From Candidatus Bathyarchaeia archaeon (GTDB lineage Bacteria > Hydrogenedentota > Hydrogenedentia > Hydrogenedentales > SLHB01): DNA of 64,000 nt. The notes beneath the pieces are model-generated. The model had not been told where the DNA came from. It did no database searches and worked only from the letters and a program-made list of their open reading frames with translations. The stretch is taken from contig DATKVG010000043.1 of NCBI GenBank assembly GCA_035530195.1, positions 1,375 through 65,374 of the forward strand, written 5' to 3'. The position numbers and the translations under genes are program-made. Shown here in pieces: positions 1 through 64,000 of this stretch (positions within the stretch are counted from its first letter, which is position 1; every line of letters begins with the position of its first letter).

Positions 1-1
1 A

Positions 2-1057
2 AAGGAATACGCGGGGCGGTTCGATGTGGAGTTCATCGACGTGTGGAAAAACCCGCCGGCCGCAAAAGAGTATGGCATCCGGAGCATTCCGACGCAGGTG
101 TTTTTCGACGCCTCCGGCAAGGAACTGTTCCGGCACGTCGGCTTCTTCGGCAAGGACGAGATTCTCGGCAAATGGAGAGAGTTCGGCGTGCTGCCGGCCG
201 AACAAAAGACAGCGCCGCCCGCCGGGTTCACGCGGTTGGAACCGGCCTCGGCCGATACGCGCGACAAGAACCAAATCTGCTACATGTGCGATGGCGACAT
301 CGCCGCCAAAACGCTTGTGGTGCTGAAGACAGAGAAAGGCGACGTCAATTTCTGCTCGCCCCACTGTTACTTCATCGCGTATTCGAGCATGATGGAATCG
401 AAACCGCCCATCGAGAACGTATCTGTAACCGACTGGAACACGGGCTCGCTGGTTGCGGCCGGCAGCGCCAGGTTCGCGCTCTCGCTGGACCAACACACCC
501 GGCCGGTTGTGAAAGCCTTTGCGGATGAAGCCGCGGCCAAGGCCGAGTGCAGCGCCAATGGCGGCAGCGTGATCGACATGCCGGGCCTGATGGCGAAAGA
601 AATGGAAACCCGCTGCGGTTTCTGCGACCGGGCCGTGTATCCGGCCGATGCCTGCGCCGTAAAAGTCGAGGGGCTCAACACGTGGGGCTGCTGCACCATG
701 TGCGCGTTGGGCGTAGCTGCTCGGCTGCAAAAGGACATTGAAGTAACCGCGAAAGATGCACTCTCAGGCGAGCCCATTCAAGTGAAGACCGCGGGCGGTC
801 ATGTAAGCTCGCTCGAACCGCAATCCGCCGTGGCTTGGGCCGGCACGAAAAAGGATGCGGAAGGAAAGCTCGTTTCGACGGGTTGTTTCAAGCAAGCCTT
901 CTTCGCCCATGAGGCGAATCTCAGGAAATGGGTAGACGTCCATCCAACGGCGACCGGCAGGCTGATTCTTATTGAACAGGCCTTAGTCGAAAAAATGAAA
1001 CTCACGCCTCAGCAAATCAGCAAAGCGTGCAAAATCGGTGAATGCACTCCCAAATGA
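2..1057 (+). CDS. 5'-truncated thioredoxin-fold protein fused to two Cys-rich (TRASH/YHS-like) putative metal-binding modules
   Basis: The frame is open from base 2 (KEYAGRFDVEFIDVW...), so the start lies upstream of the window. It carries the C-terminal half of a Trx fold (YGIRSIPTQVFFDASGKELFRHVGFFGKDEI), paralogous to the Trx domain of the next gene. This is followed by the cysteine clusters CYMCDGD...FCSPHCY and CGFCDRAV...WGCCTMC. Confidence 0.6.
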   Translation, partial: KEYAGRFDVEFIDVWKNPPAAKEYGIRSIPTQVFFDASGKELFRHVGFFGKDEILGKWREFGVLPAEQKTAPPAGFTRLEPASADTRDKNQICYMCDGDIAAKTLVVLKTEKGDVNFCSPHCYFIAYSSMMESKPPIENVSVTDWNTGSLVAAGSARFALSLDQHTRPVVKAFADEAAAKAECSANGGSVIDMPGLMAKEMETRCGFCDRAVYPADACAVKVEGLNTWGCCTMCALGVAARLQKDIEVTAKDALSGEPIQVKTAGGHVSSLEPQSAVAWAGTKKDAEGKLVSTGCFKQAFFAHEANLRKWVDVHPTATGRLILIEQALVEKMKLTPQQISKACKIGECTPK

Positions 1058-1127
1058 GAACACAGATCATGCGCTTGAAACAAATGGTGTTATCGTCGTC
1101 TGGCGTGGCCAGACAGGAGAACTGAGA

Positions 1128-2072
1128 ATGAAATTGCATCGATTGATCTCTGTTGTTTCGGTAATGGCTCTACTAACCGCGTGGACCGCCACGGCGCAAC
1201 CGCCGGCCCCTTCGGATAAGGGAAAATCCCCAACGATGAATGAGACCTATCCGGGTCTCGCGTCCAGCGGTCTATCATTCGCCATGCTCTCTGATCTCCC
1301 GGACGGGGTACTCCTTCGTTCGGGCTCCACGGAGATGACATCAAAGGATCTCAACACCGAGGTCGCTAAAGCACCGGAAACCATGAGGGAAGAGCTTAAG
1401 AAGAACGGGTTTTTCTTGATGGAGCAGATTGCGACCAAGGCACTTGTTCTTGCAGTTGCCAGGCAACAGGCCGCCGAAGCCAATAAAGACATCGCCTCCA
1501 AATCGGAACAGGAAATCCTTGACGATTATGTGCAAGGCATTGTTACACAAGTCGAGGTCACGGAAGATGAGGTAGCCAGATTCTACGAAGAAAACAAAGA
1601 CGCATGTGGCGGGGCCACCTTGGAGCAGGTCAAGGACCAGTTGAAACAGTATGTCGCCAAAGAGAAGCAACAAGACGCGTTTCAGGAACACATACGGACC
1701 CTCGGCCAGCGGATACCAGTCGTCGTTTCCGCGGCGTGGGCTAAAGAACAGGCCGCGTCCGCCAAGGACAATCCCGTAGACAAAGCACGTGGCAGCGGTA
1801 AGCCTTCGATGGTGGATTTTGGGGCGAGCGGCTGCCGTCCCTGTGACATGATGACGCCCATTCTGGCCGACCTCAAGAAGAAGTATGAAGGGAAAGCGAA
1901 CGTTCTTTTCGTCCACGTGCGCGAAGAACAAGTCCTGGCCGTGCGTTACGGGATCCGGTCCATTCCGATTCAAGTGTTTTTCGACAAGGACGGCAAAGAG
2001 ATCTACCGCCATACAGGGTTCTTTCCGCAGGCGGACATAGAAAAGAAGCTGGCGGAACTTGGAGCCGTGTAG
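1128..2072 (+). CDS. Secreted SurA-N/PpiD-like chaperone domain fused to a C-terminal thioredoxin domain (CRPC active site)
   Basis: The ATG at 1128 is preceded by AGGAGA and opens a signal peptide (MKLHRLISVVSVMALLTAWTATAQ). The C-terminus reads MVDFGASGCRPCDMM...YGIRSIPIQVFFDKDGKEIYRHTGF, a thioredoxin fold with a CxxC site. The ORF-track start at 1038 is unlikely because it has no signal peptide or RBS. Confidence 0.8.
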   Translation: MKLHRLISVVSVMALLTAWTATAQPPAPSDKGKSPTMNETYPGLASSGLSFAMLSDLPDGVLLRSGSTEMTSKDLNTEVAKAPETMREELKKNGFFLMEQIATKALVLAVARQQAAEANKDIASKSEQEILDDYVQGIVTQVEVTEDEVARFYEENKDACGGATLEQVKDQLKQYVAKEKQQDAFQEHIRTLGQRIPVVVSAAWAKEQAASAKDNPVDKARGSGKPSMVDFGASGCRPCDMMTPILADLKKKYEGKANVLFVHVREEQVLAVRYGIRSIPIQVFFDKDGKEIYRHTGFFPQADIEKKLAELGAV

Positions 2073-2075
2073 ATA

Positions 2076-2771
2076 ATGGAGCAACTTTTTACCACGTTGA
2101 GCCAGGCGGTTGAAGGCGCGCCCGCGGTGGCGGTTTCGGCGGCGTTTTTGTGGGGCGTGCTGAGCATTTTGCTGAGCCCGTGCCACCTGTCGAGTCTTCC
2201 GCTGATCGTGGGGTTCGTCAACGGTCAGGGAGGGATGACGACGCGGAAGGCGTTTATCACGTCGCTGCTGTTTGCACTGGGCATCCTGGTTACGATTGGC
2301 GCAATCGGCGTGGTAACGGCGGCGGCGGGGCGGATGTGGGGCGATGTGGGCCGGTACGGGAACTATTTGATGGCGGGCCTGTTTTTCCTGGTGGGCCTCC
2401 ACCTGCTCGATGTGATCCCGATGCCGTGGTCGGGTCCCGGGCAGGTGGGTATGAAACGGAAAGGCCTGCTGGCGGCACTGGTACTTGGGCTGGTGTTCGG
2501 CGTGGCGCTGGGCCCGTGCACGTTTGCGTATATGGCGCCGATGCTGGGCGTGACGTTCCGGCTGGCGTCGACAAGTTTCTTTTACGGCGCATTGCTGCTG
2601 GGGGCGTACGGCGTCGGCCACTGCTCGGTGATTGTGGCCGCGGGAACCAGCACGGAACTCGTCCAGAGGTACCTGAACTGGAATGAGAAATCGCGGGGAA
2701 CCGTTGTCGTAAAGAGGGTTTGTGGGCTGCTGGTGATTCTCGGCGGATTGTACATGATATGGACAAGTTGA
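2076..2771 (+). CDS. ccdA: CcdA/DsbD-family thiol:disulfide electron-transfer membrane protein
   Basis: Polytopic membrane protein with the SPCHLSSLPL and LGPCTFAY Cys motifs typical of the DsbD_2/CcdA transmembrane family. It starts 3 nt after the stop of the thioredoxin gene. Confidence 0.8.
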   Translation: MEQLFTTLSQAVEGAPAVAVSAAFLWGVLSILLSPCHLSSLPLIVGFVNGQGGMTTRKAFITSLLFALGILVTIGAIGVVTAAAGRMWGDVGRYGNYLMAGLFFLVGLHLLDVIPMPWSGPGQVGMKRKGLLAALVLGLVFGVALGPCTFAYMAPMLGVTFRLASTSFFYGALLLGAYGVGHCSVIVAAGTSTELVQRYLNWNEKSRGTVVVKRVCGLLVILGGLYMIWTS

Positions 2772-2790
2772 AACGTAGAGGTCATGAACG

Positions 2791-3636
2791 ATGAACAAGA
2801 ATAAAGATGATGAAGCGATTCGGACGGCAGTTCGCGAGGGTTATGCGCAGGTGGCGCGGGGCGGCGGGTCATGTTGCGGGCCGGCGTCGGGGCCGAACAC
2901 ATGCTGCGGAACGAGTCAGGCCGACTTGCTGGCGGAACAGATTGGCTACAGCGAGCAGGAACTGGCGGCGCTGCCGGAAGGTGCGAACCTCGGCCTGTCG
3001 TGCGGCAATCCGACGGCGATTGCGGGCCTGTCGGCGGGCGAGGTGGTGTTGGATCTTGGCAGCGGGGCGGGTTTTGACGTGTTTATCGCGGGTCGGAAAG
3101 TAGGCGCCACCGGGCGCGTGATCGGCGTGGACATGACGCCTGAGATGGTTGCGAAGGCGCGAGAAAACACCGCCGGATACCGGGCCAGGGCCGGGTTGGA
3201 CAATGTCGAGTTCCGGCTCGGCGAGATCGAGCACCTGCCCGTGGCGGACGGTTCGGTGGACGTGATCATCTCGAACTGCGTGATCAATCTGTCGCCGGAC
3301 AAGCCGCAGGTATGGCGGGAGATGTACCGGGTTCTGAAACCGGGCGGGCGCACGGCAATTTCGGACCTGGCGCTGCTGCAACCGCTGCCGGAGGCCGTGC
3401 GTGGGATGGTGGAGGCGCTGGTAGGTTGCGTGGCGGGCGCGGCGCTGGTGAGCGACGTCGAGCGGATGGCACGGGAGGTGGGGTTCAAAGACGTCCGCTT
3501 GGAGCAGAAGACGGGATTCGTGGAAGCCATGGTAGATGCGAATGATCCGCTGTACCGCAAGATCCTCGAGCATCTGCCGGAAGAGGCCAGGCCGGGCGAT
3601 TTCGCCACGAGTCTTTACATCACAGCACACAAATAA
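2791..3636 (+). CDS. arsM: Arsenite S-adenosylmethionine methyltransferase
   Basis: The N-terminus has the Cys pairs GGGSCCGP...NTCCG. It also has the GLSCGNP motif, SAM motif I ([11 protein letters not shown]), [11 protein letters not shown] and VGCVAGA. The conserved ArsM cysteine contexts all appear to be present. Confidence 0.85.
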
Positions 3637-3653
3637 AGATGGGAGAGCAGTGC

Positions 3654-4859
3654 ATGGCAGCAGAACGAGCAGCAGTTCAAACGAAAAAGCTGAACGTATT
3701 CGAGAGATACCTGACAATCTGGGTCGGGTTGTGCATCGTGGGCGGGATCGGGCTCGGGCGGATAGCGCCGGATCTGGCGGGTTATCTGGATTCGCTGGCG
3801 ATCCGCGTCAATGGCGCGCCGGTAGTTTCAATACCCATCGCCATCTGCCTTTTCTTTATGATGTATCCCATCATGGTGAAGATCGATTTTGCCAGCGTGA
3901 TAAGAGCCGGCAAACGCGGTACGCCGGTCTTTCTCACTCTTTTCGTCAACTGGTGCATCAAGCCGTTTACCATGTATGGAATCGCCTTGTTCTTTCTTGG
4001 CACGCTGTTCCGTGCATTCATCGGATCTGAAGCAATGGATCTGGTGAAAATGCCTTTTGGCTTGGACCTTCCTGTGGGCGCGGAATATGGCGCTGGAACG
4101 GTCATAATGCACGAGGGAGTGAAGATGCTTCAGGTGCCTCTCTGGCGAAGCTATCTGGCCGGCTGCATCCTGCTGGGTATCGCCCCCTGCACGGCCATGG
4201 TGTTGGTTTGGGGCTATCTGGCTCGAGGCAATGACGGGCTTACGCTGGTAATGGTCGCCATCAACTCGCTGACCATGCTGGTGCTTTACGGCCCCCTGGG
4301 CGGGTTCCTGCTCGGCGTGGGAAAGCTCCCCGTGCCTTGGCAGGCGCTGCTGCTATCTATTGCTATCTATGTAGCGTTACCGCTGGTGGCCGGCTATCTC
4401 AGCCGAAAGTGGATCATCTCCGCCAAGGGTGAGCAATGGTTCAAGGAGAGATTCCTCCACGTCCTGACGCCTATCACCATCATCGCGCTCCTCATCACGC
4501 TGGTGCTACTCTTTTCGTTCAAAGGCGAGGTTATTGTGGGCAATCCGCTGACTATTCTCTGGATTGCCGTACCGCTCTTTATTCAGACCTGCCTTATTTT
4601 CGTAATCGGCTATGCGCTGGCCAAACTCCTTAAGCTCCGCTACGAAGATGCTGCACCTGCCGCCATGATCGGGGCGTCCAACCACTTCGAAGTTGCTATT
4701 GCGACGGCTGTTATGCTGTTCGGACTGTCGTCCGGCGCCGCATTGGCCACCGTCGTCGGCGTTCTCATCGAGGTGCCGGTGATGCTGATGCTGGTGCGGA
4801 TCTGTTTACGGACGCAGCACTGGTTTTCCGCCCGCGAACGTATTCTGGCAACTGAATAA
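3654..4859 (+). CDS. acr3: ACR3-family arsenite efflux permease
   Basis: [19 protein letters not shown]...[16 protein letters not shown]...FVNWCIKPF...[14 protein letters not shown] are ACR3 hallmarks. The ATG at 3654 has GGGAGAG upstream; an alternative ATG lies at 3639. Confidence 0.85.
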
Positions 4860-4935
4860 CACCTGGCGGCTATCCTTTTGGAACATTTTGCGGTAGGATG
4901 GGTTTCACCAATCGAGGCAAAAAGAGGAAGCCGCC

Positions 4936-6519
4936 ATGCCATGTTGTTCTCTGTTCAACCCGATGGGCAGGCTCTGCGGGCTCGTTTTTGTCTTTTCCAC
5001 CATGGTGGTTGCACAGGGGCCGGTTGTTGCGCCGTTTGAGGTGACGGACTGGTCGACGTCGGCGGGCAAGATCGATGAACTCGTCCTGGTGCGCCTCGAA
5101 CAGAGCGGCATCAAGCCCGCCAGGCCGTGTTCGGACGAGGTTTTCCTGCGGCGCGTCTACCTCGACATGACCGGTACCCTGCCCCAACCGGCTGAGCTGC
5201 AAGCGTTTATGCGGGACAACCAACCGGGCAAACGCGCCGCACTTATCGAGTTGCTCTTCAAACGCGACGAATTCGCCGAATATTGGGCGCTGAAATGGTG
5301 CGATCTCCTTAGGGTCAAGGCCGAATTCCCAATCAACCTCTGGCCGAACGCCGTCCAGGCGTACCACCGTTGGATCCGCGACGCGCTCCGATCGAACATG
5401 CCTTACGACCAGTTTGTGCGCGAACTGCTGACATCGAGCGGCAGCAACTTTCGGGTGCCGCCGGTCAATTTTTATCGGGCGATCCAGGGCAGGCAGCCGG
5501 GCGAACTGGCGGCGGCCGCCGCGTTGACGTTTATGGGTGCGCGCATCGGCGGATGGCCAAAGGCCGATCAGGACAACCTGGCGCTGTTCTTCTCGAAGGT
5601 TGCATACAAAAGCACCGCCGAGTGGAAAGAAGAGATTGTCTACATGAAGCCGGACGCGGTTGAACCGCTCGACGTCACGTTTCCGGACGGGGTGCAGGTG
5701 GTTGTCGCGCCGGATCAAGACCCGCGGAAGGTGTTTGCGGCGTGGCTTGTCGCGCGGGACAATCCCTGGTTTGCGCGCAACATCGTCAACCGGGTTTGGT
5801 CGTGGCTGATGGGGAGGGGCATCATCCACGAGGCCGACGACATCCGGCCGGACAACCTGGCGTCGAACCCGGAACTGCTCGAGTATCTCGAGCGCGAATT
5901 GCTGAATGCCAATTATGACCTGCGTCACATGTACCGGCTGATTCTGAACTCGAGGACGTACCAGCAGTCGTCGATTCCGCGCACGGACAGCGCCGACGCC
6001 GAACCGCTGTTTGCCTGCTACCCGGTAAGGCGGCTCGACGCGGAAGTCCTGATCGATGCGTTGTGCTGGATTACGGGGACCCGCGAGGGCTATCAGAGCC
6101 CGATCCCCGAGCCGTTCACGTTCATCCCGGACTACCAGCGGTCGGTCGCGCTCGCAGACGGCAGCATCACGAGCCCGTTCCTCGAGATGTTCGGGCGGCC
6201 GCCGCGCGATACGGGGCTCGAATCGGAGCGGCTTAACCAGCCCACCGACGCGCAGCGGCTCCACCTCCTCAACTCGAGCAACATCCAGCGCAGAATTCAA
6301 AACAGTTGGCGGATCAAGAACCTCTTTCGAAGCGCGAACAAGAAACCCGGCGCCGCTATCATAAGGCTTTACGAGACGATCCTTACCCGGAAACCGACCG
6401 ATTCCGAACTCCAGACGGTCAAAGAATATGTGCAGACAGCCGGGCTGCAACCCAAGCAGGCGGCGGAAGACCTCGCCTGGGCCCTGATAAATACCAAGGA
6501 ATTCCTTTATAGGCATTGA
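4936..6519 (+). CDS. DUF1549/DUF1553 (PSD1-type) domain protein with signal peptide
   Basis: FLRRVYLDMTGTLPQPAELQAFMRD...KRAALIELLFKRDEFAEYWALKWCDLLRV matches the DUF1549 pattern. YPVRRLDAEVLIDALCWITG and FGRPPRDTGLESER match the DUF1553 pattern. Confidence 0.8.
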   Translation: MPCCSLFNPMGRLCGLVFVFSTMVVAQGPVVAPFEVTDWSTSAGKIDELVLVRLEQSGIKPARPCSDEVFLRRVYLDMTGTLPQPAELQAFMRDNQPGKRAALIELLFKRDEFAEYWALKWCDLLRVKAEFPINLWPNAVQAYHRWIRDALRSNMPYDQFVRELLTSSGSNFRVPPVNFYRAIQGRQPGELAAAAALTFMGARIGGWPKADQDNLALFFSKVAYKSTAEWKEEIVYMKPDAVEPLDVTFPDGVQVVVAPDQDPRKVFAAWLVARDNPWFARNIVNRVWSWLMGRGIIHEADDIRPDNLASNPELLEYLERELLNANYDLRHMYRLILNSRTYQQSSIPRTDSADAEPLFACYPVRRLDAEVLIDALCWITGTREGYQSPIPEPFTFIPDYQRSVALADGSITSPFLEMFGRPPRDTGLESERLNQPTDAQRLHLLNSSNIQRRIQNSWRIKNLFRSANKKPGAAIIRLYETILTRKPTDSELQTVKEYVQTAGLQPKQAAEDLAWALINTKEFLYRH

Positions 6520-6550
6520 GATCGGACGGATCCGACTGATCGGACGGATA
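6520..6550 (+). repeat. 3.3 x 9-bp tandem repeat GATCSGACK in an intercistronic leader
   Basis: gatcggacg / gatccgact / gatcggacg / gataag, located between the stop at 6519 and the RBS at 6561. Confidence 0.8.
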
Positions 6551-6573
6551 AGAGCAATACGAGGAGGTTGTCG

Positions 6574-7890
6574 ATGGAGCGGGGCGGCTACAGGATCTCG
6601 CGGCGCGATGCGCTGAGACTCGGGTTGGCGTCGGCGGCGGGGCTGATGTGCGCGCCGTCGGTTGCGGCCGCGGCGCAGAAGCCCGCCAAAGCCAAGTCAG
6701 TGATCCAGATCTGGATGTGGGGCGGCCCGTGTCACATCGACACGTTCGACCCCAAGCCCGACGCGGGCCGGGATTTTTGCGGCCCGCTCGACAAGACCAT
6801 TGCGACCAACGTCGACGGCATCGTGATCAACGACCAGCTTCCCATGCTGGCAAAACACGCCGACAAATACGCCATCATCCGCAGCATGACGCATCGTGTC
6901 AACGCCCATGAAACCGCATCGTACATCGTGCAGACGGGCCGGGAGCCCGGGCGGCTGGTCTATCCGAGCGTCGGGGCGGTCGTCTCGCTGTTTAAAGGTT
7001 ACGACGGGGGCTACAAAGGGCTTGTGCCGCCGTACATCGTGCTCACGGAACCGCAGGGTCGGTTTTCCGAGGCGGGTTTCCTCGAGCAGCAGTATAAACC
7101 GTTTGCGACGGGCGGCGACCCGAACAAGAACCCGTTCGTGGTGGAAGGCATCGTCGCCGAGGGTATCTCGGACGAACGCCAGCGTGGCAGGAGAGAGTTT
7201 CTTCACGCGCTCGACACGCTGGGCCGGGCGATGCCCGCCAACTCGAGTTTTCAGGCACTTGACCGGTGCGAGAACAGCGCGTACGGCCTGATGTTCGGCG
7301 AGGCGCGCAAGCTGTTCGACCTCTCGACCGAGAGCCAGGAGACGCGCGAGCAGTATGGCCGCAACACATTCGGCCAGTCCTGCCTGATGGCGCGCCGGCT
7401 CGTCGAGCACGGCGTGCCGTACGTCACGATCAATTACAAGGGCTGGGATACGCACAAGCAGCATTTCGAAACCATGCGGCGGAAACTGCCGGAGATGGAC
7501 AAAGGCATGGCAACGCTGCTCGAAGACCTCGACACGCGGGGTTTGCTCGACTCGACGATCGTGTGGTGGACGGGCGAGTTCGGGAGGACGCCGCGGGTGC
7601 AGTGGGCGCCGCCATGGAACGGCGGCAGGAGCCATTACGGCAACTGTTTTTGCTCGGTGGTGGCCGGGGGCGGGTTCAAAGGCGGCAGGGTGGTTGGTTC
7701 GTCCAACGCCACCGGCGAGGAAGTCGCCGAGCGGCCCGTATACCCGCAGGACCTCATCGCGAGCATGTACGAGCTGCTCGGGATCGACCCGGACGGCCCG
7801 ATGCCGAATTCGCGCGGGTTGGACGTGACGGTCTTGCCGTCTGCCGAAGAAAAAGTCAAAACCGGTGGCCGCCTGACGGAGATCATCTGA
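6574..7890 (+). CDS. DUF1501 (sulfatase-fold) protein with Tat-type signal
   Basis: The ATG at 6574 lies 8 nt after GAGGAGG. RRDALRLGLASAAGLMCAPSVAAAA is a Tat-like signal. IWMWGGPCHIDTFDPKPDAG is the DUF1501 hallmark. Confidence 0.85.
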   Translation: MERGGYRISRRDALRLGLASAAGLMCAPSVAAAAQKPAKAKSVIQIWMWGGPCHIDTFDPKPDAGRDFCGPLDKTIATNVDGIVINDQLPMLAKHADKYAIIRSMTHRVNAHETASYIVQTGREPGRLVYPSVGAVVSLFKGYDGGYKGLVPPYIVLTEPQGRFSEAGFLEQQYKPFATGGDPNKNPFVVEGIVAEGISDERQRGRREFLHALDTLGRAMPANSSFQALDRCENSAYGLMFGEARKLFDLSTESQETREQYGRNTFGQSCLMARRLVEHGVPYVTINYKGWDTHKQHFETMRRKLPEMDKGMATLLEDLDTRGLLDSTIVWWTGEFGRTPRVQWAPPWNGGRSHYGNCFCSVVAGGGFKGGRVVGSSNATGEEVAERPVYPQDLIASMYELLGIDPDGPMPNSRGLDVTVLPSAEEKVKTGGRLTEII

Positions 7891-10211
7891 TGATCATGCG
7901 AACGGTCAATGCAGGCGAGACGCCTGCGCTACACCTTGCCGGGATTATGGCGGTGGCCGTCTTCTTATTTACGGCGTGCGCGGCGGCGCAGGCGGCAAAA
8001 AGGACCACGAGCATCGGTTATGTCTATCCGGCGGGTGTGCAACAGGGCACGACGGTCCAGATACTGGCGGGCGGCCAGGGCCTGCGCGGCGTCAAATCGG
8101 CGCTGGTCTCTCCCGCCGAGGGCATCGAGGCCAGGGTGGTACAGCACTTCAGGCCGCTCAGGAAAATCGATAAAGAGCAGCGGCAGGAACTGACAAGGCG
8201 GTTTAAAGCCGCCTGGGAGAGGCGTCTGGCGGAAGCCAGGGGCGAAACATCCCCTGCCGCCAGTTCTACGGCATGGACGAGTTCCGTCGAGTTGCCGGCG
8301 CACCCGTTGCTACAAGACCTGGACAACCTCAGCCTCCGCGAACTCGGCCACGTCAAGAGCGTGCTCCTTCTGACCGGTAAGCGGCAGCCCAACGCGCAGA
8401 TCGGCGAGATGGTCCTCATCGAGGTCACGGTCGATCCCGCCGCGACGCCGGGCCCGCGCCAGATCCGGCTCCTCGCGCCGTCGGGCCTCACCAACCCGAT
8501 GCGGTTCGAGGTGGGCGCGCTGCCCGAGGCCAGAGAGTACGAACCGAACGACCCGATGGCCAAGACCAATGCGCCGCCCGAGCCCCCGCTCGAGTTGCCC
8601 GTGACGATCAACGGCCAAATCATGCCGGGCGACACGGACCGGTTCGAGTTTGCCGCGCGAAAAGGGCAGCGGCTGGTTATGGGGGCGGAGGCGCGCAGCC
8701 TGGTGCCGTACCTGGCCGATGCCGTGCCGGGCTGGTTCCAGGCGGTGGTCGGCATTTATGACGCGGCCGGGCGGGAAGTGGCGTTTGCGGACGATTTCCG
8801 GTTCGATCCGGACCCGGTGATATTCTTTGACGTGCCGCAGGACGGGACGTACACGCTGGAAATCCGCGACTCGATCTACCGCGGGCGCGAGGATTTCGTT
8901 TATCGGATCCTGGTTGGCGAGCTTCCGTTTGTGACGAGCATTTTTCCGCTTGGCGGGCCTGCCGGCGCGGATGTGAAGGCTTCGGTGGCAGGCTGGAACC
9001 TGCCCGCTGCCAGGTTGGCGCTGGACACGCGGCCCGGAGCCGCTGAAATCCGGCAAACCTCGCTGAACAACGGCCAGATAGTTTCAAATCCGGTCCTCTA
9101 CGCGGTCGACTCGTTGCCGGAGTGCATCGAGGTCGAACCCAATGATGCACAGATGCCACAGACCGTGACGCTGCCGTGCATTATCAACGGCCGGATCAAC
9201 CGGAGCGGCGACGCGGACGTGTTTGAGTTTCAAGCCGCTACGGGTGGCGAGATTGTCGCGGAAGTGATCGCGCGGCGGCTGAATTCGCCGCTGGATTCGG
9301 TGCTTCAACTAATGGACGCCGCCGGCCGCGTCATCGTGATGAACGATGATTGCGAGCAGAAAGGATCGGGGCTGCTAACGCACCACGCGGACTCGTATCT
9401 GCGCGCGACACTGCCCGACGCGGGCCGGTACCGTGTTGCGCTGGCCGATGCGCAGCAGCAGGGCGGCGATGAGTTTGCGTACCGGCTGCGGCTGAGCGCT
9501 CCACGGCCTGACTTTGAACTGCGTGCCACGCCATCGAGCATCAGTATCAACCCCGGGAGCACGGTGGCGCTGACGGTCTATGCGTTGCGCAAAGACGGGT
9601 TTGACGGCGAGATCGAACTCGTGCTGAAAAAGCCGGCCAAGGGGTTCAGGATCAGCGGGGGTAGAGTCCCGGCCAAGCTCGACAAAGTCAGGATAAGCCT
9701 TACGGCGCCGGCCAAACCGCTGGACGAACCCGTGGCGCTGTGTATCGAGGGCCGCGCCAGAATCAACGGGGAGGACGTCGCACGAGAGGCCGTGCCCGCC
9801 GACGACCTGATGCAGGCGTTTGCATACCGGCATCTCGTGCCCGCGCAAGACCTCCTTGTCGCGGTGGCGAAGCGGCGCGCGGCTCAGCCGGTTAGAATTG
9901 GCAGCATGTTGCCGGTGCGCATAACGCCCGGCGGAACCGCGGCTGTGACGGTCACGACGGCGCAGGGCCCCCGGCTTTCCCAGGTTCAACTCCAGCTCAA
10001 CGATCCGCCGAAAGGCTTGGCTCTGGGCGACGTTTCGGTCGTCGACGAAGGGCTGAGTTTTGCGATAAACGCCGACGCGGCAGCCGAGCCGGGTTGTGAA
10101 GACAACCTGATCGTCGACGCGTATCTCAAGCCGGGCGAACAGGCCAAGCCGGACGCCAAGCCAACGTTTATCGGCATACTTCCCGCGATTCCGTTTCAGA
10201 TCACAAAGTAG
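7890..10211 (+). CDS. Secreted protein with two pre-peptidase C-terminal (PPC) domains
   Basis: The ATG at 7890 overlaps the DUF1501 stop (TGATG) and opens a signal/anchor (MIMRTVNAGETPALHLAGIMAVAVFLFTACAAAQA). Two EPND...DxDxFxF PPC-like modules are present (YEPNDPMAK...GDTDRFEFAARKGQ and VEPNDAQMP...GDADVFEFQAATGG). The ORF-track extension to 7266 is an out-of-frame overlap with DUF1501. Confidence 0.75.
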   Translation: MIMRTVNAGETPALHLAGIMAVAVFLFTACAAAQAAKRTTSIGYVYPAGVQQGTTVQILAGGQGLRGVKSALVSPAEGIEARVVQHFRPLRKIDKEQRQELTRRFKAAWERRLAEARGETSPAASSTAWTSSVELPAHPLLQDLDNLSLRELGHVKSVLLLTGKRQPNAQIGEMVLIEVTVDPAATPGPRQIRLLAPSGLTNPMRFEVGALPEAREYEPNDPMAKTNAPPEPPLELPVTINGQIMPGDTDRFEFAARKGQRLVMGAEARSLVPYLADAVPGWFQAVVGIYDAAGREVAFADDFRFDPDPVIFFDVPQDGTYTLEIRDSIYRGREDFVYRILVGELPFVTSIFPLGGPAGADVKASVAGWNLPAARLALDTRPGAAEIRQTSLNNGQIVSNPVLYAVDSLPECIEVEPNDAQMPQTVTLPCIINGRINRSGDADVFEFQAATGGEIVAEVIARRLNSPLDSVLQLMDAAGRVIVMNDDCEQKGSGLLTHHADSYLRATLPDAGRYRVALADAQQQGGDEFAYRLRLSAPRPDFELRATPSSISINPGSTVALTVYALRKDGFDGEIELVLKKPAKGFRISGGRVPAKLDKVRISLTAPAKPLDEPVALCIEGRARINGEDVAREAVPADDLMQAFAYRHLVPAQDLLVAVAKRRAAQPVRIGSMLPVRITPGGTAAVTVTTAQGPRLSQVQLQLNDPPKGLALGDVSVVDEGLSFAINADAAAEPGCEDNLIVDAYLKPGEQAKPDAKPTFIGILPAIPFQITK

Positions 10212-10376
10212 GTGCAGGCGTCTCACCCGCGCCGTCAACGTACCAGCCAATGTCTAAACCACAACCGGCCCGATCTCAACAAGCCAGAAATCATTCCGCT
10301 TAACCTTCAGGCTGAGCTTTCTTCGTTGGCACCAGCCTGTGGTCTGGACGGCGCGGGCGAGACATCTGCGCCTACT
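10207..10376. repeat. 170-bp element bounded by 30-bp imperfect inverted repeats (26/30)
   Basis: The reverse complement of 10207-10236 (agtaggtgcaggcgtctcacccgcgccgtc) matches 10347-10376 (gacggcgcgggcgagacatctgcgcctact) at 26 of 30 positions. The 110-bp interior is AT-richer than its surroundings. Confidence 0.7.
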
Positions 10377-10435
10377 CTTCGATAAAAGGTGCTGCCTGTG
10401 GTAGAGTAAGCCCGCTTTAATCGGGAGTTGTTGTG

Positions 10436-13400
10436 ATGATTGAAAAGCAGTTGGTGGCGGTGCTGGTTTGTGTAGTGGCGTTAGTTTTTCCGGCGGTGGC
10501 CGAGGATTGGCCGACCTACGGGCACGATACGTACAGAAGCGGCACGACGGACGAGCCGATCCAGCCGCCTCTCCACGAGATTTGGCGCTACCGATCTATC
10601 GAGCCGCCGCAGCCCGCATGGCCCGACCCCGCCGTACAGGATTTCGCCGCCAAACCCGTCCGCATTCTCCGTCCCCGCGCAACCTACGACAAGGCGTTTC
10701 ACACGTCGATCTCCGGCGGGCTGGTTTTTTTCGGATCGTCGGCCGACGACCGGGTAGTCGCGCTGGACGCGGGCACCGGCGCGGAACGCTGGTCGTTTGT
10801 AACGGGCGGGCCGGTGCGTTTGGCGCCGGCCGTGGTTGAAGGCCGGGTTTATGCCGGGTCGGACGACGGTTATGTCTATTGCCTGAATGCGGCGGATGGC
10901 GGTCTGATCTGGAAGTACTCGCCGGCGCCGGGCGCGCGATGGATTCCGGGGAATGGGCGGATCATCTCGGCGTGCCCGGTTCGCACGGGCGTTGCCGTGA
11001 AAGACGGGACAGTGTATTTCGGTGCGGGGCTGTTCCCGGAAGAGGGCGTGTATCTCTGCGCGCTTGACGCGCGGAGCGGGCGCGAGATTTGGAAGGTTTC
11101 ACCCGACCCGATGGATTTTATCCGGAGTTTCTCGTCGGAGAAAGCCGGCCGGCGGTTTGCATTATCGCCGCAAGGCTACCTGCTGGCATCGGACCGCAAG
11201 CTCTACATCCCGACCGGCAGGACCTCGCCTGTGGCCGTCAATTTCGCGACGGGCGAGATAGAAGGCATGCTCGAATGCCCCGGCGGCGAGGGCGGGACCT
11301 ACGCGCTGCTGACAAGCGACACGATCGTTTCCGGCCCCGGCACGCGGCTGTCGGCGTTTGACGCGGGCACGCAGGAGCCGGTGGCGACGTTTCCTGGGCG
11401 CTGCATCCTCGTCCAGGGCGAGACGTCGTACCTGCTGTCGGACGAATGGGTCGCCGCGCTCGATAGGGCCAAGTACCGCGAAAACGTGGCGCGCCAAAAC
11501 GGCCTGCGAAAGCAGCGAAGGAGGTTGCGCGACGCCATCAAGACTATGGCCGAAACGGAGCAAGCCGCGGCAACCCAGGAGTTGGCCGGCGTTGAAAAGG
11601 CCATGAAGGAGTTGCGTGGCAGCGAATACGCGTGGCGGAAACCGTGCCCGGAGTCGTATGCGATGATGCTGGCGGGGAACCGGTTAATCGTGGGATCGGA
11701 AAATGAGGTGCGGGCGCTCAGGACTTCCGACGGCGAGACGGCGTGGTCGGCGCCGGTCGACGGCAAGGCCTATGGGCTCGCGGCTGCGGATGGCAGATTG
11801 CTTGTCAGCACCGACACCGGCGCGATCCATTGTTTCGCCGCTGGACCGGCCCCCGTCTCCGCGCCATCCACGCCGCCGGCGCGCCCTGTGGCAGCCCCCG
11901 ATGTTTCCGCGGCCGCTTCGTTTGTCATCAAGACGGCGGGTGGCCGGCGAGGCTACTGCCTTGATCTCGGCTGCCAAACCGGCGCGCTGGGTCTCGAGAT
12001 CGCGCGAGACTCCGGCCTGAGAGTCGTGGCGGTTGATGATGAACAACCCGTCTCACGAATGCGGGCCGAGCTGGCTGGAACCGGCCTCTACGGCACCAAG
12101 GTAGCCGCGATAGCGTCCCCGCTCGATCGGCTGCGGTTCACCGACTACATCGCCGACGTGATTGTCTCCGAACGCGCGCTGCCCAACGGCTGTCCTCCGT
12201 TCGCGCCCGAAGAGGCGGCGCGTCTGCTTCGCCCGCGCACCGGCGTCCTGTTCGTCAAATACACGCCCGAGACGGCCGCCGCCGTCAAAGATTGGACTGG
12301 GAAACTGGCCGGCTGCGACATCATCATTGATGACGGCCTGTGGCTGGTGTTGCGGCGCGGCCCGCTCCCCGGCGCCGGCGAGTGGACCCACCAATACGCC
12401 GACCCCGGCAACTCGGGGTGCAGCGGCGACACCATCGTCTCGGCGCCGGCGCGGTTGCAGTGGTTTGGCCTGCCCGGCCCGCGACCCATGGTCGACCGGC
12501 ACCATCGCGCCATGCCGCCGCTGGTAAAGAACGGCCGGATGTTCGTACCCGGCGACAATTGCATCATTGCAGCCGACGCCTACAACGGGACGCCGCTGTG
12601 GGAACTCGAGACGCCCAACAACCGGCGGCTGGCAAACCCGCGCGACTCGGGCCACATGGCCGCGGCCGGCGATCTGCTCTATGTCGCGGTGCACGACGAA
12701 TGCTGGGTGCTCGATGCGGCAACCGGCAAACGCGTGGCGACGTACCAGGCGCCACAGTTGGCCGGCGACGAAAAGCGCAATTGGGGTTATGTCGCGGTCG
12801 TCGGCGATTTCCTGCTCGGCAGCGGCCAGAGACCCGACGCTTCTTACACGACGATGAGCAAGCTGGGCGATTTCGAGATCCAGTGGGGCGATTTCAAACG
12901 GTTACTCACGAGCGACTACCTTTTCTGCATGGACAGACGCACGGGAAAGGTACTGTGGTCGCGGGGCGGCGGGCTGTTCATTCATTCGGCTATTGCTGCG
13001 GGCGCAGGGCGCCTCTATTTCATCGAGAGCCACAGCCGGACCGCTGTCCGCGACCGGAACGGCCGAAGCAACCTCGAAGTCCTGTGGGACAACGCCCCGA
13101 CGATGTTGGCTCTCGATCTGGCGACGGGAAAACCGGCGTGGGAGATCGCGGTCGACTTCTCGTTATGCCAGCACATCATTTACCTCAGCTACGCCAATGA
13201 CACGCTGCTCGTCACGGGCTCGGGCAACCGCGAGGGCCGGGCGTGGTACTACCTGTACGGATTCGACGCGGCCACGGGCACACCGCTGTGGCAAGCCAAC
13301 CACCCCAACAACAAACGCGGGATCGGTGGCGACCACGGCGAACAAATCCACCACCCCGTCGTCGTCGGCGACATTGTCTACGCAGAGCCCGTGGCATACG

Positions 13401-13708
13401 CGCTGCGCACCGGCGTGCGCGTCGACCCTTCCGGTGCGCCGGCCGACTGGGAGATGGAGAAGCGGGAAGGTTGCGGCACGGTCTCGGCTTCGGCACGCTG
13501 CCTTTTGTACCGTGACGGCCATCCGTGCGTGCAGAACCTTCAACCGGAAGGCCCACGCACGAAGCTGAACCACATCACGCGGCCCGGGTGCTGGATTAAC
13601 GCCATTCCCGCGGGCGGGCTCATCCTGATTCCCGAAGCGAGTTCCGGCTGCTCCTGCCCATACCCGCTGCAAACGTCGCTGGCGTACGTGCCCGCCGCAA
13701 AGCAGTAG
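10436..13708 (+). CDS. PQQ/BamB-like beta-propeller repeat protein with a central class-I methyltransferase-like insert
   Basis: Signal peptide followed by repeated ...G.VY.GS.DG.VYALDA.TG...W... propeller blades. The central segment GYCLDLGCQTGALGLEIARDSGLRVVAVDD resembles SAM-MTase motif I, with GCQTG in place of GxGxG. Confidence 0.7.
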   Translation: MIEKQLVAVLVCVVALVFPAVAEDWPTYGHDTYRSGTTDEPIQPPLHEIWRYRSIEPPQPAWPDPAVQDFAAKPVRILRPRATYDKAFHTSISGGLVFFGSSADDRVVALDAGTGAERWSFVTGGPVRLAPAVVEGRVYAGSDDGYVYCLNAADGGLIWKYSPAPGARWIPGNGRIISACPVRTGVAVKDGTVYFGAGLFPEEGVYLCALDARSGREIWKVSPDPMDFIRSFSSEKAGRRFALSPQGYLLASDRKLYIPTGRTSPVAVNFATGEIEGMLECPGGEGGTYALLTSDTIVSGPGTRLSAFDAGTQEPVATFPGRCILVQGETSYLLSDEWVAALDRAKYRENVARQNGLRKQRRRLRDAIKTMAETEQAAATQELAGVEKAMKELRGSEYAWRKPCPESYAMMLAGNRLIVGSENEVRALRTSDGETAWSAPVDGKAYGLAAADGRLLVSTDTGAIHCFAAGPAPVSAPSTPPARPVAAPDVSAAASFVIKTAGGRRGYCLDLGCQTGALGLEIARDSGLRVVAVDDEQPVSRMRAELAGTGLYGTKVAAIASPLDRLRFTDYIADVIVSERALPNGCPPFAPEEAARLLRPRTGVLFVKYTPETAAAVKDWTGKLAGCDIIIDDGLWLVLRRGPLPGAGEWTHQYADPGNSGCSGDTIVSAPARLQWFGLPGPRPMVDRHHRAMPPLVKNGRMFVPGDNCIIAADAYNGTPLWELETPNNRRLANPRDSGHMAAAGDLLYVAVHDECWVLDAATGKRVATYQAPQLAGDEKRNWGYVAVVGDFLLGSGQRPDASYTTMSKLGDFEIQWGDFKRLLTSDYLFCMDRRTGKVLWSRGGGLFIHSAIAAGAGRLYFIESHSRTAVRDRNGRSNLEVLWDNAPTMLALDLATGKPAWEIAVDFSLCQHIIYLSYANDTLLVTGSGNREGRAWYYLYGFDAATGTPLWQANHPNNKRGIGGDHGEQIHHPVVVGDIVYAEPVAYALRTGVRVDPSGAPADWEMEKREGCGTVSASARCLLYRDGHPCVQNLQPEGPRTKLNHITRPGCWINAIPAGGLILIPEASSGCSCPYPLQTSLAYVPAAKQ

Positions 13709-13750
13709 ATTCGACCTGACTTTGGCCGACGTCGGGAGCGTTGGGATCGG

Positions 13751-13877
13751 CCCGTGGTCTGGATGGCGCGGGGTTACAAAAACCGCGCCTGCGTTTGTGC
13801 ATCAAAGAAAGCTTGCTTTGTGAACCCCTGTGTTCGTCTGGTACAAGGCGCGGTCTTCCAGCCCGCGCCGTCCAGCC
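13751..13877. repeat. Pair of GC hairpins between convergent genes; the left one shares a 22-nt box with 10336-10357
   Basis: GGCGCGG-N11-CCGCGCC (13765-13789) and GGCGCGG-N9-CCGCGCC (13847-13869). The outer arms ggtctggatggcgcgggg and cccgcgccgtccagcc are complementary. cccgtggtctggatggcgcggg versus cctgtggtctggacggcgcggg at 10336 has 2 mismatches. Confidence 0.6.
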
Positions 13878-13925
13878 GCAAAGAAGCCCATTGGATCAAC
13901 AGATTCTGAACAGCTCCGTACCGCC

Positions 13926-15509
13926 TTATTCGACAACAACGATCTTGCCGCCGTGCTCGTGGAGGGGGTAGCGCAGGAAGATGAGGAACGCGGCGACGGC
14001 GGAGACTGCGCCGAGGACGGCCATCAACTTGAGGCCAAACGGCGTGGCGGATCTTACGGGCTCGGGGCGGGCGTGCCCCTGAACGTCGCCCCACGTCAGC
14101 TTGTACGGGCCGGGTGCGAGACCTTCGAGCAGGGTGGCGCCGGCTCCCTGGCGGGTGTACCCTGCGGGGCCTTCGAGCGTCCACGGTGCGGGCAGGCCCT
14201 CCGGCAGGACGTCGATGCGGACAACGCCGGGCGGCGCGGGCTTGTGCGCGGACGGTACAGCATCGGGCGCGCCTGCGCGGAAATACGAGCCGGTGAAGAC
14301 GACGCCGGCGGTTTCCTGGAGTTGCTGGATGCCTTCGCCGCCGAGGTACGCGACAAACGTGAACACCAGCACGCTGATGCCGATGCTGATTTTCTGAAAA
14401 ATGCCCTGTACGCCGAGGAAAATGCCCTCGCGGCGCCGGCCGGTGAGCGTTTCGTCGTAGTCGACGACGTCGCCGAGTACGGCAAACGGCAGCACCATGA
14501 AGCCGGCGGCCGGCGCACCGTACGCAGAAAGGATCAGGGTGCTCTGGATCAGGTCGCTGCCGATTCCCAGCCGGCCCACGAACAGCAGCATCACCATCAC
14601 AATCCCGCTGCCGAGAAACGTGATCAGCATCGCGCGATATTTACCAATCCTGCCCGCGAGATAGTTGAACACGAAGAAAAACACAAGGTTCATGAGAAGA
14701 AACGGCGCCATTATGAGCGTGACGGTGTCTTCGCCGCGGCCCAGGACGGAACTCACCCAGTGCGGTACCATGACGATGATCGTGTTAAGCCCGAACCAGT
14801 AGATGGCGACGGCGGCGGCCAAATACCGGAACGGCTTGTTGCGCAATGCGAGCAGGGTGCTTTCGATCATGCCGAGCGGGGGGCCGTCGTGCTGATCGGG
14901 CCGCGGCTTTTCTTTTATGAAATAGCTCGCCGGCAGGAATGACAGGATGATGATGACCGCGGCGCCGCCGGCTAGGGCGTGCCAGCCGAATTTCTGCAGC
15001 ACCACGCCGGCCGCCGCAAACAGGAACGTGCTCACCATCAGGAACACGGACTGCACGGTCGTGAGATCGACGCGCTCTTTGAGGTCGGTGGTGATTTCCG
15101 GAATAAGTGCGAGGTACGGGGTGATGATGATGCCGTACAGCACAAAGTAGGCCGGCACGAGCACGAGCACGTACGCCGCGTTGAGCCAGTGCATGTGGTC
15201 GACGGGTGGCGTAAACAACAGAAAAAACACCACGGCAAACGGGATCAGCCCAAGCCGCATGAACGGCAGCCTACGGCCCCACCGCGACCGGCACATGTCG
15301 CTCCAGTGGCCGATGGGCGACGCGCTGAGGGCCTCAATGACGCGCGCAAACAAGTAGATGCCGCCCATCAGGGCTTTGGGGATGAGGTGGGGCCGGTCGG
15401 ACGGCACGTACCGGACCAGCAGCCATTGCAGCACGATCAGGTCGGGCAGGTTCATGGTGAGCGCGCCCATGCCGTAGAAGATTTTCCGGCTCAGCGGCAG
15501 TTGCGCCAT
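13926..15509 (-). CDS. GPH/MFS-family glycoside-cation symporter-like transporter with a ~100-aa insert before the last TM
   Basis: MelB/GPH-like N-terminus (KIFYGMGALTMNL...). About 12 hydrophobic segments. A non-membrane segment at aa ~391-490 precedes the final TM helix. Confidence 0.75.
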   Translation of the reverse strand: MAQLPLSRKIFYGMGALTMNLPDLIVLQWLLVRYVPSDRPHLIPKALMGGIYLFARVIEALSASPIGHWSDMCRSRWGRRLPFMRLGLIPFAVVFFLLFTPPVDHMHWLNAAYVLVLVPAYFVLYGIIITPYLALIPEITTDLKERVDLTTVQSVFLMVSTFLFAAAGVVLQKFGWHALAGGAAVIIILSFLPASYFIKEKPRPDQHDGPPLGMIESTLLALRNKPFRYLAAAVAIYWFGLNTIIVMVPHWVSSVLGRGEDTVTLIMAPFLLMNLVFFFVFNYLAGRIGKYRAMLITFLGSGIVMVMLLFVGRLGIGSDLIQSTLILSAYGAPAAGFMVLPFAVLGDVVDYDETLTGRRREGIFLGVQGIFQKISIGISVLVFTFVAYLGGEGIQQLQETAGVVFTGSYFRAGAPDAVPSAHKPAPPGVVRIDVLPEGLPAPWTLEGPAGYTRQGAGATLLEGLAPGPYKLTWGDVQGHARPEPVRSATPFGLKLMAVLGAVSAVAAFLIFLRYPLHEHGGKIVVVE

Positions 15510-15580
15510 CCCACTACTCCAGTTTGCCCGTTACGATGGGAACCATACAGGAAAATGGCGAGGGAAGGCAATGGGCTGCC

Positions 15581-15625
15581 TGGACACTGTGGACATGGTG
15601 GACATAGTGGACGGAGTGGACACGG
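15581..15625 (-). repeat. 5 x 9-bp exact-period tandem array, NNNN-GTCCA on the sense (minus) strand
   Basis: The plus strand reads tggacactg tggacatgg tggacatag tggacggag tggacacgg, with GGAC at 15582, 15591, 15600, 15609 and 15618. Confidence 0.9.
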
Positions 15626-15628
15626 CGT

Positions 15629-17476
15629 TCAGTATTCTTTGCTCTCGTCCTGCAAGATAGCTTGGTATTGTGTTTGAAGATCGGCGGGGAATGCCGCGTT
15701 GTTATGGAGCAGTATCAGCGTGCCGACCTTTATGTCGCCGGTTTCGACCGTTGCGCGGTTGCCGCGGATTTTGAACGGCACGTCGCGAACGCCGCCTGGC
15801 TCGATCGCAACCGCACACTTCGGATCGATCCACGCCGGAAGCGCAAACTCAATCCGCACGTTCTCGCGCAACTTGAACGGATACGCTTCCGGGTGGATTT
15901 CATAATCCAGATTGGTGATGCACAAGATGGCCGTGTCCCACGAGGCAAGCGTGGCGACGTCGATCTTGTCGGGGGCTTTGACGCGCGCATCGTAAGGCTC
16001 GGAGCCCAGGAAACTGGCGCGCGCGAGACGCATCACTCTTCCCCACCCCTGCATGGCCTGGCGCGTGTCTTGAAACTTCTCGCCGACCTTGTGGTCGTAG
16101 TTGAACCAGATGATGCCTTTGGCGCCGCGGCCGAGGTTGAGCAGGAGTTGCGCGGCGAGTTCGTCCGGCGTGGGGACCGGCCGCCTGGGCCGCTGGTCCC
16201 AATCGGCGATCGCCTGCGACCACACCCAAATCGGTTTGGGTTCGGACGCGGCCTTGAGGTCTTCGGTATAGATGGCGGTCTCTTCCAGCCGGGTGCCGTA
16301 CGGATGCGGCCACTTGCTGCTGCTGGGCGCCGTCACCGAGTAGTGGTCCATGCATGGGATGTCGCAGATGCTCGCATACTCGAAAAATTTCACATTCCGG
16401 CACAGCGTGATAAACGTGGGCTTGGTGCGGTCGTACTGGCGGACGGTGTCATCGACGAACAGCATGATGTTCGGCTCGATGGACCAGTCGGGCTCGTCGC
16501 GGACCATCCAGGTCCTTAAGGCGGGATGGCCGCTGAGGCTGCGGACACTGTCGACGTTGACGGGCATGCCCGTGAAGGCGATCGTGCGGAACCCGTACCG
16601 CGGCACGGCCTGGCTGTAGAACTCGTTGTCGGCGGTGCCGCCCTCGACGACCGTGTCCACGTGCAGGCGCCGCAAAAGTTGATACGTTTCGGGCCTGGCG
16701 GTCCACACACCGATGGGGAAGTCGTCTTCGAATGCGCGCCGGTGGGCATAGACGCTCCTGGTCTCGCCACCCGAGACGTAATTCAGCCGCACCACAACGT
16801 ACTCCGACGGCTGGAGCGGTTCTTTGAGCCTGAGGCGCGCGATTGAGTTCGAGCCCGCGTCAAGTTTTTGATCCGCCCATAGGACTTCTTCGGCGGGATG
16901 GCGCATGACGGCCACCGTTTCAAGCCGCACGTCTTTGTCGCCGCCGTTGCGCACATGCACCTCGACGTCGCGCATCCCGGCCATGACGCGGATGAAGGCA
17001 ATCTGCATTGGGCTCTCGACCAGATCCGTCTTTGTGCCGCCTACCGGCCGCCATGTCTCACGGTCCACCCAGGAGAACGAGAACGGTTTGCCGGGCCCGA
17101 ACTCGGGGCTGACGGCGTTGATCTCGAGGATGCCCGACTCGCCCGGATCGAGGCTCGTATTCCACGCCCGGTGCCACGCCAGCGAACCGCCAAGCAACCA
17201 GTGGCTCTCGTCTTCACCGTTGCCGCGCCAGAACGCCAGCCGCACCGGCTTGTCGGACACGTTCGTGTAGTAGACGTGGACGAGCCCGCCCTGGTTGGGC
17301 CGCTCGTTCTGCGGCTCGACGATGTCGGTGGTGTTGCAGCGCGCGGCGCGGTATCCGACGTAGTCGATCCGGACCCGGTTGCCGCCGGCTTGAAGCGTCT
17401 GACTGAATGCGGCGCCCGCAGTGAGCAGGCAAAACAGAAACGGCACGAGATGCGAATTGACAAGTCTCCGGCGCAT
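15629..17476 (-). CDS. Secreted hypothetical protein, possible TIM-barrel glycoside hydrolase
   Basis: The ATG is preceded by AGGAGG and opens a signal peptide (MRRRLVNSHLVPFLFCLLTAGAAFSQ). Codon usage is coherent over 615 aa. The function is inferred only from the operon context of a transporter and a hydrolase. Confidence 0.5.
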   Translation of the reverse strand: MRRRLVNSHLVPFLFCLLTAGAAFSQTLQAGGNRVRIDYVGYRAARCNTTDIVEPQNERPNQGGLVHVYYTNVSDKPVRLAFWRGNGEDESHWLLGGSLAWHRAWNTSLDPGESGILEINAVSPEFGPGKPFSFSWVDRETWRPVGGTKTDLVESPMQIAFIRVMAGMRDVEVHVRNGGDKDVRLETVAVMRHPAEEVLWADQKLDAGSNSIARLRLKEPLQPSEYVVVRLNYVSGGETRSVYAHRRAFEDDFPIGVWTARPETYQLLRRLHVDTVVEGGTADNEFYSQAVPRYGFRTIAFTGMPVNVDSVRSLSGHPALRTWMVRDEPDWSIEPNIMLFVDDTVRQYDRTKPTFITLCRNVKFFEYASICDIPCMDHYSVTAPSSSKWPHPYGTRLEETAIYTEDLKAASEPKPIWVWSQAIADWDQRPRRPVPTPDELAAQLLLNLGRGAKGIIWFNYDHKVGEKFQDTRQAMQGWGRVMRLARASFLGSEPYDARVKAPDKIDVATLASWDTAILCITNLDYEIHPEAYPFKLRENVRIEFALPAWIDPKCAVAIEPGGVRDVPFKIRGNRATVETGDIKVGTLILLHNNAAFPADLQTQYQAILQDESKEY

Positions 17477-17533
17477 TTTGCCTCCTGCGTCTTTCCGGGG
17501 CGCGCTTGTGGAAGCGGCGTTCCCGCCGTTTAC

Positions 17534-19120
17534 CTAGATGCCCAGGGCTTCGTGCAGCCGGTTAAGCAGCGCCAAGCCTTCGCGATGGATGGTCGGCGCG
17601 ACTTCCGGACCTCCCGAGTATTTCTCGCCATACTGGCCCTTGGGTTTGTAGGCGTGCGGCGGCTCGGCGTCCCACTGGCTTTTCGGAACGATATAGCCGA
17701 TTTCATCGTTCGCCAGCCCGATCACCATGTTCATCTTGCCCTTCATGACTTCCTTGCGCAGCGGGGGCACTTCGACCGGCGCGATTTTGAAATCCTGGCC
17801 TTCCGGCGCTTCGACGCCGCCCTCGCAGATCTCCGGGTAAAGCTCGCCGGGGACCGTGAGGATTTCGACGTCGCCGATGCGGATGGCGTTGATCTCCGTG
17901 CGCGCCTTGAAACCCCAGTAGATGCCCGGATGAACCAGGCCCAACGCCATCGCGTATTTGAACATACCTGACAACGGCGCGTAGATCGTCTTTGCGGCGA
18001 TGGTGATGCGCGGCTTCTCGTTTTTCCAGGCCGCCGGGGCGCGCAGGGCGTTGATCGTGAGGATGGCGAGGTTCTCGCCGAGGGCCTCAGCCTTTTCGAA
18101 ACTGGCCTCTTCGAACTTGTCCACGCCGTTGCGGTGCGGCACCGTGGTGTGAAGCTCCGTCATCAGCCCGCCCACCATGCCCTGGAAGTACAGCGCCATC
18201 CCGCCGAAGCCTTGGGCGCCGTTCGGGTCGCGCACGCCGGTTTCGATGCCTTTGCGCCAGTAATGGCTGAAGTCGGAAGTGATGCTGGGATTTCCGCCGC
18301 CGAGCGTTTCGGGGTGGTTGCCCCAGTTGACCATGGTGGCGATGGTGTCGTCGGTGCCGGCTTTGGTGAACCGGGCCGTGCAGATGGTCTTGTCGTACAC
18401 GGTTGGCTGGCGGCTGTCGTCGACCAAACCTTCGGGGGTGATCTCGATGGGGGCGCAATACATGTCGGCGGGCTGCAGGCTGTTGACGGCTTCTTCGACG
18501 GCGTCCTTGCAGGCTTTCTGCACCATGCGCATGTACTCGTGGTCGAAATTCCACGGCCACGGGATCGGCCCGCTCCAGATGCCCATCGTATCGGGCGCCT
18601 CGTGATCGTGGAGGCTCGAAAACATGACATGGTCGATCTTCAGCGATGGGTCGATCGATTTCCTTACCTCGATGAACTTCTGGTGGAAAATGCCGATGCT
18701 GTCGATCGTGACCATGGCCAGCGTCAGGCCGTTGTTCCTGAACGCGATGGCGCGCACCCACAACGGGTCGTGAACCGATTTTGCCGGGCGGTTGCTGTTG
18801 AACCCGGCGATCCAGACTGCGTCGAATTTGCCGTTGCCGTTGCGGTCGGTATAGGTTTCGCCTTTCTTGGGCTCGTACCGGTTGTTATCGTTCGAGTCGT
18901 CGTACGTATCGTATTGCTCGAGGTCCGGCGTGATATCGCGCATCGCCACCCCAACCTCGAGCGTGCCCGGCTCGCCCTCGCCCGTCTTGACATAATCAAT
19001 GCGGTAGGACCTGTACGGCCCCTTCATCCTGTAGCCGAGAAACACCACCAGCAAGACCACGATCAGGATCAGGCCGGTCAGGATCTTGTGACGCCGGATA
19101 AACGAATCTTCGGAAAACAT
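17534..19120 (-). CDS. Membrane-anchored hydrolase resembling the neutral/alkaline ceramidase N-terminal domain family
   Basis: The ATG at 19120 is preceded by AAGGAG and is followed by an N-terminal TM segment (ILTGLILIVVLLVVFLGY). MRDITPD...HDPLWVRAIAFRNNGLTLAMVTIDSIG...SSLHDHEAPD fits the ceramidase_alk-like pattern. The function is tentative. Confidence 0.5.
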   Translation of the reverse strand: MFSEDSFIRRHKILTGLILIVVLLVVFLGYRMKGPYRSYRIDYVKTGEGEPGTLEVGVAMRDITPDLEQYDTYDDSNDNNRYEPKKGETYTDRNGNGKFDAVWIAGFNSNRPAKSVHDPLWVRAIAFRNNGLTLAMVTIDSIGIFHQKFIEVRKSIDPSLKIDHVMFSSLHDHEAPDTMGIWSGPIPWPWNFDHEYMRMVQKACKDAVEEAVNSLQPADMYCAPIEITPEGLVDDSRQPTVYDKTICTARFTKAGTDDTIATMVNWGNHPETLGGGNPSITSDFSHYWRKGIETGVRDPNGAQGFGGMALYFQGMVGGLMTELHTTVPHRNGVDKFEEASFEKAEALGENLAILTINALRAPAAWKNEKPRITIAAKTIYAPLSGMFKYAMALGLVHPGIYWGFKARTEINAIRIGDVEILTVPGELYPEICEGGVEAPEGQDFKIAPVEVPPLRKEVMKGKMNMVIGLANDEIGYIVPKSQWDAEPPHAYKPKGQYGEKYSGGPEVAPTIHREGLALLNRLHEALGI

Positions 19121-19299
19121 GAGAAAACTCCTTATGCAGTCTGGGGATTGCGCCGCAACCGCTGAAAACGCTGGAAGTATAGCACCGCATACGTTGTTTT
19201 CCAATAAGCGTCTGCCGCAGCCCGCGACAGGGCCGGCGAAATGGCGCGACGCCTGTCCATTAGTGTAAGCTGGGGCCGATCGAGTCACGCGGAGAGTCA

Positions 19300-22200
19300 A
19301 TGGAGACGAAACCACTGATCGAGTCGCTCCACGATTATTTTCCTTTTGGATTCCCCGTAACGGGAAGCCAATGGGACTGCATGCAGATGCAGGATCTGTT
19401 GCCGCGGATGGAGTCGGCCTCGGGCGGCGGCTTGAGCATCTACGCGTTGCGCATGCTGGCCGACAGAATCAATGCGCGCCGGGAACACTGCACGTATGCA
19501 ATGCCGGTGGTCCACGCGGGCGACCTTTTGGGCTTCGAACTCCTATCGATCGTCATGCGCTATATGGCCGACGCCTACTGCGTTGTCGGCCACCCGGGAA
19601 CCATGGAGCAGGGAGTGGAGGAAGCGCGCCGCCAGCGCGGGCCTGCCGTTACTGAAAGATCGAGGCCGGCTTTCGTCTCACTTTACCCGCCGCAGGCGGT
19701 GATTGCCGGGCAAACCGCGCCGGAACGGTTCCTTGACGAGTCTTCGCTCGCGCAGGGCCGCCGTTACGCGGTTGCGCGCGAGATGGTCCTGTTGCGCATA
19801 CTCGGCGAGAATCTCGCGCTACGTCCGCTCGACGATCTCTACGACGATGCGGAACTGGCCCGCCAATCGCCTTACGTGGCGCTGGTGGAGACGCTCGAAG
19901 GCTTTTTCGCCCGCCAGCCCGTCTTTTCGGGCTTCGACCTGACGCTCCTCGAATTGTTGCGCGCCCCCGGAAAAGCCCATCCCGATTCGCTCCAGGGCCA
20001 GCTCGAATATATCCTCAAACATTGGGGCGACTATCTGCCCGACGAATTGCGCCAACGGCTGCTGACCGCCATAGGCGTGATCAAGGAAGAGACGCTGCTG
20101 AGAGGATGGGGCCCCGGCCCAAGCCAGGTACTGGATTTCGCCAGCTACGACTACCTGTACCCCGAACCCGCGGCGTTTACCCACGACAAGGACTGGATGT
20201 CCAACGTCGTGCTGATCGCAAAAAGCACGTACGTCTGGCTCGACCAGCTTTCAAGAGAATATCAGCGGGACATTCACCGGCTCGACCAGATCCCCGACGA
20301 GGAACTGACGCGGCTGGCGCGGTGGGGGTTTACGGGCCTGTGGCTGATCGGTTTGTGGGAAAGGTCGCCGGCGTCGCAGCGCGTCAAGCAGATCATGGGC
20401 AACCCCGAAGCCCTCAGCTCCGCCTACTCCCTCTACGATTACGAAATCGCCAAGGATCTCGGCGGCGATGAGGCGTACAAAAACCTCCACGACCGCGCCT
20501 GGCGTCATGGCATCCGCCTCGCGTCGGACATGGTGCCCAACCACGTCGGCCTCTATTCGCGATGGCTGATCGAGCACCCCGACTGGTTTCTCCAACTCGA
20601 CTACCCGCCGTTCCCCAGTTACGGGTTTACCGGTCCAAACCTGTCGCTCGAAGACCGCGTCGGACTCTACATCGAAGACGGCTACTGGGATCACCGGGAC
20701 GCCGCGGTCGTGTTCAAGCGGGTCGATAACTGGACCGGCAACACGCGCTACATCTATCACGGCAACGACGGCACCAGCACGCCATGGAACGACACCGCGC
20801 AGCTCAACTTCCTCATCCCCGAAGTGCGCGAGGCCGTCATCCGCACGATTCTGCACGTCGCAAGCATGTTCCCAATCCTGCGGTTCGACGCCGCCATGAC
20901 GCTGGCCAAGCGCCACTACCAGCGCCTGTGGTTTCCAAAATCCGGTGAGGCCGGCGCGATCCCGTCGAGAGCCGAGCATGGCATGAGCCAGGCCGAGTTC
21001 GACCGGCTGTTCCCGAAAGAATTCTGGCGCGAAGTCGTGGATCGGGTGCAGAAGGAAGCGCCGGATACGCTGCTGCTGGCCGAGGCGTTCTGGCTGATGG
21101 AGGGCTATTTTGTCCGGACGCTCGGCATGCATCGCGTGTATAACAGCGCCTTCATGAACATGCTCAAGGCGGAAGAAAACCTGAAGTACCGCATGACGGT
21201 AAGGAACGTCCTCGAATTCAGCCCCGAAGTCCTCAAGCGGTTCGTCAACTTCATGAACAACCCCGACGAACGCACCGCCGTCGACCAGTTCGGCCGCGAC
21301 GACAAGTATTTCGGCGTCGCCGTCATGATGGTGACGATGCCGGGCCTGCCGATGTTCGGCCACGGCCAGATTGAAGGGCTCACCGAGAAGTACGGCATGG
21401 AATATCGCCGCGCCTACTGGGACGAGCCGGTCGACGAGCACATGGTGTCTCGCCACGAGATGGAAGTCTTCCCGCTGATGCGCAAACGAAACCTGTTCAG
21501 CGGCGTCGAGAACTTCGCGTTCTACGATTGCGTCACGCCCGACGGCTGGGTCGATGAAAACGTCTTCGCCTATTCCAACCGGTCCGGCGACGACCGCGCG
21601 CTCATCGTCTACAACAATGCCTACGCGACCACGCGCGGATCCATCCACACGTCGGTCGCCATCAATTTTGGCGATGCGGAGAATAAAGATCTCCGCCGAA
21701 ACACCCTCGCGGAATCGCTCGGCCTGGATACGCGCAACGATTGCTTCTACATCTTCCGCGACCATCGGACGCGGCTTGAATATCTGCGGTCCGCGGCGGG
21801 CCTGGCCGGGGGCGGGCTGTTCGTCGAGCTGCAAGCATACCAGTACTACGCGTTCGTCGACTTCCGGGCCGTCTACGATACCGACGGCTCGTGGGCACGG
21901 CTGTCCTCCACCTTGAAAGGCCAGGGCGTTCCCAGCATCGACGACGCATACCGGGAGATGTTCCTCGAACCCGTCCACCGGCCGTTCAGGCAGTTCATGA
22001 ACGGCGACACCCTGCGCAAAATCGCCGCCGCCGGCGACGCCGAAGCACGCGAATTATTGGAGGCCGGGTACCGCGAGTTTCTCGCGGCACTCGCCGAGCA
22101 TACGGACCTCGAGGTAAACGCGGATCAAGTCGTGGTGGGGCTGTTTGATGAGTTGCGAGCCGTCCGGCGGTTCGAGGAGAACCTCAAGGGCATCAACGAC

Positions 22201-22854
22201 GCCGCCAAAGCCAAAAAATTTCTGGTCTCGCGGCTGCCAAAAACCACTCCGCCCAAGAAGGCGAAATCTCGCCCAAAAACACAAGCGGCCGCACCCGGCG
22301 TGTCTCCTGAAACGCCGAGTCCCGACGACCCGATCCTGTTCTGGCGGATCCCGACGGCGCTGGTGCTGGCCCATCAGACCAGCAAAGCCCGGGCCGCATT
22401 GGATTTCTCCGTCCATGCCAGCACCGACATCGACCAATGGCTGCTCACGCGGCTCGTGGCGCAGGCGTTCCGCGATCTCGGCAGCGAATACTGCAAAGCC
22501 GAAACCGACGCCCAACTCGTCAAGATCCTCGCCGCCCACCCGGCGCTCCTCGATTTCTTCCCGGGCGGGGGCGGTGCCGTGGCCATGCGCCAGGTGTTGC
22601 GCGACCCGGCCGTCCAGCGCTACCTGCTCATGAACCGCCACCAGGATGTCGTCTGGCTGAACAAAGAGCGGCTCGAAGAGATGGTGTACTGGCTGCTTTT
22701 CGTTTCGGTGGCGGGCCTGATGGCCGGCGAGGCGCTGACCACGGAACTGCTCAACGCGCGGCACGACAACGCCACCCAGATCCTCGACGCCGCCGCGGAA
22801 GCCGGCTACGACCTGGACAAGATGCTGCGCGTCCTTACCGACCACACCGGCTGA
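19300..22854 (+). CDS. Large alpha-amylase-family (GH13-like) protein with long N- and C-terminal extensions
   Basis: GH13 conserved regions are recognisable: DMVPNH (region I), LRFDAAMTLAK (II), LLLAEAFW (III) and FMNNPDE (IV). The ATG is preceded by GGAGAG. Confidence 0.75.
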   Translation: METKPLIESLHDYFPFGFPVTGSQWDCMQMQDLLPRMESASGGGLSIYALRMLADRINARREHCTYAMPVVHAGDLLGFELLSIVMRYMADAYCVVGHPGTMEQGVEEARRQRGPAVTERSRPAFVSLYPPQAVIAGQTAPERFLDESSLAQGRRYAVAREMVLLRILGENLALRPLDDLYDDAELARQSPYVALVETLEGFFARQPVFSGFDLTLLELLRAPGKAHPDSLQGQLEYILKHWGDYLPDELRQRLLTAIGVIKEETLLRGWGPGPSQVLDFASYDYLYPEPAAFTHDKDWMSNVVLIAKSTYVWLDQLSREYQRDIHRLDQIPDEELTRLARWGFTGLWLIGLWERSPASQRVKQIMGNPEALSSAYSLYDYEIAKDLGGDEAYKNLHDRAWRHGIRLASDMVPNHVGLYSRWLIEHPDWFLQLDYPPFPSYGFTGPNLSLEDRVGLYIEDGYWDHRDAAVVFKRVDNWTGNTRYIYHGNDGTSTPWNDTAQLNFLIPEVREAVIRTILHVASMFPILRFDAAMTLAKRHYQRLWFPKSGEAGAIPSRAEHGMSQAEFDRLFPKEFWREVVDRVQKEAPDTLLLAEAFWLMEGYFVRTLGMHRVYNSAFMNMLKAEENLKYRMTVRNVLEFSPEVLKRFVNFMNNPDERTAVDQFGRDDKYFGVAVMMVTMPGLPMFGHGQIEGLTEKYGMEYRRAYWDEPVDEHMVSRHEMEVFPLMRKRNLFSGVENFAFYDCVTPDGWVDENVFAYSNRSGDDRALIVYNNAYATTRGSIHTSVAINFGDAENKDLRRNTLAESLGLDTRNDCFYIFRDHRTRLEYLRSAAGLAGGGLFVELQAYQYYAFVDFRAVYDTDGSWARLSSTLKGQGVPSIDDAYREMFLEPVHRPFRQFMNGDTLRKIAAAGDAEARELLEAGYREFLAALAEHTDLEVNADQVVVGLFDELRAVRRFEENLKGINDAAKAKKFLVSRLPKTTPPKKAKSRPKTQAAAPGVSPETPSPDDPILFWRIPTALVLAHQTSKARAALDFSVHASTDIDQWLLTRLVAQAFRDLGSEYCKAETDAQLVKILAAHPALLDFFPGGGGAVAMRQVLRDPAVQRYLLMNRHQDVVWLNKERLEEMVYWLLFVSVAGLMAGEALTTELLNARHDNATQILDAAAEAGYDLDKMLRVLTDHTG

Positions 22855-23149
22855 TCAATTCAACGTCTGCCGTGGAAGTGCCGTCCCCGCCGTTTCAATC
22901 CCACCGTGCAGACCCAACGCGGCAGGGGCGCCGTGTTAGTTAGCGCTCACGCGACTCGATTTCAAGAAGTGGCTACAGTTTGGCAATTGCGTTAATCTTT
23001 TTCTTTATGCGAGGCGCAATCATCGTACTGATAGGCACGCTATTTGGAATGTACCGCACATGATGCCACAATTTACAGGCATCTCAAGGATTTCATAGAC
23101 AGACCACGAATTCACGGGGAAAGGTCACCGTTCGCCTATGGCAAGCATC

Positions 23150-23548
23150 CTATTTGTTAATAATCGCTTCCGCCCAGGCCATGGTGTCTTGTGCAATGGC
23201 AAGAACTTCGGCGTAATCTTCCTTCGTAGCGAATCCGCTCATGCCTGGATACCGCATTTGAGTTGCATAAATGGTCAATTTCTCGGCTTGCCTGATATCC
23301 TCAGGCACAGTCATGCCCGCCTGCTCCAAACCCTCGAGTAACTGGGCAAGGTCATGCACGAAAGCGAAGCGAAGGTTCCGGCTTCGATATACAGCTTTGA
23401 TTGCAAGTTCCGCAGCTTGTTGCGCCATATAGCACAGGTCTTCCCAAAACGCGCCATCGGGTAATGGCTGACGGGCCAGAAGCAACTTTCCTTTGGCGCG
23501 GCGCAGCCAATCCTCTGGACTGCCAGGCAAAACATCAGGCCCCATCAT
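23150..23548 (-). CDS. hepT: HEPN-domain toxin of a HEPN/MNT toxin-antitoxin pair
   Basis: 132 aa. The R..FAFVHDLAQL context fits an Rx4-6H HEPN motif. It overlaps the upstream MNT gene by 14 nt. Confidence 0.75.
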   Translation of the reverse strand: MMGPDVLPGSPEDWLRRAKGKLLLARQPLPDGAFWEDLCYMAQQAAELAIKAVYRSRNLRFAFVHDLAQLLEGLEQAGMTVPEDIRQAEKLTIYATQMRYPGMSGFATKEDYAEVLAIAQDTMAWAEAIINK

Positions 23549-23855
23549 AGACCACCTTGCCTTCAGTGAAAGCGGTGTGAATGATCATGGTTGGATTATC
23601 GCGCATGGCTTCGACGTCGCTTTGCAGCGCCACAACGATATCCTTTGCGCAGCCCAGCTTACGTAGCCGGTGGTGCAAGCGGTAGGCAATTTGAAGCCTG
23701 TCCGATCCGTCCGGCATGACGACCAACAAGTCTAAATCACTGTCCGGCCCTGCTTCACCGCGCATTACGGAACCAAATACGACGATTCGGAGTGGATGCA
23801 CCTCGTCAACGATTTGGTGTACGGCCTCATCCATGGCTTCCACGGGCGAAATCAT
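23535..23855 (-). CDS. mntA: Minimal nucleotidyltransferase (MNT) antitoxin
   Basis: The ATG at 23855 is preceded by AAGGAGG. IVVFGSVMRGEAGPDSDLDLLVV is the GS...DxD nucleotidyltransferase motif. The longer ORF-track start at 24218 would overlap the 3' end of the activase gene. Confidence 0.8.
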   Translation of the reverse strand: MISPVEAMDEAVHQIVDEVHPLRIVVFGSVMRGEAGPDSDLDLLVVMPDGSDRLQIAYRLHHRLRKLGCAKDIVVALQSDVEAMRDNPTMIIHTAFTEGKVVYDGA

Positions 23856-23953
23856 TCCGGCCCTCCTTAGACCATTGTGGTTCTCTTCTCGCCCAAAAAT
23901 CAACAAACACTTGTACCATTCTATTCTACTGTTATCAAGCTTTGCCTGCGCCT

Positions 23954-26900
23954 CTACACTGCCGAAAGTTCCGCGTCCATCTCCTCGGGCTCGTGCCGGG
24001 GGCGTTCGGCGCGGCCCACGGCGGTGCGCGGCATCTTGAAATCCACCACCGCCAAACGTTCGCGGTATCGGTCGAGGAAGTACGCGATGGTTTCGACGCG
24101 CAGTTTGATAGTCCCGGCCGGGCGGTTCTCGTCGATATCCTTGAAGTAGAAGAACGGCCTGCCCGAGCATTCGAAAATCTCTTCGAGCACAGCGTAGGTG
24201 GGCGCGTCGTGGCCGCATTTGAAATTGGACAGCTCAAGCCCAACAAGGTGCGGGTGCCGCGCCACAAATTTCGCCGCCCATAGTTTTCTGGAGCTGTTTT
24301 CGGCAAAGGTGTTTTTCCAGACGTCGTCGATGCTGAACGGCGAGCAGATTTCGCCCGCCGCGACTTCCGCCCCGAACAGCGGCAGGATGATGTCGTCTTC
24401 GAGCGGCAGCGTATCGTGTGTGAGGATGGGGTAACCGCGTTTCTGAAACTGTTCGAGAATGCCCTGGTTGATGCCGGGATCGTTGTGGTAGGGGCGCGCC
24501 AACACGACAATCGCAAGCCGTTTCTCCCGCTGAACGGTCTCGAGTGCCTGCCGCGCCTCGTTCCGCTGCGCCTCCTGGTATTGGCGCAGCGCGTGCAGCC
24601 CCTGCTTGACCGCGCGCGCCGACTCCGCTTCGCTCAGGCCGAGGTCGTCCGCCCAGTCTTCGTACATCTGGCGGGCGCACAACCGTGCGTTGTCCAGGTT
24701 GATGAACGTGCGTTTGAACCGCAGCCCGCGCTCCGCGAACAGGTCCGTCTCTTTCACAAAGGCGGCGTGTGTGGCCTCGATGGTGGCCATGCTGGTCGGG
24801 CATGCGCGGGTCGCCATCACGCCGTGCAGCCACGTGGGCAGCGTGTCGACCACGGGGAAGAACAGGTGGGTGAGGCGGTGGTCGTGGCCGTGCTTTTTAT
24901 AAAGCAGGTTGTGGACGTGGGCGATGGCCAGCTTGCTCGGATAGCAGGGGTCGATGCTGCCGCGTTTTGCCCCGTCTTTGAACAGCGCGTCCGTGGTGTA
25001 GTCGGACCAGACGAGGTTTTCCGGAGGCACGCCGAGGCTCATGAAGTACCCCGTGAAAAACGGCGCGTTCAAATACATGTTGAGGGCGCGCGGCATGCCG
25101 ATCCGGATGGTTTTCCGCCCTTCGATCAATGCGCGGCGCCGCTTGGCGGATTTGCGGAACGACGGCAGCGCGATCCACGGCACGCGGGGCGCGGGATCCG
25201 CCACACCTGCCACCTCGACGGGCTTGAATACGTCCCGCGCGCAAATCGCCGCCAGGTTCAGGTTGGCCGCCTGCACGGCCCGCTCGCGCGCGCCGATTTC
25301 GCGGGCGTCTGCGACATTTTCGACGGCGCCTTTTTCGCAATTGGCGATGATGATCTGCCGCTTCGCGAAGTCGTTGCCTTCCGAACCGACTTCGATGAAC
25401 GTGCGCATGCACTTGTTGGTGCAGAATGCGCACCGGGTGGTTTCATCCCTGCGGGTCGAGTATCGGATTGCCTGCAACGCGTCGAGGCCGATGAACGTGG
25501 TGTCGTACGGCCGCTCTTCGTACAGGCGCAACACTTCCAATGCGCAGCCGATCGCCCCCGACTCCCCGCAGTGAGGATGCACCACCACCTCCGGCTCGAC
25601 CCCGCTGCCTTCGAACCTCGAGCGGATAAAATCGGCCTGCGCCTTGACTGCGGCAAGGTTGTGCTGCGTACCGCCCTGAAGAATAAACGTCCTGCCAAGC
25701 CGCGCCAGGTTCGGCATCTGGCACACGTACAGCCAGATGTTTTTCGGCAGGACCGCCGCCAGCCCCGCCAGGATCTCGTTGGGCCGCCACCCTTGCCGCT
25801 GGAAATCGACGATGTCTGTCTGCAAGAAAACGGCGCAGCCATAGCTGAATTGCGGCATCACCTCGGCGCTGAACGCGATTTCCGCATACTCATCCACCTG
25901 ATAACCGAACGCGGCCGCCGTCGATTGCAGATAAAACCCGTTGCCGGCCGAGCACTGCGTGTTCAGCCGAAAATCTTTGACTACCCCGTTCTTGAGGATG
26001 ATGATCTTAATGTCCTGCCCGCCCACGTCGCAGATGACGTCCGCCCCGGGGAAGTACAGCAAGCCGCTGTGCATGTGGGCCACCGTCTCGACCAGCGCCA
26101 CGTCTGCCCGAGCCACGCTGCGAAGCATATCTTTCGCGTACCCGGTGGTGGCGCAACCCAGAATCCTGAGGCGGCGGCCCCCGGTTTCGACTTGCCGCTC
26201 GAGTTCGCCCACAACCGCCTGCATGTCTTCTATCGGATTCCCCAGCGACAGCCGGTACGATTTCGCCAGTACCCGCTTGTGCCGATCCAGCAGCACCGCC
26301 TTGGTACTGGTTGACCCGCCGTCGATCCCCAAGAACGTCTCGACCTCGCTCCCGCCCGGCAGCACGGGCGGCCGCCACGCCTCGCGCCGGTACGCCTCGC
26401 GGAACTTCCGCAACTCGTCCGCGGTGCCCGCCAGCCCTTCAAGCTGGCCAAACTCCTCCGCAACCCCTCGCACTTGAATGCCCGGCCGCCTGCGGTGCAC
26501 CGCGCGCCCTTCTTTCAGGTACCATTGCAAGCCGTCCGTGCCCTGGTATACGCCGATCTCCCGGTTCTCCGCGATCTCGGCCCGGGCGTACTCGACGGCG
26601 CCCAGCGCCGAAAATAGGAGCGCATCTTGCGGTACGTGGATCAAATCTTCAGGCCGAGCGCCGGCCGGAACCGGCACTTCCCGTTCCTCCCAGATGAGGG
26701 GGAGGTGGCGCCGCCAGCATTCCTGCATGCCCCGGATGAACGTGTTTGGCCCGCCCAGCAGCAGCACGTCCGGGTACAGCGTGTTGCCCCGCGCCAGCAC
26801 CGACAGGTTTTGCCGGATCAGCGACTCAAACAGGCTCGCCATCAGCTCTTCCGCCGGCACGCCCTGCTTCTGCAGCCCGTTGATATCCGTTTCCGCGAAA

Positions 26901-27472
26901 ACGCCGCACTTGCCCGCCACCGGATGGACGCGCAGCCCATCGTAGCGCATCTCGCCCACCCGCGCCGGGTCAATTCGCAGTTTCGAGCTGATCTTGTCGA
27001 TGACGGCGCCGGTGCCGCCCGCGCATTTGTCGTTCATGGACGCGCTTTTCCGCCGGATGCCCGAGGCCGCGTCGGTCTTGAAGACGATAATCTTGGCGTC
27101 TTCCCCGCCCAGTTCAATCACGCTGCGCACCTGCGGGAACCGTTTCGACACCACCAGGCACAGCGCGTTCACCTCCTGCACGAAATACCCGCCGACATTC
27201 TGCGCCAATGTCGCGCCGCCGGTGCCAGTGGTGAAAACGCGCATCGCGTTGGGGGGCGTGGAAGGAAACGCCTGACCGATCCGCTCCAGGAAGTCCAGGC
27301 AAAGCTCTTGCTGCCTGGTTTCGTGGCGGCGGTAGTCCGTCCAGAGAATCCGGCTTTGCGGATCCGCCGGATCGACGACGACGGCCTTGACCGTGATGCT
27401 GCCCACGTCGATACCGATTACAAGTCCTTCCGCGTATTCCGGTGTGCCTTGAAACCGGCTCTTGGCGGTCAT
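23954..27472 (-). CDS. Fusion of two BcrA/BadF/HgdC-type ATPase (activase) modules with a DUF2229/HGD-D-like C-terminal region
   Basis: Two actin-fold ATPase modules begin at IGIDVGSITVKAVV and LGIDGGSTSTKAVL. Each keeps the paired Cys contexts (MNDKCAGGTG/GKCGVFAETD and NTQCSAGNGF/YGCAVFLQTD). The C-terminal part carries DPCYPSK. Confidence 0.8.
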   Translation of the reverse strand: MTAKSRFQGTPEYAEGLVIGIDVGSITVKAVVVDPADPQSRILWTDYRRHETRQQELCLDFLERIGQAFPSTPPNAMRVFTTGTGGATLAQNVGGYFVQEVNALCLVVSKRFPQVRSVIELGGEDAKIIVFKTDAASGIRRKSASMNDKCAGGTGAVIDKISSKLRIDPARVGEMRYDGLRVHPVAGKCGVFAETDINGLQKQGVPAEELMASLFESLIRQNLSVLARGNTLYPDVLLLGGPNTFIRGMQECWRRHLPLIWEEREVPVPAGARPEDLIHVPQDALLFSALGAVEYARAEIAENREIGVYQGTDGLQWYLKEGRAVHRRRPGIQVRGVAEEFGQLEGLAGTADELRKFREAYRREAWRPPVLPGGSEVETFLGIDGGSTSTKAVLLDRHKRVLAKSYRLSLGNPIEDMQAVVGELERQVETGGRRLRILGCATTGYAKDMLRSVARADVALVETVAHMHSGLLYFPGADVICDVGGQDIKIIILKNGVVKDFRLNTQCSAGNGFYLQSTAAAFGYQVDEYAEIAFSAEVMPQFSYGCAVFLQTDIVDFQRQGWRPNEILAGLAAVLPKNIWLYVCQMPNLARLGRTFILQGGTQHNLAAVKAQADFIRSRFEGSGVEPEVVVHPHCGESGAIGCALEVLRLYEERPYDTTFIGLDALQAIRYSTRRDETTRCAFCTNKCMRTFIEVGSEGNDFAKRQIIIANCEKGAVENVADAREIGARERAVQAANLNLAAICARDVFKPVEVAGVADPAPRVPWIALPSFRKSAKRRRALIEGRKTIRIGMPRALNMYLNAPFFTGYFMSLGVPPENLVWSDYTTDALFKDGAKRGSIDPCYPSKLAIAHVHNLLYKKHGHDHRLTHLFFPVVDTLPTWLHGVMATRACPTSMATIEATHAAFVKETDLFAERGLRFKRTFINLDNARLCARQMYEDWADDLGLSEAESARAVKQGLHALRQYQEAQRNEARQALETVQREKRLAIVVLARPYHNDPGINQGILEQFQKRGYPILTHDTLPLEDDIILPLFGAEVAAGEICSPFSIDDVWKNTFAENSSRKLWAAKFVARHPHLVGLELSNFKCGHDAPTYAVLEEIFECSGRPFFYFKDIDENRPAGTIKLRVETIAYFLDRYRERLAVVDFKMPRTAVGRAERPRHEPEEMDAELSAV

Positions 27473-30400
27473 TTGGTCTCCTGTTCGGTCTTTTCCTGCA
27501 GGGTATTAGCGAGTTCTTCGAACTTGTTTTCCCTCGCGACATCGGCGGGCAGCTTGTCATTGTTGTCTTTGGTGTTCGGGTTCGCGCCCGCGGAAAGCAA
27601 CAAATCGACAATCTCCACGTTGCCGCGGCCGGCGGCTTCATGCAGGAGCGACCGCCCCGTTCTGGCGTCAATGATCGCGTTCGGGTCGGCCCCGCGCTCG
27701 AGCAGCAGCGCCAGGATGTCCTTTTTGCCCATGGTCGCGGCCAGTTGGATGGGCGCCAGGCTGAGAAACCGCCGGCTGGCCACCCCCGCGTATTCATCGA
27801 GCACAGCGCGAAATTCCTCAACATTGCCTTTGGCAATCAGGCTGAACAACGTCTGCCGCGCCCGCTTCTGGCCGCGAGCCGCCACCGTTGTGCCTTGTGC
27901 TGCCGCCTTTTCGGCGCGGGCCCGTATGGCCGCGGCCACCTCTCCGTGGCCGTTCAGGCTGGCGACATCCGCGGGCGAGCGGCCCTCCGCATCCATCGCC
28001 ACGGGGTTCGCGCCCATCATCAGCAACAGTTGAACGATCTCGAGGCTGCCTGCCTCCGCTGCGTCGTGTAGCGGGGTGGCCCGCTGTTTTCCTGACTCAG
28101 CCACCGCCACGTTAGCCCCATATCCTAAAAGCAGTTCAACAATCTCCTTATTCCCGGCTTTGCTCGCCACATGAAGCGCCGTCAACCCTTTCCGCCGTAA
28201 GTTCACCAGCGAACGATTCTGTGAAACAAGACGCTCGACCTCCTCCACGTTGCCCGCGTTGAGAGCATCCTCAAACTCGCCCGATCCGCCCGTGCGGAGT
28301 ATGCTCACGGCCCGGCGGTCGCCGCGCGAGTCCGCAATCTGCAACGGCGTCCGGCCGTCGTTGGCGCGGGCATTCGGATTGGCCCGGCGCTGGATCAGCG
28401 GCCGGATTAGATTCGAGTGGCCCAGTTCCGCCGCGATGTGCAACGCCGTGTACCCGCTGCTGTCGCCGCTGTTCGGATCCGCCCCACCGTCGAGCAGTGC
28501 CTGCATGGTTTCCAGCCGGCCTTCGCCCGCCGCCACATGGACCGGCTGCCGGCCGCGGAAATCCTTCGCCAGAACGTCCGCGCCGTTGCCCACCAGCACC
28601 TTCGTCACATCGGCGTCGCTGCGTTGCGCCGCAATATGCAGGGCATGACGGCCGGTCGAATCGGCCGCGTCCAGCGGCACACCCAGCGCCAGCAGAAGCC
28701 GAACCATGTTCGCCGAACCCTTTTCCGCGGCGTAGTGCAGTACCGTCCAGCCATTGCTGTCGGCGGCATTCACGTCGCTTCCCGCCTCCGCAATCTGGCG
28801 CACCAAGGCCTCGTCGGAAGTTTGAACGGCGACGTGCAGGGGTGTCCGGCCAAGGCTGTCAACGATTTTGATATCCGCACCCTGCTGCAGCAGGGTCTTG
28901 GCCGTGGCGGTAAAACCATGCTCCAAGGCGCAAAGCAGCGGGGTCCGGCCCGTGCTGTCCTGCGCGTTTACCGGTGCGCCGTTGCGCAGCAATACGACAC
29001 AAAGCACGCGCTGTCCTGCCTGCGCCGCGCTATGAAGCGGAGTCATTCCCATCGCGTCGGCCGCGTCCGGCTTCAGACCCTTCGAGATGAGCAACTCCAT
29101 GAGTTCTATCCGGTGCTCCATGTTGTCCGTGACGCGGCCCGCGCTGTCCTGTCCGAACGGCCGCACCCCCGCCCCCTCAACCGCGTAGTGCAGCGCGGTC
29201 GCCTGCCGCGCACTGACCGCGTGGAGGTCTGCGCCGCGATCGAGCAGGGCCAGCAGCCCCGCTTTTTCCCCGGCCTTCGCGGCCGCGTGGAGCGGAGTCC
29301 CGCCGTCGGCGTCAAGCGCGCCGATGAGCGCCCCGCGATCAAGCAACGCCGTCACCGCGCCCGCCGCGCCCGCGGCCGCGGCGGAATGGAGCGCGGTTGC
29401 CCCGTTTTTGTTGGTGCCTTCAATCCGGGCCCCGTGATCCAGCAAAAAGGCGATCATCCCGGGGCGGTCTAATTGCGCGGCAACGTGCAGCGGTGTAGCG
29501 CCTTTGTCGTCGCCGGCGTTGATATCGCCGCCGAGGCTCAAGATGAGTTCAACACATTCGGTGTCGTCGGCCTGGACTTTCCGGTGCAGAACGGTGGCCC
29601 CCCCTCTCAGGCGCTGGTTCATGTCTACGCCGACCGCGGCCAGCGCCTTGATAACGCCGGCATGATTCCACTGGGCCGCGTAAGCCAGGGGCGTATCTTT
29701 CTCGATGTTGGGCATGGAAAGCGCGGCTCCGTGGGCCGCCAAGAATTCAATCACATCAGCCCTGCCCGCGTGGGCCGCCGCATGCACCACCGTGTTTCTT
29801 ATCCCATCAACTTTGTCTATCAGGTTGGGAGCCGCCGCCAACATCTGTTCCATCGCCTGAAGATCCCCATAGCAGGCGGCCAGTGAAAAATCGTAGGCGG
29901 CCCCGTAGTCGCGCAGCAACTGTACACAATCCCAATGCGAATTTGATGCCGCCGCTATCAGCGGCGGTTGATTCGTCTTTTCCGATGTTTTCACCGGGCT
30001 CGCGCCATAGTCCAGCAACAGTGCCAGAATGTCATGGCGCCCCGCCGCTGCCGCTGCCGCCACCGGTGTGTCGCCGGCCTCGTCGGGCGCATCCAAACTC
30101 GCGCCCCGCAAAATATGCGTCTCCACGTCCCGGATATCTCCTGCTTTGACGGCTTCAACCAGCGTGGGGTGGACGGGCGCCGCAAGGTTTGCCGGGGGCG
30201 TGGCCGGCGCCTTTTTTGTCGGTTGGCGCACGGGCGCGACCGGCCTCACCACCGAGGGCGTAGCAGCAGGCGCCAACGGCGACGGCATGGCGAGGGTCCC
30301 AGACGACGGCTGTACCTGGGCGCCCTCCAGAGGCACATCCGACAACCAAGCCGGCGGCTGATCCTCTGCCTTTGGCTCGAGTTTTGGGGGTCGTCCGGCC

Positions 30401-30834
30401 TCATCGGGCTTAACCAGCTTGCCTTTCAAGAACTGCATGCTCATCCCCGGGCCGACCGGGATCGCGCCGGGTGGGAAACCCGGTGTCGCAGGGGGAACGG
30501 CCGGCACAACGGCCGGAGGCGGCGGCGCACCCGCCGACCCAGCCTCGGGTTTTGCGGGTTGGACATTTTCAGCCGCTGGTTTCAGAGGCTGGATAGTGGT
30601 CGATGAATCGCCTTGCGCGGCTTTTCTGAGCAGGTCGGCCACATCCGGCGGGAGGTCGTCCGTGATAGGAATTGGCAGGGGAGCGGCCTCTTTTTGAGTG
30701 GGAGCAGGGTTTTGCGGCGGTTGTGACGTGGCGGCATCGACAGCGTAAGCCACTGAAACCAAGCCACTTAACAAAATTGCCGCACACCATAATCCTGCAA
30801 CAAAATCCCTGAACTCCATTTGGTGCTTCCTCAT
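27469..30834 (-). CDS. Signal/anchor-bearing giant ankyrin-repeat protein (~25 ANK repeats)
   Basis: Hydrophobic N-terminus FVAGLWCAAILLSGLVSVAYA|VD, then a ~190-aa Pro/Ala-rich linker. This is followed by repeated G.TPLH.AA..G....V..LL..GA... units running to the C-terminus. Its stop overlaps the downstream ATG (ATGA). An alternative start is M6 at 30819, preceded by AGGAAG. Confidence 0.85.
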   Translation of the reverse strand: MRKHQMEFRDFVAGLWCAAILLSGLVSVAYAVDAATSQPPQNPAPTQKEAAPLPIPITDDLPPDVADLLRKAAQGDSSTTIQPLKPAAENVQPAKPEAGSAGAPPPPAVVPAVPPATPGFPPGAIPVGPGMSMQFLKGKLVKPDEAGRPPKLEPKAEDQPPAWLSDVPLEGAQVQPSSGTLAMPSPLAPAATPSVVRPVAPVRQPTKKAPATPPANLAAPVHPTLVEAVKAGDIRDVETHILRGASLDAPDEAGDTPVAAAAAAGRHDILALLLDYGASPVKTSEKTNQPPLIAAASNSHWDCVQLLRDYGAAYDFSLAACYGDLQAMEQMLAAAPNLIDKVDGIRNTVVHAAAHAGRADVIEFLAAHGAALSMPNIEKDTPLAYAAQWNHAGVIKALAAVGVDMNQRLRGGATVLHRKVQADDTECVELILSLGGDINAGDDKGATPLHVAAQLDRPGMIAFLLDHGARIEGTNKNGATALHSAAAAGAAGAVTALLDRGALIGALDADGGTPLHAAAKAGEKAGLLALLDRGADLHAVSARQATALHYAVEGAGVRPFGQDSAGRVTDNMEHRIELMELLISKGLKPDAADAMGMTPLHSAAQAGQRVLCVVLLRNGAPVNAQDSTGRTPLLCALEHGFTATAKTLLQQGADIKIVDSLGRTPLHVAVQTSDEALVRQIAEAGSDVNAADSNGWTVLHYAAEKGSANMVRLLLALGVPLDAADSTGRHALHIAAQRSDADVTKVLVGNGADVLAKDFRGRQPVHVAAGEGRLETMQALLDGGADPNSGDSSGYTALHIAAELGHSNLIRPLIQRRANPNARANDGRTPLQIADSRGDRRAVSILRTGGSGEFEDALNAGNVEEVERLVSQNRSLVNLRRKGLTALHVASKAGNKEIVELLLGYGANVAVAESGKQRATPLHDAAEAGSLEIVQLLLMMGANPVAMDAEGRSPADVASLNGHGEVAAAIRARAEKAAAQGTTVAARGQKRARQTLFSLIAKGNVEEFRAVLDEYAGVASRRFLSLAPIQLAATMGKKDILALLLERGADPNAIIDARTGRSLLHEAAGRGNVEIVDLLLSAGANPNTKDNNDKLPADVARENKFEELANTLQEKTEQETK

Positions 30835-30844
30835 TAAGATCTAT

Positions 30845-32587
30845 CTACGCCGACGTTTCCTGGCTATGCTTCCAACGCGACCATTCCGGGCTCCGATCCA
30901 TCAAAGCCGCCACGTAACTAACGAAATTCGCCGCCCGCCCAACGACACCCCGCTCTCTCGGCACATGCTGCAGCGGCTGCTGCAACTCCGGCCGGCTCCG
31001 GCAGAACTCCCTTATGACGCCCAACGGATACGCCGACCGCTCGACCGCCTTCTGGAACTCCTGTTTGCAGCGTGCCTTGGCATCGCCCAGCACCATCTGC
31101 ACCCGGCTGTAAGCGTTGATATCGCCCTCGCCGGACGTCTCGATGGGCAGGAACAGGATCTCGGGGTAACGGCCAACCACCGCCGCCTGCGTACCGTCCG
31201 ACTGCGTGGACGGCAGGCATCCGAACGGTTTCAAGCTCAACACCATATGGGCCAGCCCGTTTATTGAATAATAAATGGTTTTTCCGACCTCGAGATGGCT
31301 CTCGCCGCCGCTGATTTTGTAGTTGAAAAACGGCCGGGCCAATTTGCGCAGCGTCGGATGGTCTGCCTGAGGGTGGGCGGTCCCGCCAAGGCAATTACTG
31401 ATTCTCGCATACTCCCTTTCCAGCAGTCTTGATCCCAACGCCAGCAGCAACACCTGCTTGCGGTGCTTAAACACCCGCCGAAACCGGCCCGCAAAACCGG
31501 GAAAACCTGGCGTGGCATCCACGCCCTCATCAAGCAGCCGCCATCTCTCGGCATAAAGCAGATAGTTTACCCATGAGCACATGCTTTCGGCAATTACTTC
31601 CGCGCCCTCCTGCTCCAGGTACGAGAACATCCTGTAGTTGCCGTCGCCTTCGGTCATCTGCGCCCACGCCTCCCCGATGACTTTCACCGCGGGCTTTGGG
31701 CGGGTGTAATCCACGACGATGCCCCTGTCGATCCGCTTGCGAAAATCCTCCAGCGACTCGCCAAAACCGTCCTTCAGCAGTTGTTCGATCAGGTGCTGGA
31801 GCATGTCCGGGTCGGTTCGGAGCGCCAAGCGGCTCATCAGCCGCGTGCCCAGCCCGGCCTTGAATTCTCGCGCACTCCATTCCCGCAACATCCGGCCACA
31901 ATCCTCGAGGATGCCGTCGAAAACCTGGTCGGTCTGGCCCGGCACGACCTCGTACGGCCGGATTTGGCACGCCAGATCATTGAGGATATCCCCGAAAAGG
32001 AACGCCGTCAGCAGCATCAGGGCAAACTTCGTGTTCACTTCAAGCCCCGCGTCGTCCGCACCCTGCTCCAGCCCGCCCGTCTGCTGGAACAGCAGCACCC
32101 GGAAACCGTCAAAGCCCCCGTTGCGCAACGCCAGCCGGAATTCCGATTCGTACATCCCAAACCGGCACGGCCCGCACGAACCCGCCGTCACAAACACGTA
32201 ATTCCCGAGGATGGCCTCCCGGTCCAGGCCCTCCTCATCCCGCAGTCGCCGCAGGTAATTGAGCAAGGCTCCAACCGTGAAATAAGCCGGGTTGCACATC
32301 CCCGCGTTGCCGTACTCGTGGCCGGTGTGGTAGTCGGCTTTGCTGGGTGTGGGAATCCGCCCCGTGTTATATCCCAGCCCGCCGATCGCCGCCTCGATCA
32401 GCGCATCATGCCGCTCCGTCAGCCCGCCAAACAGCACCTTGACATGCCCACGCTCGCTTTTCCTGAAAGGCCGCTCCTGGGCCCGTCGAAAATGCCGGAC
32501 GCCGTCCGCCGGCTCAGGCCGGGGGGCCGCAAGCGCGTCTTGTTCCAAAACCTTGGTCACGGGTCTCACTCCAGAAAAATGCGCCAA
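30845..32587 (-). CDS. 2-hydroxyacyl-CoA dehydratase (HGD-D/HgdB-like) family protein, activase-related
   Basis: RPFRKSERGHVKVLFGGLTERHD...GNAGMCNPAYF...AGSCGPCRFGMYE is typical of the HGD-D family. The start is uncertain: TTG at 32587, or GTG at 32560 which is preceded by GGAG. Confidence 0.7.
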   Translation of the reverse strand: MAHFSGVRPVTKVLEQDALAAPRPEPADGVRHFRRAQERPFRKSERGHVKVLFGGLTERHDALIEAAIGGLGYNTGRIPTPSKADYHTGHEYGNAGMCNPAYFTVGALLNYLRRLRDEEGLDREAILGNYVFVTAGSCGPCRFGMYESEFRLALRNGGFDGFRVLLFQQTGGLEQGADDAGLEVNTKFALMLLTAFLFGDILNDLACQIRPYEVVPGQTDQVFDGILEDCGRMLREWSAREFKAGLGTRLMSRLALRTDPDMLQHLIEQLLKDGFGESLEDFRKRIDRGIVVDYTRPKPAVKVIGEAWAQMTEGDGNYRMFSYLEQEGAEVIAESMCSWVNYLLYAERWRLLDEGVDATPGFPGFAGRFRRVFKHRKQVLLLALGSRLLEREYARISNCLGGTAHPQADHPTLRKLARPFFNYKISGGESHLEVGKTIYYSINGLAHMVLSLKPFGCLPSTQSDGTQAAVVGRYPEILFLPIETSGEGDINAYSRVQMVLGDAKARCKQEFQKAVERSAYPLGVIREFCRSRPELQQPLQHVPRERGVVGRAANFVSYVAALMDRSPEWSRWKHSQETSA

Positions 32588-32907
32588 GAATTACCGGATG
32601 CCTATCGCTTTTTATCATGCCACAACCCCGGCAACCGGCTCAACACCTCAGCCCGCAACGTCTTGCGCGGCAATGGCATCCCATGCCGGCAAAGACTCCG
32701 GTGAAAGCATTTCGGGCCGGCGAAATGTTCCGCTGCTCCGGCGGTTTTTCTCTTTTTAGCTGCCTTGGTCCGAGGACTGGGGCATTAATCTTAAATAGTG
32801 GGCATCGGGCTGCATCCGGTTATGTTGATTATGCACTTTTTTTCCTGTAATCTGTGATCAGCCCCGTTTTTTTGAGCGAGGGGAAACAAAACTGAAAGGA
32901 TCGTGAC

Positions 32908-33330
32908 GTGAAAAAGCAAATCGCAGCTATAAGTCTTCTTGCATTGTTGGTCTTTGCCGTGGCCGGATGCGTGACTGCCAAAGGGCCCTCGGACGAAGAA
33001 CTCGTCAAGGCGGCAACCAACACATTCATCCAGGGTCTTGTGACCAAGAACCCGGATGCCGCCCTGACCGTGGTGTCTCCGCACTTCTATCATGCTGACG
33101 CGGGCGACAAGGCCGGCATGCGCAACTTCATCGCCGACGCCATCGACAGCGGTTACCTCGATGACGCCGAGGCCGACGTGAGCGCCGCCGAGTACACGCT
33201 CGAAGAAGACAAAGCCAAGGTGTACCCCGTGGTCCTCAATACGGCCGCCGGCTCGGCCACGTTGGGCATCGAACTGACGAAGAAAGACGGCACCTGGTTG
33301 ATCACCGGCATGGATGTCGAAGGCGTCTAA
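32908..33330 (+). CDS. Small lipoprotein (NTF2/DUF4878-like)
   Basis: GTG start with the lipobox LLVFAVAGC. 140 aa. Followed by a clear intrinsic terminator. Confidence 0.65.
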   Translation: MKKQIAAISLLALLVFAVAGCVTAKGPSDEELVKAATNTFIQGLVTKNPDAALTVVSPHFYHADAGDKAGMRNFIADAIDSGYLDDAEADVSAAEYTLEEDKAKVYPVVLNTAAGSATLGIELTKKDGTWLITGMDVEGV

Positions 33331-33359
33331 GTTACACCAGATTACGTTTCGAGTTGACG

Positions 33360-33405
33360 GAAAGCCCGCCGTATGCGTCTGTACGACCGGGCTTTCGTAT
33401 TTTTG
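33360..33405 (+). terminator. Rho-independent terminator
   Basis: GAAAGCCCG (33360-33368) pairs with CGGGCTTTC (33388-33396) and is followed by GTATTTTTG. Confidence 0.7.
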
Positions 33406-33674
33406 AGCGGCGTTCCCTGCGCCGCATGTGGAATGGCGGTTGTTCATCAGCCGTTCCAGCAGGTATGATTATCTGGGCGTCAATTCGGACTTAGCAATGA
33501 ATCTCCTCGGTATTTCGGCTTTCTATTATGACATCGCGGCCTTGCTGTTCATCCGACCTCGAGTCTCCAGCCTTCAAACAGTTCCCTTTCGCGCCGCAAA
33601 TCGATATAATCGGGTCTGCGCGGATTCGCGCTTCTGGAATCAGAATGGCGTCAACCAGCGATAGGAGCAGAGCC

Positions 33675-33998
33675 ATGGCACTGGGCGAATTTCATCATTT
33701 TGGCGTACCTACAAAAGCGAAATCCAAGGGCGAAACCTACCTCGAAGGGGCGAAACTCTACCTAACCGACCCGGCGGCACATCCGTTCCGGGTGGAGTTC
33801 CTCCGGTTTATGGAGGATAGCTCGATGCCCGAATTATTGCGAACCTGGCCGCATGCGGCGTTCGTCGTTCCGGATATGGATGCCGCGCTCGCCGGCCAAA
33901 ATGTGCTTATAGCGCCGTTCGACGCCACCGACGAGTTCCGTTGCGCGTTTATCCAGGATGGGGACGCGCTGATCGAGGTTATGGTGCGCCGGAAATGA
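33675..33998 (+). CDS. VOC (glyoxalase/bleomycin-resistance fold) family protein
   Basis: The ATG at 33675 is preceded by AGGAG. MALGEFHHFGVPT...IAPFD...FIQDGDALIEVM is typical of a small single-domain VOC protein. Confidence 0.65.
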   Translation: MALGEFHHFGVPTKAKSKGETYLEGAKLYLTDPAAHPFRVEFLRFMEDSSMPELLRTWPHAAFVVPDMDAALAGQNVLIAPFDATDEFRCAFIQDGDALIEVMVRRK

Positions 33999-34058
33999 TC
34001 GGCGGCGCCGGAGATAGCGGGCGCGGGCTCAAGAAAACCAGCGGAGGGGAAACCCGAG

Positions 34059-35060
34059 ATGGCGATGAGAAAATTTATCAATGATCCGAAGAATCTGGTG
34101 AGTGAACTGTTGCAGGGTTTTGCGCTAGCCCACGGGAAAAAGGTGAAGCTGGCGGGAACCAACCTGGTGGTACGGGCAAAAGCGAAGCCGAAGAACAAAG
34201 TCGCCGTGGTGACCCTCGGCGGGAGCGGGCATGAGCCGGCGTTAAGCGGTTTTGTGGGCAAGGGCATGCTCGACATCAGCGTGCCCGGCGAGATTTTTGC
34301 CGCGCCCGGCCCGCCGCGCGTTATCGAGGCGTTGCGCGCCGCAAACAGGGACGCGGGCGTCCTGTTTATCGTGCTCAACCACGCCGGTGACGTGATGTCG
34401 GCCGACGTGGCCATGGAGATGGCCGCAAAAGAGGGCCTGAAGGTCCGCCGCGTGCTCACCCACGAAGATATCAGCGCCGGCTCGCGCGAGAATCCCGAAG
34501 ACCGCCGGGGTCTCGTGGGTGCCCTGTTCGTGATGAAAGTGGCGGGCGCGGCCGCCGAACAGGGGCGGTCGATCGACGAGTGCGCCGCCATCGCCGAGCG
34601 GATGGAACGGAACATGGCGACGCTGGCCGTGGCCCTCAGCAGCGCGTCCCATCCCAGCACCGGCGAGCCCATCTCGGACGTGCCTGACGGCCGGATGGTC
34701 GTGGGCATGGGTCAGCACGGCGAGGCCGGCGGCGGCGAGCAGCCGCTCAAATCGGCCAACGAGACCGCCGAAATCATGCTGCCGCTCTTGCTCAAGGACC
34801 TCGAAATCAAAAAGGGCGAACAGGTGCTGGTGATGCTCAACGGCGTTGGCTCGACCACGCTCATGGAACTATTCCTGGTGTTGCGCCGCGTCAAGGGGCT
34901 GCTTGAAGAGCGCGGGGTGACGCTGGCGCGGTCGCTGGTGGGCGAATACCTGACCGTCCAGGAGATGGGGGGGTTCCAGATGTGCGTCGCGCGGATGGAC
35001 CCGGAACTGATTGAATTGTGGGACACGCCGTGCGACACGCCGGCACTTACGGTGAAATGA
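34059..35060 (+). CDS. dhaK: Dihydroxyacetone kinase, DhaK (substrate-binding) subunit
   Basis: KFINDPKNLVSELLQGFALAH...VVTLGGSGHEPALSGFVGKGMLD is the Dak1 signature. GGAGGGG RBS. Confidence 0.9.
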   Translation: MAMRKFINDPKNLVSELLQGFALAHGKKVKLAGTNLVVRAKAKPKNKVAVVTLGGSGHEPALSGFVGKGMLDISVPGEIFAAPGPPRVIEALRAANRDAGVLFIVLNHAGDVMSADVAMEMAAKEGLKVRRVLTHEDISAGSRENPEDRRGLVGALFVMKVAGAAAEQGRSIDECAAIAERMERNMATLAVALSSASHPSTGEPISDVPDGRMVVGMGQHGEAGGGEQPLKSANETAEIMLPLLLKDLEIKKGEQVLVMLNGVGSTTLMELFLVLRRVKGLLEERGVTLARSLVGEYLTVQEMGGFQMCVARMDPELIELWDTPCDTPALTVK

Positions 35061-35063
35061 ACG

Positions 35064-35705
35064 ATGGATCAGCTTGCTTACAACGACGTGTTGAGAATGC
35101 TACGAGGCGCCGCGGCCGAGGTAAGGGTAAATCACGACACGCTGTCGAAGCTCGACTCAGTGGGCGGCGACGGCGACCACGGCACCACCATGCTGCGTTG
35201 CATCGAGGCCATCGAAACCGCCATCGCACAGGCGGAGGACCGCAACCTGGCGGGGTTGCTCAACAAGGCCGGGTGGGCCGTGATGGGCATCGATGGCGGC
35301 GCAACGGGCCCGCTGTTCGGCTCGTTTTTCCTCGGCATGTCCGAGGCCGCCGAAGGCCGCGACGCATTGGATGCCCCGGCACTCGCGGACCTGTTCCAGG
35401 AAGGGCTCGCCGCCATCCGCCGCCGGACTAAGGCCCAGCCCGGCGACAAAACCATGATCGACGCGCTCGCGCCCGCGGTCGATGCGGTGAAAAAAGCCGC
35501 CGAAGCCGGCGCCCCGCCCGTCGATGCGCTGGCGGCAGCGGCGAAGGCCGCAGAAACCGGCGCGATCGCCACGCGCGCCATGCAGGCCCGGTTTGGCCGC
35601 GCAAAAAATATCGGGCAAAAGAGCATGGGCGCCGAAGATCCGGGTGCGGCGTCGGTGGCGTGCATATTCAAAGGCTTTTACCAAGGAGCTACAACCAATG
35701 CCTGA
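35064..35705 (+). CDS. dhaL: Dihydroxyacetone kinase, DhaL (nucleotide-binding) subunit
   Basis: LSKLDSVGGDGDHGTTM and GGATGPLFG are Dak2 signatures. It starts 3 nt after the dhaK stop. Confidence 0.9.
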   Translation: MDQLAYNDVLRMLRGAAAEVRVNHDTLSKLDSVGGDGDHGTTMLRCIEAIETAIAQAEDRNLAGLLNKAGWAVMGIDGGATGPLFGSFFLGMSEAAEGRDALDAPALADLFQEGLAAIRRRTKAQPGDKTMIDALAPAVDAVKKAAEAGAPPVDALAAAAKAAETGAIATRAMQARFGRAKNIGQKSMGAEDPGAASVACIFKGFYQGATTNA

Positions 35706-36579
35706 CACGGACAAGACAAAAACCGAAGAAAAAAAAGATTTCGGGATCGGCATCCCCATGGAAACGCCGGGCTTTTTTCTGAAAGGTTCGGCGCACCTGT
35801 ACTGGGGCACGAAAAACCGGCTCTCCCACATTTTCAACCCGAAGTCGGGCCGCACCGTGATGCTCGCGTTCGACCACGGCTACATCATGGGCCCCACCAC
35901 CGGCCTCGAACGCATCGACCTGGCAATCCCGCCGCTCATCCCCTACGTGGACTGCCTGATGTGCACGCGGGGCGCGTTGCGCGCGTGTATCAGCCCCGAG
36001 GTGCGCAAGCCCGTGGTGATGCGGTGTAGCACCGGCGCCACCGTCCTCAAAGATCTCAGCAACGAAGTCATCGGCGTCACGGTCGAGGAGGCGGCGGCGC
36101 TGAACGCGGCGGCCATCACCACCCAGGTCTGCATTGGCGCCGAATACGAGCGGGAAACCCTCGAAAACCTCGCCTACCTCGTCAACGAAGGCAACCGCCT
36201 TGGCCTGCCGGCGCTCGGCGTCACTGCCGTCGGCAAAGAGATGGTGCGCGACGCCCGATACCTCGGGCTGGCATGCCGCGTCGTGGCCGAACTGGGCGCG
36301 CATTTCGTGAAGACGTACTACTGCGAACCGGGTTTCGACGAGGTGGTGGCCGGCTGCCCGGTGCCTATCGTCATCGCGGGCGGCAAAAAGCTGCCGGAAC
36401 TGCAGGCGCTTCAGATGGCCTACAAAGCGATCGACCAGGGCGCGCTCGGTGTCGACATGGGCCGCAACATTTTCGCCGCCGAACATCCCGTGGCAATGGC
36501 GCAGGCGGTGGCGGCGGTGATCCACAACAACGAAAAGCCGGAGAAGGCGTTCGATCTGTACAGGAGTCTGAAGGGCTGA
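35698..36579 (+). CDS. Class I aldolase of the DeoC/FbaB/LsrF family
   Basis: The ATG at 35698 overlaps the 3' end of dhaL by 8 nt. VMLAFDHGYIMGP...HFVKTYY...IAGGKK...GVDMGRNIF fits the LsrF/DhnA-type pattern. The ORF-track start at 35524 lies inside dhaL. Confidence 0.75.
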   Translation: MPDTDKTKTEEKKDFGIGIPMETPGFFLKGSAHLYWGTKNRLSHIFNPKSGRTVMLAFDHGYIMGPTTGLERIDLAIPPLIPYVDCLMCTRGALRACISPEVRKPVVMRCSTGATVLKDLSNEVIGVTVEEAAALNAAAITTQVCIGAEYERETLENLAYLVNEGNRLGLPALGVTAVGKEMVRDARYLGLACRVVAELGAHFVKTYYCEPGFDEVVAGCPVPIVIAGGKKLPELQALQMAYKAIDQGALGVDMGRNIFAAEHPVAMAQAVAAVIHNNEKPEKAFDLYRSLKG

Positions 36580-36610
36580 CCGGCCACGCCGGTTTGAAAG
36601 GAGTGAGGGA

Positions 36611-37279
36611 ATGGATATGAGCAGACGGACCATGCTGGGCGGTTTGGTGGTGGGTGTGGGCGCGGCGGCATTTGGAAAAGCCGGCGCGGCCGAGCCGAAA
36701 GCCATCGCCCTGAAACAGTATAAGAACGAGGATTTCTACAAGGACGGGAAGTTCGACGTCGAGGCCGCAAAACAGGCCTATTACGAAATGATGTGGTACT
36801 ACAACTATCCCGTCCCGCCCCGCCTCAAAACCGACGAGTTCTGGGCGCTCGATTTCGGCCTCGGCCTGTTCACTGAAGTCGGGATGGCCGGCATTTTCTG
36901 GATGAACAACCAGAAAGACAACTATTTCGGCCACGAAATCTACCTGTTGCCCGGCCAGATGATCCCCGAGCACAAACACGTCAAAACCGACGCCGCCGGC
37001 CCCAAAATGGAAGGGTGGCACGTCCGTCACGGCTATATCTACACCTACGCCGAAGGCACGCCCACGCCCGGCGTCGACTCGAGGATCTCGCCCAGCCACC
37101 GCGAGTGCTCGAAAGCGCGAACCGAACTCAAGCTGATGCCCGGCGAGTATGCCATGCTCAACGGGCCCGAGCAGTGGCATTACATGAAAGCCGGACCCGA
37201 AGGCGCCATCGTCACGGAGTACGCTACCTACCACGACGGCGCCGGCCTGCGGTTCAGCCACCCCAACGTCACGATGTGA
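36611..37279 (+). CDS. Tat-signal cupin resembling the D-lyxose/D-mannose isomerase family
   Basis: MDMSRRTMLGGLVVGVGAAAFG is a twin-arginine signal. YNYPVPP...FWALDFGLGLF...YLLPGQMIPEHKH...KMEGWHVRHG follows the D-lyxose isomerase cupin pattern. Confidence 0.6.
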   Translation: MDMSRRTMLGGLVVGVGAAAFGKAGAAEPKAIALKQYKNEDFYKDGKFDVEAAKQAYYEMMWYYNYPVPPRLKTDEFWALDFGLGLFTEVGMAGIFWMNNQKDNYFGHEIYLLPGQMIPEHKHVKTDAAGPKMEGWHVRHGYIYTYAEGTPTPGVDSRISPSHRECSKARTELKLMPGEYAMLNGPEQWHYMKAGPEGAIVTEYATYHDGAGLRFSHPNVTM

Positions 37280-37286
37280 GGATTAC

Positions 37287-37333
37287 GGCGGCCACTGAGA
37301 TGGATACGTATGGCCGCCCCGATGTTTTTGTTT
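37287..37333 (+). terminator. Probable intrinsic terminator after the cupin gene
   Basis: GGCGGCCA (37287-37294) pairs with TGGCCGCC (37311-37318) and is followed by a T-rich run (GATGTTTTTGTTT). A second GGGCCC-T6 element follows. Confidence 0.5.
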
Positions 37334-37361
37334 GGGCCCGATTTTTTGTGCGGAGGTCTTG

Positions 37362-40532
<3,171 letters not shown>

Positions 40533-40540
40533 ATGTATCG

Positions 40541-40567
40541 GTCAGATCCGTCGGATCCGTCGGATCA
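40541..40567 (+). repeat. 3 x 9-bp tandem repeat GTCRGATCC in a 5' leader
   Basis: gtcagatcc gtcggatcc gtcggatca, ending 3 nt before the GGAGGA RBS of the acyl-CoA dehydrogenase gene. It is the reverse-complement family of the 6520 array. Confidence 0.8.
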
Positions 40568-40580
40568 TTTGGAGGATGCC

Positions 40581-41780
40581 ATGGATTTTTCAATACCGGA
40601 AAAGCTTCAGGATTTGCTGAACCGCGCCCGCGAGTTTGTGGAAACCGAGCTATACCCGCTCGAACCGCATTTTCTCCAGCAGGGTTTTAACGCCGTCGAG
40701 CCCGAGTTGCAGGAGAAGCGGCGCAAGGTGAAACAGCTCGGGTTGTGGCTTCCGCAGATCGCGAAAGAACACGGCGGTCTTGGCCTCAACCTCGTCGAGC
40801 ACGGCCTGTTCAGCGCCGAACTCGGGAAGAGTCCCGTAGGCCACTACGCGTTCAACTGCCAGGCGCCCGACGCCGGAAACATGGAAATACTCATCCAGTA
40901 TGCCAACGTCGAGCAAAAGAAAAAATATCTCGAACCCCTGCTGGCCGGTGAAATCCGAAGTTGTTTCGCCATGACCGAACCCGATTTCCCCGGCTCGAAT
41001 CCCGTCTGGATGGGCACCACCGCCGTGAAAGACGGCGACTATTACGTCATCAACGGCCGCAAATGGTACGCGAGCGGCGGCGAGGGCGCGGCGTTTGCCG
41101 TTACCATGGCCGTCACCAATCCCGACGCGCCACCCCACGAACGCGCCAGCCAGATCCTCGTGCCTGCCGACACGCCCGGCTTCATCCTCGAGACCGCAAC
41201 GCCCTTCATGGGCGCGCGCGGCGAAGGGTGGGCCAGCCACGCCGAGATCCGGTATGAAAACTGCCGCGTGCCACGCGAAAACCTCCTCGGGCCTGAAGGC
41301 GGCGGCTTCCGGCTTGCGCAGGAACGGCTCGGACCCGGCCGAATCCACCATTGCATGCGGTGGATCGGCGTGTCCGAGCGCGCGTTCGACCTCATGTGCC
41401 GCAGGGCCATCGAACGTAAAATCACGCCCGACCGCCCCCTGGCGTTCCAGCAGTTTGTACAGGGGTGGATCGCCGAGAGCCGGGCCGAAATCGACGCCGC
41501 ACGGCTCGCGGTGCTCCACGCGGCATGGGTCATGGACCGCGAAGGCTCGAAAGGCGCCCGCGACCAAGTCTCGCTCATCAAGTTCAACGTCGCAAACACC
41601 ATGATGCGCGTGCTTGACCGGGCCATCCAGGTCCACGGTGGCCTCGGCTTCTCTGACTACACGCCGCTCGCACTGTTTTACAGAAACGAGCGCGCCGGCA
41701 GGGTCTACGACGGCGCCGACGAAGTCCACAAAATCTCCGCCGCTAAACGCATCCTGAAAAAATACGCCGGATTGGCTTGA
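40581..41780 (+). CDS. Acyl-CoA dehydrogenase family protein
   Basis: The ATG at 40581 is preceded by GGAGGA. CFAMTEPDFPGSNP, YVINGRKWYASG and the C-terminal VHGGLGFSDYTPLALFYRNERAGRVYDGADEVH are ACAD hallmarks. Confidence 0.85.
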   Translation: MDFSIPEKLQDLLNRAREFVETELYPLEPHFLQQGFNAVEPELQEKRRKVKQLGLWLPQIAKEHGGLGLNLVEHGLFSAELGKSPVGHYAFNCQAPDAGNMEILIQYANVEQKKKYLEPLLAGEIRSCFAMTEPDFPGSNPVWMGTTAVKDGDYYVINGRKWYASGGEGAAFAVTMAVTNPDAPPHERASQILVPADTPGFILETATPFMGARGEGWASHAEIRYENCRVPRENLLGPEGGGFRLAQERLGPGRIHHCMRWIGVSERAFDLMCRRAIERKITPDRPLAFQQFVQGWIAESRAEIDAARLAVLHAAWVMDREGSKGARDQVSLIKFNVANTMMRVLDRAIQVHGGLGFSDYTPLALFYRNERAGRVYDGADEVHKISAAKRILKKYAGLA

Positions 41781-41807
41781 GGAAAGAATGAGTACCGTAA
41801 TTCCTGT

Positions 41808-41911
41808 GCGGTGGGGTCGCGCTGCCGCGCGACCGCAAATCCAGCAGAAGGACCTCCGCACTAGAAGCACCGCCACTGCCACCCGGTCGCGCGGGAGCGC
41901 GACCCCACCGC
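41808..41911. repeat. 28-bp inverted repeat (27/28) with a 48-nt spacer; each arm is itself an 8-bp hairpin
   Basis: 41808-41835 is gcggtggggtcgcgctgccgcgcgaccg. 41884-41911 is cggtcgcgcgggagcgcgaccccaccgc. The local hairpins are GGTCGCGC-N4-GCGCGACC. Confidence 0.85.
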
Positions 41912-41929
41912 GTGATATCCGGGCGACTG

Positions 41930-42988
41930 ATGCAGCACCTTATTGACAAGGCGCGGCCCGTGCGGGCCGGCGAAGAACTGGACGAGCCGCGCCTCGCGGC
42001 CTACCTCACCGACGCCCTCCCCGGCCTCGTCGGCCCCATCTCCGTTGAACAATTCCCCAGCGGTTTTTCCAACCTGACCTATCTTGTCCGCGCCGGCGAT
42101 CGCGATCTCGTCTTGCGCAGGCCGCCCGTCGGCAGCAAGGTCAAAGCGGCCCACGACATGGGCCGCGAGTTCCGCGTGCTCAGCGCGCTTCACCCCGTGT
42201 ATTCCGCCGCACCGCGGCCGCTCGCCTATTGCACCGACCCCGGCGTGATCGGCGCGCCGTTTTACGTGATGGAACGGATCAAGGGCGTGATCCTGCGCGG
42301 GGAAAAGCCGGTGGATTTCTCTTGCCCGCCGGCTATCGTCCGCCAATGTTGCGAGTCATTCGTGGACAACTTTGTCAGGCTCCACCAGATTGACTATGAG
42401 GCGATCGGCCTTGGCGACATGCGCCGGGAAGGCTGGTTTGTCCAACGCCAGGTGAACGGTTGGGTCGATCGGTACCACGGGTCGCAGACGGATAACATAC
42501 CCGCCATCGATCAGACCGCTGATTACTTGAAGAACAACTGCCCGCAGGATGTGGGCGCCGTGCTCATCCACAATGATTATAAGTTTGACAACATCGTGCT
42601 CGACCCCGACGACCTCACCAGAATCATCGGCGTGCTTGATTGGGAAATGTGCACGATCGGTGACCCGCTGATGGATCTCGGCGTTATGCTGTGCTATTGG
42701 AACGAGCCGGGTGATCCCTCGCTGGGGGTCTGTTTCCTCACCCACGAACCCGGCTGTATGAAGCGACGGGAAGTTGCCCAAGCCTACGCCGAAAAGACGG
42801 GCAGGGACATCTCAAACCTTGGGTTCTACTACGTGTTCGGCCTGTTCAAACTCGCCGTCATCGCCCAGCAGATCTACTACAGGTACAAACAGGGCCTTAC
42901 CAAAGACGAACGGTTTGCCCCCCTCATCTACGTCGTCGGCACGCTCGGCCAGATGGCCTGCGGCATCATTGATGGCGGGAAGGTTTAG
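41930..42988 (+). CDS. APH-like phosphotransferase (kinase) family protein
   Basis: FPSGFSNLTYLV...LVLRRPP at the N-terminus. HNDYKFDNIVL is the catalytic-loop context and VLDWEMCTIGDPLMD is the DxD-type context. Confidence 0.8.
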   Translation: MQHLIDKARPVRAGEELDEPRLAAYLTDALPGLVGPISVEQFPSGFSNLTYLVRAGDRDLVLRRPPVGSKVKAAHDMGREFRVLSALHPVYSAAPRPLAYCTDPGVIGAPFYVMERIKGVILRGEKPVDFSCPPAIVRQCCESFVDNFVRLHQIDYEAIGLGDMRREGWFVQRQVNGWVDRYHGSQTDNIPAIDQTADYLKNNCPQDVGAVLIHNDYKFDNIVLDPDDLTRIIGVLDWEMCTIGDPLMDLGVMLCYWNEPGDPSLGVCFLTHEPGCMKRREVAQAYAEKTGRDISNLGFYYVFGLFKLAVIAQQIYYRYKQGLTKDERFAPLIYVVGTLGQMACGIIDGGKV

Positions 42989-43054
42989 AATCTTTGTTCA
43001 CAACATCTGCGTACGACACGTAGATGCTGGATCAAGGTCGTGAACAAAGATTCT
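42987..43054. repeat. Perfect 15-bp AT-rich inverted repeat overlapping the kinase stop codon
   Basis: AGAATCTTTGTTCAC (42987-43001) and GTGAACAAAGATTCT (43040-43054), separated by a 38-nt partly self-complementary loop. Confidence 0.85.
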
Positions 43055-43111
43055 GCACGCGCCTTCTTAGGCACGCGCCTTCTTAGGCGCACGGCTTCTT
43101 AGCCGCCTTAG
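43055..43111. repeat. 16-bp tandem direct repeats (2 exact, 1 degenerate, plus a partial unit)
   Basis: gcacgcgccttcttag x2 (43055-43086), gcgcacggcttcttag (43087-43102), then ccgccttag. The partial unit contains the pspC-like gene's stop codon. Confidence 0.85.
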
Positions 43112-43329
43112 ACTTCGCCCGCGCCGCCGCGCGTGTCCGGATACGGTTCCTGCGGCATGATGATGGCGGCGATCACGTAAAAGACGACCCCCGGCACGAA
43201 ACCGGTAAACACCGTCAGGAGCAGAAACGCCACCCGTACCAGTGTCGAATCCGTCTCGAGATAGTCACTCACACCGCCGAGTACGCCAGCCACTTTGGTA
43301 TCGGTCCTGCTGCGGTAAAGTTTTTTCAT
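43108..43329 (-). CDS. PspC-domain membrane protein
   Basis: MKKLYRSRTDTKVAGVLGGVSDYLETDSTLVRVAFLL is the PspC N-terminal domain, followed by a TM helix. Confidence 0.8.
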   Translation of the reverse strand: MKKLYRSRTDTKVAGVLGGVSDYLETDSTLVRVAFLLLTVFTGFVPGVVFYVIAAIIMPQEPYPDTRGGAGEV

Positions 43330-43428
43330 AAGCCCGGGCTCCATATGCATCCTCACTGACTGTCAAACGTCCCGCCGCGCAGCACAAATTCCCGCGCCGC
43401 ATTTACACGGAAACCTTCCGCCGGCCCA

Positions 43429-44715
43429 TTACAGCGCCAGTGCCTTGTATTTCTTGCGCTCCTGTGCGGGCTTATAAGTCCGAAGCTCGCGCCTGTTTTC
43501 CACCAGTTTCGCCACCGCCTTGGCGATGTCGTCCATGTCCGATTTTGGGCCCATCAGCCCCGCGTGATGCATCGCCACGCCCGTCTTGAAATGCGCCGCG
43601 GTGCACACCGGCAGCTTGAACCGCTTCGGGTTGATCGCTTTCCAATAATCGGCGTTCAGCCTGTGGCGCGGTTTCGTGTGCGGCTTGTACAACCCGCAAC
43701 TGTTGAGCGGATCGTATGGCGGCTCAAAACCTTCCGGCATCCGCAACTCCGCGTTGAGCGCCGCGCAAAAAACCTCGTTGGTCACACCCCGGACGACACG
43801 CGGATCGAGCTTGAACGTAAAGTTGAAATAGCTCTGCTGCGTCACTTCTTTCCGACGCCGCATCGGCACGATTCCGGGGATCTGTCCAAGCAGCCCGTTG
43901 AGGTAAATAGCGTTCGCATCGCGGTGTTTCACCTGCTTGTCCATCCGCTCGAGGCCGCCCAGCAACAGCGCCGCCTGCCATTCCGTCAGCCGGTAATTGC
44001 CCGACTGAATCGTGTTGGTCATGTCGCCTTTGTACCCCCGCCCGCAATTGCGCAACGAGTACAGCCGCTCGAACAACACCTTCGTCTTGCACGTGTTGAA
44101 CCCGCCCTCGCCCGCGCTGAGCACCTTCGATTCCTGGAAGCTGAAACTGGCTACGTCGCCGAACGTCCCCACGCTTTTGCCCTTGTAGAACGACCCGTGC
44201 TGGTGTGCGCAGTCTTCGATCAGGATCAGGTTGTGCTTTTTGCACAGCCTCACGAGCCGCGTCATGTCCGGCATGCAACCGTAAAGGTGTACGGCGATGA
44301 TGGCCTTGGTTTTGCGTGTGATGGCGGCCTCCGCCTTGTCCAGGTCGATGCACCACGTGTCCGGTTCGACATCAACCAGCACCGGAATCGAATTGACGTC
44401 GATGCACGCCGCGGCAGTGGCTTGCCACGTCATCCCCGGCACGATCACCTCGTCGTACGCACCGATCCCCAGCGCCTCGATCGCCATCTGAATGCCCACG
44501 GTGCCGTTGGCGTTGCACAACCCGAAATTCGCGCCAAGGTACTTCGTAAACGCCTCGGCAAACTTCCACTCGATGGGCCCGTCATACGACCACCGGCCTG
44601 ACCGCGTAATCTCCCCCACAAGTTTCACGTCCTTATTGTCGCTGATCGGCCACTTCGGCCATGCCGCCGATTTCGCCCGCACCGGCCGCCCGCCTGTCAA
44701 AGCCAATTTTGCCAT
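43429..44715 (-). CDS. DegT/DnrJ/EryC1/StrS-family PLP aminotransferase
   Basis: The ATG at 44715 is preceded by GGAGAGGAG. FSFQESKVLSAGEGG is the Lys active-site context. GTVGIQMAIEALGIG...VIVPGMTW is typical of the family. Confidence 0.8.
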   Translation of the reverse strand: MAKLALTGGRPVRAKSAAWPKWPISDNKDVKLVGEITRSGRWSYDGPIEWKFAEAFTKYLGANFGLCNANGTVGIQMAIEALGIGAYDEVIVPGMTWQATAAACIDVNSIPVLVDVEPDTWCIDLDKAEAAITRKTKAIIAVHLYGCMPDMTRLVRLCKKHNLILIEDCAHQHGSFYKGKSVGTFGDVASFSFQESKVLSAGEGGFNTCKTKVLFERLYSLRNCGRGYKGDMTNTIQSGNYRLTEWQAALLLGGLERMDKQVKHRDANAIYLNGLLGQIPGIVPMRRRKEVTQQSYFNFTFKLDPRVVRGVTNEVFCAALNAELRMPEGFEPPYDPLNSCGLYKPHTKPRHRLNADYWKAINPKRFKLPVCTAAHFKTGVAMHHAGLMGPKSDMDDIAKAVAKLVENRRELRTYKPAQERKKYKALAL

Positions 44716-44856
44716 GGGTATTTCTCCTCTCCTGATAGTTACTGCCCAGTCATTTACGATATTAGCATAACGCCGAAAAGGCTTCAAAGGCCGCGCCTAC
44801 TTGCGCTTTTCCGCAGCCGCGGTGCCTTATACTATGAACGGCCACGGAGATTCGGA

Positions 44857-47604
44857 ATGGCTCCTGACGCACACTTGTTGGAACGGTGGGTACACGACCG
44901 GGACGCGGACGCGTTCGCGGAACTGGTTGCCCGCTACTCGGGCCTCGTATACGGCACGTGCCGGCGCATCCTCGGCGATCCAACCGAGGCCGAGGACGTG
45001 GCGCAGGAAGCTTTTATCGAACTGGCGACGCGCGGCCGCGCCATTACCACCTCCATCAGTTCCTGGTTGCACACCGTCGCCACCCACCGCGCATTGAACC
45101 GCATTCGTAGCAACAAACGGCGCACGTTGCGTGAGCGACAATATCAACTCGAACAAGAATCTACCGGTGAGGCCGGTTGGGAAGAGATCTGGCGGTACGT
45201 CGACCAAGCCATCGCCGCACTGCCGGAGAAATATCGCGAGCCGATCGTCCTGCGATTCATTGACGGCCGGACGCAGGAATTCATCGCCCGCGAACTCGAC
45301 ATGCCGCCCGCCACGGTCCGATTCCGCCTGGCGCGCGGCGTGGACGAGATTCGCAACACGCTGAGAAGCAAAGGGGTCAGCGTGTCGGTGGTTGTGTTGG
45401 GTGCCGCGCTCGCTGGAATGGAATCGGGCGCGGCGCCCGCCACATTGACCGCCGCCCTGGGCCGGCTCGCCCTGTCCGGCCTGACGACACAACCGGCCGC
45501 GCTTGGGGCCGGAAAACTCGCCCTGATAGGAGGGGTTGCCATGACAACAAAAAAGGCCGTTGTGGTCGCTTGTGCAGTGCTCGTGATTCTCGGGTTGGGC
45601 GGCATTATGTTGTACAGAACGCAAAAACCGCCACAATCCCCTCGAGTGCAACCCGTCGCAGCCGCGCCAATCGACAAAAACCAGCCGGCTGGCGCCGCGG
45701 CTGCCCCTGAATCCGCCGTGCCCGACGCTGTAACGCCGCCCCCGCCTGAAACCGCTCCAAAAGAAGAGCCGCCCAAGCCCGTTATACTCCCGGCTGCCGT
45801 AGCGGGGCTGGTGTCCACGATGGCTGACGAACCCATGGCGGGCGCGTCAGTCTATTTGGAGGTGCTGGAAGGCGGGGAGGACCTGAATGTCGCAAAAACT
45901 TACTCGACAACGACCGGCGCGGACGGCCGATACCGTATCGACGGCATCGACACGCTTGGCACGGGCCGCGCCGAGGCGTCGGTTTACGCCAGCGCGCCGG
46001 GATTCCTCATGGCGAAACTGCGCGGGCTCAAGGTCAAGAGCGGCGACGTTGCCGAAGCTGATCTGCGCCTGAAAGAAGCCCAGTACGTCGTGGCGGGGAT
46101 GGTCGTGGCGCAAAACCGCCAGCCACTGCCCGACGCCTCGGTGGAGCTGCAGTATTACGGCTACGACGCCGAGGGACTCGAGACAACCGCCGCCTCCGGC
46201 ATGACCACCGGCAATATTGGCGATCCCAAGTTCGTGTTCGCGCTTACCGACCCGAACGGCAACTTCGAGATCGCCATTCCGGCTCAAGGTCTCTGCGATT
46301 TCACCGTCCGAAAAGACGGGTACGGCCCAGGATTTTTTCCTCAAATCCCGACCGGCACACGCGACGCCGTGTTCGTGTTGCGCGCGCCCGGCGCCATCGC
46401 CGGCCACGTGAAAAACGCCGACGGCATGCCCGCCGCAGGCGTCAAGGTCCAAGTCATGGGTGCGGGTTTTCCGGGCGGGCTGGCGCCGTATCCGGTATGG
46501 GTGCAGCCGCTGTTGCTGAAAACGGTTTGGGCACGTTCCGCGGAGGACGGTTCATACCAGGCGGACGGGCTTGGCGAGGAATACTGGTATCGCGTGGCGG
46601 TTCCCGTGCCGAGTTTGTTGGAAGAGGAGAAACTGCTGGCGCAGGTGTTGGGAGTAAATGTGCAGGCCGGCAAAACCACTACCGGCGTCGACCTCGTCCT
46701 CCCGCCGGAGGGCAAAGAGACCGCCATCTTCGGCACGGTGACCGATATCGCCTCCGGCGACCCGGTTTATCCTATGGCCGTGGACGTCCTGCCGGTCGAC
46801 CGCAATCCGTTGAGCGGTCTGGCCTCCCCCGTCTACTCTTCCGTATTTCCAGACGGATCCTTTCGGATTGTTCTCAACATTACGGCCGAATGCGACGTGA
46901 TCTGCCGCCACCGATACGAAACCGAAGGCGGCGGTGTCTGGTGGGATCCCGAAGGCCAGACGGTCAGAATAAAACCGTACGAGGAAAAAGAGGTCAACTT
47001 CTCCGTCGCCGCCCCGTTCAATGTCGAGCTCGAGTACGTCGACGAGGCCGGGGCGCCATTGCCGGGCATCATGACGGCCATGCGGCGCGCTGAAGGCCGC
47101 GGCGGATGCGGTGGCAGCCTCATCTCCGACCCCGACGGCCGCGCCACCATGCACGGACTCCCGCCGGGAATCCCGCTGGTTGCAATGGGCTGGCAAGAGG
47201 TCGGTGGGAGGAACCTCATTACGATCGGCTGCAGCGAACCATTCACCGGCAGTGCCGGCCAGACTGTGTCCGGCGTGCGGGTCGTGTGCCGGCCCGTCAC
47301 AGGCGTGGGCGGTGTCAGCGGGGCCCTTGCGTGGCCCGACGGCATCCCCGTCGCACAGACGATGGTGTACTGCAGGACGATGTGGGCCGGCTCCCAAATC
47401 GAGGAGAGCGTTGCAATCTCCGCCGCCGATGGATCTTTCACCAGCGGCAGCTTCCTGCCCGAAGGCGTCTACCCCGAGTTGGCCGTCGGCTTTGAGGACG
47501 ATCAAGGCCGCATCTACGGCGCCATCGTCAACGACGTCACCATTTCCAACGGCCAAACTACACCCCTTGGCACACTAACCGTGGCACAAGCACCGCCTGA
47601 ATAA
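44857..47604 (+). CDS. ECF (sigma-70 group 4) sigma factor fused to a transmembrane segment and a ~660-aa extracytoplasmic region of CarboxypepD_reg-like repeats
   Basis: Sigma region 2 (FAELVARYSGLVYGTCRRILGDPTEAEDVAQEAF) and region 4 (LPEKYREPIVLRFIDGRTQEFIARELDMPPATVRFRLARG) are both present. A TM helix spans aa ~234-253, followed by a Pro-rich linker. The remainder carries repeated ...G.V...G.P..GA.V......T..DG.Y...GL modules. Confidence 0.8.
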   Translation: MAPDAHLLERWVHDRDADAFAELVARYSGLVYGTCRRILGDPTEAEDVAQEAFIELATRGRAITTSISSWLHTVATHRALNRIRSNKRRTLRERQYQLEQESTGEAGWEEIWRYVDQAIAALPEKYREPIVLRFIDGRTQEFIARELDMPPATVRFRLARGVDEIRNTLRSKGVSVSVVVLGAALAGMESGAAPATLTAALGRLALSGLTTQPAALGAGKLALIGGVAMTTKKAVVVACAVLVILGLGGIMLYRTQKPPQSPRVQPVAAAPIDKNQPAGAAAAPESAVPDAVTPPPPETAPKEEPPKPVILPAAVAGLVSTMADEPMAGASVYLEVLEGGEDLNVAKTYSTTTGADGRYRIDGIDTLGTGRAEASVYASAPGFLMAKLRGLKVKSGDVAEADLRLKEAQYVVAGMVVAQNRQPLPDASVELQYYGYDAEGLETTAASGMTTGNIGDPKFVFALTDPNGNFEIAIPAQGLCDFTVRKDGYGPGFFPQIPTGTRDAVFVLRAPGAIAGHVKNADGMPAAGVKVQVMGAGFPGGLAPYPVWVQPLLLKTVWARSAEDGSYQADGLGEEYWYRVAVPVPSLLEEEKLLAQVLGVNVQAGKTTTGVDLVLPPEGKETAIFGTVTDIASGDPVYPMAVDVLPVDRNPLSGLASPVYSSVFPDGSFRIVLNITAECDVICRHRYETEGGGVWWDPEGQTVRIKPYEEKEVNFSVAAPFNVELEYVDEAGAPLPGIMTAMRRAEGRGGCGGSLISDPDGRATMHGLPPGIPLVAMGWQEVGGRNLITIGCSEPFTGSAGQTVSGVRVVCRPVTGVGGVSGALAWPDGIPVAQTMVYCRTMWAGSQIEESVAISAADGSFTSGSFLPEGVYPELAVGFEDDQGRIYGAIVNDVTISNGQTTPLGTLTVAQAPPE

Positions 47605-47653
47605 GACAGCTGCAGACAGTTCGCGCGCGACTCCTAATCTCGGCGCACACGGT

Positions 47654-47718
47654 CTCTGTCCATGCTGTCCACTGCTGTCCACAATGTCCACCGCGTCCAC
47701 AACGTCCATGTCCGTCCC
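47654..47718 (+). repeat. 6-8 unit ~9-bp-period tandem array, NNNN-GTCCA on the sense (plus) strand
   Basis: ctctgtcca tgctgtcca ctgctgtcca caatgtcca ccgcgtcca caacgtcca tgtcc gtcc. GTCC occurs at 47658, 47667, 47677, 47686, 47695 and 47704, with degenerate copies at 47710 and 47714. Confidence 0.9.
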
Positions 47719-47781
47719 CTGAACTTCCTATTCGGTTCCAAACCTGCGACAATACCCCAAGCTCAAAAAGGATTTTTCAAA

Positions 47782-49686
47782 ATGCCCTTCAAGCTTTGCT
47801 TCCTCAGCGCTCTCCTCTGTGCGAGGCTCTGCCAGGCCGAAAACATAACTTCCTGGTCCTCGCTGATCGACACCACGCGCGCGCAGCCTTCCCTTACTGC
47901 CGCATGCGACGAACTCGTCGCCCAAGCCCGGAAAGCCGTCGCCGAACCCATCGTGCGCCGTGCCCGTTCGCTGGCCGAGGTCGGCCAGAACCGGACGTGG
48001 CTCGATGGCAGGGCCAACGCGCTTGAAGACGAGATCCGGGAGCAATTCGCGCTGGCAATGTCGGATTTCGGGGCGTGCAGCTTGCTGGCGAAGGAACTGC
48101 CGATGCTGGCCGCGGCGTACCGCCTCACCGGCGAGAAGCTCTTCAAAGACCACGTGATCGCACAGCTCGACGAGATGGCCTCCTGGTCGCCGCTCCAGCG
48201 GCCCGGTTGGACACTCTACGCCCCCGGCCACCGCCTGCCCCCCGACGGCAAAGACGGCAACTGGCTTGCCACAGGCTGCGGCATCCGCGCGCTCGGCGAC
48301 ACGCTCGAGTTGCTCCCTTCTGACGCGCTCGACGATCAACTCCGCGCCAGACTGAACACCCTGCTCGAAACCGAGATCGCCGGCGTTGTCGACGACTGGC
48401 TGGCCCGCCGGCCATGGTTCGTCCGCTCGAACAACCCCGTCACCAACCAGTGGGTGCTGCCGACCGAAGGCCTCGTCCGCGCCTGTCTCGTCCTCGGCGT
48501 TGATACCCACCGCGACGCCTACGAGCTCGGCGTGAAAAACCTGTTGGCGGCGCTCGACGCCCACGGGCCGAACGGCGAGTTCGAGGAAGGGTTCGGCTAC
48601 GCCTCGTTCACCGTTACGTCGCTGCTGCATGCCGCCCACGCCATGGCCGCTGCGGGCGATCGGCGCGCAATCGACCACCCGTTTCTCCGGCACTTCCCCA
48701 CGTGGCTGGTGCACCACTTCCAGCCCGGCAACATGGTGATCAACTGTTTCGACGCGGGCGGCGCGTTCGACGCGGCCAAATCGACCCGGCCGTTGTTGTC
48801 GCTGCTGGCCGTCTGCACCAACGATCCCGTTGCCCGTTGGGCGCTCGCGTTCCAGGCCGGCGGCCCGTCCAACGACCTCGGCGGCCTCGCCGCCCGTGGC
48901 CTCGAACCAGTGGGCGCCGATGCCACCCCGCCGCTCTTCGCCGCCTACGAACGCGCCGCGCGTGTCAACTGGCGCGACAGTTGGGACGACAACGCCACCG
49001 GCGTCTGGGTGCGCGGCGGCCATCCGCTCGACCAGCACGACCACCAGGACCGCGGCCACGTCAATTTCATCTGGAAAGGCAAACCCATTCTTATCGAGGC
49101 CGGCACGCCTTCCTACCACCACCCGCTGATGATGACGCAATATACGCCCGGTATTGGCCACAACGTCCTCCAACTCGGCGACGCCGCGCCCGCCGATTCT
49201 GCCAAAGCCGGCGAGCTCGTGTGGATGCCCGGCTGGCAAAAGGCCGGCGGCGTCGCACCCATCAGCATCAACCGGCTCGACGCTTCCGGCGGCGACGTCA
49301 CCGTCGACGCCACGAAATGCTATGACAGGCTACAACTGTGGAAACGGCGTGTGCAGTGGGATGCAAAGCATCTGGCCGTAGTTGATGAGGTCCAACTCGC
49401 ACCCGATACGGCCGACATTATTATGTTCCGCTGGCACCTGGGCACAAGTGAAGATGCGATTATCAAGGAAGAAGCGGACTGCTACACGCTGGACTTCAAC
49501 GGCCTCCGCCTCTCAATTGAACCGTCCGCGCCCATCGAGGTTTCCCAAATCAAGCTGCCCGACCACACCCTCGAAGGCCATACGGGCGATGAAGACCCCG
49601 GCAACGTCCACACCTGCATTGTCGTGCGGTCGCGCGAAAAGACCCACGCCTTAACGTGCTCTCTACAGGCGGCGCCGGCGGAATAA
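47782..49686 (+). CDS. Secreted heparinase II/III-like (polysaccharide lyase-like) protein
   Basis: The ATG at 47782 opens the signal peptide MPFKLCFLSALLCARLCQA. DQHDHQDRGHVNFIWKGKPILIEAGTPSY fits the heparinase II/III family pattern. Confidence 0.6.
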   Translation: MPFKLCFLSALLCARLCQAENITSWSSLIDTTRAQPSLTAACDELVAQARKAVAEPIVRRARSLAEVGQNRTWLDGRANALEDEIREQFALAMSDFGACSLLAKELPMLAAAYRLTGEKLFKDHVIAQLDEMASWSPLQRPGWTLYAPGHRLPPDGKDGNWLATGCGIRALGDTLELLPSDALDDQLRARLNTLLETEIAGVVDDWLARRPWFVRSNNPVTNQWVLPTEGLVRACLVLGVDTHRDAYELGVKNLLAALDAHGPNGEFEEGFGYASFTVTSLLHAAHAMAAAGDRRAIDHPFLRHFPTWLVHHFQPGNMVINCFDAGGAFDAAKSTRPLLSLLAVCTNDPVARWALAFQAGGPSNDLGGLAARGLEPVGADATPPLFAAYERAARVNWRDSWDDNATGVWVRGGHPLDQHDHQDRGHVNFIWKGKPILIEAGTPSYHHPLMMTQYTPGIGHNVLQLGDAAPADSAKAGELVWMPGWQKAGGVAPISINRLDASGGDVTVDATKCYDRLQLWKRRVQWDAKHLAVVDEVQLAPDTADIIMFRWHLGTSEDAIIKEEADCYTLDFNGLRLSIEPSAPIEVSQIKLPDHTLEGHTGDEDPGNVHTCIVVRSREKTHALTCSLQAAPAE

Positions 49687-49708
49687 CTTCGGCCAGTCTT
49701 GCCGAAGT
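49686..49708 (+). terminator. Hairpin immediately after the stop codon (possible terminator, no U-tract)
   Basis: ACTTCGGC (49686-49693) pairs with GCCGAAGT (49701-49708) around a 7-nt loop. It is followed by a C-rich rather than a T-rich run. Confidence 0.3.
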
Positions 49709-49767
49709 GCCGCGCCCCCCCTTGCTCCGCGACCGCGGCCCGCGCACCTGTTTGCTCGATCCTTTCC

Positions 49768-49797
49768 TTGAAATCCCCACCTAAATCTTGGTACAAT
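49768..49797 (+). promoter_or_regulatory. Sigma-70-like promoter upstream of tRNA-Glu
   Basis: TTGAAA (49768-49773), an 18-nt spacer, then TACAAT (49792-49797). It lies ~68 nt upstream of the tRNA 5' end. Confidence 0.4.
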
Positions 49798-49864
49798 TAT
49801 ATTCCCGCTGGGAATGTGCCCAGTGGGTCTCTTTTGCAGCGCGACACGCAATCGCTTTTTCGGC

Positions 49865-49942
49865 GTCCCTATCGTCTAGCCCGGCCTAGGACACCGCCCT
49901 TTCACGGCGGCGACACGAGTTCGAATCTCGTTGGGGACGCCA
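49865..49942 (+). tRNA. tRNA-Glu: tRNA-Glu (anticodon UUC), CCA encoded
   Basis: Cloverleaf traced by hand. Acceptor stem GTCCCTA/TGGGGAC. Anticodon arm CCGCC-CTTTCAC-GGCGG. T arm ACGAG-TTCGAAT-CTCGT. Discriminator G followed by CCA. The anticodon arm sequence matches bacterial tRNA-Glu closely. Confidence 0.9.
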
Positions 49943-50284
49943 TTTCTTTTTCTTTGCCGAAATAGGTAAAGTGTACCCAGAATTTCCCCCTGCTATGAGG
50001 ATCTGGACAGCCGCGACTTGAGCGGGCCGGTGAGCGTCGCTGAGATTCGACTTCACCGGCACAAGTTTCTCGGTGAATGCAACTTCCGCCCATGAATTCC
50101 AGTGACTATTTCCTCGTTTCCTCCAAGACAGAATTATTCCGAATTTGCGTCAGGGTTTGTTTACTTACGGCAAGCGGACAATCTATGAAGTTCTTGACCA
50201 GCTTTCGAATCAGGTGATAGGTGAGAAAAAGTGGCGGATTGCGGGAAAAGCAGCTATCGTGGTCTTTGAAGGGAGACCGTCTTG

Positions 50285-52753
50285 ATGCGTTTCGTGAAGT
50301 TGTTTTTTGTATGTTTTTTTCTGTTGGGTGCCGGGGTGCAGGCGGATGGGGCTGAAACATGGCGCATTGTGCTGGGTCAGGAGCACGCGGGCGACGAGGC
50401 GATGCGCGTTGTGCTCGAGGATCTGCGCGATTACGGGGCCACGTTTGGGCTGACGTTCGAGATGGTTTCGGACGCGGCGGCGGGCACGGGCGGTAACGCG
50501 ATCGTGGCGGGAAATGCCGCGCGCAACGCGTGGACGGCGCGCCTTGTGGAATCGGGGCTGATAGGGGCGGGCGGTGTTGCGGATGCGGAAGCCTATGCGA
50601 TTGCTACTGTGGAGGAGGGTGGCCGCCGCACGGTGGTTGTCGCGGGAGGCTCGGTGATCGGCGATGTGTACGGGCTGTACTGGATTTGGGATCGGATGCG
50701 GGTCGAGGGACGTATTCCCGACATCAACACCGTCCGAACGCCGGCAATGAAAATCCGGCTTGGCGCAGCATGGGGCAGGCAGGGGTTCGGGGGCCGGAAC
50801 GAGAAGCAGATGCAGATTGCGCTGCGCCACAGTTTCAACTGGGTGTCGGGTCCGGCGATTCTGGACCTGGTGCCTTGGCATAGCGAGCCGGAGGGGGAAA
50901 CAAACCGGAAGAACCGGGAAGCGGCTAAGTCGCTGATCGACTACGCGCATTCGCTGCACATGAAATACTTCAGTTTTGCGAACGAGTTCACGTTTCACCC
51001 GTCTCTACTCGAGGAAACGGGGGCGAAGTTGACGCCATGCGACCCGAAGTTCTGGGAGGCGGTACAGCAGAAATTCCGAATGTTGTTCACCGCGCTGCCG
51101 GAGCTGGACGGGATCGAGCTGTGTAATGACGACCTCTCGGGGTTCTGGGGGCGGTATGTTCCATTCGACGTGACGCGGGACGCCCCGGAATGCGACTGGT
51201 CGTACGAAAAACGGTTCCGGACGTTCGTAAACAAGGTTCACGAGGTGGTGGTTGGGGAGTTCGATAAGACGTACTTCCATTTTACATGGGGGTTGCGCGA
51301 GCACGAGGTACACTGCCAGCCTGAGGTGTTCCGGGCGATATTCCGGGACGTACCCGTGAAGAACCTTTATCTAATGCCGAAAATCACGCGAGGCGACCGC
51401 TGGTGGTATCAGCCGTATAACGCGACGTTCAACCAGACGCCGCACCCCACGATCGTGCTGTTCGAGACGATGAACTATTACGAGAGCGGTTCCTCACATC
51501 TTTTCCCGACATTTTCGGGGCAATATTTTCAGCGAGGCCTGCAAACGTTCCTGGCGCCGGTGGAAACCAATGTGCGTGGAGCGGCCGCGCTGGCCGGACT
51601 TGATACGGCCGATTGGGGAACGGTGGGCGCATACAGCTATGTACTGTATCGGTTGATGTGGAACCCGGACGAGCCGGTCGAGCAGATCGCGCGGGATTTC
51701 TGTGCGATCCATTTTGGGCGTGACGTGGCGTCGGAAATGGCCGCCATTTACCTGCAATCGCCCGAGGCTTACCAGTACGGTCTCCACATCGGCCCGATTT
51801 CGTACGGCCAGTTTAACTCGTTACTCCACATGCGGGTGGGCACCTTTCCGGCCGACGGGTATCCCATTGTCGATGGGGGCAGGGAGCACCTGGAATTTCT
51901 TCGCAGGATCTACCTGCGTTGCGTGCCGTGGAGGACGGAAACTCTGCGTGCACTCGAGTACGGGCGCACCGCCGCGGAGCAGATGCTCGCACGGTACGCC
52001 GCGATCAAAGGGCGGATGAGAGACGCGGCGGTAGCCGGGGAGATCGAGAACCGCCTGCAGATGACTCACAACCTTATCCGCACGAACATCGGCTACGTTG
52101 AAACCATCTTCGCTTACTTCGATTACATGGAGGCGCCGACGGCCGCGAACCGTGAGGCGCTTGCCGGCGCACATGAAAGGATCAAGGCCGCACTGGCCGA
52201 TTTCAAGGCCACGCCCCAGTTCAATTATGACCTGTTGGGCATTGACGTGTTCATGCAGAACGTCGAGGAAGTGCTCTCCGACCGGGACAAGGCGCTGGAA
52301 CGGCTGGCGCGGACGCCGGACCGCCGCCAACTCGAAGCACTCATCGCGGAATTGCAGCAGCGATACCGCGACTTGCTTGAATCACACCGCGGGGAGGCGG
52401 TCCTGTTTGGCCGGTTCAAGATCCTCGTAGACGGCCAGGACATCCTGATTGTCCAGGGTGATGACTACCGCATCAAGAATGTGCGGTGGGACGGGGCGCA
52501 CGTTGAGGTGGGTGAGATGCCGGCGCCATTGCCGCGCGAGCCCGTTACGGTTGTACCGCACGACATCGAATCGCGACCCATGCACCCGTTTGTCGTCGAG
52601 CAGCCGGCGCCAGAAAACGATTACACCGCCAGAATCTATCTGGACGACGCACCCGGCGCCAATGGCTGGATGATTTTCGACCTCTACTATATCCCGCGGC
52701 CACCGGAATCGCTCAATCTTGACATGGCATGGGCGCGCAAGGCGGGAGATTGA
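50285..52753 (+). CDS. Secreted GH-like protein with an alpha-glucuronidase/GH20b-type N-terminal domain (distant paralog 1 of 4)
   Basis: The ATG at 50285 opens a signal peptide (MRFVKLFFVCFFLLGAGVQA). EAYAIATVEEGGRRTVVVAGGSVIGDVYGLYWIWD is the N-domain pattern shared with the next three genes. Confidence 0.55.
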   Translation: MRFVKLFFVCFFLLGAGVQADGAETWRIVLGQEHAGDEAMRVVLEDLRDYGATFGLTFEMVSDAAAGTGGNAIVAGNAARNAWTARLVESGLIGAGGVADAEAYAIATVEEGGRRTVVVAGGSVIGDVYGLYWIWDRMRVEGRIPDINTVRTPAMKIRLGAAWGRQGFGGRNEKQMQIALRHSFNWVSGPAILDLVPWHSEPEGETNRKNREAAKSLIDYAHSLHMKYFSFANEFTFHPSLLEETGAKLTPCDPKFWEAVQQKFRMLFTALPELDGIELCNDDLSGFWGRYVPFDVTRDAPECDWSYEKRFRTFVNKVHEVVVGEFDKTYFHFTWGLREHEVHCQPEVFRAIFRDVPVKNLYLMPKITRGDRWWYQPYNATFNQTPHPTIVLFETMNYYESGSSHLFPTFSGQYFQRGLQTFLAPVETNVRGAAALAGLDTADWGTVGAYSYVLYRLMWNPDEPVEQIARDFCAIHFGRDVASEMAAIYLQSPEAYQYGLHIGPISYGQFNSLLHMRVGTFPADGYPIVDGGREHLEFLRRIYLRCVPWRTETLRALEYGRTAAEQMLARYAAIKGRMRDAAVAGEIENRLQMTHNLIRTNIGYVETIFAYFDYMEAPTAANREALAGAHERIKAALADFKATPQFNYDLLGIDVFMQNVEEVLSDRDKALERLARTPDRRQLEALIAELQQRYRDLLESHRGEAVLFGRFKILVDGQDILIVQGDDYRIKNVRWDGAHVEVGEMPAPLPREPVTVVPHDIESRPMHPFVVEQPAPENDYTARIYLDDAPGANGWMIFDLYYIPRPPESLNLDMAWARKAGD

Positions 52754-52826
52754 CGTTGAGTTTGAACTGCGAAGTGCATTACGACCAAATTACTGGCTTG
52801 ATGGACGATCTGGAAAGGATAGCCTT

Positions 52827-55277
52827 ATGAAACGCCTGTTGACGAAACTGAACCGGTGGGCCTTGGTTTGCGGCGTCGCCGTGATCCTGGCCTCGGCCGT
52901 TGGGAGCGCGGCGCCGGCTCAACAGACCGTTGACCTCGCCGCCGCCACGGTCGTGACCCGCGCCGGCCAACTTCCGAAGGCCGAGCAGACGGCCGCGCTC
53001 GTGCTGGTTGAGGAACTGGAAAAGCGCATAGGCAAGCGCCTGCCGGTCTCAACGGCGTGGCCGGAAGAGGGTCTTGCCGTGGTGGTGACCGCGGGAGGAA
53101 TGGATCCGGTCTCGGGCCATCCCGTACCGAACCGGGAAGCCGGTGACCGGCCCGAGATGCGGCCCGAGGGCTACCGGGTCTTGGCCGAGGATGGCAAGAC
53201 GGTATGGGTCGTGGGCGCCGACCCGCGCGGTGCCCTGTTTGGCGTGGGACGCCTGCTTCGCAGCATCGAGTGGGCCAGGGGCGCCGCGAGCATATCTGCG
53301 TCTCTTGACGTAGCCATGGCGCCGGCGTATGCGATTCGCGGCCACCAACTCGGCTATCGCGCCCGCGCAAATTCTTATGATGGTTGGGATGAAAAGCAGT
53401 TTGAGCAGTACATCCGCGAATTGGTTATCTTCGGATCGAACAGCATCGAGAACATCCCCTTCCAGGATACGCAGATAAGCCCACACTGGCCGGTGCCGCG
53501 AGACATAATGAACTCGAAGATGAGTGAAATCTGTGACCGCTACGATGTGGACTATTGGGTTTGGGCTCCAGCCACCTTCGATCTCAACGACCAGAAGCTA
53601 CGGGACGAAGAACTGCAATTGCACGAGAAATTCTATCGCGAATGCCCGCGGTTGAATGGCGTCTTCTTCCCGGGCGGCGATCCCGGAAAGAACCCGCCCG
53701 AGCTTGTCCTGCCGTTCCTCGAAGACCTGTCGAAAATCCTGGCGAAGTATCACCCCGAGGGAAAAATATGGATGTCGACGCAAGGGTTTGGCGGCAAGAA
53801 ACTGAATTATGTCGTCAAATACCTCGAAGAGAAAGAGCCCGCGTGGCTTGGCGGCATTGTGGCGGGGCCACAGACCATTGATCCGCCCGCGCTGCGTGCC
53901 CGCATCCCTAAACGCTATCCGCTGCGGGACTATCCGGACCTCACCCACACAGTCCGCTGTCAATATCCCGTGCCATGGTGGGACCCTGCGTTCAATTTCA
54001 CGTTAGGCCGCGAGTGCTGTAACCCGCGTCCGCTATTCTACACACTCGTTCATCGGCAAATGGCCCCCGGCACCGTCGGTTTCATCAGCTATTCGGACGG
54101 CTGCCACGACGACGTCAACAAAACCATTTGGAATGTCTTAGGCGTCGATCCCATCGCCGACCCCCGCGACATTCTCATCGAGTATTCACGGTTTTTCTTT
54201 GGCCCGGATGTGGCCGAGCCCGCAGCCGACGGCATCATGGCACTCGAAAAGAACTGGGTCGGCCCACTTATTACCAACTCGACCGTCGACTCGACGCTGG
54301 CCCTCTGGCAGCAATTCGAGAACAAGAAGCCGGAGTTGAAGGGCAACTGGCGTTGGCAACTCTGCCTGTTGCGCGCCTATTACGATGCCTACATCCGGCA
54401 TCGCCAGATGTATGAACTCAAGCTCGAGGATGAGGCGAACCACATCATGGCGCAGGCCGGGACGCGCGGCGCCGATGCGACCATGGATGCCGCACTCGAT
54501 GTTCTCAAGAAAGCGGAAACCCAACTCTGCCGCAAAGATCTGCGCGACCGGGTCGACCAGCTCTGTCAAGATCTTTTCGACTCGATCAAGCTGCAGACAA
54601 GCGTGAAGCGCTTTCAAGCCAGCGAAACCGAACGCGGTTGCGTGCTCGATTTCGTCGACTATCCGCTGAACAACAGATGGTGGCTCGAGGACGAGTTCGC
54701 CAAAATCCGCAAAATGCCGGCGGAACAGGAGAAGGTCGCCCGGCTCGACGTGCTCGCCCATTGGGAGCACCCCGGGCCCGGCAGTTACTATGACGACATC
54801 GGCGATTTGTCGAAATCGCCCCACTTGGTGCGCGGACCTGAGCTGAACACGGATCCGCTGATCCCGTTACACGAAACCGGCTTTCCCGGGTTCGTTTGGG
54901 ACCAGGGCGGTTACAGCCGCCTACGACTGTCGTGGCAAGGCGGCATGAGACCGGAACAGATGATTTATGAAAACATCGATCCCGCCGGCCAATATACGAT
55001 TCGCATAAACGGGAGCGTCGCTCAGTTGTATGTGAACCGGGAAAAAGTGGAGCCGGCCACCCGCCCGCAGACTTCCCAGCCGGTTACAGAAACGCCACGC
55101 GTTGAGCGGGCTCCGCGCCAAAGGTTCACGCCGCGGTTTAAAGAGTTCCCGATACCACAGGATCTGTTAAAGGACCGCAGGATTGTCGTCGATTGGAGCG
55201 ACCCTAACAAACCCCCCGCGGCCGGGATGCGCTTTGGATCCTCGGCCACCGAAATCTGGTTGTTGAAAAAGCAGTGA
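52827..55277 (+). CDS. Secreted GH-like protein (paralog 2 of 4)
   Basis: The ATG at 52827 opens a signal peptide. EGYRVLAEDGKTVWVVGADPRGALFGVGRLLR...PAYAIRGHQLGYRARANSYDGWDEKQFEQYIRELVIFGSNSIENIPF. It is collinear with the 57996-60401 protein along its full length. Confidence 0.6.
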   Translation: MKRLLTKLNRWALVCGVAVILASAVGSAAPAQQTVDLAAATVVTRAGQLPKAEQTAALVLVEELEKRIGKRLPVSTAWPEEGLAVVVTAGGMDPVSGHPVPNREAGDRPEMRPEGYRVLAEDGKTVWVVGADPRGALFGVGRLLRSIEWARGAASISASLDVAMAPAYAIRGHQLGYRARANSYDGWDEKQFEQYIRELVIFGSNSIENIPFQDTQISPHWPVPRDIMNSKMSEICDRYDVDYWVWAPATFDLNDQKLRDEELQLHEKFYRECPRLNGVFFPGGDPGKNPPELVLPFLEDLSKILAKYHPEGKIWMSTQGFGGKKLNYVVKYLEEKEPAWLGGIVAGPQTIDPPALRARIPKRYPLRDYPDLTHTVRCQYPVPWWDPAFNFTLGRECCNPRPLFYTLVHRQMAPGTVGFISYSDGCHDDVNKTIWNVLGVDPIADPRDILIEYSRFFFGPDVAEPAADGIMALEKNWVGPLITNSTVDSTLALWQQFENKKPELKGNWRWQLCLLRAYYDAYIRHRQMYELKLEDEANHIMAQAGTRGADATMDAALDVLKKAETQLCRKDLRDRVDQLCQDLFDSIKLQTSVKRFQASETERGCVLDFVDYPLNNRWWLEDEFAKIRKMPAEQEKVARLDVLAHWEHPGPGSYYDDIGDLSKSPHLVRGPELNTDPLIPLHETGFPGFVWDQGGYSRLRLSWQGGMRPEQMIYENIDPAGQYTIRINGSVAQLYVNREKVEPATRPQTSQPVTETPRVERAPRQRFTPRFKEFPIPQDLLKDRRIVVDWSDPNKPPAAGMRFGSSATEIWLLKKQ

Positions 55278-55284
55278 GCCCGAA

Positions 55285-57816
55285 TCAGGGGCGCGCGGTC
55301 CAGGGCATGTTGTCTTTTTGCATCAGCCAAATCTCGTACAGGCCGGTGATGGGCATGAAACCCGGCTTGGACGTCAGGGCGATGTTGAGTTTGCCGTCTT
55401 GGGTGAGTGGCAGCGGTATGTCGAATTCATGGAACGCGGTTTCGCCCATCGGCACGCTGAACCCATCGCTGATCGTCTCGCCGTCTGCCTCGAGGCCTTC
55501 CTCCAATTTCATCTCGCGGAGTGCGGGCTGATCCAGCTCGAAATGGGCGCCTACTGAAACGCGCACCACGTACTGCACGCCTGGATCGAGGCCGTCGTAG
55601 GCAAAGCTGACGCCCGGGCTGCCCCTGGTATAGGTGAGGTTGTAGTGGGAGTGTTTTGCGGGGCCGGCAAACGGCATGAAGGCCCAGAGGGTCTCTCCGT
55701 GAGTCAGGTGTTTGGACTCGGACGGCCAGCCGACATCGTCGTAGAACCCGCCCGCGCCGGGATCCTCGTATTTCAGCAGTTTGTTAATGGCGTTGCGGAT
55801 CGACGCCCTATTGCCGCCGGCCTTTGCTTCCTCCAGCACTTTTTTCCACCAGCCGACTTCCGATAGGTCAAGTGTTGCCACGATGAACGGGGCCGGCTCG
55901 CGGTAACCGATAGTCGTATTGGATTCTTCGCCGCGTGCCATGGCCTCGTCCATGACGGCCTTCATCTCGGGTGTCTCGAACGGTTGATTGAATATTTCGA
56001 GCGCCTTGTCCACCGCGGCGGCCAACTCGGCATCGGCGGAGGCAGACGTCAATACGGCCTCGGCCTGCCGCTCCAACTCACGCCCGCGCTCGAGGTCCAA
56101 CTGGATGTATCGGTCCATGAGGGCCTTCTCCATGATGATGCGCCAACGGTAATCGTCCTTGAGAAGGTTTTCGGGTATTTTCTGCCCCGCGGAACGCAGA
56201 AGCTCGACCGCCCTGGCGATCCCGGGATTGTCCATGACGGGTTTCTCGAGCGTCTCTTCCATCAGGAAGATGGCCTCGGCGATTTCATCCTGGGCCTCGG
56301 GCCCAAACCAGTACCGGCAATACTCTTTGGTGAGGGTCTCTGCATCCTGGCGCGGATCCCAAAGCATCCGGTACCAGAACCACTTGTTGAAATCGTCGTG
56401 CATTCCTTCGGAGTAGTGCATGTCGCCGATCGAATAATGCAGGATCTCGGTGGCCACCTTGTGAAAATTCCGCGGGCGCGCGTTCCACGACCGCCGGTCG
56501 TAAACGGCGGCAAGCGCGATGTCGGGTTTCGCAACGGCGAACTGCGCCTGCATCCAGTGTGTGATGTCCGTATACAAGGCGATGTTCGTGGTTCGCGGCA
56601 ACTCGTGGTGCATGAACTTCAGGTAGTTGCCCAGCGGGCCGAACCCTTCGTATTCGAACCATCGCGGGTTGACGGGACCGCGAATGTAGGTTTGCATCTC
56701 GTCGGCTCCCGGACCGTACCGGATCGCGTACAACCAGCTCGAGTCCCCGCTGTTGAGGTAGTCCATGATGGCCTGATCGCCCTCGTTGGTCAGGTCCTGG
56801 TTGGTGGCGAGCACCTTGGTGTTCGGATGATACTTGTGCAGGATGTCGGCAATGTCATGCACAAGCGCAATGTACTTGTCGCCCCACGGCATGCACTTCT
56901 CGCAGCGGCATCCGCCCTCGTCACCCGAGTTGGTGGTGAAAAAATCGTAGTCGGGGCAGTTCTTGAATTGCTCGTCAAACGACTCGAGCAGCGCCTTCCG
57001 CGCCTCCGGCACCGACGGGCAGACGTACTTGGGCGAGCGGCCACCGTCGGCTCTCCATTCCGCGGGAAAACCCGCCGGCATCTCGTTGGCCGTACGGCCA
57101 AAGCAGGTGAGCATCCCATAAGCGGCCATCTCGGCAGGGTCGCCTTCGTAGACGTTTGTGCCCAGCAACATCAGGTCTTCCATAACTTCGTGATGCTCAT
57201 CGGTTGTCTGCGGCCGCAGATTGCCCAGATCCCTGGCGCGGCTGCCCGGGCCCGTGGGCCGGCCGCCCCGGAGCAAGAACGCCGGTTTTTGCACGGCATC
57301 GATGGGCGGAATGACTACAGCATCCGGCAAAAACGTCATTGCCCGCAGCAGGTGACCCACGCCGTACAACGTGCCGCGCTCGTCAACACCCGCTACGACC
57401 ACGTAATGGGTCGCCCCGACCTTGCCGCCTTTGACCGCGAAACCTTCGGGGTGCGCCGTATCCGAGTTGGGAAGTGTGGGCAGGGCCATCTCCAGATCGC
57501 CGATGAGGGTTGCCGCCAACTCATTGCGCGACGGGACGCCAACGACCACAACCACATCCGCGCCCGCGATCATCTTGCCAACATCCGGGGCGTCTTCCTT
57601 CACCACGTCAACCGCCACCGCGCTGCGCTTGATCACGCGGCTCCTGAAGATTTCGCCGGCCCTCAGTTCAGGCGGTCCGGCTTGCCGGCCTGTGACGATG
57701 GCCAGGCGTTTTGCCTTCAACACCGGCGCGCCGGCAGCGTCTTGCCCGGAAGCCCCAACGCCGATCGCGCAAATACACACAACCAGTACGAGCAGTCGAA
57801 TCGCGGAGTACCTCAT
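55285..57816 (-). CDS. Secreted GH-like protein (paralog 3 of 4, more divergent)
   Basis: Signal peptide MRYSAIRLLVLVVCICAIGVGASG. EGFAVKGGKVGATHYVVVAGVDERGTLYGVGHLLR matches the same N-domain pattern. Convergent with the previous gene across an 8-nt gap. Confidence 0.55.
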   Translation of the reverse strand: MRYSAIRLLVLVVCICAIGVGASGQDAAGAPVLKAKRLAIVTGRQAGPPELRAGEIFRSRVIKRSAVAVDVVKEDAPDVGKMIAGADVVVVVGVPSRNELAATLIGDLEMALPTLPNSDTAHPEGFAVKGGKVGATHYVVVAGVDERGTLYGVGHLLRAMTFLPDAVVIPPIDAVQKPAFLLRGGRPTGPGSRARDLGNLRPQTTDEHHEVMEDLMLLGTNVYEGDPAEMAAYGMLTCFGRTANEMPAGFPAEWRADGGRSPKYVCPSVPEARKALLESFDEQFKNCPDYDFFTTNSGDEGGCRCEKCMPWGDKYIALVHDIADILHKYHPNTKVLATNQDLTNEGDQAIMDYLNSGDSSWLYAIRYGPGADEMQTYIRGPVNPRWFEYEGFGPLGNYLKFMHHELPRTTNIALYTDITHWMQAQFAVAKPDIALAAVYDRRSWNARPRNFHKVATEILHYSIGDMHYSEGMHDDFNKWFWYRMLWDPRQDAETLTKEYCRYWFGPEAQDEIAEAIFLMEETLEKPVMDNPGIARAVELLRSAGQKIPENLLKDDYRWRIIMEKALMDRYIQLDLERGRELERQAEAVLTSASADAELAAAVDKALEIFNQPFETPEMKAVMDEAMARGEESNTTIGYREPAPFIVATLDLSEVGWWKKVLEEAKAGGNRASIRNAINKLLKYEDPGAGGFYDDVGWPSESKHLTHGETLWAFMPFAGPAKHSHYNLTYTRGSPGVSFAYDGLDPGVQYVVRVSVGAHFELDQPALREMKLEEGLEADGETISDGFSVPMGETAFHEFDIPLPLTQDGKLNIALTSKPGFMPITGLYEIWLMQKDNMPWTARP

Positions 57817-57876
57817 TGCTGCTGCCTTTCACCGAATAAGCCCTGCGGCGGGCGCCATCCCAACGAAAGTCCAAGC

Positions 57877-57885
57877 ATAATACCA
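57877..57885 (-). promoter_or_regulatory. Possible extended -10 element (TGGTATTAT) for the 55285-57816 gene
   Basis: The reverse complement of 57877-57885 reads TGGTATTAT, ~60 nt upstream of the ATG at 57816. No convincing -35 element was found. Confidence 0.25.
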
Positions 57886-57995
57886 TACCCGGGACGCGCA
57901 GGGGCGAGAGATAACGGACCGCGGAAGAGCATACTGCCGGCGGGAAGCAAAAGAGTCTGGCAACCTGTGGCAAGAATCGTCGCGGGCTGCCGAAA

Positions 57996-60401
57996 TCACT
58001 CCTTGAACAGCCACACCTCCGCCAGCCGCGAATGCTGCCGCCAGTTCAGGTGCCTTTCGTCGGTGGGCTGGTCCCAGGTCAGCACAAGCTTGCGGTCCTG
58101 GATATGTTTGGCGGGTACGGCGAAGTCCTGGGTTTGGCCCATTTCCACCCGGTCGGCGGGGGCGTCTGCCGCTTCCCCGTCCATACGCAGCAGGAACTTG
58201 CCATAGCCGCCGCAGCGCACCGTGTAGCGGGCGTCGGGATCCAAGCCTTCGTAGACCACGGCCTCGGGATAGTTCATGCTGACTTGCCACGAGAGGCGGG
58301 CACGGCTCATGCCTTCATTCCACCACCAGAGGACAGGTTCGGGATGGGCCTCTTCACCGGGTTCGGTAAACACGAATGGGCTGCGCTTCACATGGGGCGA
58401 GTTGGCCGGATTTCCCACGTCGTCATAGTAGCTCCCAAGGCCGGGGTTCTCCCAGCGGGCGATGACGGAGAGACGGGCGGTTTTTTCCTCTTCCGAAGCC
58501 ATGGCGCGAACCTTTTCGAATTCGTCTTCCAGCCACCACCGGTTGTTCAGGGGGTAGTCCACAAAATCGAGGAACGCCCCACGTTCCGCGCCGCTGGCAA
58601 AGTATTTCGGGACGCTCGACTGCAGTCCAATGGAATGGAACAACTCTTCGCAGAGTTCCTCGATGCGCGCGCGCAACTCCGGGCTGACGGGACGGGTGAC
58701 GTAGCGGTTCAGCACCGCCATCGCCTCGGTCATGGCCGCATCGGCGCCCACGCGGTCCGCCTGCGCCAAGATAGCGTTGGCTTCTTCTTCGAGGCGCGTT
58801 TCGTGGATCAGCCTATGGCGGATATAGGTGTCGTAGTAGGCGCGTACGAGGCACATCTGCCAGCGCCAATTGTCTTTGAGGTGGGGCGTTTGTTTTTCAA
58901 GTTGCTGCCAATGCAGCAGCGTGCCCTCGACCCCGCCATTCTCCCGCAGCGGGCCGGTCCAATTATTCTCGAGTGCGAAAATGCCGTCGGTGGCCTCCTC
59001 CGCGATGCGCGGATCGAAAAACACCCGGCCGTATTGGTTCAAGATGTTGCGCAGCGGCATGGTTGGATCCCAGCTCAAGGCGCTCCAGACCGTCTTGTTC
59101 ACGTCGTCGTGGACGCCGTCGGAGTAGGAAATGAAGCCGTCGCTGTAGGCCGCAAACCAGTTGTGAATGTAGGCGTAATGCACGGGCCGGGGATTGATGG
59201 CCTCGCGGCCGAGGGTGAGTGCCAGCGCCTGATCCCACCAGGGCACCGGATACTGGCAGATCTTGTTGTGGGTGATGTCGGGGTAGAGGCGGTACTTGTA
59301 CTTTTTGGGAAGGATGCCCCGTGTGAGCGGGACGGGGGGCGCAGAGGGCCCGGCGACAAGCCCGCCCAGCCAGTCTGGCGACTCCGTTTTCAGATACGCG
59401 ATGACATATTCGATTTCTTCCCGATTGAAATGCTGGAGCGACAGCCACACCCGTGCCTCCGGATGAATTGGCAGCAGGCGTTTGGCGACGTCCTCGAGGA
59501 ACGGGATAACAAGTTGCGCGGGATTGTCGCCGGGGTCGCCGCCGGGGAAAAATACGCCCGTGAGTTCCTTGCAGTCGCGGTAGAGTTCCTCGTGCTTATC
59601 GAGGGCCTTGGCCCGTGCCTCGGCATCCTTAAGGTCAAAGTCCGCCGGCGTCCACACCCAATAGGCCAGACCATAGCGGTCGCAGATTTCGCTCATCCGC
59701 CGGTTCATTTCCCGGCGGTCGACTTTCATGACAGGCGTGGTCCGGCTGTCGTGGAATGGGATGTTTTCAACGCTATTGACGCCAAAAAATGTGAGTTCAC
59801 GAATGTATTGATCAAACTGTTCCGGTGTCCAGGCATCCCAGGAATTGGCCTGCGGGCGGAACCCGAGTTGATGGCCCCGAATGGGATAGGCCGGGGCAGT
59901 GGCGATGTCCAGCGCCGTGCTGATCCGGGCGCGGCCCATGCCCCAATCCAGATGGCGCAGCAAAGCCCCCACACCATACAAAACCCCGCGGGCATCCGCG
60001 CCAAGCACCCAAACCACGGACGACGGGGACTCGCTCAGATCGACATAAAGCCGATAGCCTTCCGGTTGCCGCTCGGGAAGGCCGACGCCCTCACGCATGG
60101 GCGCCGCGCGCCCCCAGGCCGGCGCTTTCGCCGTGGAACCGATGGCGATCACCGGTTGTTTCTCCGGCCACGCCGCGCTTGTGGTCAGCCGAATTCCTGT
60201 GCGTTTCTGAACTTCCTCAATCAGCACCTCGGCTGCTGCGCGCTCCGCATTCTCCAATTCACCGGGGTGCGTTACCACCACCGCGCCGCTCAGGTCAAGT
60301 TGGTCGGCGGCTTGTGCGCCGATGCTCAGTGCCAGTGTGCATAAAAGCATGCCCAGCGCTACGCCGATACGCAAGAAACCGGTGAGTGTTTTTCTTATCA
60401 T
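57996..60401 (-). CDS. Secreted GH-like protein (paralog 4 of 4, closest to 52827-55277)
   Basis: The ATG at 60401 opens the signal MIRKTLTGFLRIGVALGMLLCTLALSIGAQA. EGYRLYVDLSESPSSVVWVLGADARGVLYGVGALLR...PAYPIRGHQLGFRPQANSWDAWTPEQFDQYIRELTFFGVNSVENIPF. Confidence 0.6.
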   Translation of the reverse strand: MIRKTLTGFLRIGVALGMLLCTLALSIGAQAADQLDLSGAVVVTHPGELENAERAAAEVLIEEVQKRTGIRLTTSAAWPEKQPVIAIGSTAKAPAWGRAAPMREGVGLPERQPEGYRLYVDLSESPSSVVWVLGADARGVLYGVGALLRHLDWGMGRARISTALDIATAPAYPIRGHQLGFRPQANSWDAWTPEQFDQYIRELTFFGVNSVENIPFHDSRTTPVMKVDRREMNRRMSEICDRYGLAYWVWTPADFDLKDAEARAKALDKHEELYRDCKELTGVFFPGGDPGDNPAQLVIPFLEDVAKRLLPIHPEARVWLSLQHFNREEIEYVIAYLKTESPDWLGGLVAGPSAPPVPLTRGILPKKYKYRLYPDITHNKICQYPVPWWDQALALTLGREAINPRPVHYAYIHNWFAAYSDGFISYSDGVHDDVNKTVWSALSWDPTMPLRNILNQYGRVFFDPRIAEEATDGIFALENNWTGPLRENGGVEGTLLHWQQLEKQTPHLKDNWRWQMCLVRAYYDTYIRHRLIHETRLEEEANAILAQADRVGADAAMTEAMAVLNRYVTRPVSPELRARIEELCEELFHSIGLQSSVPKYFASGAERGAFLDFVDYPLNNRWWLEDEFEKVRAMASEEEKTARLSVIARWENPGLGSYYDDVGNPANSPHVKRSPFVFTEPGEEAHPEPVLWWWNEGMSRARLSWQVSMNYPEAVVYEGLDPDARYTVRCGGYGKFLLRMDGEAADAPADRVEMGQTQDFAVPAKHIQDRKLVLTWDQPTDERHLNWRQHSRLAEVWLFKE

Positions 60402-60505
60402 GGTTCTGCCTTTCTGGATACGATTTATGCCACCACGCCCAATCATTGTTTTCGCATTTTTGGCGGCGGTTTTCAACTTCTTTTGCAGATCCGTCAGACG
60501 ACGCG

Positions 60506-62497
60506 CTACGGCGTCAATTCAAAGAGCACAAAACTTTTCGGAGGAATGCTGAAGGACCACGCAAGTGTTTCCCCCGTCTTGTCAAAGTCAATGACGGCGC
60601 CTTCGCTCCATCCTTCCCAGGTTCCGCGAGCCGCGATACGGCCGCAGGTGAAACCGTCGGGGTTCCGCAGGGTAGCGTCGCGGCGATAGTCCATGTCGCC
60701 ATGGTTCATCACCAGGAGCATGGCCGAGCCATCGGACTTCTTGTTGTAGATGTGTTCCAGGCTGGTCCACGGCGCGAATTCGAGGCCGTCGCCAATATGG
60801 TCTTCCAGCGTGTGCAAGAAGTAGTAGAGCATATTCGAGTAGAGGAACGGCTCTGGGCCACGGCGCTGCCCGTCGCTGCCGACCATGTTCAGGGCGGTAA
60901 CGAAGAAGACGCGCCCGGCGCCGCGTCGGTTCTCGATTATGTAGGGCGCATCATTCATGCGCGCCACCACCCGGCCTGAGGTCAATTTAACCGAGTGAAT
61001 CCAATGGTCCTGCCATTCCTCACGCCTTCCGGCTGCCGCGTATCCTTCGATGGCATCCAGTTCTGTGGCGGGCCGGTCAAAGTGCATCACGTTGTCGTCC
61101 AGCGCATCCAACAAACAGCCGATAAGGGGCTCGGCCACATCGGCGGGCATCAGGTTCTCGTGCTCATCGAGGAACAGGGTGTCGCTGCAGACCAGGATGC
61201 CGCCGTTTTCGACATACGTCTTTAGCGTTTCCTGAATGGACGGGGTCATGCGGTGATAGCCCAGGGCCACAAGCGCTTTGTAGCGGGTGTATTTTTCTGC
61301 CGCCAGATTGTCCGGCACCATGTCGAGGGTTCCCAAGGGACTTTCCGCGAGAAAGCCGGGATACTCGGGATCCCAAGCGCACCGCTCGAAACCTGGATAA
61401 AACACGTCGAGCGTTTTCAGAGAGAGGTCCGCGTCGCGTGTCTGCATGAATGTGTGGCGGATGCCGTCGAAGAGGCCCGTGGCCCGCACGTCACCGACCC
61501 GCCAACCAACACCGGGCCATCCGTTCTCGTGCCCCATGAGAATGGCGACGGGAGTCATGGTCTCGCCGCGCGGCCCTATCCGCCGTGTGACGGAATACAG
61601 GCTTTTCAATGCGCGGCCCCAGGGAAGCAACGGGCCCGGCGCCTCGTTACCGGCATGGAAGAGACTTTCTTCGGGGTAGGCGGCCCAATCCACCTCAAGT
61701 TGCACGAAATCCGCACCGCCCATGGCAGCGCCAAGGAGGCTGGTGAAAAAGCACCATGGCGTGTGGCCTTCCCGGGGAGACACCTGTTTGCCCACGTTGC
61801 CCCGGGGCGACCACCAGGTCGAATGGTCAATCATCCAACGCTTGCCGTACGCGCGGGCTGTCCCGCGATTCGAGGCCAGCATCATGTTTACATTGGGAAT
61901 GTTTTCGCCGACTTCGCTACAGATGATATCCACGCCCGCCTCGGCGAAAAGCGGGTGATACAGCGCGGCCGAACTGTGCCCGGCCTGGACGCCAAGTGTT
62001 TGGTGAACGTCTCCCATCAGCGCCTTCACACGCCCGGCCAACGCCTCCTTCACTTTCGGGCGCGTGGGATTCTCATAGACCACCTTGGGCAAGTAGCCTT
62101 CGGGTTTGAGCCCCATGGTGTCCATTTCGCCCCAGTGAATTCCGAGAAAGAGATCGCCGGCAATGGCCTGGTACCGCTCAAAATCCCCCCGCTCATGCCG
62201 CCATTCGCCCGCCTTGAATGACTCTTGAACCAGGAAATGAACGCCCTGTTCCTTGAGATAATGCGCCACCCGCTCCCGGTCATTCCTGTCCAGAGAGTAA
62301 TCGAGAAGCAGCACGTAATCCGCCATGTCCGCCTCGACGAAGGCTCGAAGGTGGCGCAGATAAGTCTCTTCGGGCACGCCTTTCTGGAGATGCAACTGTG
62401 CGCCCACATGACATACCCCGTCTTCCTCGCTCCAAGCTTGCGCGAATACGGTGGCCAGTAACAGTCCAAGGAAGAAGATACGGCTGACCCTGCTCAT
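60506..62497 (-). CDS. Secreted hypothetical protein, possible glycoside hydrolase
   Basis: The ATG at 62497 is preceded by GGAGGAG and opens the signal peptide MSRVSRIFFLGLLLATVFAQA. The function is inferred only from its context within the GH-like cluster. Confidence 0.45.
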   Translation of the reverse strand: MSRVSRIFFLGLLLATVFAQAWSEEDGVCHVGAQLHLQKGVPEETYLRHLRAFVEADMADYVLLLDYSLDRNDRERVAHYLKEQGVHFLVQESFKAGEWRHERGDFERYQAIAGDLFLGIHWGEMDTMGLKPEGYLPKVVYENPTRPKVKEALAGRVKALMGDVHQTLGVQAGHSSAALYHPLFAEAGVDIICSEVGENIPNVNMMLASNRGTARAYGKRWMIDHSTWWSPRGNVGKQVSPREGHTPWCFFTSLLGAAMGGADFVQLEVDWAAYPEESLFHAGNEAPGPLLPWGRALKSLYSVTRRIGPRGETMTPVAILMGHENGWPGVGWRVGDVRATGLFDGIRHTFMQTRDADLSLKTLDVFYPGFERCAWDPEYPGFLAESPLGTLDMVPDNLAAEKYTRYKALVALGYHRMTPSIQETLKTYVENGGILVCSDTLFLDEHENLMPADVAEPLIGCLLDALDDNVMHFDRPATELDAIEGYAAAGRREEWQDHWIHSVKLTSGRVVARMNDAPYIIENRRGAGRVFFVTALNMVGSDGQRRGPEPFLYSNMLYYFLHTLEDHIGDGLEFAPWTSLEHIYNKKSDGSAMLLVMNHGDMDYRRDATLRNPDGFTCGRIAARGTWEGWSEGAVIDFDKTGETLAWSFSIPPKSFVLFELTP

Positions 62498-62650
62498 GAA
62501 TCTCCTCCCCGGTTGATTGTTGAAGCCGTAGCCGGAAAAGTTGCGCAGGCGGTGGCCGGCAGAAGAAACACACGAGCTCGTGCCGTCATGAGGCATTCTC
62601 CAAGAAAGCCGCGGGGCATAAACTCTTTCCGCGCACCAATGCGCTGGAGG

Positions 62651-63931
62651 CTACGCCGGCAGCATGTTTTGCACGTATTCCCAAAGACCACGTATGGCAT
62701 AATACGACATGACCAACGAAAAACCGATGGCGGAGAAACACGCCGCGTTCATGGCAGGGCCGCTCCTGTGCTCTTTCATGTATTCTTTTTGATTCAGAAG
62801 TACCGTGATGGCAATGGTGGAGAACGGAAGAATGACAGCCAGCAGCGCCATGGTAAGGATCATGAGGAAAACGGGCTTGGCAATCGAGGGCGGGAAATAG
62901 GGAGCGCCGACCGCGATCACGATGGCGACGACGACCAGGATCCGGCTGGAAGTGGACTTGGGATCGATGGGACGGTTGGTATAGTCCGCGATCAGCCATG
63001 GCCCGATGAGGATGGTCGGGATGAGACTCGAGACACCCGCGCCGATAATGCCCGCCACAAAGAGCGTGATCGCGAATCGCCCCGCCAAGGGCTCGAGGGT
63101 CTTCACCATGTCTACCGCGGCTTCGATGGGCCGGCCGGCCACAAAGAGCGTGCCCGCCGCGCATATCATCACGGCGATGCTCAGCACGAACATGGCCGTC
63201 ACGGATACAAGGGTGTCGACATGGGTGCGTCTCCGGTCCGCTATACTCCACCCTTTGTGTTTCAGCGTGATGCTGCGGCAGTAAAGAATCGCCGAACTGA
63301 AGGTAGTGCCTGCCATCCCCGCCACCAAGAGCGCCGCATCGGGTTCCCGGGGAACCTGCGGAACCAGTCCGGCCAGAATAGCGCGCCACGAGGGTACCAG
63401 CACTACGGCCGTGGCAAGGAACGAAAAACCCATCAATGCGACCAATAGGCTCAGAAGCGTTTCCAGGAAGGCGTAGCTCCCCCGCCAGAGAACGCCAAAA
63501 AGCATCCCCGACAACACAAGCGTCACGGCCAGTTTGATGGCGCCGTTGTACAGTCCGGTCGCAAACCGTATCCATTCCAAGATCAGGTCCACGATGATGG
63601 CCATCAGCCCCGTGATGCCCGCAAATTCAGCGAGTATGACGGCAACCAGCAGGAACAAACCGATGGCAGGGCCCCAAGGAAAGCGGCGCCGGATCGCATA
63701 GAGGATGGTGTCTCCCGTCACCAGCGTGTAGCGGCTGAATGCCAGCAAGCCGATGTAGGTGAAGACACACGAGAGAAGCACCGTCCAGGTCAGCGACATG
63801 CCCCAACGGGAACCCGCCGAAGCCATCGTGGTTACGCTGCCCGTACCAATGTTGTAGCCAATCAGAAAGAGCCCAGGGCCCAGGAAGGCCAGAAGCCGTC
63901 CGAAGGGATTCCCTCTTCTATCTGCTGTCAT
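62651..63931 (-). CDS. mntH: NRAMP-family divalent metal (Mn2+/Fe2+) transporter
   Basis: LGPGLFLIGYNIGTGSVTTMASAGSRWGMSL is the NRAMP TM1 DPGN-like region (here YNIGTGS). Multiple TM helices. The ATG at 63931 is preceded by GGGAGAG; the ORF-track TTG at 63976 is less likely. Confidence 0.75.
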   Translation of the reverse strand: MTADRRGNPFGRLLAFLGPGLFLIGYNIGTGSVTTMASAGSRWGMSLTWTVLLSCVFTYIGLLAFSRYTLVTGDTILYAIRRRFPWGPAIGLFLLVAVILAEFAGITGLMAIIVDLILEWIRFATGLYNGAIKLAVTLVLSGMLFGVLWRGSYAFLETLLSLLVALMGFSFLATAVVLVPSWRAILAGLVPQVPREPDAALLVAGMAGTTFSSAILYCRSITLKHKGWSIADRRRTHVDTLVSVTAMFVLSIAVMICAAGTLFVAGRPIEAAVDMVKTLEPLAGRFAITLFVAGIIGAGVSSLIPTILIGPWLIADYTNRPIDPKSTSSRILVVVAIVIAVGAPYFPPSIAKPVFLMILTMALLAVILPFSTIAITVLLNQKEYMKEHRSGPAMNAACFSAIGFSLVMSYYAIRGLWEYVQNMLPA

Positions 63932-64000
63932 ACCGTACTCTCCCAAAGGTGATTGCGCGTCCTCGCGGAACCGCAATAAGCAATCGAATGGTACGCCATT

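Follow-up and report, generated by a model that had tools for sequence, protein, structure and literature searches.

A GTCCAC nonamer array as one copy of a dispersed repeat family with a cognate gene for a predicted four-helix-bundle protein

Short tandem motifs with fixed spacers, located between a stop codon and the start codon of the next gene, raise the question of whether they regulate that gene or belong to a system of their own. Such an array precedes a transporter gene in the 64,000-nt stretch of DNA analysed here (referred to as the window). The initial annotation described five head-to-tail 9-bp units with a GTCCA core, noted a second array with the same period, sense orientation and distance to the start codon, and proposed a site for an oligomeric RNA-binding attenuation protein of the TRAP or HutP type or for a multimeric DNA binder, with a slipped-strand, phase-variable spacer as the alternative. 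The observation proved to be real, as both arrays are present in the sequence, whereas the interpretation drawn from it is only partly supported. In the following sections we describe the arrays, their distribution in the genome and its relatives, and the gene family with which they are associated.

The arrays and their immediate surroundings

The following features of the window are relevant here:
15571..15625, minus strand: array 1, five GTCCAC/GTCCAG units (cores at 15621-15580) plus a degenerate sixth unit, GCCCAT (15576-15571), between the stop of a 615-aa gene (15629) and the ATG of the MFS_2/GPH transporter gene (15509).
47658..47715, plus strand: array 2, six units (GTCCAT, four GTCCAC, GTCCAT) with one 10-nt step and an abutting GTCCGT after the last unit, between an ECF-sigma/TM/repeat gene (stop at 47604) and a heparinase II/III-like gene (ATG at 47782).
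6520..6549, minus strand: a sister-family array of GTCSGATC-type 9-nt units (x3.3), immediately after the stop of the gene at 4963-6519; about 70 arrays of this family occur in the genome.
40537..40566, plus strand: a second sister-family array (GTCGGATCC x3.3), in the 48-nt gap between the co-directional genes 37362-40532 and 40581-41780.

Array 1 reads GTCCACtcc GTCCACtat GTCCACcat GTCCACagt GTCCAGgca on the minus strand, starts 7 nt after the TGA at 15631-15629 (3 nt in the phasing of the initial annotation) and ends about 70 nt before the transporter ATG. Array 2 lies 53 nt after the upstream stop codon and about 65 nt before the next ATG. Both arrays, as well as the two sister-family arrays, are found by Tandem Repeats Finder. 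The conserved core is the hexamer GTCCAC rather than GTCCA, with core positions 94-99% invariant, and it is followed by a 3-nt spacer which is biased to N-R-T and occurs in 32 different versions. The gene upstream of array 1, previously described as GH-like, has only a sub-threshold GH42 match (19.4 bits against a cut-off of 21), and the gene downstream of array 2 encodes a heparinase II/III-like lyase. In an Rfam search of the window, the only match at gathering threshold is a tRNA at 49865-49939.

At these two loci some properties are compatible with a leader element. Both arrays are in sense orientation, 63-71 nt upstream of a start codon, their sense RNA is unstructured and thus accessible, folding no better than shuffled sequences (z -0.40 and +0.09), and the layout of core plus spacer resembles TRAP sites. 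The antisense strand reaches z about -3, through G-U-rich self-pairing. However, promoter and terminator scans around both arrays revealed no terminator or antiterminator and no terminator-like hairpin between the arrays and the start codons, and the single promoter-like hit consists of the TGGACA units themselves on the antisense strand.

The phase-variation alternative is contradicted. Although the array is a tandem repeat upstream of a gene and unit number differs between species, the units are not identical, the array does not lie between promoter hexamers, and arrays 1 and 2 are letter-identical in 4 and 5 independent assemblies, respectively, from different samples. We consider this reading highly improbable, as far as assemblies can show.

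A dispersed family with little regard to orientation or gene function

A relaxed scan of the whole genome identified 37 GTCCAC arrays of at least 3 units, while the same scan found 0 in the reversed genome and 0 for each of five permuted cores, which excludes chance. Depending on the count, this genome holds about 37-45 copies of the family, about 210 GTCC-core arrays of period 9 or 10, 181 intergenic heptamer arrays, and about 400 short tandem arrays in all. About 90-95% of the GTCC-core arrays are intergenic in a genome that is 87% coding. Five units is the mode only for the GTCCAC family in this genome, as other families peak at four units and relatives have arrays of 8-25 units.

Across the 210 GTCC-core arrays, orientation relative to transcription is nearly random, with 67 sense, 45 antisense (a slight sense excess, p=0.047) and 64 in convergent or divergent gaps. 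The arrays lie closer to the upstream stop codon (median 19 nt) than to the next start codon (median 70 nt), being stop-proximal in 80 cases and start-proximal in 32 (p=7e-6). They are denser in convergent gaps, and divergent (promoter) gaps are depleted (chi-square p=0.0014). Flanking gene functions are unrelated. The shared sense orientation and distance to the start codon therefore hold for the two window arrays only and not for the family. Moreover, orthologues of the transporter and the lyase genes in other genera lack the array; for the lyase gene this was seen in the relatives G003 and G030. In the congener G001 the transporter leader keeps only 2 units. On this evidence the TRAP/HutP-like attenuation model is not supported, being largely refuted by orientation and placement, and we regard it as very unlikely. 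TRAP (GAG/UAG x 9-11) and HutP (UAG x 3 + 3) sites are strand-specific leader elements coupled to a terminator/antiterminator, whereas the present arrays occur in both orientations, mostly nearer the upstream stop codon, with no terminator, and number in the hundreds. The reading of a short conserved core by one subunit of a ring per repeat nevertheless remains the best physical analogy for how the array could be bound.

Absence of conservation in close relatives had been named beforehand as a sign against function, yet array 1 and 7 of 9 other arrays are retained in G001. There, only the first and last units of array 1 are present at the same site (2 units instead of 6), an exact 36-nt (4-unit) difference. 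Between the genome studied here (G000) and G001, the cores are 157/162 identical (97%), the spacers 30/60 (50%) and the flanks about 80%, so that the probability of the core conservation at 80% identity is 2e-10. Spacers of inverted pairs are mostly not complementary (7/12 at the gene on contig C103 described below, 3/12 at the G001 gene, 0-2/3 at contig C120), and it is thus the cores, not hairpins, that are kept. A hairpin or RNase III-stem idea was for this reason dropped for the nonamers, although it is not excluded for the heptamer arrays, whose arms are nearly perfect complements. No clean filled-versus-empty site with a target duplication was found, as the two arrays absent from G001 (contigs C125 and C153) sit in spacers that have been wholly replaced by other repeats.

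A plain microsatellite or minisatellite produced by replication slippage, with neither protein partner nor function, would account for the differences of whole units between congeners and for the long runs of identical units in relatives. In this genome, however, adjacent units share a spacer no more often than chance (7 of 79 against 6.4% expected) although the cores are nearly invariant, the same hexamer recurs in unrelated loci and in many phyla, and the arrays show a strong, type-specific co-occurrence with one gene family (see below). We consider this explanation very unlikely.

Clusters of DnaA boxes that titrate the replication initiator, like datA, DARS or the Bacillus DnaA-box clusters, were our first lead, since TGTCCACA resembles the high-GC DnaA box TTGTCCACA and the extended unit T-GTCCAC-A-R matches 7-8 of the 9 box positions. 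This idea was rejected. There is no GTCCAC cluster in the intergenic DNA around either dnaA-like gene and no match to TT[AG]TCCACA within 5 kb, the few GTCCAC/TGTGGACA words there lie inside genes, and isolated TGTCCACA words are no commoner than reversed controls (86 (35+51) against 67 (32+35)). Furthermore, 31 of 61 relatives have no GTCCAC array, although DnaA is generally regarded as universal in bacteria, and sister families with unrelated cores (GTCCGATC, GTCCTAT, GTCCGTG, heptamers) share the same architecture.

Association with TIGR04258/PF05635 genes

The arrays track a gene. On contig C103 of this genome (31681-32289), a TIGR04258/PF05635 gene for a small basic protein, predicted to form a four-helix bundle with the TIGR04258 'suffix' helix, is bracketed by inverted arrays of the same unit: an antisense array (GTGGACx5-6) ends at its start codon, and a sense array (GTCCACx5) lies in frame just before the suffix helix. 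The three TIGR04258 genes of the genome, named by contig, each carry their own unit, and reversed-unit controls give 0-5 arrays:
C103: unit GTCCAC, 45 arrays elsewhere in the genome.
C211: unit GTCCCAT / GTCCTAT, 58-68 arrays elsewhere.
C5: unit GTCCGTG+N3, 31 arrays elsewhere.
All 7 canonical PF05635 genes are likewise bracketed by inverted heptamer arrays of their own unit, and for 5 of them the unit is also dispersed elsewhere above its reversed-unit control. By contrast, the largest family of this genome, GTCCGATC (about 70 arrays), has no cognate gene in this 87%-complete assembly. A six-frame HMM search of the genome found only the three known genes, which speaks against dispersed arrays being relics of decayed gene copies.

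Among 61 relatives, all 20 GTCCAC-rich genomes have a TIGR04258 gene and 0 of 18 gene-less genomes are rich (p=2e-4). A gene of the matching, GTCCAC-flanked 'ST' subtype is present in 12 of 16 rich genomes and in 2 of 28 others (p=6e-6), while GTCCTAT arrays have a different genome distribution that follows SY-type genes. These Fisher tests overstate significance, as the relatives are phylogenetically non-independent, and there are exceptions, namely the relatives G054, G008, G042 and G046; in G054 (96% complete, 103 hits) and G008 (100% complete, 15 hits) GTCCAC arrays occur but no ST-type gene was found. Copy number ranges from 0 to 403, and some genomes (G056, G017) have the gene with only its own flanking arrays. 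In other phyla, genomes with a non-coding GTCCACx5 array carry the gene in 15 of 19 cases, and genomes whose array is a coding repeat in 9 of 30 (p=0.001). Among cultured hosts, Oligosphaera ethanolica DSM 24202 has both arrays and three genes.

The protein family comprises at least 8000 clusters, about 68% identical across phyla. The C103 gene product (204 aa) matches TIGR04258, TIGR02436 and PF05635 only, and has a pI of 10.2. The protein has a conserved GxxRxxxSxxxNxxE face. A sequence search of the PDB found nothing, but the AlphaFold2 model (pLDDT 82) has 2GSC and 2RLD as its best fold matches in Foldseek (probability 1.0). 2GSC is a ring of five four-helix bundles, and PF05635 resembles the DGR accessory protein Avd (PMC10053308). 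Some subfamilies add a C-terminal four-cysteine motif (CPxCG...WGC...C), read here from the motif alone as a putative zinc ribbon; such ribbons bind single-stranded DNA.

A putative gene-plus-repeat system

We propose, with a probability of roughly 0.6, that array 1 is one copy of a dispersed family which is the signature repeat of the C103 gene, and that the array is a binding platform for a ring-forming, basic, Avd/S23p-like protein in a REP/RAYT-like gene-plus-repeat system. In this view, the protein would assemble into a ring of about five four-helix bundles, like its solved relatives 2GSC and 2RLD and like Avd, and would bind one repeat unit per subunit, reading the invariant hexamer and tolerating the 3-nt spacer, probably on single-stranded nucleic acid. 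Arrays away from the gene would be non-autonomous copies or solo ends which persist where they do little harm, just after stop codons and away from promoters. The array would not be a dedicated regulator of the transporter or lyase gene, and any effect on the neighbours would be incidental. The analysis itself demonstrates the repeat family, its placement, the co-occurrence of gene and repeat, the matching of subtypes and the constraint on the core, whereas direct binding, its stoichiometry and strandedness, and the mobility and spread of the arrays are inferred. The protein has no recognisable transposase or nuclease fold that would explain such spread, and strong core conservation in every copy is more typical of functional sites than of dead insertions.

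The latter point favors an alternative in which the same arrays, bound by the same protein or by another factor, serve the cell as mRNA 3'-end protectors, insulators between adjacent genes or nucleoid-organising sites, as has been proposed for REP/BIME elements. Every examined copy keeps its cores across about 15-20% nucleotide divergence, the arrays are preferentially placed just after stop codons and in convergent gaps with a slight sense excess, and both window arrays are stable in the population. On the other hand, half of the relatives lack GTCCAC arrays, arrays do not follow orthologous genes between genera, some genomes have only the arrays flanking the gene, and both orientations are used. 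Host benefit thus remains possible but unlikely.

Several known systems share parts of this organization. REP/BIME/REPIN elements with their RAYT genes (the 'REPtron') are likewise short repeats dispersed in tens to hundreds of copies in intergenic DNA, often just 3' of genes, singly or as inverted pairs, with one cognate gene per repeat family that is itself flanked by inverted copies, several gene-repeat pairs per genome and a patchy phylogenetic distribution. However, the unit here is a tandem array of a 6-nt core plus a 3-nt spacer rather than a hairpin-forming palindrome, the flanked gene belongs to PF05635/TIGR04258 rather than encoding an HUH Y1 (IS200/IS605-like) transposase, and one array lies inside its reading frame. 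Cyanobacterial STRR heptamers and the TAACTGA direct repeats of Beggiatoaceae, Cyanobacteria and Bacteroidetes (PMC4679880) are also head-to-tail units repeated 2-6 times, overwhelmingly intergenic, in hundreds per genome, with whole-unit indels between strains, no known function and a patchy distribution across phyla that suggests horizontal spread; the present arrays share these traits. They differ in having a period of 9 (6+3) with a variable spacer rather than a fully specified heptamer, although this genome has heptamer arrays as well, which do each bracket a PF05635 gene. TAACTGA repeats in 'Maribeggiatoa' are mostly forward-oriented and abut start codons, and no cognate gene has been reported for STRR or TAACTGA. 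The 23S rRNA intervening sequences that encode S23p (PF05635) and the DGR protein Avd share the fold and family and the bracketing of the gene by inverted repeats. The family forms a basic ring of five four-helix bundles, and Avd works on nucleic acid together with a reverse transcriptase (PMC10053308, PMC4990558). The gene described here is not inside rRNA, its flanking repeats are tandem arrays which are also dispersed genome-wide, and no reverse transcriptase or template/variable repeat pair was noted next to it, in the absence of a dedicated search of the neighbours. Literature searches on TIGR04258, PF05635, STRR and nonamer repeats found no paper that links the gene family to tandem arrays, within the literature that could be searched.

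For annotation, these findings are a warning against reading such arrays as operators or attenuators of the neighbouring gene. Dispersed short tandem repeats such as STRR and TAACTGA repeats have no known origin or function, and the S23p/PF05635 four-helix-bundle genes, including those inside 23S rRNA intervening sequences, have no known role, two puzzles which date from the early 1990s. The locus described here is an ordinary member of a system that ties the two together, as at least eight repeat families in one genome each match the repeats that bracket one such gene, and as the presence of a repeat family across relatives follows the presence of the matching gene subtype. More tentatively, and less likely than not, proteins of the whole PF05635 superfamily, including the S23p ORFs and the relatives of Avd, would be sequence-specific readers of short tandem arrays, one ring subunit binding one repeat unit, with canonical members paired with heptamers and 'suffix' members with nonamers or decamers. 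Gene plus arrays would then form a very widespread, horizontally moving system without a recognisable transposase, which would explain the origin of STRR and TAACTGA-type repeats, known for about 35 years, and would give the S23p family its first function. If the binding by the roughly 200-aa protein is specific, the system would offer a new modular way of recognising nucleic acid, with a 6-7 nt core per subunit and different cores in different subfamilies, and it might also reveal a new way for repeats to spread.

Sequence and genomic dispersal of the arrays

The two short tandem arrays described in the initial annotation are present in the sequence, and the observation itself therefore holds. 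Their arrangement and that of the other repeats in the window are as follows:

Array 1, minus strand: GTCCACtcc GTCCACtat GTCCACcat GTCCACagt GTCCAGgca, followed by a degenerate GCCCAT; it starts 7 nt after the TGA stop (15631-15629) of a 615-aa gene and ends about 70 nt before the ATG (15509) of an MFS_2/GPH transporter gene.
Array 2, plus strand, 47658-47715: six units, with one step of 10 nt and a GTCCGT abutting the last unit; it lies between an ECF-sigma fusion gene (stop at 47604) and a heparinase II/III-like gene (ATG at 47782).
6520-6549 and 40537-40566: two arrays of a sister family (GTCSGATC+N, which contains GATC/GGATCC), in short gaps between co-directional genes; this is the largest family in the genome (about 70 arrays).
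43055-43102: three tandem copies of a 16-bp unit (GCACGCGCCTTCTTAG), unrelated to the nonamer family, between the stop of the gene at 41912-42988 and a small minus-strand ORF.

Arrays 1 and 2 are both reported by Tandem Repeats Finder. The conserved core is the hexamer GTCCAC, while the three spacer bases are biased to N-R-T but take 32 different values. Array 2 also lies in frame with the downstream ORF when this is counted from an ATG at 47662, giving an ORF of 674 aa. However, the signal-peptide start at 47782 is the one called in five independent assemblies (634 aa), so the in-frame reading looks coincidental.

The arrays are far beyond chance and are not limited to two copies. The genome (hereafter G000) comprises 4.77 Mb in 232 contigs, with 61% G+C and a completeness of 87%. 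A relaxed scan identified 37 GTCCAC+N3 arrays of 3-7 units, with a mode of 5, whereas the same scan found none in the reversed genome and none for five permuted cores. Tandem Repeats Finder, applied to the whole genome, showed a large excess of period-9 arrays, and about 210 non-overlapping arrays of period 9 or 10 have a GTCC-anchored unit. These fall into several families, namely GTCCGATC (about 70 arrays, the largest family in the genome), GTCCAC (about 37), GTCCTAT, GTCCCAW, GTCCYTT and the 10-nt GTCCGTG+N3. They are about 90-95% intergenic in a genome that is 87% coding according to a codon-usage gene caller written for this analysis. A further 181 intergenic arrays have a period of 7.

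Other dispersed repeats lie next to some of the arrays (C197:6900-7020, C20:47200-47420 and C125:11230-11300 in G000, and many contigs of its congener, G001). One is a GC-rich element of about 110 bp containing GGTGGGGTCGMGCTCC...GAGCKCGACCCCACC palindromes, with at least 15 copies in G001, and another is an element of about 60 bp, 'AAAAGCGGGGACAGACACGG...', with at least 8 copies. Some intergenic spots hold 8-mer arrays (GATTGTCG, AAGTGCGA) where the congener holds a nonamer array.

Placement and conservation of the arrays

The initial annotation compared the arrays with the binding architecture of oligomeric RNA-binding attenuation proteins and of multimeric DNA binders, and considered a phase-variable spacer as an alternative. 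The placement of the whole family, for which gene calls were taken from our own simple caller, does not fit a leader element.

Location of the 210 GTCC-core arrays
Between co-directional genes, sense: 67
Between co-directional genes, antisense: 45
Convergent gaps: 33
Divergent gaps: 31
Inside called genes: 18
Contig edges (no gene on one side): 16

The sense excess is marginal (p=0.047), and for the 37 GTCCAC arrays alone, sense and antisense are equal (8 and 8). In co-directional gaps, the median distance is 19 nt from the upstream stop codon and 70 nt to the next start, with 80 arrays nearer the stop and 32 nearer the start (p=7e-6). Per kilobase, divergent (promoter-only) gaps are depleted about two-fold (chi-square p=0.0014). 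The roughly 70-nt distance to the start codon, to which the initial annotation drew attention, is therefore the family-wide consequence of arrays avoiding promoter and ribosome-binding regions. Furthermore, no terminator-like structure lies between either window array and its start codon, and the sense RNA of both arrays is unstructured (z of -0.40 and +0.09). Leader attenuation is thus largely refuted by orientation and placement. A few GTCCAC arrays (C110:27634-27666, C122:20365-20406, C21:15323-15346, C37:426-467 and C214:2146-2187) fall inside ORFs predicted by the gene caller, four of them antisense and one sense.

In the congener G001, the transporter is 89% identical at the protein level, and its leader keeps the array site but with only two units, GTCCACTCC and GTCCATTGC, which makes it exactly 36 nt, or four units, shorter. 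The 615-aa gene upstream of array 1 (15629-17476, minus strand), which has only a sub-threshold GH42 match, is entirely absent from G001, where the ceramidase-like gene is followed directly by the transporter, and the boundary of this indel on the transporter side falls at the array. More distant transporter orthologues have no array upstream. Array 2 has no orthologous locus in G001, and in the relatives G003 and G030 the orthologue of the lyase gene has no array upstream, although both genomes are rich in GTCCAC arrays.

Nine other G000 arrays were located in G001, of which seven are retained in place, with a changed unit number or changed spacers, while two are absent and their spacers are occupied by other repeat types. 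Unit by unit, the cores are 157/162 identical (97%), the spacers 30/60 (50%) and the flanks about 80%, and at 80% identity this degree of core conservation has P = 2e-10. In G000, adjacent units do not share spacers more often than chance (7 of 79), so recent slippage does not explain the perfect cores. A plain microsatellite fits poorly with this core/spacer pattern and with the gene association described below. Array 1 is letter-identical in 4 independent assemblies and array 2 in 5, from different samples, which argues against phase variation, and this reading was rejected. An interpretation of the arrays as DnaA-box clusters was likewise rejected.

Four-helix-bundle genes bracketed by matching repeats

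A profile search with PF05635 matched 12 places in the genome, and the three weakest matches are TIGR04258 'four helix bundle suffix' proteins. Each of these three genes has an antisense array ending at its start codon and a sense array in frame just before the C-terminal suffix helix, and each uses its own unit.

Units of the three TIGR04258 genes of G000, named by contig, and places elsewhere in the genome with arrays of that unit (reversed-unit controls give 0-5)
C103: GTCCAC; 45
C211: GTCCCAT / GTCCTAT; 58-68
C5: GTCCGTG+N3; 31

The C5 gene (41158-41798, minus strand) is split into two frames exactly at its internal array, and is either a pseudogene or a frameshift caused by a change in repeat length; an inverted pair, CACGGACx4 / GTCCGTGx5, lies just upstream.

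All seven canonical PF05635 genes (S23p-type, about 120 aa) are likewise bracketed by inverted heptamer arrays. They lie at:

C114:3496-3969
C143:18501-18955
C19:7835-8399
C27:16689-17197
C172:26184-26905
C55:52312-52811
C118:22722-23315

Each has its own unit, these being TTCATCC, GCAATCT, ATTTGTA, TTCGCAC, CCTACAG, CCAAACG and CACCGGC. For five of these units, arrays are also dispersed elsewhere above their reversed-unit control (19, 10, 17, 5 and 4 arrays, against 0-1 in the controls), whereas for CCAAACG and CACCGGC the controls are as high. This looks like the STRR phenomenon with a cognate gene. One genome therefore holds at least eight gene-repeat pairs.

Co-occurrence was examined in 61 relatives belonging to one order. 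A GTCCACx4 pattern gives 0 to 403 hits per genome, with none in the controls, and 30 genomes have at least one hit, while TIGR04258 is present in 43 genomes. All 20 genomes with at least 5 hits have the gene, and none of the 18 gene-less genomes has more than 3 hits (Fisher p=2e-4, although the relatives are not independent samples). Most genomes are MAGs, repeats break assemblies, and many TIGR04258 genes sit at contig ends. To determine whether subtypes match, 60 gene loci were retrieved and their flanking repeats and linker peptides were read. A gene flanked by GTGGAC/GTCCAC arrays, which encode 'STxSTx' in the linker, is present in 12 of 16 GTCCAC-rich genomes and in 2 of 28 others (p=6e-6), and the two others (G056 and G017) have only the gene's own arrays. 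As exceptions, G054 and G008 have arrays but no ST-type gene was found, and the GTCCGATC family of G000 has no cognate TIGR04258 gene in this incomplete assembly. In some relatives (G051:C1:3042762-3043716, G051:C1:3660549-3660769, and the G057:C21 and G057:C16 loci), the arrays flanking TIGR04258 genes have expanded to 11-25 nearly identical units (GACCCATAA, GTCCCTGTW, GTCCACYCY), and at the G057 GTCCAC-type gene both flanking arrays are in the same orientation.

A second repeat family behaves independently. GTCCTAT arrays have a different distribution, with 55 of them and no GTCCAC arrays in G006, the reverse in G003, G032 and G057, and again none in gene-less genomes. SY-type genes flanked by GTCCTAT or GTCCCAT are carried by G006, G028, G036 and G000. 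The protein subfamilies track the core.

Protein subfamilies and array cores
ST: GTCCAC
SY: GTCCYAT
TD/HG: GTCCGTG
SD/PTD, often with a C-terminal four-cysteine motif read as a zinc ribbon: GTCGGAC / GATCCGAC

Outside the order, GTCCACx5 arrays occur in at least a dozen phyla, and of 49 such genomes, 24 have TIGR04258. In the gene-less genomes, 21 of 25 arrays are identical-unit repeats inside long ORFs, that is, ordinary coding repeats of high-GC genomes, whereas among genomes whose array is non-coding, 15 of 19 have the gene (p=0.001). Three of 120 array loci directly abut a TIGR04258 gene start, in the same antisense geometry.

The protein and a putative role of the arrays

The ST-type protein family has at least 8000 clusters at 90% identity and is about 68% identical across Deltaproteobacteria, Acidobacteria, NC10, Planctomycetota and PVC bacteria, and all members keep the STxST stretch before the suffix helix. 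The AlphaFold2 model (pLDDT 82, pTM 0.77) predicts a helical bundle in which the array-encoded residues 135-148 are disordered. Its best structural matches are Xcc0516 (2GSC) and BT_0352 (2RLD, 'S23 ribosomal protein family'), with a probability of 1.0 and a TM-score of 0.62-0.67 on the target. The protein is basic, with a pI of 10.2. PF05635 genes are known to sit as insertions inside operons such as cas loci, and to share a GxxRxxxSxxxNxxE motif (PMC3936711), which is present here as ARSGVQNIAEG.

The closest known systems are REP/RAYT, which follow the same logic with a different repeat and a different protein, and the STRR/TAACTGA repeats, which are the same kind of DNA but have no known partner (PMC4679880). 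In the literature searched, we found no paper that links PF05635/TIGR04258 to tandem arrays. With respect to how the arrays spread, the protein shows no transposase or nuclease fold, and no clean empty site was found. The possibility that the arrays are binding sites of benefit to the host is not excluded, and the constraint on the cores favors this reading.

Our analysis demonstrates a dispersed repeat family with a placement of the kind expected for tolerated insertions, the conservation of its cores but not of its spacers, and a type-specific co-occurrence with a gene that carries the same repeats at its ends. What this system does, on the other hand, is an inference from these data. The interpretation in the initial annotation is only partly supported, as attenuation and phase variation are not sustained while recognition of the units by an oligomer is retained as an inference. 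In this view, the ring-forming, basic protein binds the arrays with one subunit per unit. The bound form is probably single-stranded nucleic acid, as the period changes with core length (6+3, 7+3, heptamers) and not with the DNA helical repeat, and as some subfamilies also carry a C-terminal four-cysteine motif of a kind that binds single-stranded DNA. The dispersed arrays would then be non-autonomous parts of this gene-and-repeat system.

Follow-up and report, generated by a model that had tools for sequence, protein, structure and literature searches.

A giant ankyrin-repeat gene between the two genes of a predicted ester-to-ether lipid reductase

The three genes of the locus

ORF analysis of the window (the whole stretch of DNA analyzed, 64,000 nucleotides) revealed three tightly packed ORFs, all on the minus strand, referred to as gene 1, the ankyrin (ANK) gene and gene 3. 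The ORFs are found where an earlier note, made from the sequence alone, had placed them, and their tight coupling as one operon holds; the start codons of gene 1 and of the ANK gene, however, had to be corrected. Gene 1 (30845..32560, minus strand) encodes 571 aa from GTG 32560, the most likely start, which is preceded by GGAG 9 nt upstream and agrees with orthologues beginning with MTKVL or MSKVL. TTG 32587 is a less likely start, as the GGAG and the N-termini of orthologues favour the GTG. The motif AGSCGPCRFGMYE, quoted in the earlier note, is found in the gene 1 protein. The ANK gene (27469..30819, minus strand) encodes 1116 aa from ATG 30819, again the most likely start, preceded by AGGAAG and corresponding to the Met at which every orthologue begins; a longer ORF starts at 30834. 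Counted from this ATG, the gap between gene 1 and the ANK gene is 25 nt rather than the 10 nt reported before. The ANK stop overlaps the gene 3 start (ATGA at 27469-27472, a -4 nt junction, with AGGAG upstream), as had been claimed, and the overlap is also kept in loci L002, L003, L086 and L092. No convincing terminator or promoter was found between the three genes, only weak hairpins with 3 GC pairs located within coding sequence. The 5' intergenic region upstream of gene 1 (32561..32790, minus strand) is presumably the operon promoter region, in which neither an Rfam family nor a sigma-70-like match was detected.

Gene 3 (23954..27472, minus strand) encodes a PlsA-like 'BBD' protein of 1172 aa, as defined by Pfam, NCBIfam and alignment to a Listeria protein (see below). 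BcrAD_BadFG is matched in two stretches (Pfam, E 2e-62), and is followed by DUF2229 (PF09989, residues 790-1021, E 7e-43), activases and DUF2229 together forming the BBD core in the sense of PMC13159169; acyl-CoA dehydratase activase (NCBIfam) and TIGR00241 are matched as well. Activase module 1 (26573..27424, minus strand, ~aa 17-300) features the cluster residues Cys150 and Cys189, activase module 2 (25532..26341, minus strand, ~aa 378-647) Cys507 and Cys546; the best Pfam/NCBIfam stretch in the latter is 381-645, and chains of 1HUX, 4EHT and 9GAI are matched. A CxxCxxxC...C motif (25337..25432, minus strand; Cys681, 684, 688 and 712), also found in the Listeria protein, and the DUF2229/'Red1' domain (24083..25105, minus strand, ~aa 790-1130), with Cys843, Cys891 and Cys1086, complete the protein. 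The description of gene 3 as a double HgdC/BcrA-type activase fused to DUF2229 holds, and the four Cys contexts quoted for it are all in place, at C150, C189, C507 and C546, as is DPCYPSK, at C843.

The ANK protein matches Ank_2 (E 9e-124) and Ank (E 2e-108) in Pfam, profiles of the 33-residue helix-turn-helix repeat that occurs in tandem in ankyrin proteins. Its single strongly hydrophobic segment is N-terminal, and is part of a predicted Sec-type signal peptide (MEFRDFVAGLWCAAILLSGLVSVAYA followed by VD; 30742..30819, minus strand) made up by a positive n-region, an 18-aa h-region and AxA. A Pro/Ala-rich tether of ~170 aa comes next (30226..30741, minus strand), predicted to be disordered from composition and AlphaFold2 pLDDT; Pro makes up 23% and Ala 16% of residues 32-225. 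Alignments, Pfam and the model define a conserved hinge (..KKAPATPP..PTLVEAVKAGDIRDVETHILRG) and then 27 ankyrin repeats (27472..30225, minus strand). The AlphaFold2 model features an N-terminal helix, disorder at 25-194 (pLDDT ~30) and 27 helix-pair repeats at 220-1115. The view of the middle gene as encoding a giant ankyrin protein with a predicted signal holds, with 27 repeats in the model.

An equivalent N-terminus was found in every ANK orthologue examined, all featuring a positive n-region, a hydrophobic core followed by an acidic or neutral flank, and AxA-like sites with small residues at -3/-1, as in signal peptides. Because positive charge precedes the core and acidic or neutral residues follow it, the repeats are predicted to be extracytoplasmic, on the opposite side of the membrane from the Fe-S enzyme. 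The signal may be either cleavable or anchoring, its features suggesting export by the Sec pathway. Neither a signal nor a TM segment was found in the gene 1 and gene 3 proteins.

Relationship of the flanking genes to PlsA/PlsR and Ger enzymes

Gene 1 had been regarded as an HGD-D/HgdB-family protein, a view not supported by the data. Zero matches to Pfam and NCBIfam were obtained even at E=10, and gene 1 is therefore not detectable as HGD-D (PF06050), no HMM search placing it in this family. Profile HMMs thus support the activases and DUF2229 of gene 3 and the ankyrin repeats, but not the domain assigned to gene 1. No relatives were retrieved from PDB by either sequence or profile searches. 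Homologues are more than 6300, and Cys89, Cys132 and Cys448 are invariant, being kept in 92/92 sequences. The best 14 PDB fold matches (Foldseek) of the AlphaFold2 model (pLDDT 82) are all DCCP, BzdNO, HadBC or MbdON, with probability ranging from 0.77 to 1.0, but E values of 2e-3 to 8e-2 only and TM of 0.24-0.45. The modelled protein appears to resemble HadBC, BzdNO, MbdON and DCCP at the fold level only.

Residues 20-1129 of gene 3 align to residues 5-973 of a fused BBD protein of Listeria (1475 aa; 28% identity, E 1e-118), residues 26-497 of gene 1 to residues 992-1402 of the same protein (E 6e-21), with Cys89, Cys132 and Cys448 matched. The Listeria protein is collinear end to end with gene 3 plus gene 1, identity being only 22-28%, and collinearity with the PlsA/Ger architecture is full-length, with the 4-Cys motif of the linker and the two Cys triads matched too. 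We infer that the Listeria fused gene corresponds to the plsA orthologue of the literature; a review (PMC9702350) reports that Listeria has orthologues of plsA/plsR and makes plasmalogens anaerobically. In Brevibacillus a gene 3 homologue (43%) is followed by a gene 1 homologue (39%), in the plsA-then-plsR order. The tandem activases, DUF2229 and second reductase part of PlsA/PlsR-Ger enzymes are all present at the locus, the canonical order plsA then plsR, adjacent or fused, is not, as the genes run PlsR-like, ANK, PlsA-like. Their collinearity with the fused Listeria protein places gene 1, as the Pfam-less second reductase subunit (PlsR/'Red2' equivalent), and gene 3 in the PlsA/PlsR-Ger family of lipid ester-to-ether reductases, as a predicted member that is split and has its gene order permuted, the lipid substrate being putative. 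Architecture and activity of Ger/PlsA have been published (PMC13159169, PMC12838417); PlsA and Ger are indistinguishable by sequence (PMC11868695, PMC13274423).

The flanking pair had previously been described as a module of the E. coli YjiL/YjiM type, with no assigned substrate. Both the collinearity with the Listeria protein and the related ordered pair of Brevibacillus contradict this view. YjiL/YjiM-type pairs consist of a single stand-alone activase and an HGD-D protein; at this locus two activases are joined to DUF2229 in one protein, and no HGD-D is detected in its partner.

Alternatively, gene 1 and gene 3 might belong to the HAD/BCR/DCCP superfamily as some other ATP-dependent reductase or dehydratase, with a soluble compound as substrate instead of lipids. 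The low identity to PlsA-type proteins, the nature of the best gene 1 fold matches (DCCP, BzdNO, HadBC), the occurrence of the family in aerobes, and the lack in the window of lipid-synthesis genes other than an acyl-CoA dehydrogenase would all fit. Yet the collinearity with PlsA/Ger, extending to the linker motif and the Cys triads, has no counterpart in systems made up by separate activase and HGD-D proteins, and Ger enzymes confirmed by experiment have BBD as their conserved core (PMC13159169). We regard a non-lipid enzyme as very unlikely.

Distribution and conservation of the ankyrin gene

In the genomes of ~70 species, spread over many phyla (Phycisphaerae, Acidobacteriota, Gemmatimonadota, Marinimicrobia, Myxococcota and others), gene 1 lies directly before gene 3, with no ANK gene, the pairs showing 45-63% identity and the same order. 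Comparison of gene neighbourhoods, proposed in the earlier note as a check, thus showed the two enzyme genes adjacent without ANK in most genomes, and the ANK gene is therefore an add-on, not a core subunit. Some ANK-less pairs feature a Cys/Gly/Ser-rich N-terminal tail on gene 3. Natural fusions occur as well, namely gene 1+BBD, BBD+gene 1, and gene 1 joined to a GltD-like NAD(P)H/Fe-S oxidoreductase; nothing lies in between in the fusion having the locus order (gene 1, gene 3). The ANK-less subfamily also occurs in lineages usually regarded as aerobic (Gemmatimonas, Bryobacterales, Brevibacillus), which is odd for an oxygen-sensitive ether-lipid enzyme.

All ANK-bearing loci (12/12) belong to one clade, at least partly Hydrogenedentota, their gene 1 sequences being monophyletic (bootstrap 100/100), and every locus examined from this clade carries the ANK gene. 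Locus L001 is from a Hydrogenedentota MAG, and the NusA of L087 is closest to Hydrogenedentes. A search of metagenomes with ANK-hinge DNA retrieved 10 contigs, in which gene 1 is found upstream and/or gene 3 downstream wherever the contig reaches past the ANK gene; the L097 contig is too short to show either neighbour. No ANK orthologues were found at any other genomic position, this ANK-first search included. The association of ANK with the enzyme, fixed in a whole monophyletic clade, is stronger than the earlier note could know.

Across ANK orthologues the signal peptide and the Pro-rich tether are kept, and so are the hinge motif and the 27 repeats; in distant ones the repeat array is collinear over ~920 aa at 38-41% identity, with no large indels. 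The dN/dS ratio is 0.17-0.20 for ANK, 0.09-0.11 for the enzyme genes; the tether is the fastest-evolving part (0.21-0.33). Confinement to one clade and one position, dN/dS of ~0.2 and the conserved architecture indicate that ANK is not a recent accident.

According to the earlier note, ANK could join gene 1 and gene 3 in a new ATP-driven radical or redox machine, whether as an integral part, as a membrane tether or as its substrate. The close translational coupling of ANK to both neighbours, its clade-wide fixation with orthologues in this position only, and purifying selection with repeat number kept may be read this way. A core role is contradicted by the ~70 ANK-less species and by the gap-free natural fusion, as well as by the charge distribution and AxA sites, which predict extracytoplasmic repeats while the partners have neither signal nor TM segment; moreover, no obvious extra docking domain is present in gene 1 or gene 3 of the ANK clade. 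We regard an integral ANK as very unlikely.

At the gene 1/gene 3 junction unrelated genes reside in other lineages: glyoxalase/VOC proteins in Acidobacteria, T9SS-sorted Kelch or BNR propellers in Ignavibacteria, small lipoprotein-like proteins in Phycisphaerales, a PD-(D/E)XK gene at one locus. Position alone is therefore no proof of a functional link. ANK might be an unrelated passenger of this insertion-tolerant site, such as a secreted, eukaryote-like protein directed against hosts or predators, retained only since its excision would disturb gene 3 expression, and it does evolve about twice as fast as the enzyme genes. Frame-keeping alone would give dN/dS near 1, however; the ratio is 0.17-0.20, and hinge, signal peptide and a repeat array collinear over ~900 aa are kept down to 38% identity. 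Other lineages have their inserts only sporadically, whereas each clade member examined has ANK, orthologues of which were found nowhere else. A passenger is rather unlikely.

Proposed mechanism and comparison with known systems

The operon probably encodes a split PlsA/PlsR-Ger type enzyme together with a clade-specific, exported ANK accessory co-produced with it, a reading held with moderate confidence. It builds on gene structure, domain content, collinearity with PlsA, clade-wide conservation and selection; the lipid substrate, the export topology and the functional link of ANK to the enzyme are its putative parts. By analogy with HgdC, the two ATPase modules of gene 3 would share a bridging [4Fe-4S] cluster and, at the expense of ATP, inject an electron of low potential into the enzyme. 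Its destination would be a heterodimer-like catalytic core, in which 'Red1' is the DUF2229 of gene 3 and 'Red2' the gene 1 protein, each half with its own set of three Cys kept. Homology points to the sn-1 acyl ester of a membrane glycerolipid as putative substrate, which would be reduced to an alkenyl or alkyl ether, in this family an anoxic reaction. The ANK gene may have entered the junction by a single insertion in the ancestor of the clade, and have since been kept by purifying selection, translationally coupled to gene 3. Its solenoid of 27 repeats would sit on the periplasmic side, reached by Sec export and carried by the disordered tether and the hinge. ANK is best seen, we infer, as an envelope-side accessory protein specific to the clade.

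It is not obvious how a protein in the periplasm could influence a cytoplasmic Fe-S enzyme, which counts against a link between the two. That the ANK solenoid is a true functional partner of the reductase across the membrane is unlikely. If it were, ANK may be a periplasmic scaffold receiving, organising or protecting new ether lipids or their transport machinery, or may be required for full enzyme output, like AnkB for KatB; the locus would then be a new trans-envelope lipid-remodelling module, specific to the Hydrogenedentota clade. No paper linking ankyrin to the PlsA/PlsR-Ger family was found, which bears out the earlier statement that no such case is described: an ankyrin gene between the two genes of such a predicted reductase is an arrangement not described before.

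The nearest known enzymes are PlsA/PlsR (Clostridium perfringens; fused in Listeria, Enterococcus and others) and Ger (Thermotoga maritima, Desulfatibacillum alkenivorans), which share with the locus two BcrAD_BadFG modules, a Cys-rich linker, DUF2229 and a second reductase part. In contrast to them, the enzyme is split here, the PlsR-like gene comes first, a 3.3-kb ANK gene lies in between, and the PlsR-like part is ~570 aa long, Pfam-less, with extra helical inserts; identity is only 22-28%. The ANK-less pairs, made up by the same two genes in the same order, correspond to 'Ger architecture 2', or BBD-only homologues, which surveys score as devoid of a second reduction domain (bioRxiv 10.64898/2026.06.23.733905). 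The 'missing' domain is the neighbouring Pfam-less gene, gene 1.

2-hydroxyacyl-CoA dehydratases, benzoyl-CoA reductases, DCCP and E. coli YjiL/YjiM follow the same logic, an HgdC-type ATPase activating an Fe-S catalytic subunit, and the modelled gene 1 fold appears to resemble their catalytic subunits. Their substrates are CoA esters or small molecules; the locus differs in the lack of an HGD-D match in gene 1, and in the activase being duplicated and fused to DUF2229.

Eukaryotic ankyrins have a 24-repeat membrane-binding domain, a long protein-binding scaffold or spring. ANK likewise features an uninterrupted array of at least 24 repeats (27 here), but is bacterial, with no other domains, predicted to be Sec-exported and endowed with a disordered Pro-rich tether. 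The closest analogy is the katB-ankB operon of Pseudomonas aeruginosa and Myxococcus xanthus, in which an exported ankyrin protein is co-encoded with a redox enzyme. AnkB is small, with few repeats; its partner is a catalase, not a predicted Fe-S reductase as encoded next to ANK, and sequence kinship does not extend beyond the ANK repeats. As Howell 2000 is quoted in PMC12754779, AnkB is a periplasmic protein encoded within the katB operon, and KatB requires it for activity.

Gene starts and junctions

Three minus-strand open reading frames lie in the window where reading of the bare sequence had placed them: gene 1 at 30845-32587, the ankyrin (ANK) gene at 27469-30834 and gene 3 at 23954-27472. 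Alignments of orthologues and ribosome-binding sites move the start of gene 1 to GTG 32560 (571 aa, with GGAG 9 nt upstream), and that of the ANK gene to ATG 30819 (1116 aa, preceded by AGGAAG), the Met encoded there being the first residue in every ANK orthologue. The spacer between the two genes, taken as 10 nt in the earlier note, is therefore 25 nt; the ATGA overlap of the ANK stop with the gene 3 start stands as described. Only weak hairpins, residing inside coding sequence, are found between the genes, and an Rfam search of the locus detected no element, neither riboswitch nor leader. The plus strand in the 5' region of gene 1 (32730-32784) carries two terminator-like hairpins, one formed by CCGCTGCTCCGGCGG and TTTTTCTCTT, the other with a 10-bp stem; no gene of that strand terminates at this place.

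Relationship of genes 1 and 3 to PlsA-type proteins

The gene 3 protein is made up by two BcrAD_BadFG stretches and a DUF2229 part in Pfam (hereafter BBD), and matches an acyl-CoA dehydratase activase in NCBIfam, the nearest solved structures being the HgdC, HadI and MbdQ/MbdP ATPases. Cys150/189 and Cys507/546 are kept, a CxxCxxxC...C motif is located at residues 681-712, and the DUF2229 part features a Cys triad (843, 891, 1086). No signal or transmembrane segment was found in the products of either gene 1 or gene 3.

The gene 1 protein has no match in Pfam or NCBIfam, even at E=10, and no PDB relative by sequence or profile search. The 14 top PDB matches of its AlphaFold2 model (pLDDT 82, pTM 0.84) are DCCP, BzdNO, HadBC and MbdON, all marginal (E 2e-3 to 8e-2, TM 0.24-0.45). 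Since fold scores are marginal and no HGD-D profile is matched in Pfam or NCBIfam, the designation HgdB-like holds at best as a distant likeness of fold. Comparison of the gene 1 family with the C-terminal domain of gene 3 by hhalign revealed no significant similarity, the sole aligned piece being a short RPYE/RPYH..PG motif. The family is large, with >6300 homologues in a word-indexed search and 2301 clusters at 50% identity (E<=1e-3) in an exhaustive one.

Among annotated records, tblastn identified in Listeria monocytogenes a gene of 1475 aa, which carries the annotation 2-hydroxyacyl-CoA dehydratase and whose product consists of BBD and a C-terminal extension. In the comparison this fused gene, present in the plasmid/chromosome collection, took the place of the proteins characterised in T. 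maritima, D. alkenivorans and C. perfringens. Residues 20-1129 of gene 3 align with residues 5-973 of the Listeria protein (28%, E 1e-118), residues 26-497 of gene 1 with residues 992-1402 (22%, E 6e-21), and the three invariant gene 1 cysteines have counterparts therein. As the two align to consecutive parts of one protein, the fused PlsA-type protein is, judged by alignment, collinear with gene 3 and gene 1 together; the pair does not belong to the YjiL/YjiM type to which it had been likened. [quoted passage not shown] Further observations tie genes 1 and 3 into one enzyme. Brevibacillus laterosporus features gene 3 (43%) followed by gene 1 (39%), which is the plsA-then-plsR order, and natural fusions in both orders are found in the representative library (gene 1 plus BBD in P0336, 1623 aa; BBD plus gene 1 in P0360, 1579 aa). 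In a third protein (P0351, 1271 aa) the fusion partner of gene 1 is a GltD-like NAD(P)H/Fe-S oxidoreductase (Fer4_20/Pyr_redox_2/Fer4), hinting at a donor of electrons linked to NAD(P)H. The most likely reading is a lipid ester reductase, driven by ATP and dependent on Fe-S clusters, of the PlsA/PlsR-Ger kind; action on a non-lipid substrate is an unlikely alternative.

Surveys of bacterial ether-lipid and brGDGT producers list Ger homologues consisting of BBD only in Planctomycetota, Acidobacteriota, Marinisomatota, Myxococcota and sponge symbionts, and such matches are said to be without the second reduction domain (preprint 10.64898/2026.06.23.733905). In about 70 species genomes a Pfam-less gene of 550-600 aa, collinear with the second reduction domain, lies directly upstream of the BBD gene. 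By this collinearity, the second domain of BBD-only homologues is supplied by the neighbouring gene 1. Survey matches need rereading, the missing domain being encoded by a conserved Pfam-less neighbour, and also found as fusions; gene 1 may serve as a marker gene, and Brevibacillus laterosporus as a cultivable test organism.

Distribution and conservation of the ANK gene

Scanning one genome per species yielded 80 loci, about 70 of which have gene 1 followed by gene 3 on the same strand, usually with a 30-300 bp spacer. ANK-less loci reside in Phycisphaerae, Acidobacteriota, Gemmatimonadota, Ignavibacteria, Marinimicrobia, Myxococcota, Poribacteria, Gammaproteobacteria and two other Hydrogenedentota. 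The ANK gene was found in none of these about 70 loci, and in one Hydrogenedentota MAG only (90% gene 1 identity). The earlier note had described ANK as embedded in the redox module; about 70 species having genes 1 and 3 adjacent without it, ANK is not a core component of the enzyme. Unrelated genes occupy the junction in other lineages: Acidobacteria have glyoxalase/VOC proteins there, some Ignavibacteria Kelch or BNR propellers that are T9SS-sorted and bear a Por_Secre_tail (L033, 9720-10937; L037, 6005-7996; L046, 12470-13759), Phycisphaerales small lipoprotein-like proteins, and one locus a PD-(D/E)XK gene. The propellers, sporadic in Ignavibacteria, add another instance of secreted repeat proteins between genes 1 and 3. 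Many ANK-less gene 3 homologues (L016, L027, L012, L014, L036, L043, L057 and others) carry an N-terminal tail rich in Cys, Gly and Ser (MGCSSGSCGTGS.., GGGCSSGGCGSG..), which may have a role in metal binding or membrane targeting; the tail is found in Phycisphaerae, Gemmatimonadota, Terriglobales and other Hydrogenedentota, and is absent across the whole clade of ANK-bearing loci.

The neighbourhood comparison proposed in the earlier note shows ANK retained between genes 1 and 3 in metagenomic relatives. Every contig encoding one of the next-closest gene 1 proteins (55-58% identity) has at this position an ANK gene of ~1100 aa, split in two in one contig, and the ANK proteins are 38-41% identical to that of the window, collinear over about 920 residues. 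A shallow, lineage-specific insertion of ANK, which the species scan had suggested, does not agree with these contigs, and an ANK-first search and a tree confirm a deep clade. As a whole-protein search gave only one orthologue and generic ANK proteins, a 47-bit degenerate DNA pattern of the hinge, blind to the flanks, was used against the metagenome collection. It hit 10 contigs, with gene 1 upstream and/or gene 3 downstream wherever the contig outreaches ANK (L097 is too short for either), including more divergent members (gene 1 49-52%, gene 3 46-48% identity). In a neighbour-joining tree of 92 gene 1 sequences all 12 loci with ANK group in a single clade (bootstrap 100/100) with no ANK-less member inside, pairwise gene 1 identity ranging down to 50%; ANK-less Hydrogenedentota sit in another branch. 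The clade lies at least partly within Hydrogenedentota, because NusA on one divergent ANK contig is nearest to Hydrogenedentes.

dN/dS is 0.10-0.11 for gene 1, 0.09 for gene 3, and 0.18-0.20 for the whole ANK gene (0.17 in the repeat array, 0.21-0.33 in signal peptide and tether). Selection acting on the frame only, for translational coupling, would give values near 1, hence the ANK protein itself is under selection. Less likely than the accessory role proposed below are two other readings of ANK, that of an unrelated passenger and that of a new machine with ANK as integral subunit.

Beyond the three genes, no conserved neighbours were found in the related contigs compared. Directly after the gene 3 stop, minus-strand genes encode a HEPN protein and an NTP_transf_2 (MNT-type) nucleotidyltransferase (23150-23548 and 23535-~23900), a toxin-antitoxin-like pair that L002 and L003, both related contigs, lack. 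Dak1, Dak2 and a DeoC-family aldolase are encoded divergently upstream (34059-36579, plus strand), as in L003 and the ANK-bearing MAG (L001); in both, a carbamoyltransferase-SxtJ-DUF5989 block absent in the window lies between them and gene 1. The window also encodes a 1066-aa protein with a hydrazine-synthase-alpha middle domain and an FGE-sulfatase domain (37332-40532, plus strand), and a 1260-aa protein with these two domains is encoded near the L003 locus. In one ANK-clade contig (L092) a divergent alkaline ceramidase gene (1030-2487) is found upstream of gene 1, a lipid-related neighbour not kept in other contigs.

Build and proposed role of the ANK protein

The ANK protein matches Ank families in Pfam (E about 1e-124), and has a single, N-terminal hydrophobic segment and a stretch with 23% Pro. 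Its AlphaFold2 model features an N-terminal helix, disorder at residues 25-194 and, from 220 to 1115, 27 repeats that are each a pair of helices. Orthologues are built alike, from a signal-like N-terminus, a tether rich in Pro and Ala, a hinge reading KKxVPETPPxxLPxPKYPTLxEAVKAGDxxDVENHILRG and the repeat array. Charge is positive before the hydrophobic core and acidic or neutral after it in every orthologue, so that tether and repeats are predicted, by the positive-inside rule, to lie outside the cytoplasm. Most have small residues at -3/-1 (AYA|VD, VYA|AD, ARA|AD, ASA|QQ, AYA|DP); no conserved lipobox or Tat motif was found among the N-termini compared. A short motif of the type KGIQIxxxxPxExPxxL recurs within the otherwise disordered Pro-rich tether (for example in L090, twice, and in L093, L095 and L100), and may be a linear binding motif; MQFLKGKLVKP in the ANK protein of the window is possibly related.

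ANK would be a clade-specific exported accessory protein, produced in fixed proportion with the enzyme, the nearest described parallel being the periplasmic AnkB of the katB-ankB operon. Throughout one clade a giant ankyrin protein, predicted to be exported, is fixed and translationally coupled within an operon of this type, and a full-text literature search found no paper linking ankyrin to DUF2229, BcrAD_BadFG, plasmalogen synthase or Ger. A functional link, if there is one, would join cytoplasmic membrane-lipid chemistry to a periplasmic scaffold, an arrangement with no described counterpart. The family to which the enzyme is assigned has been described before; the operon, split, permuted and interrupted by ANK, is a new variant of it.
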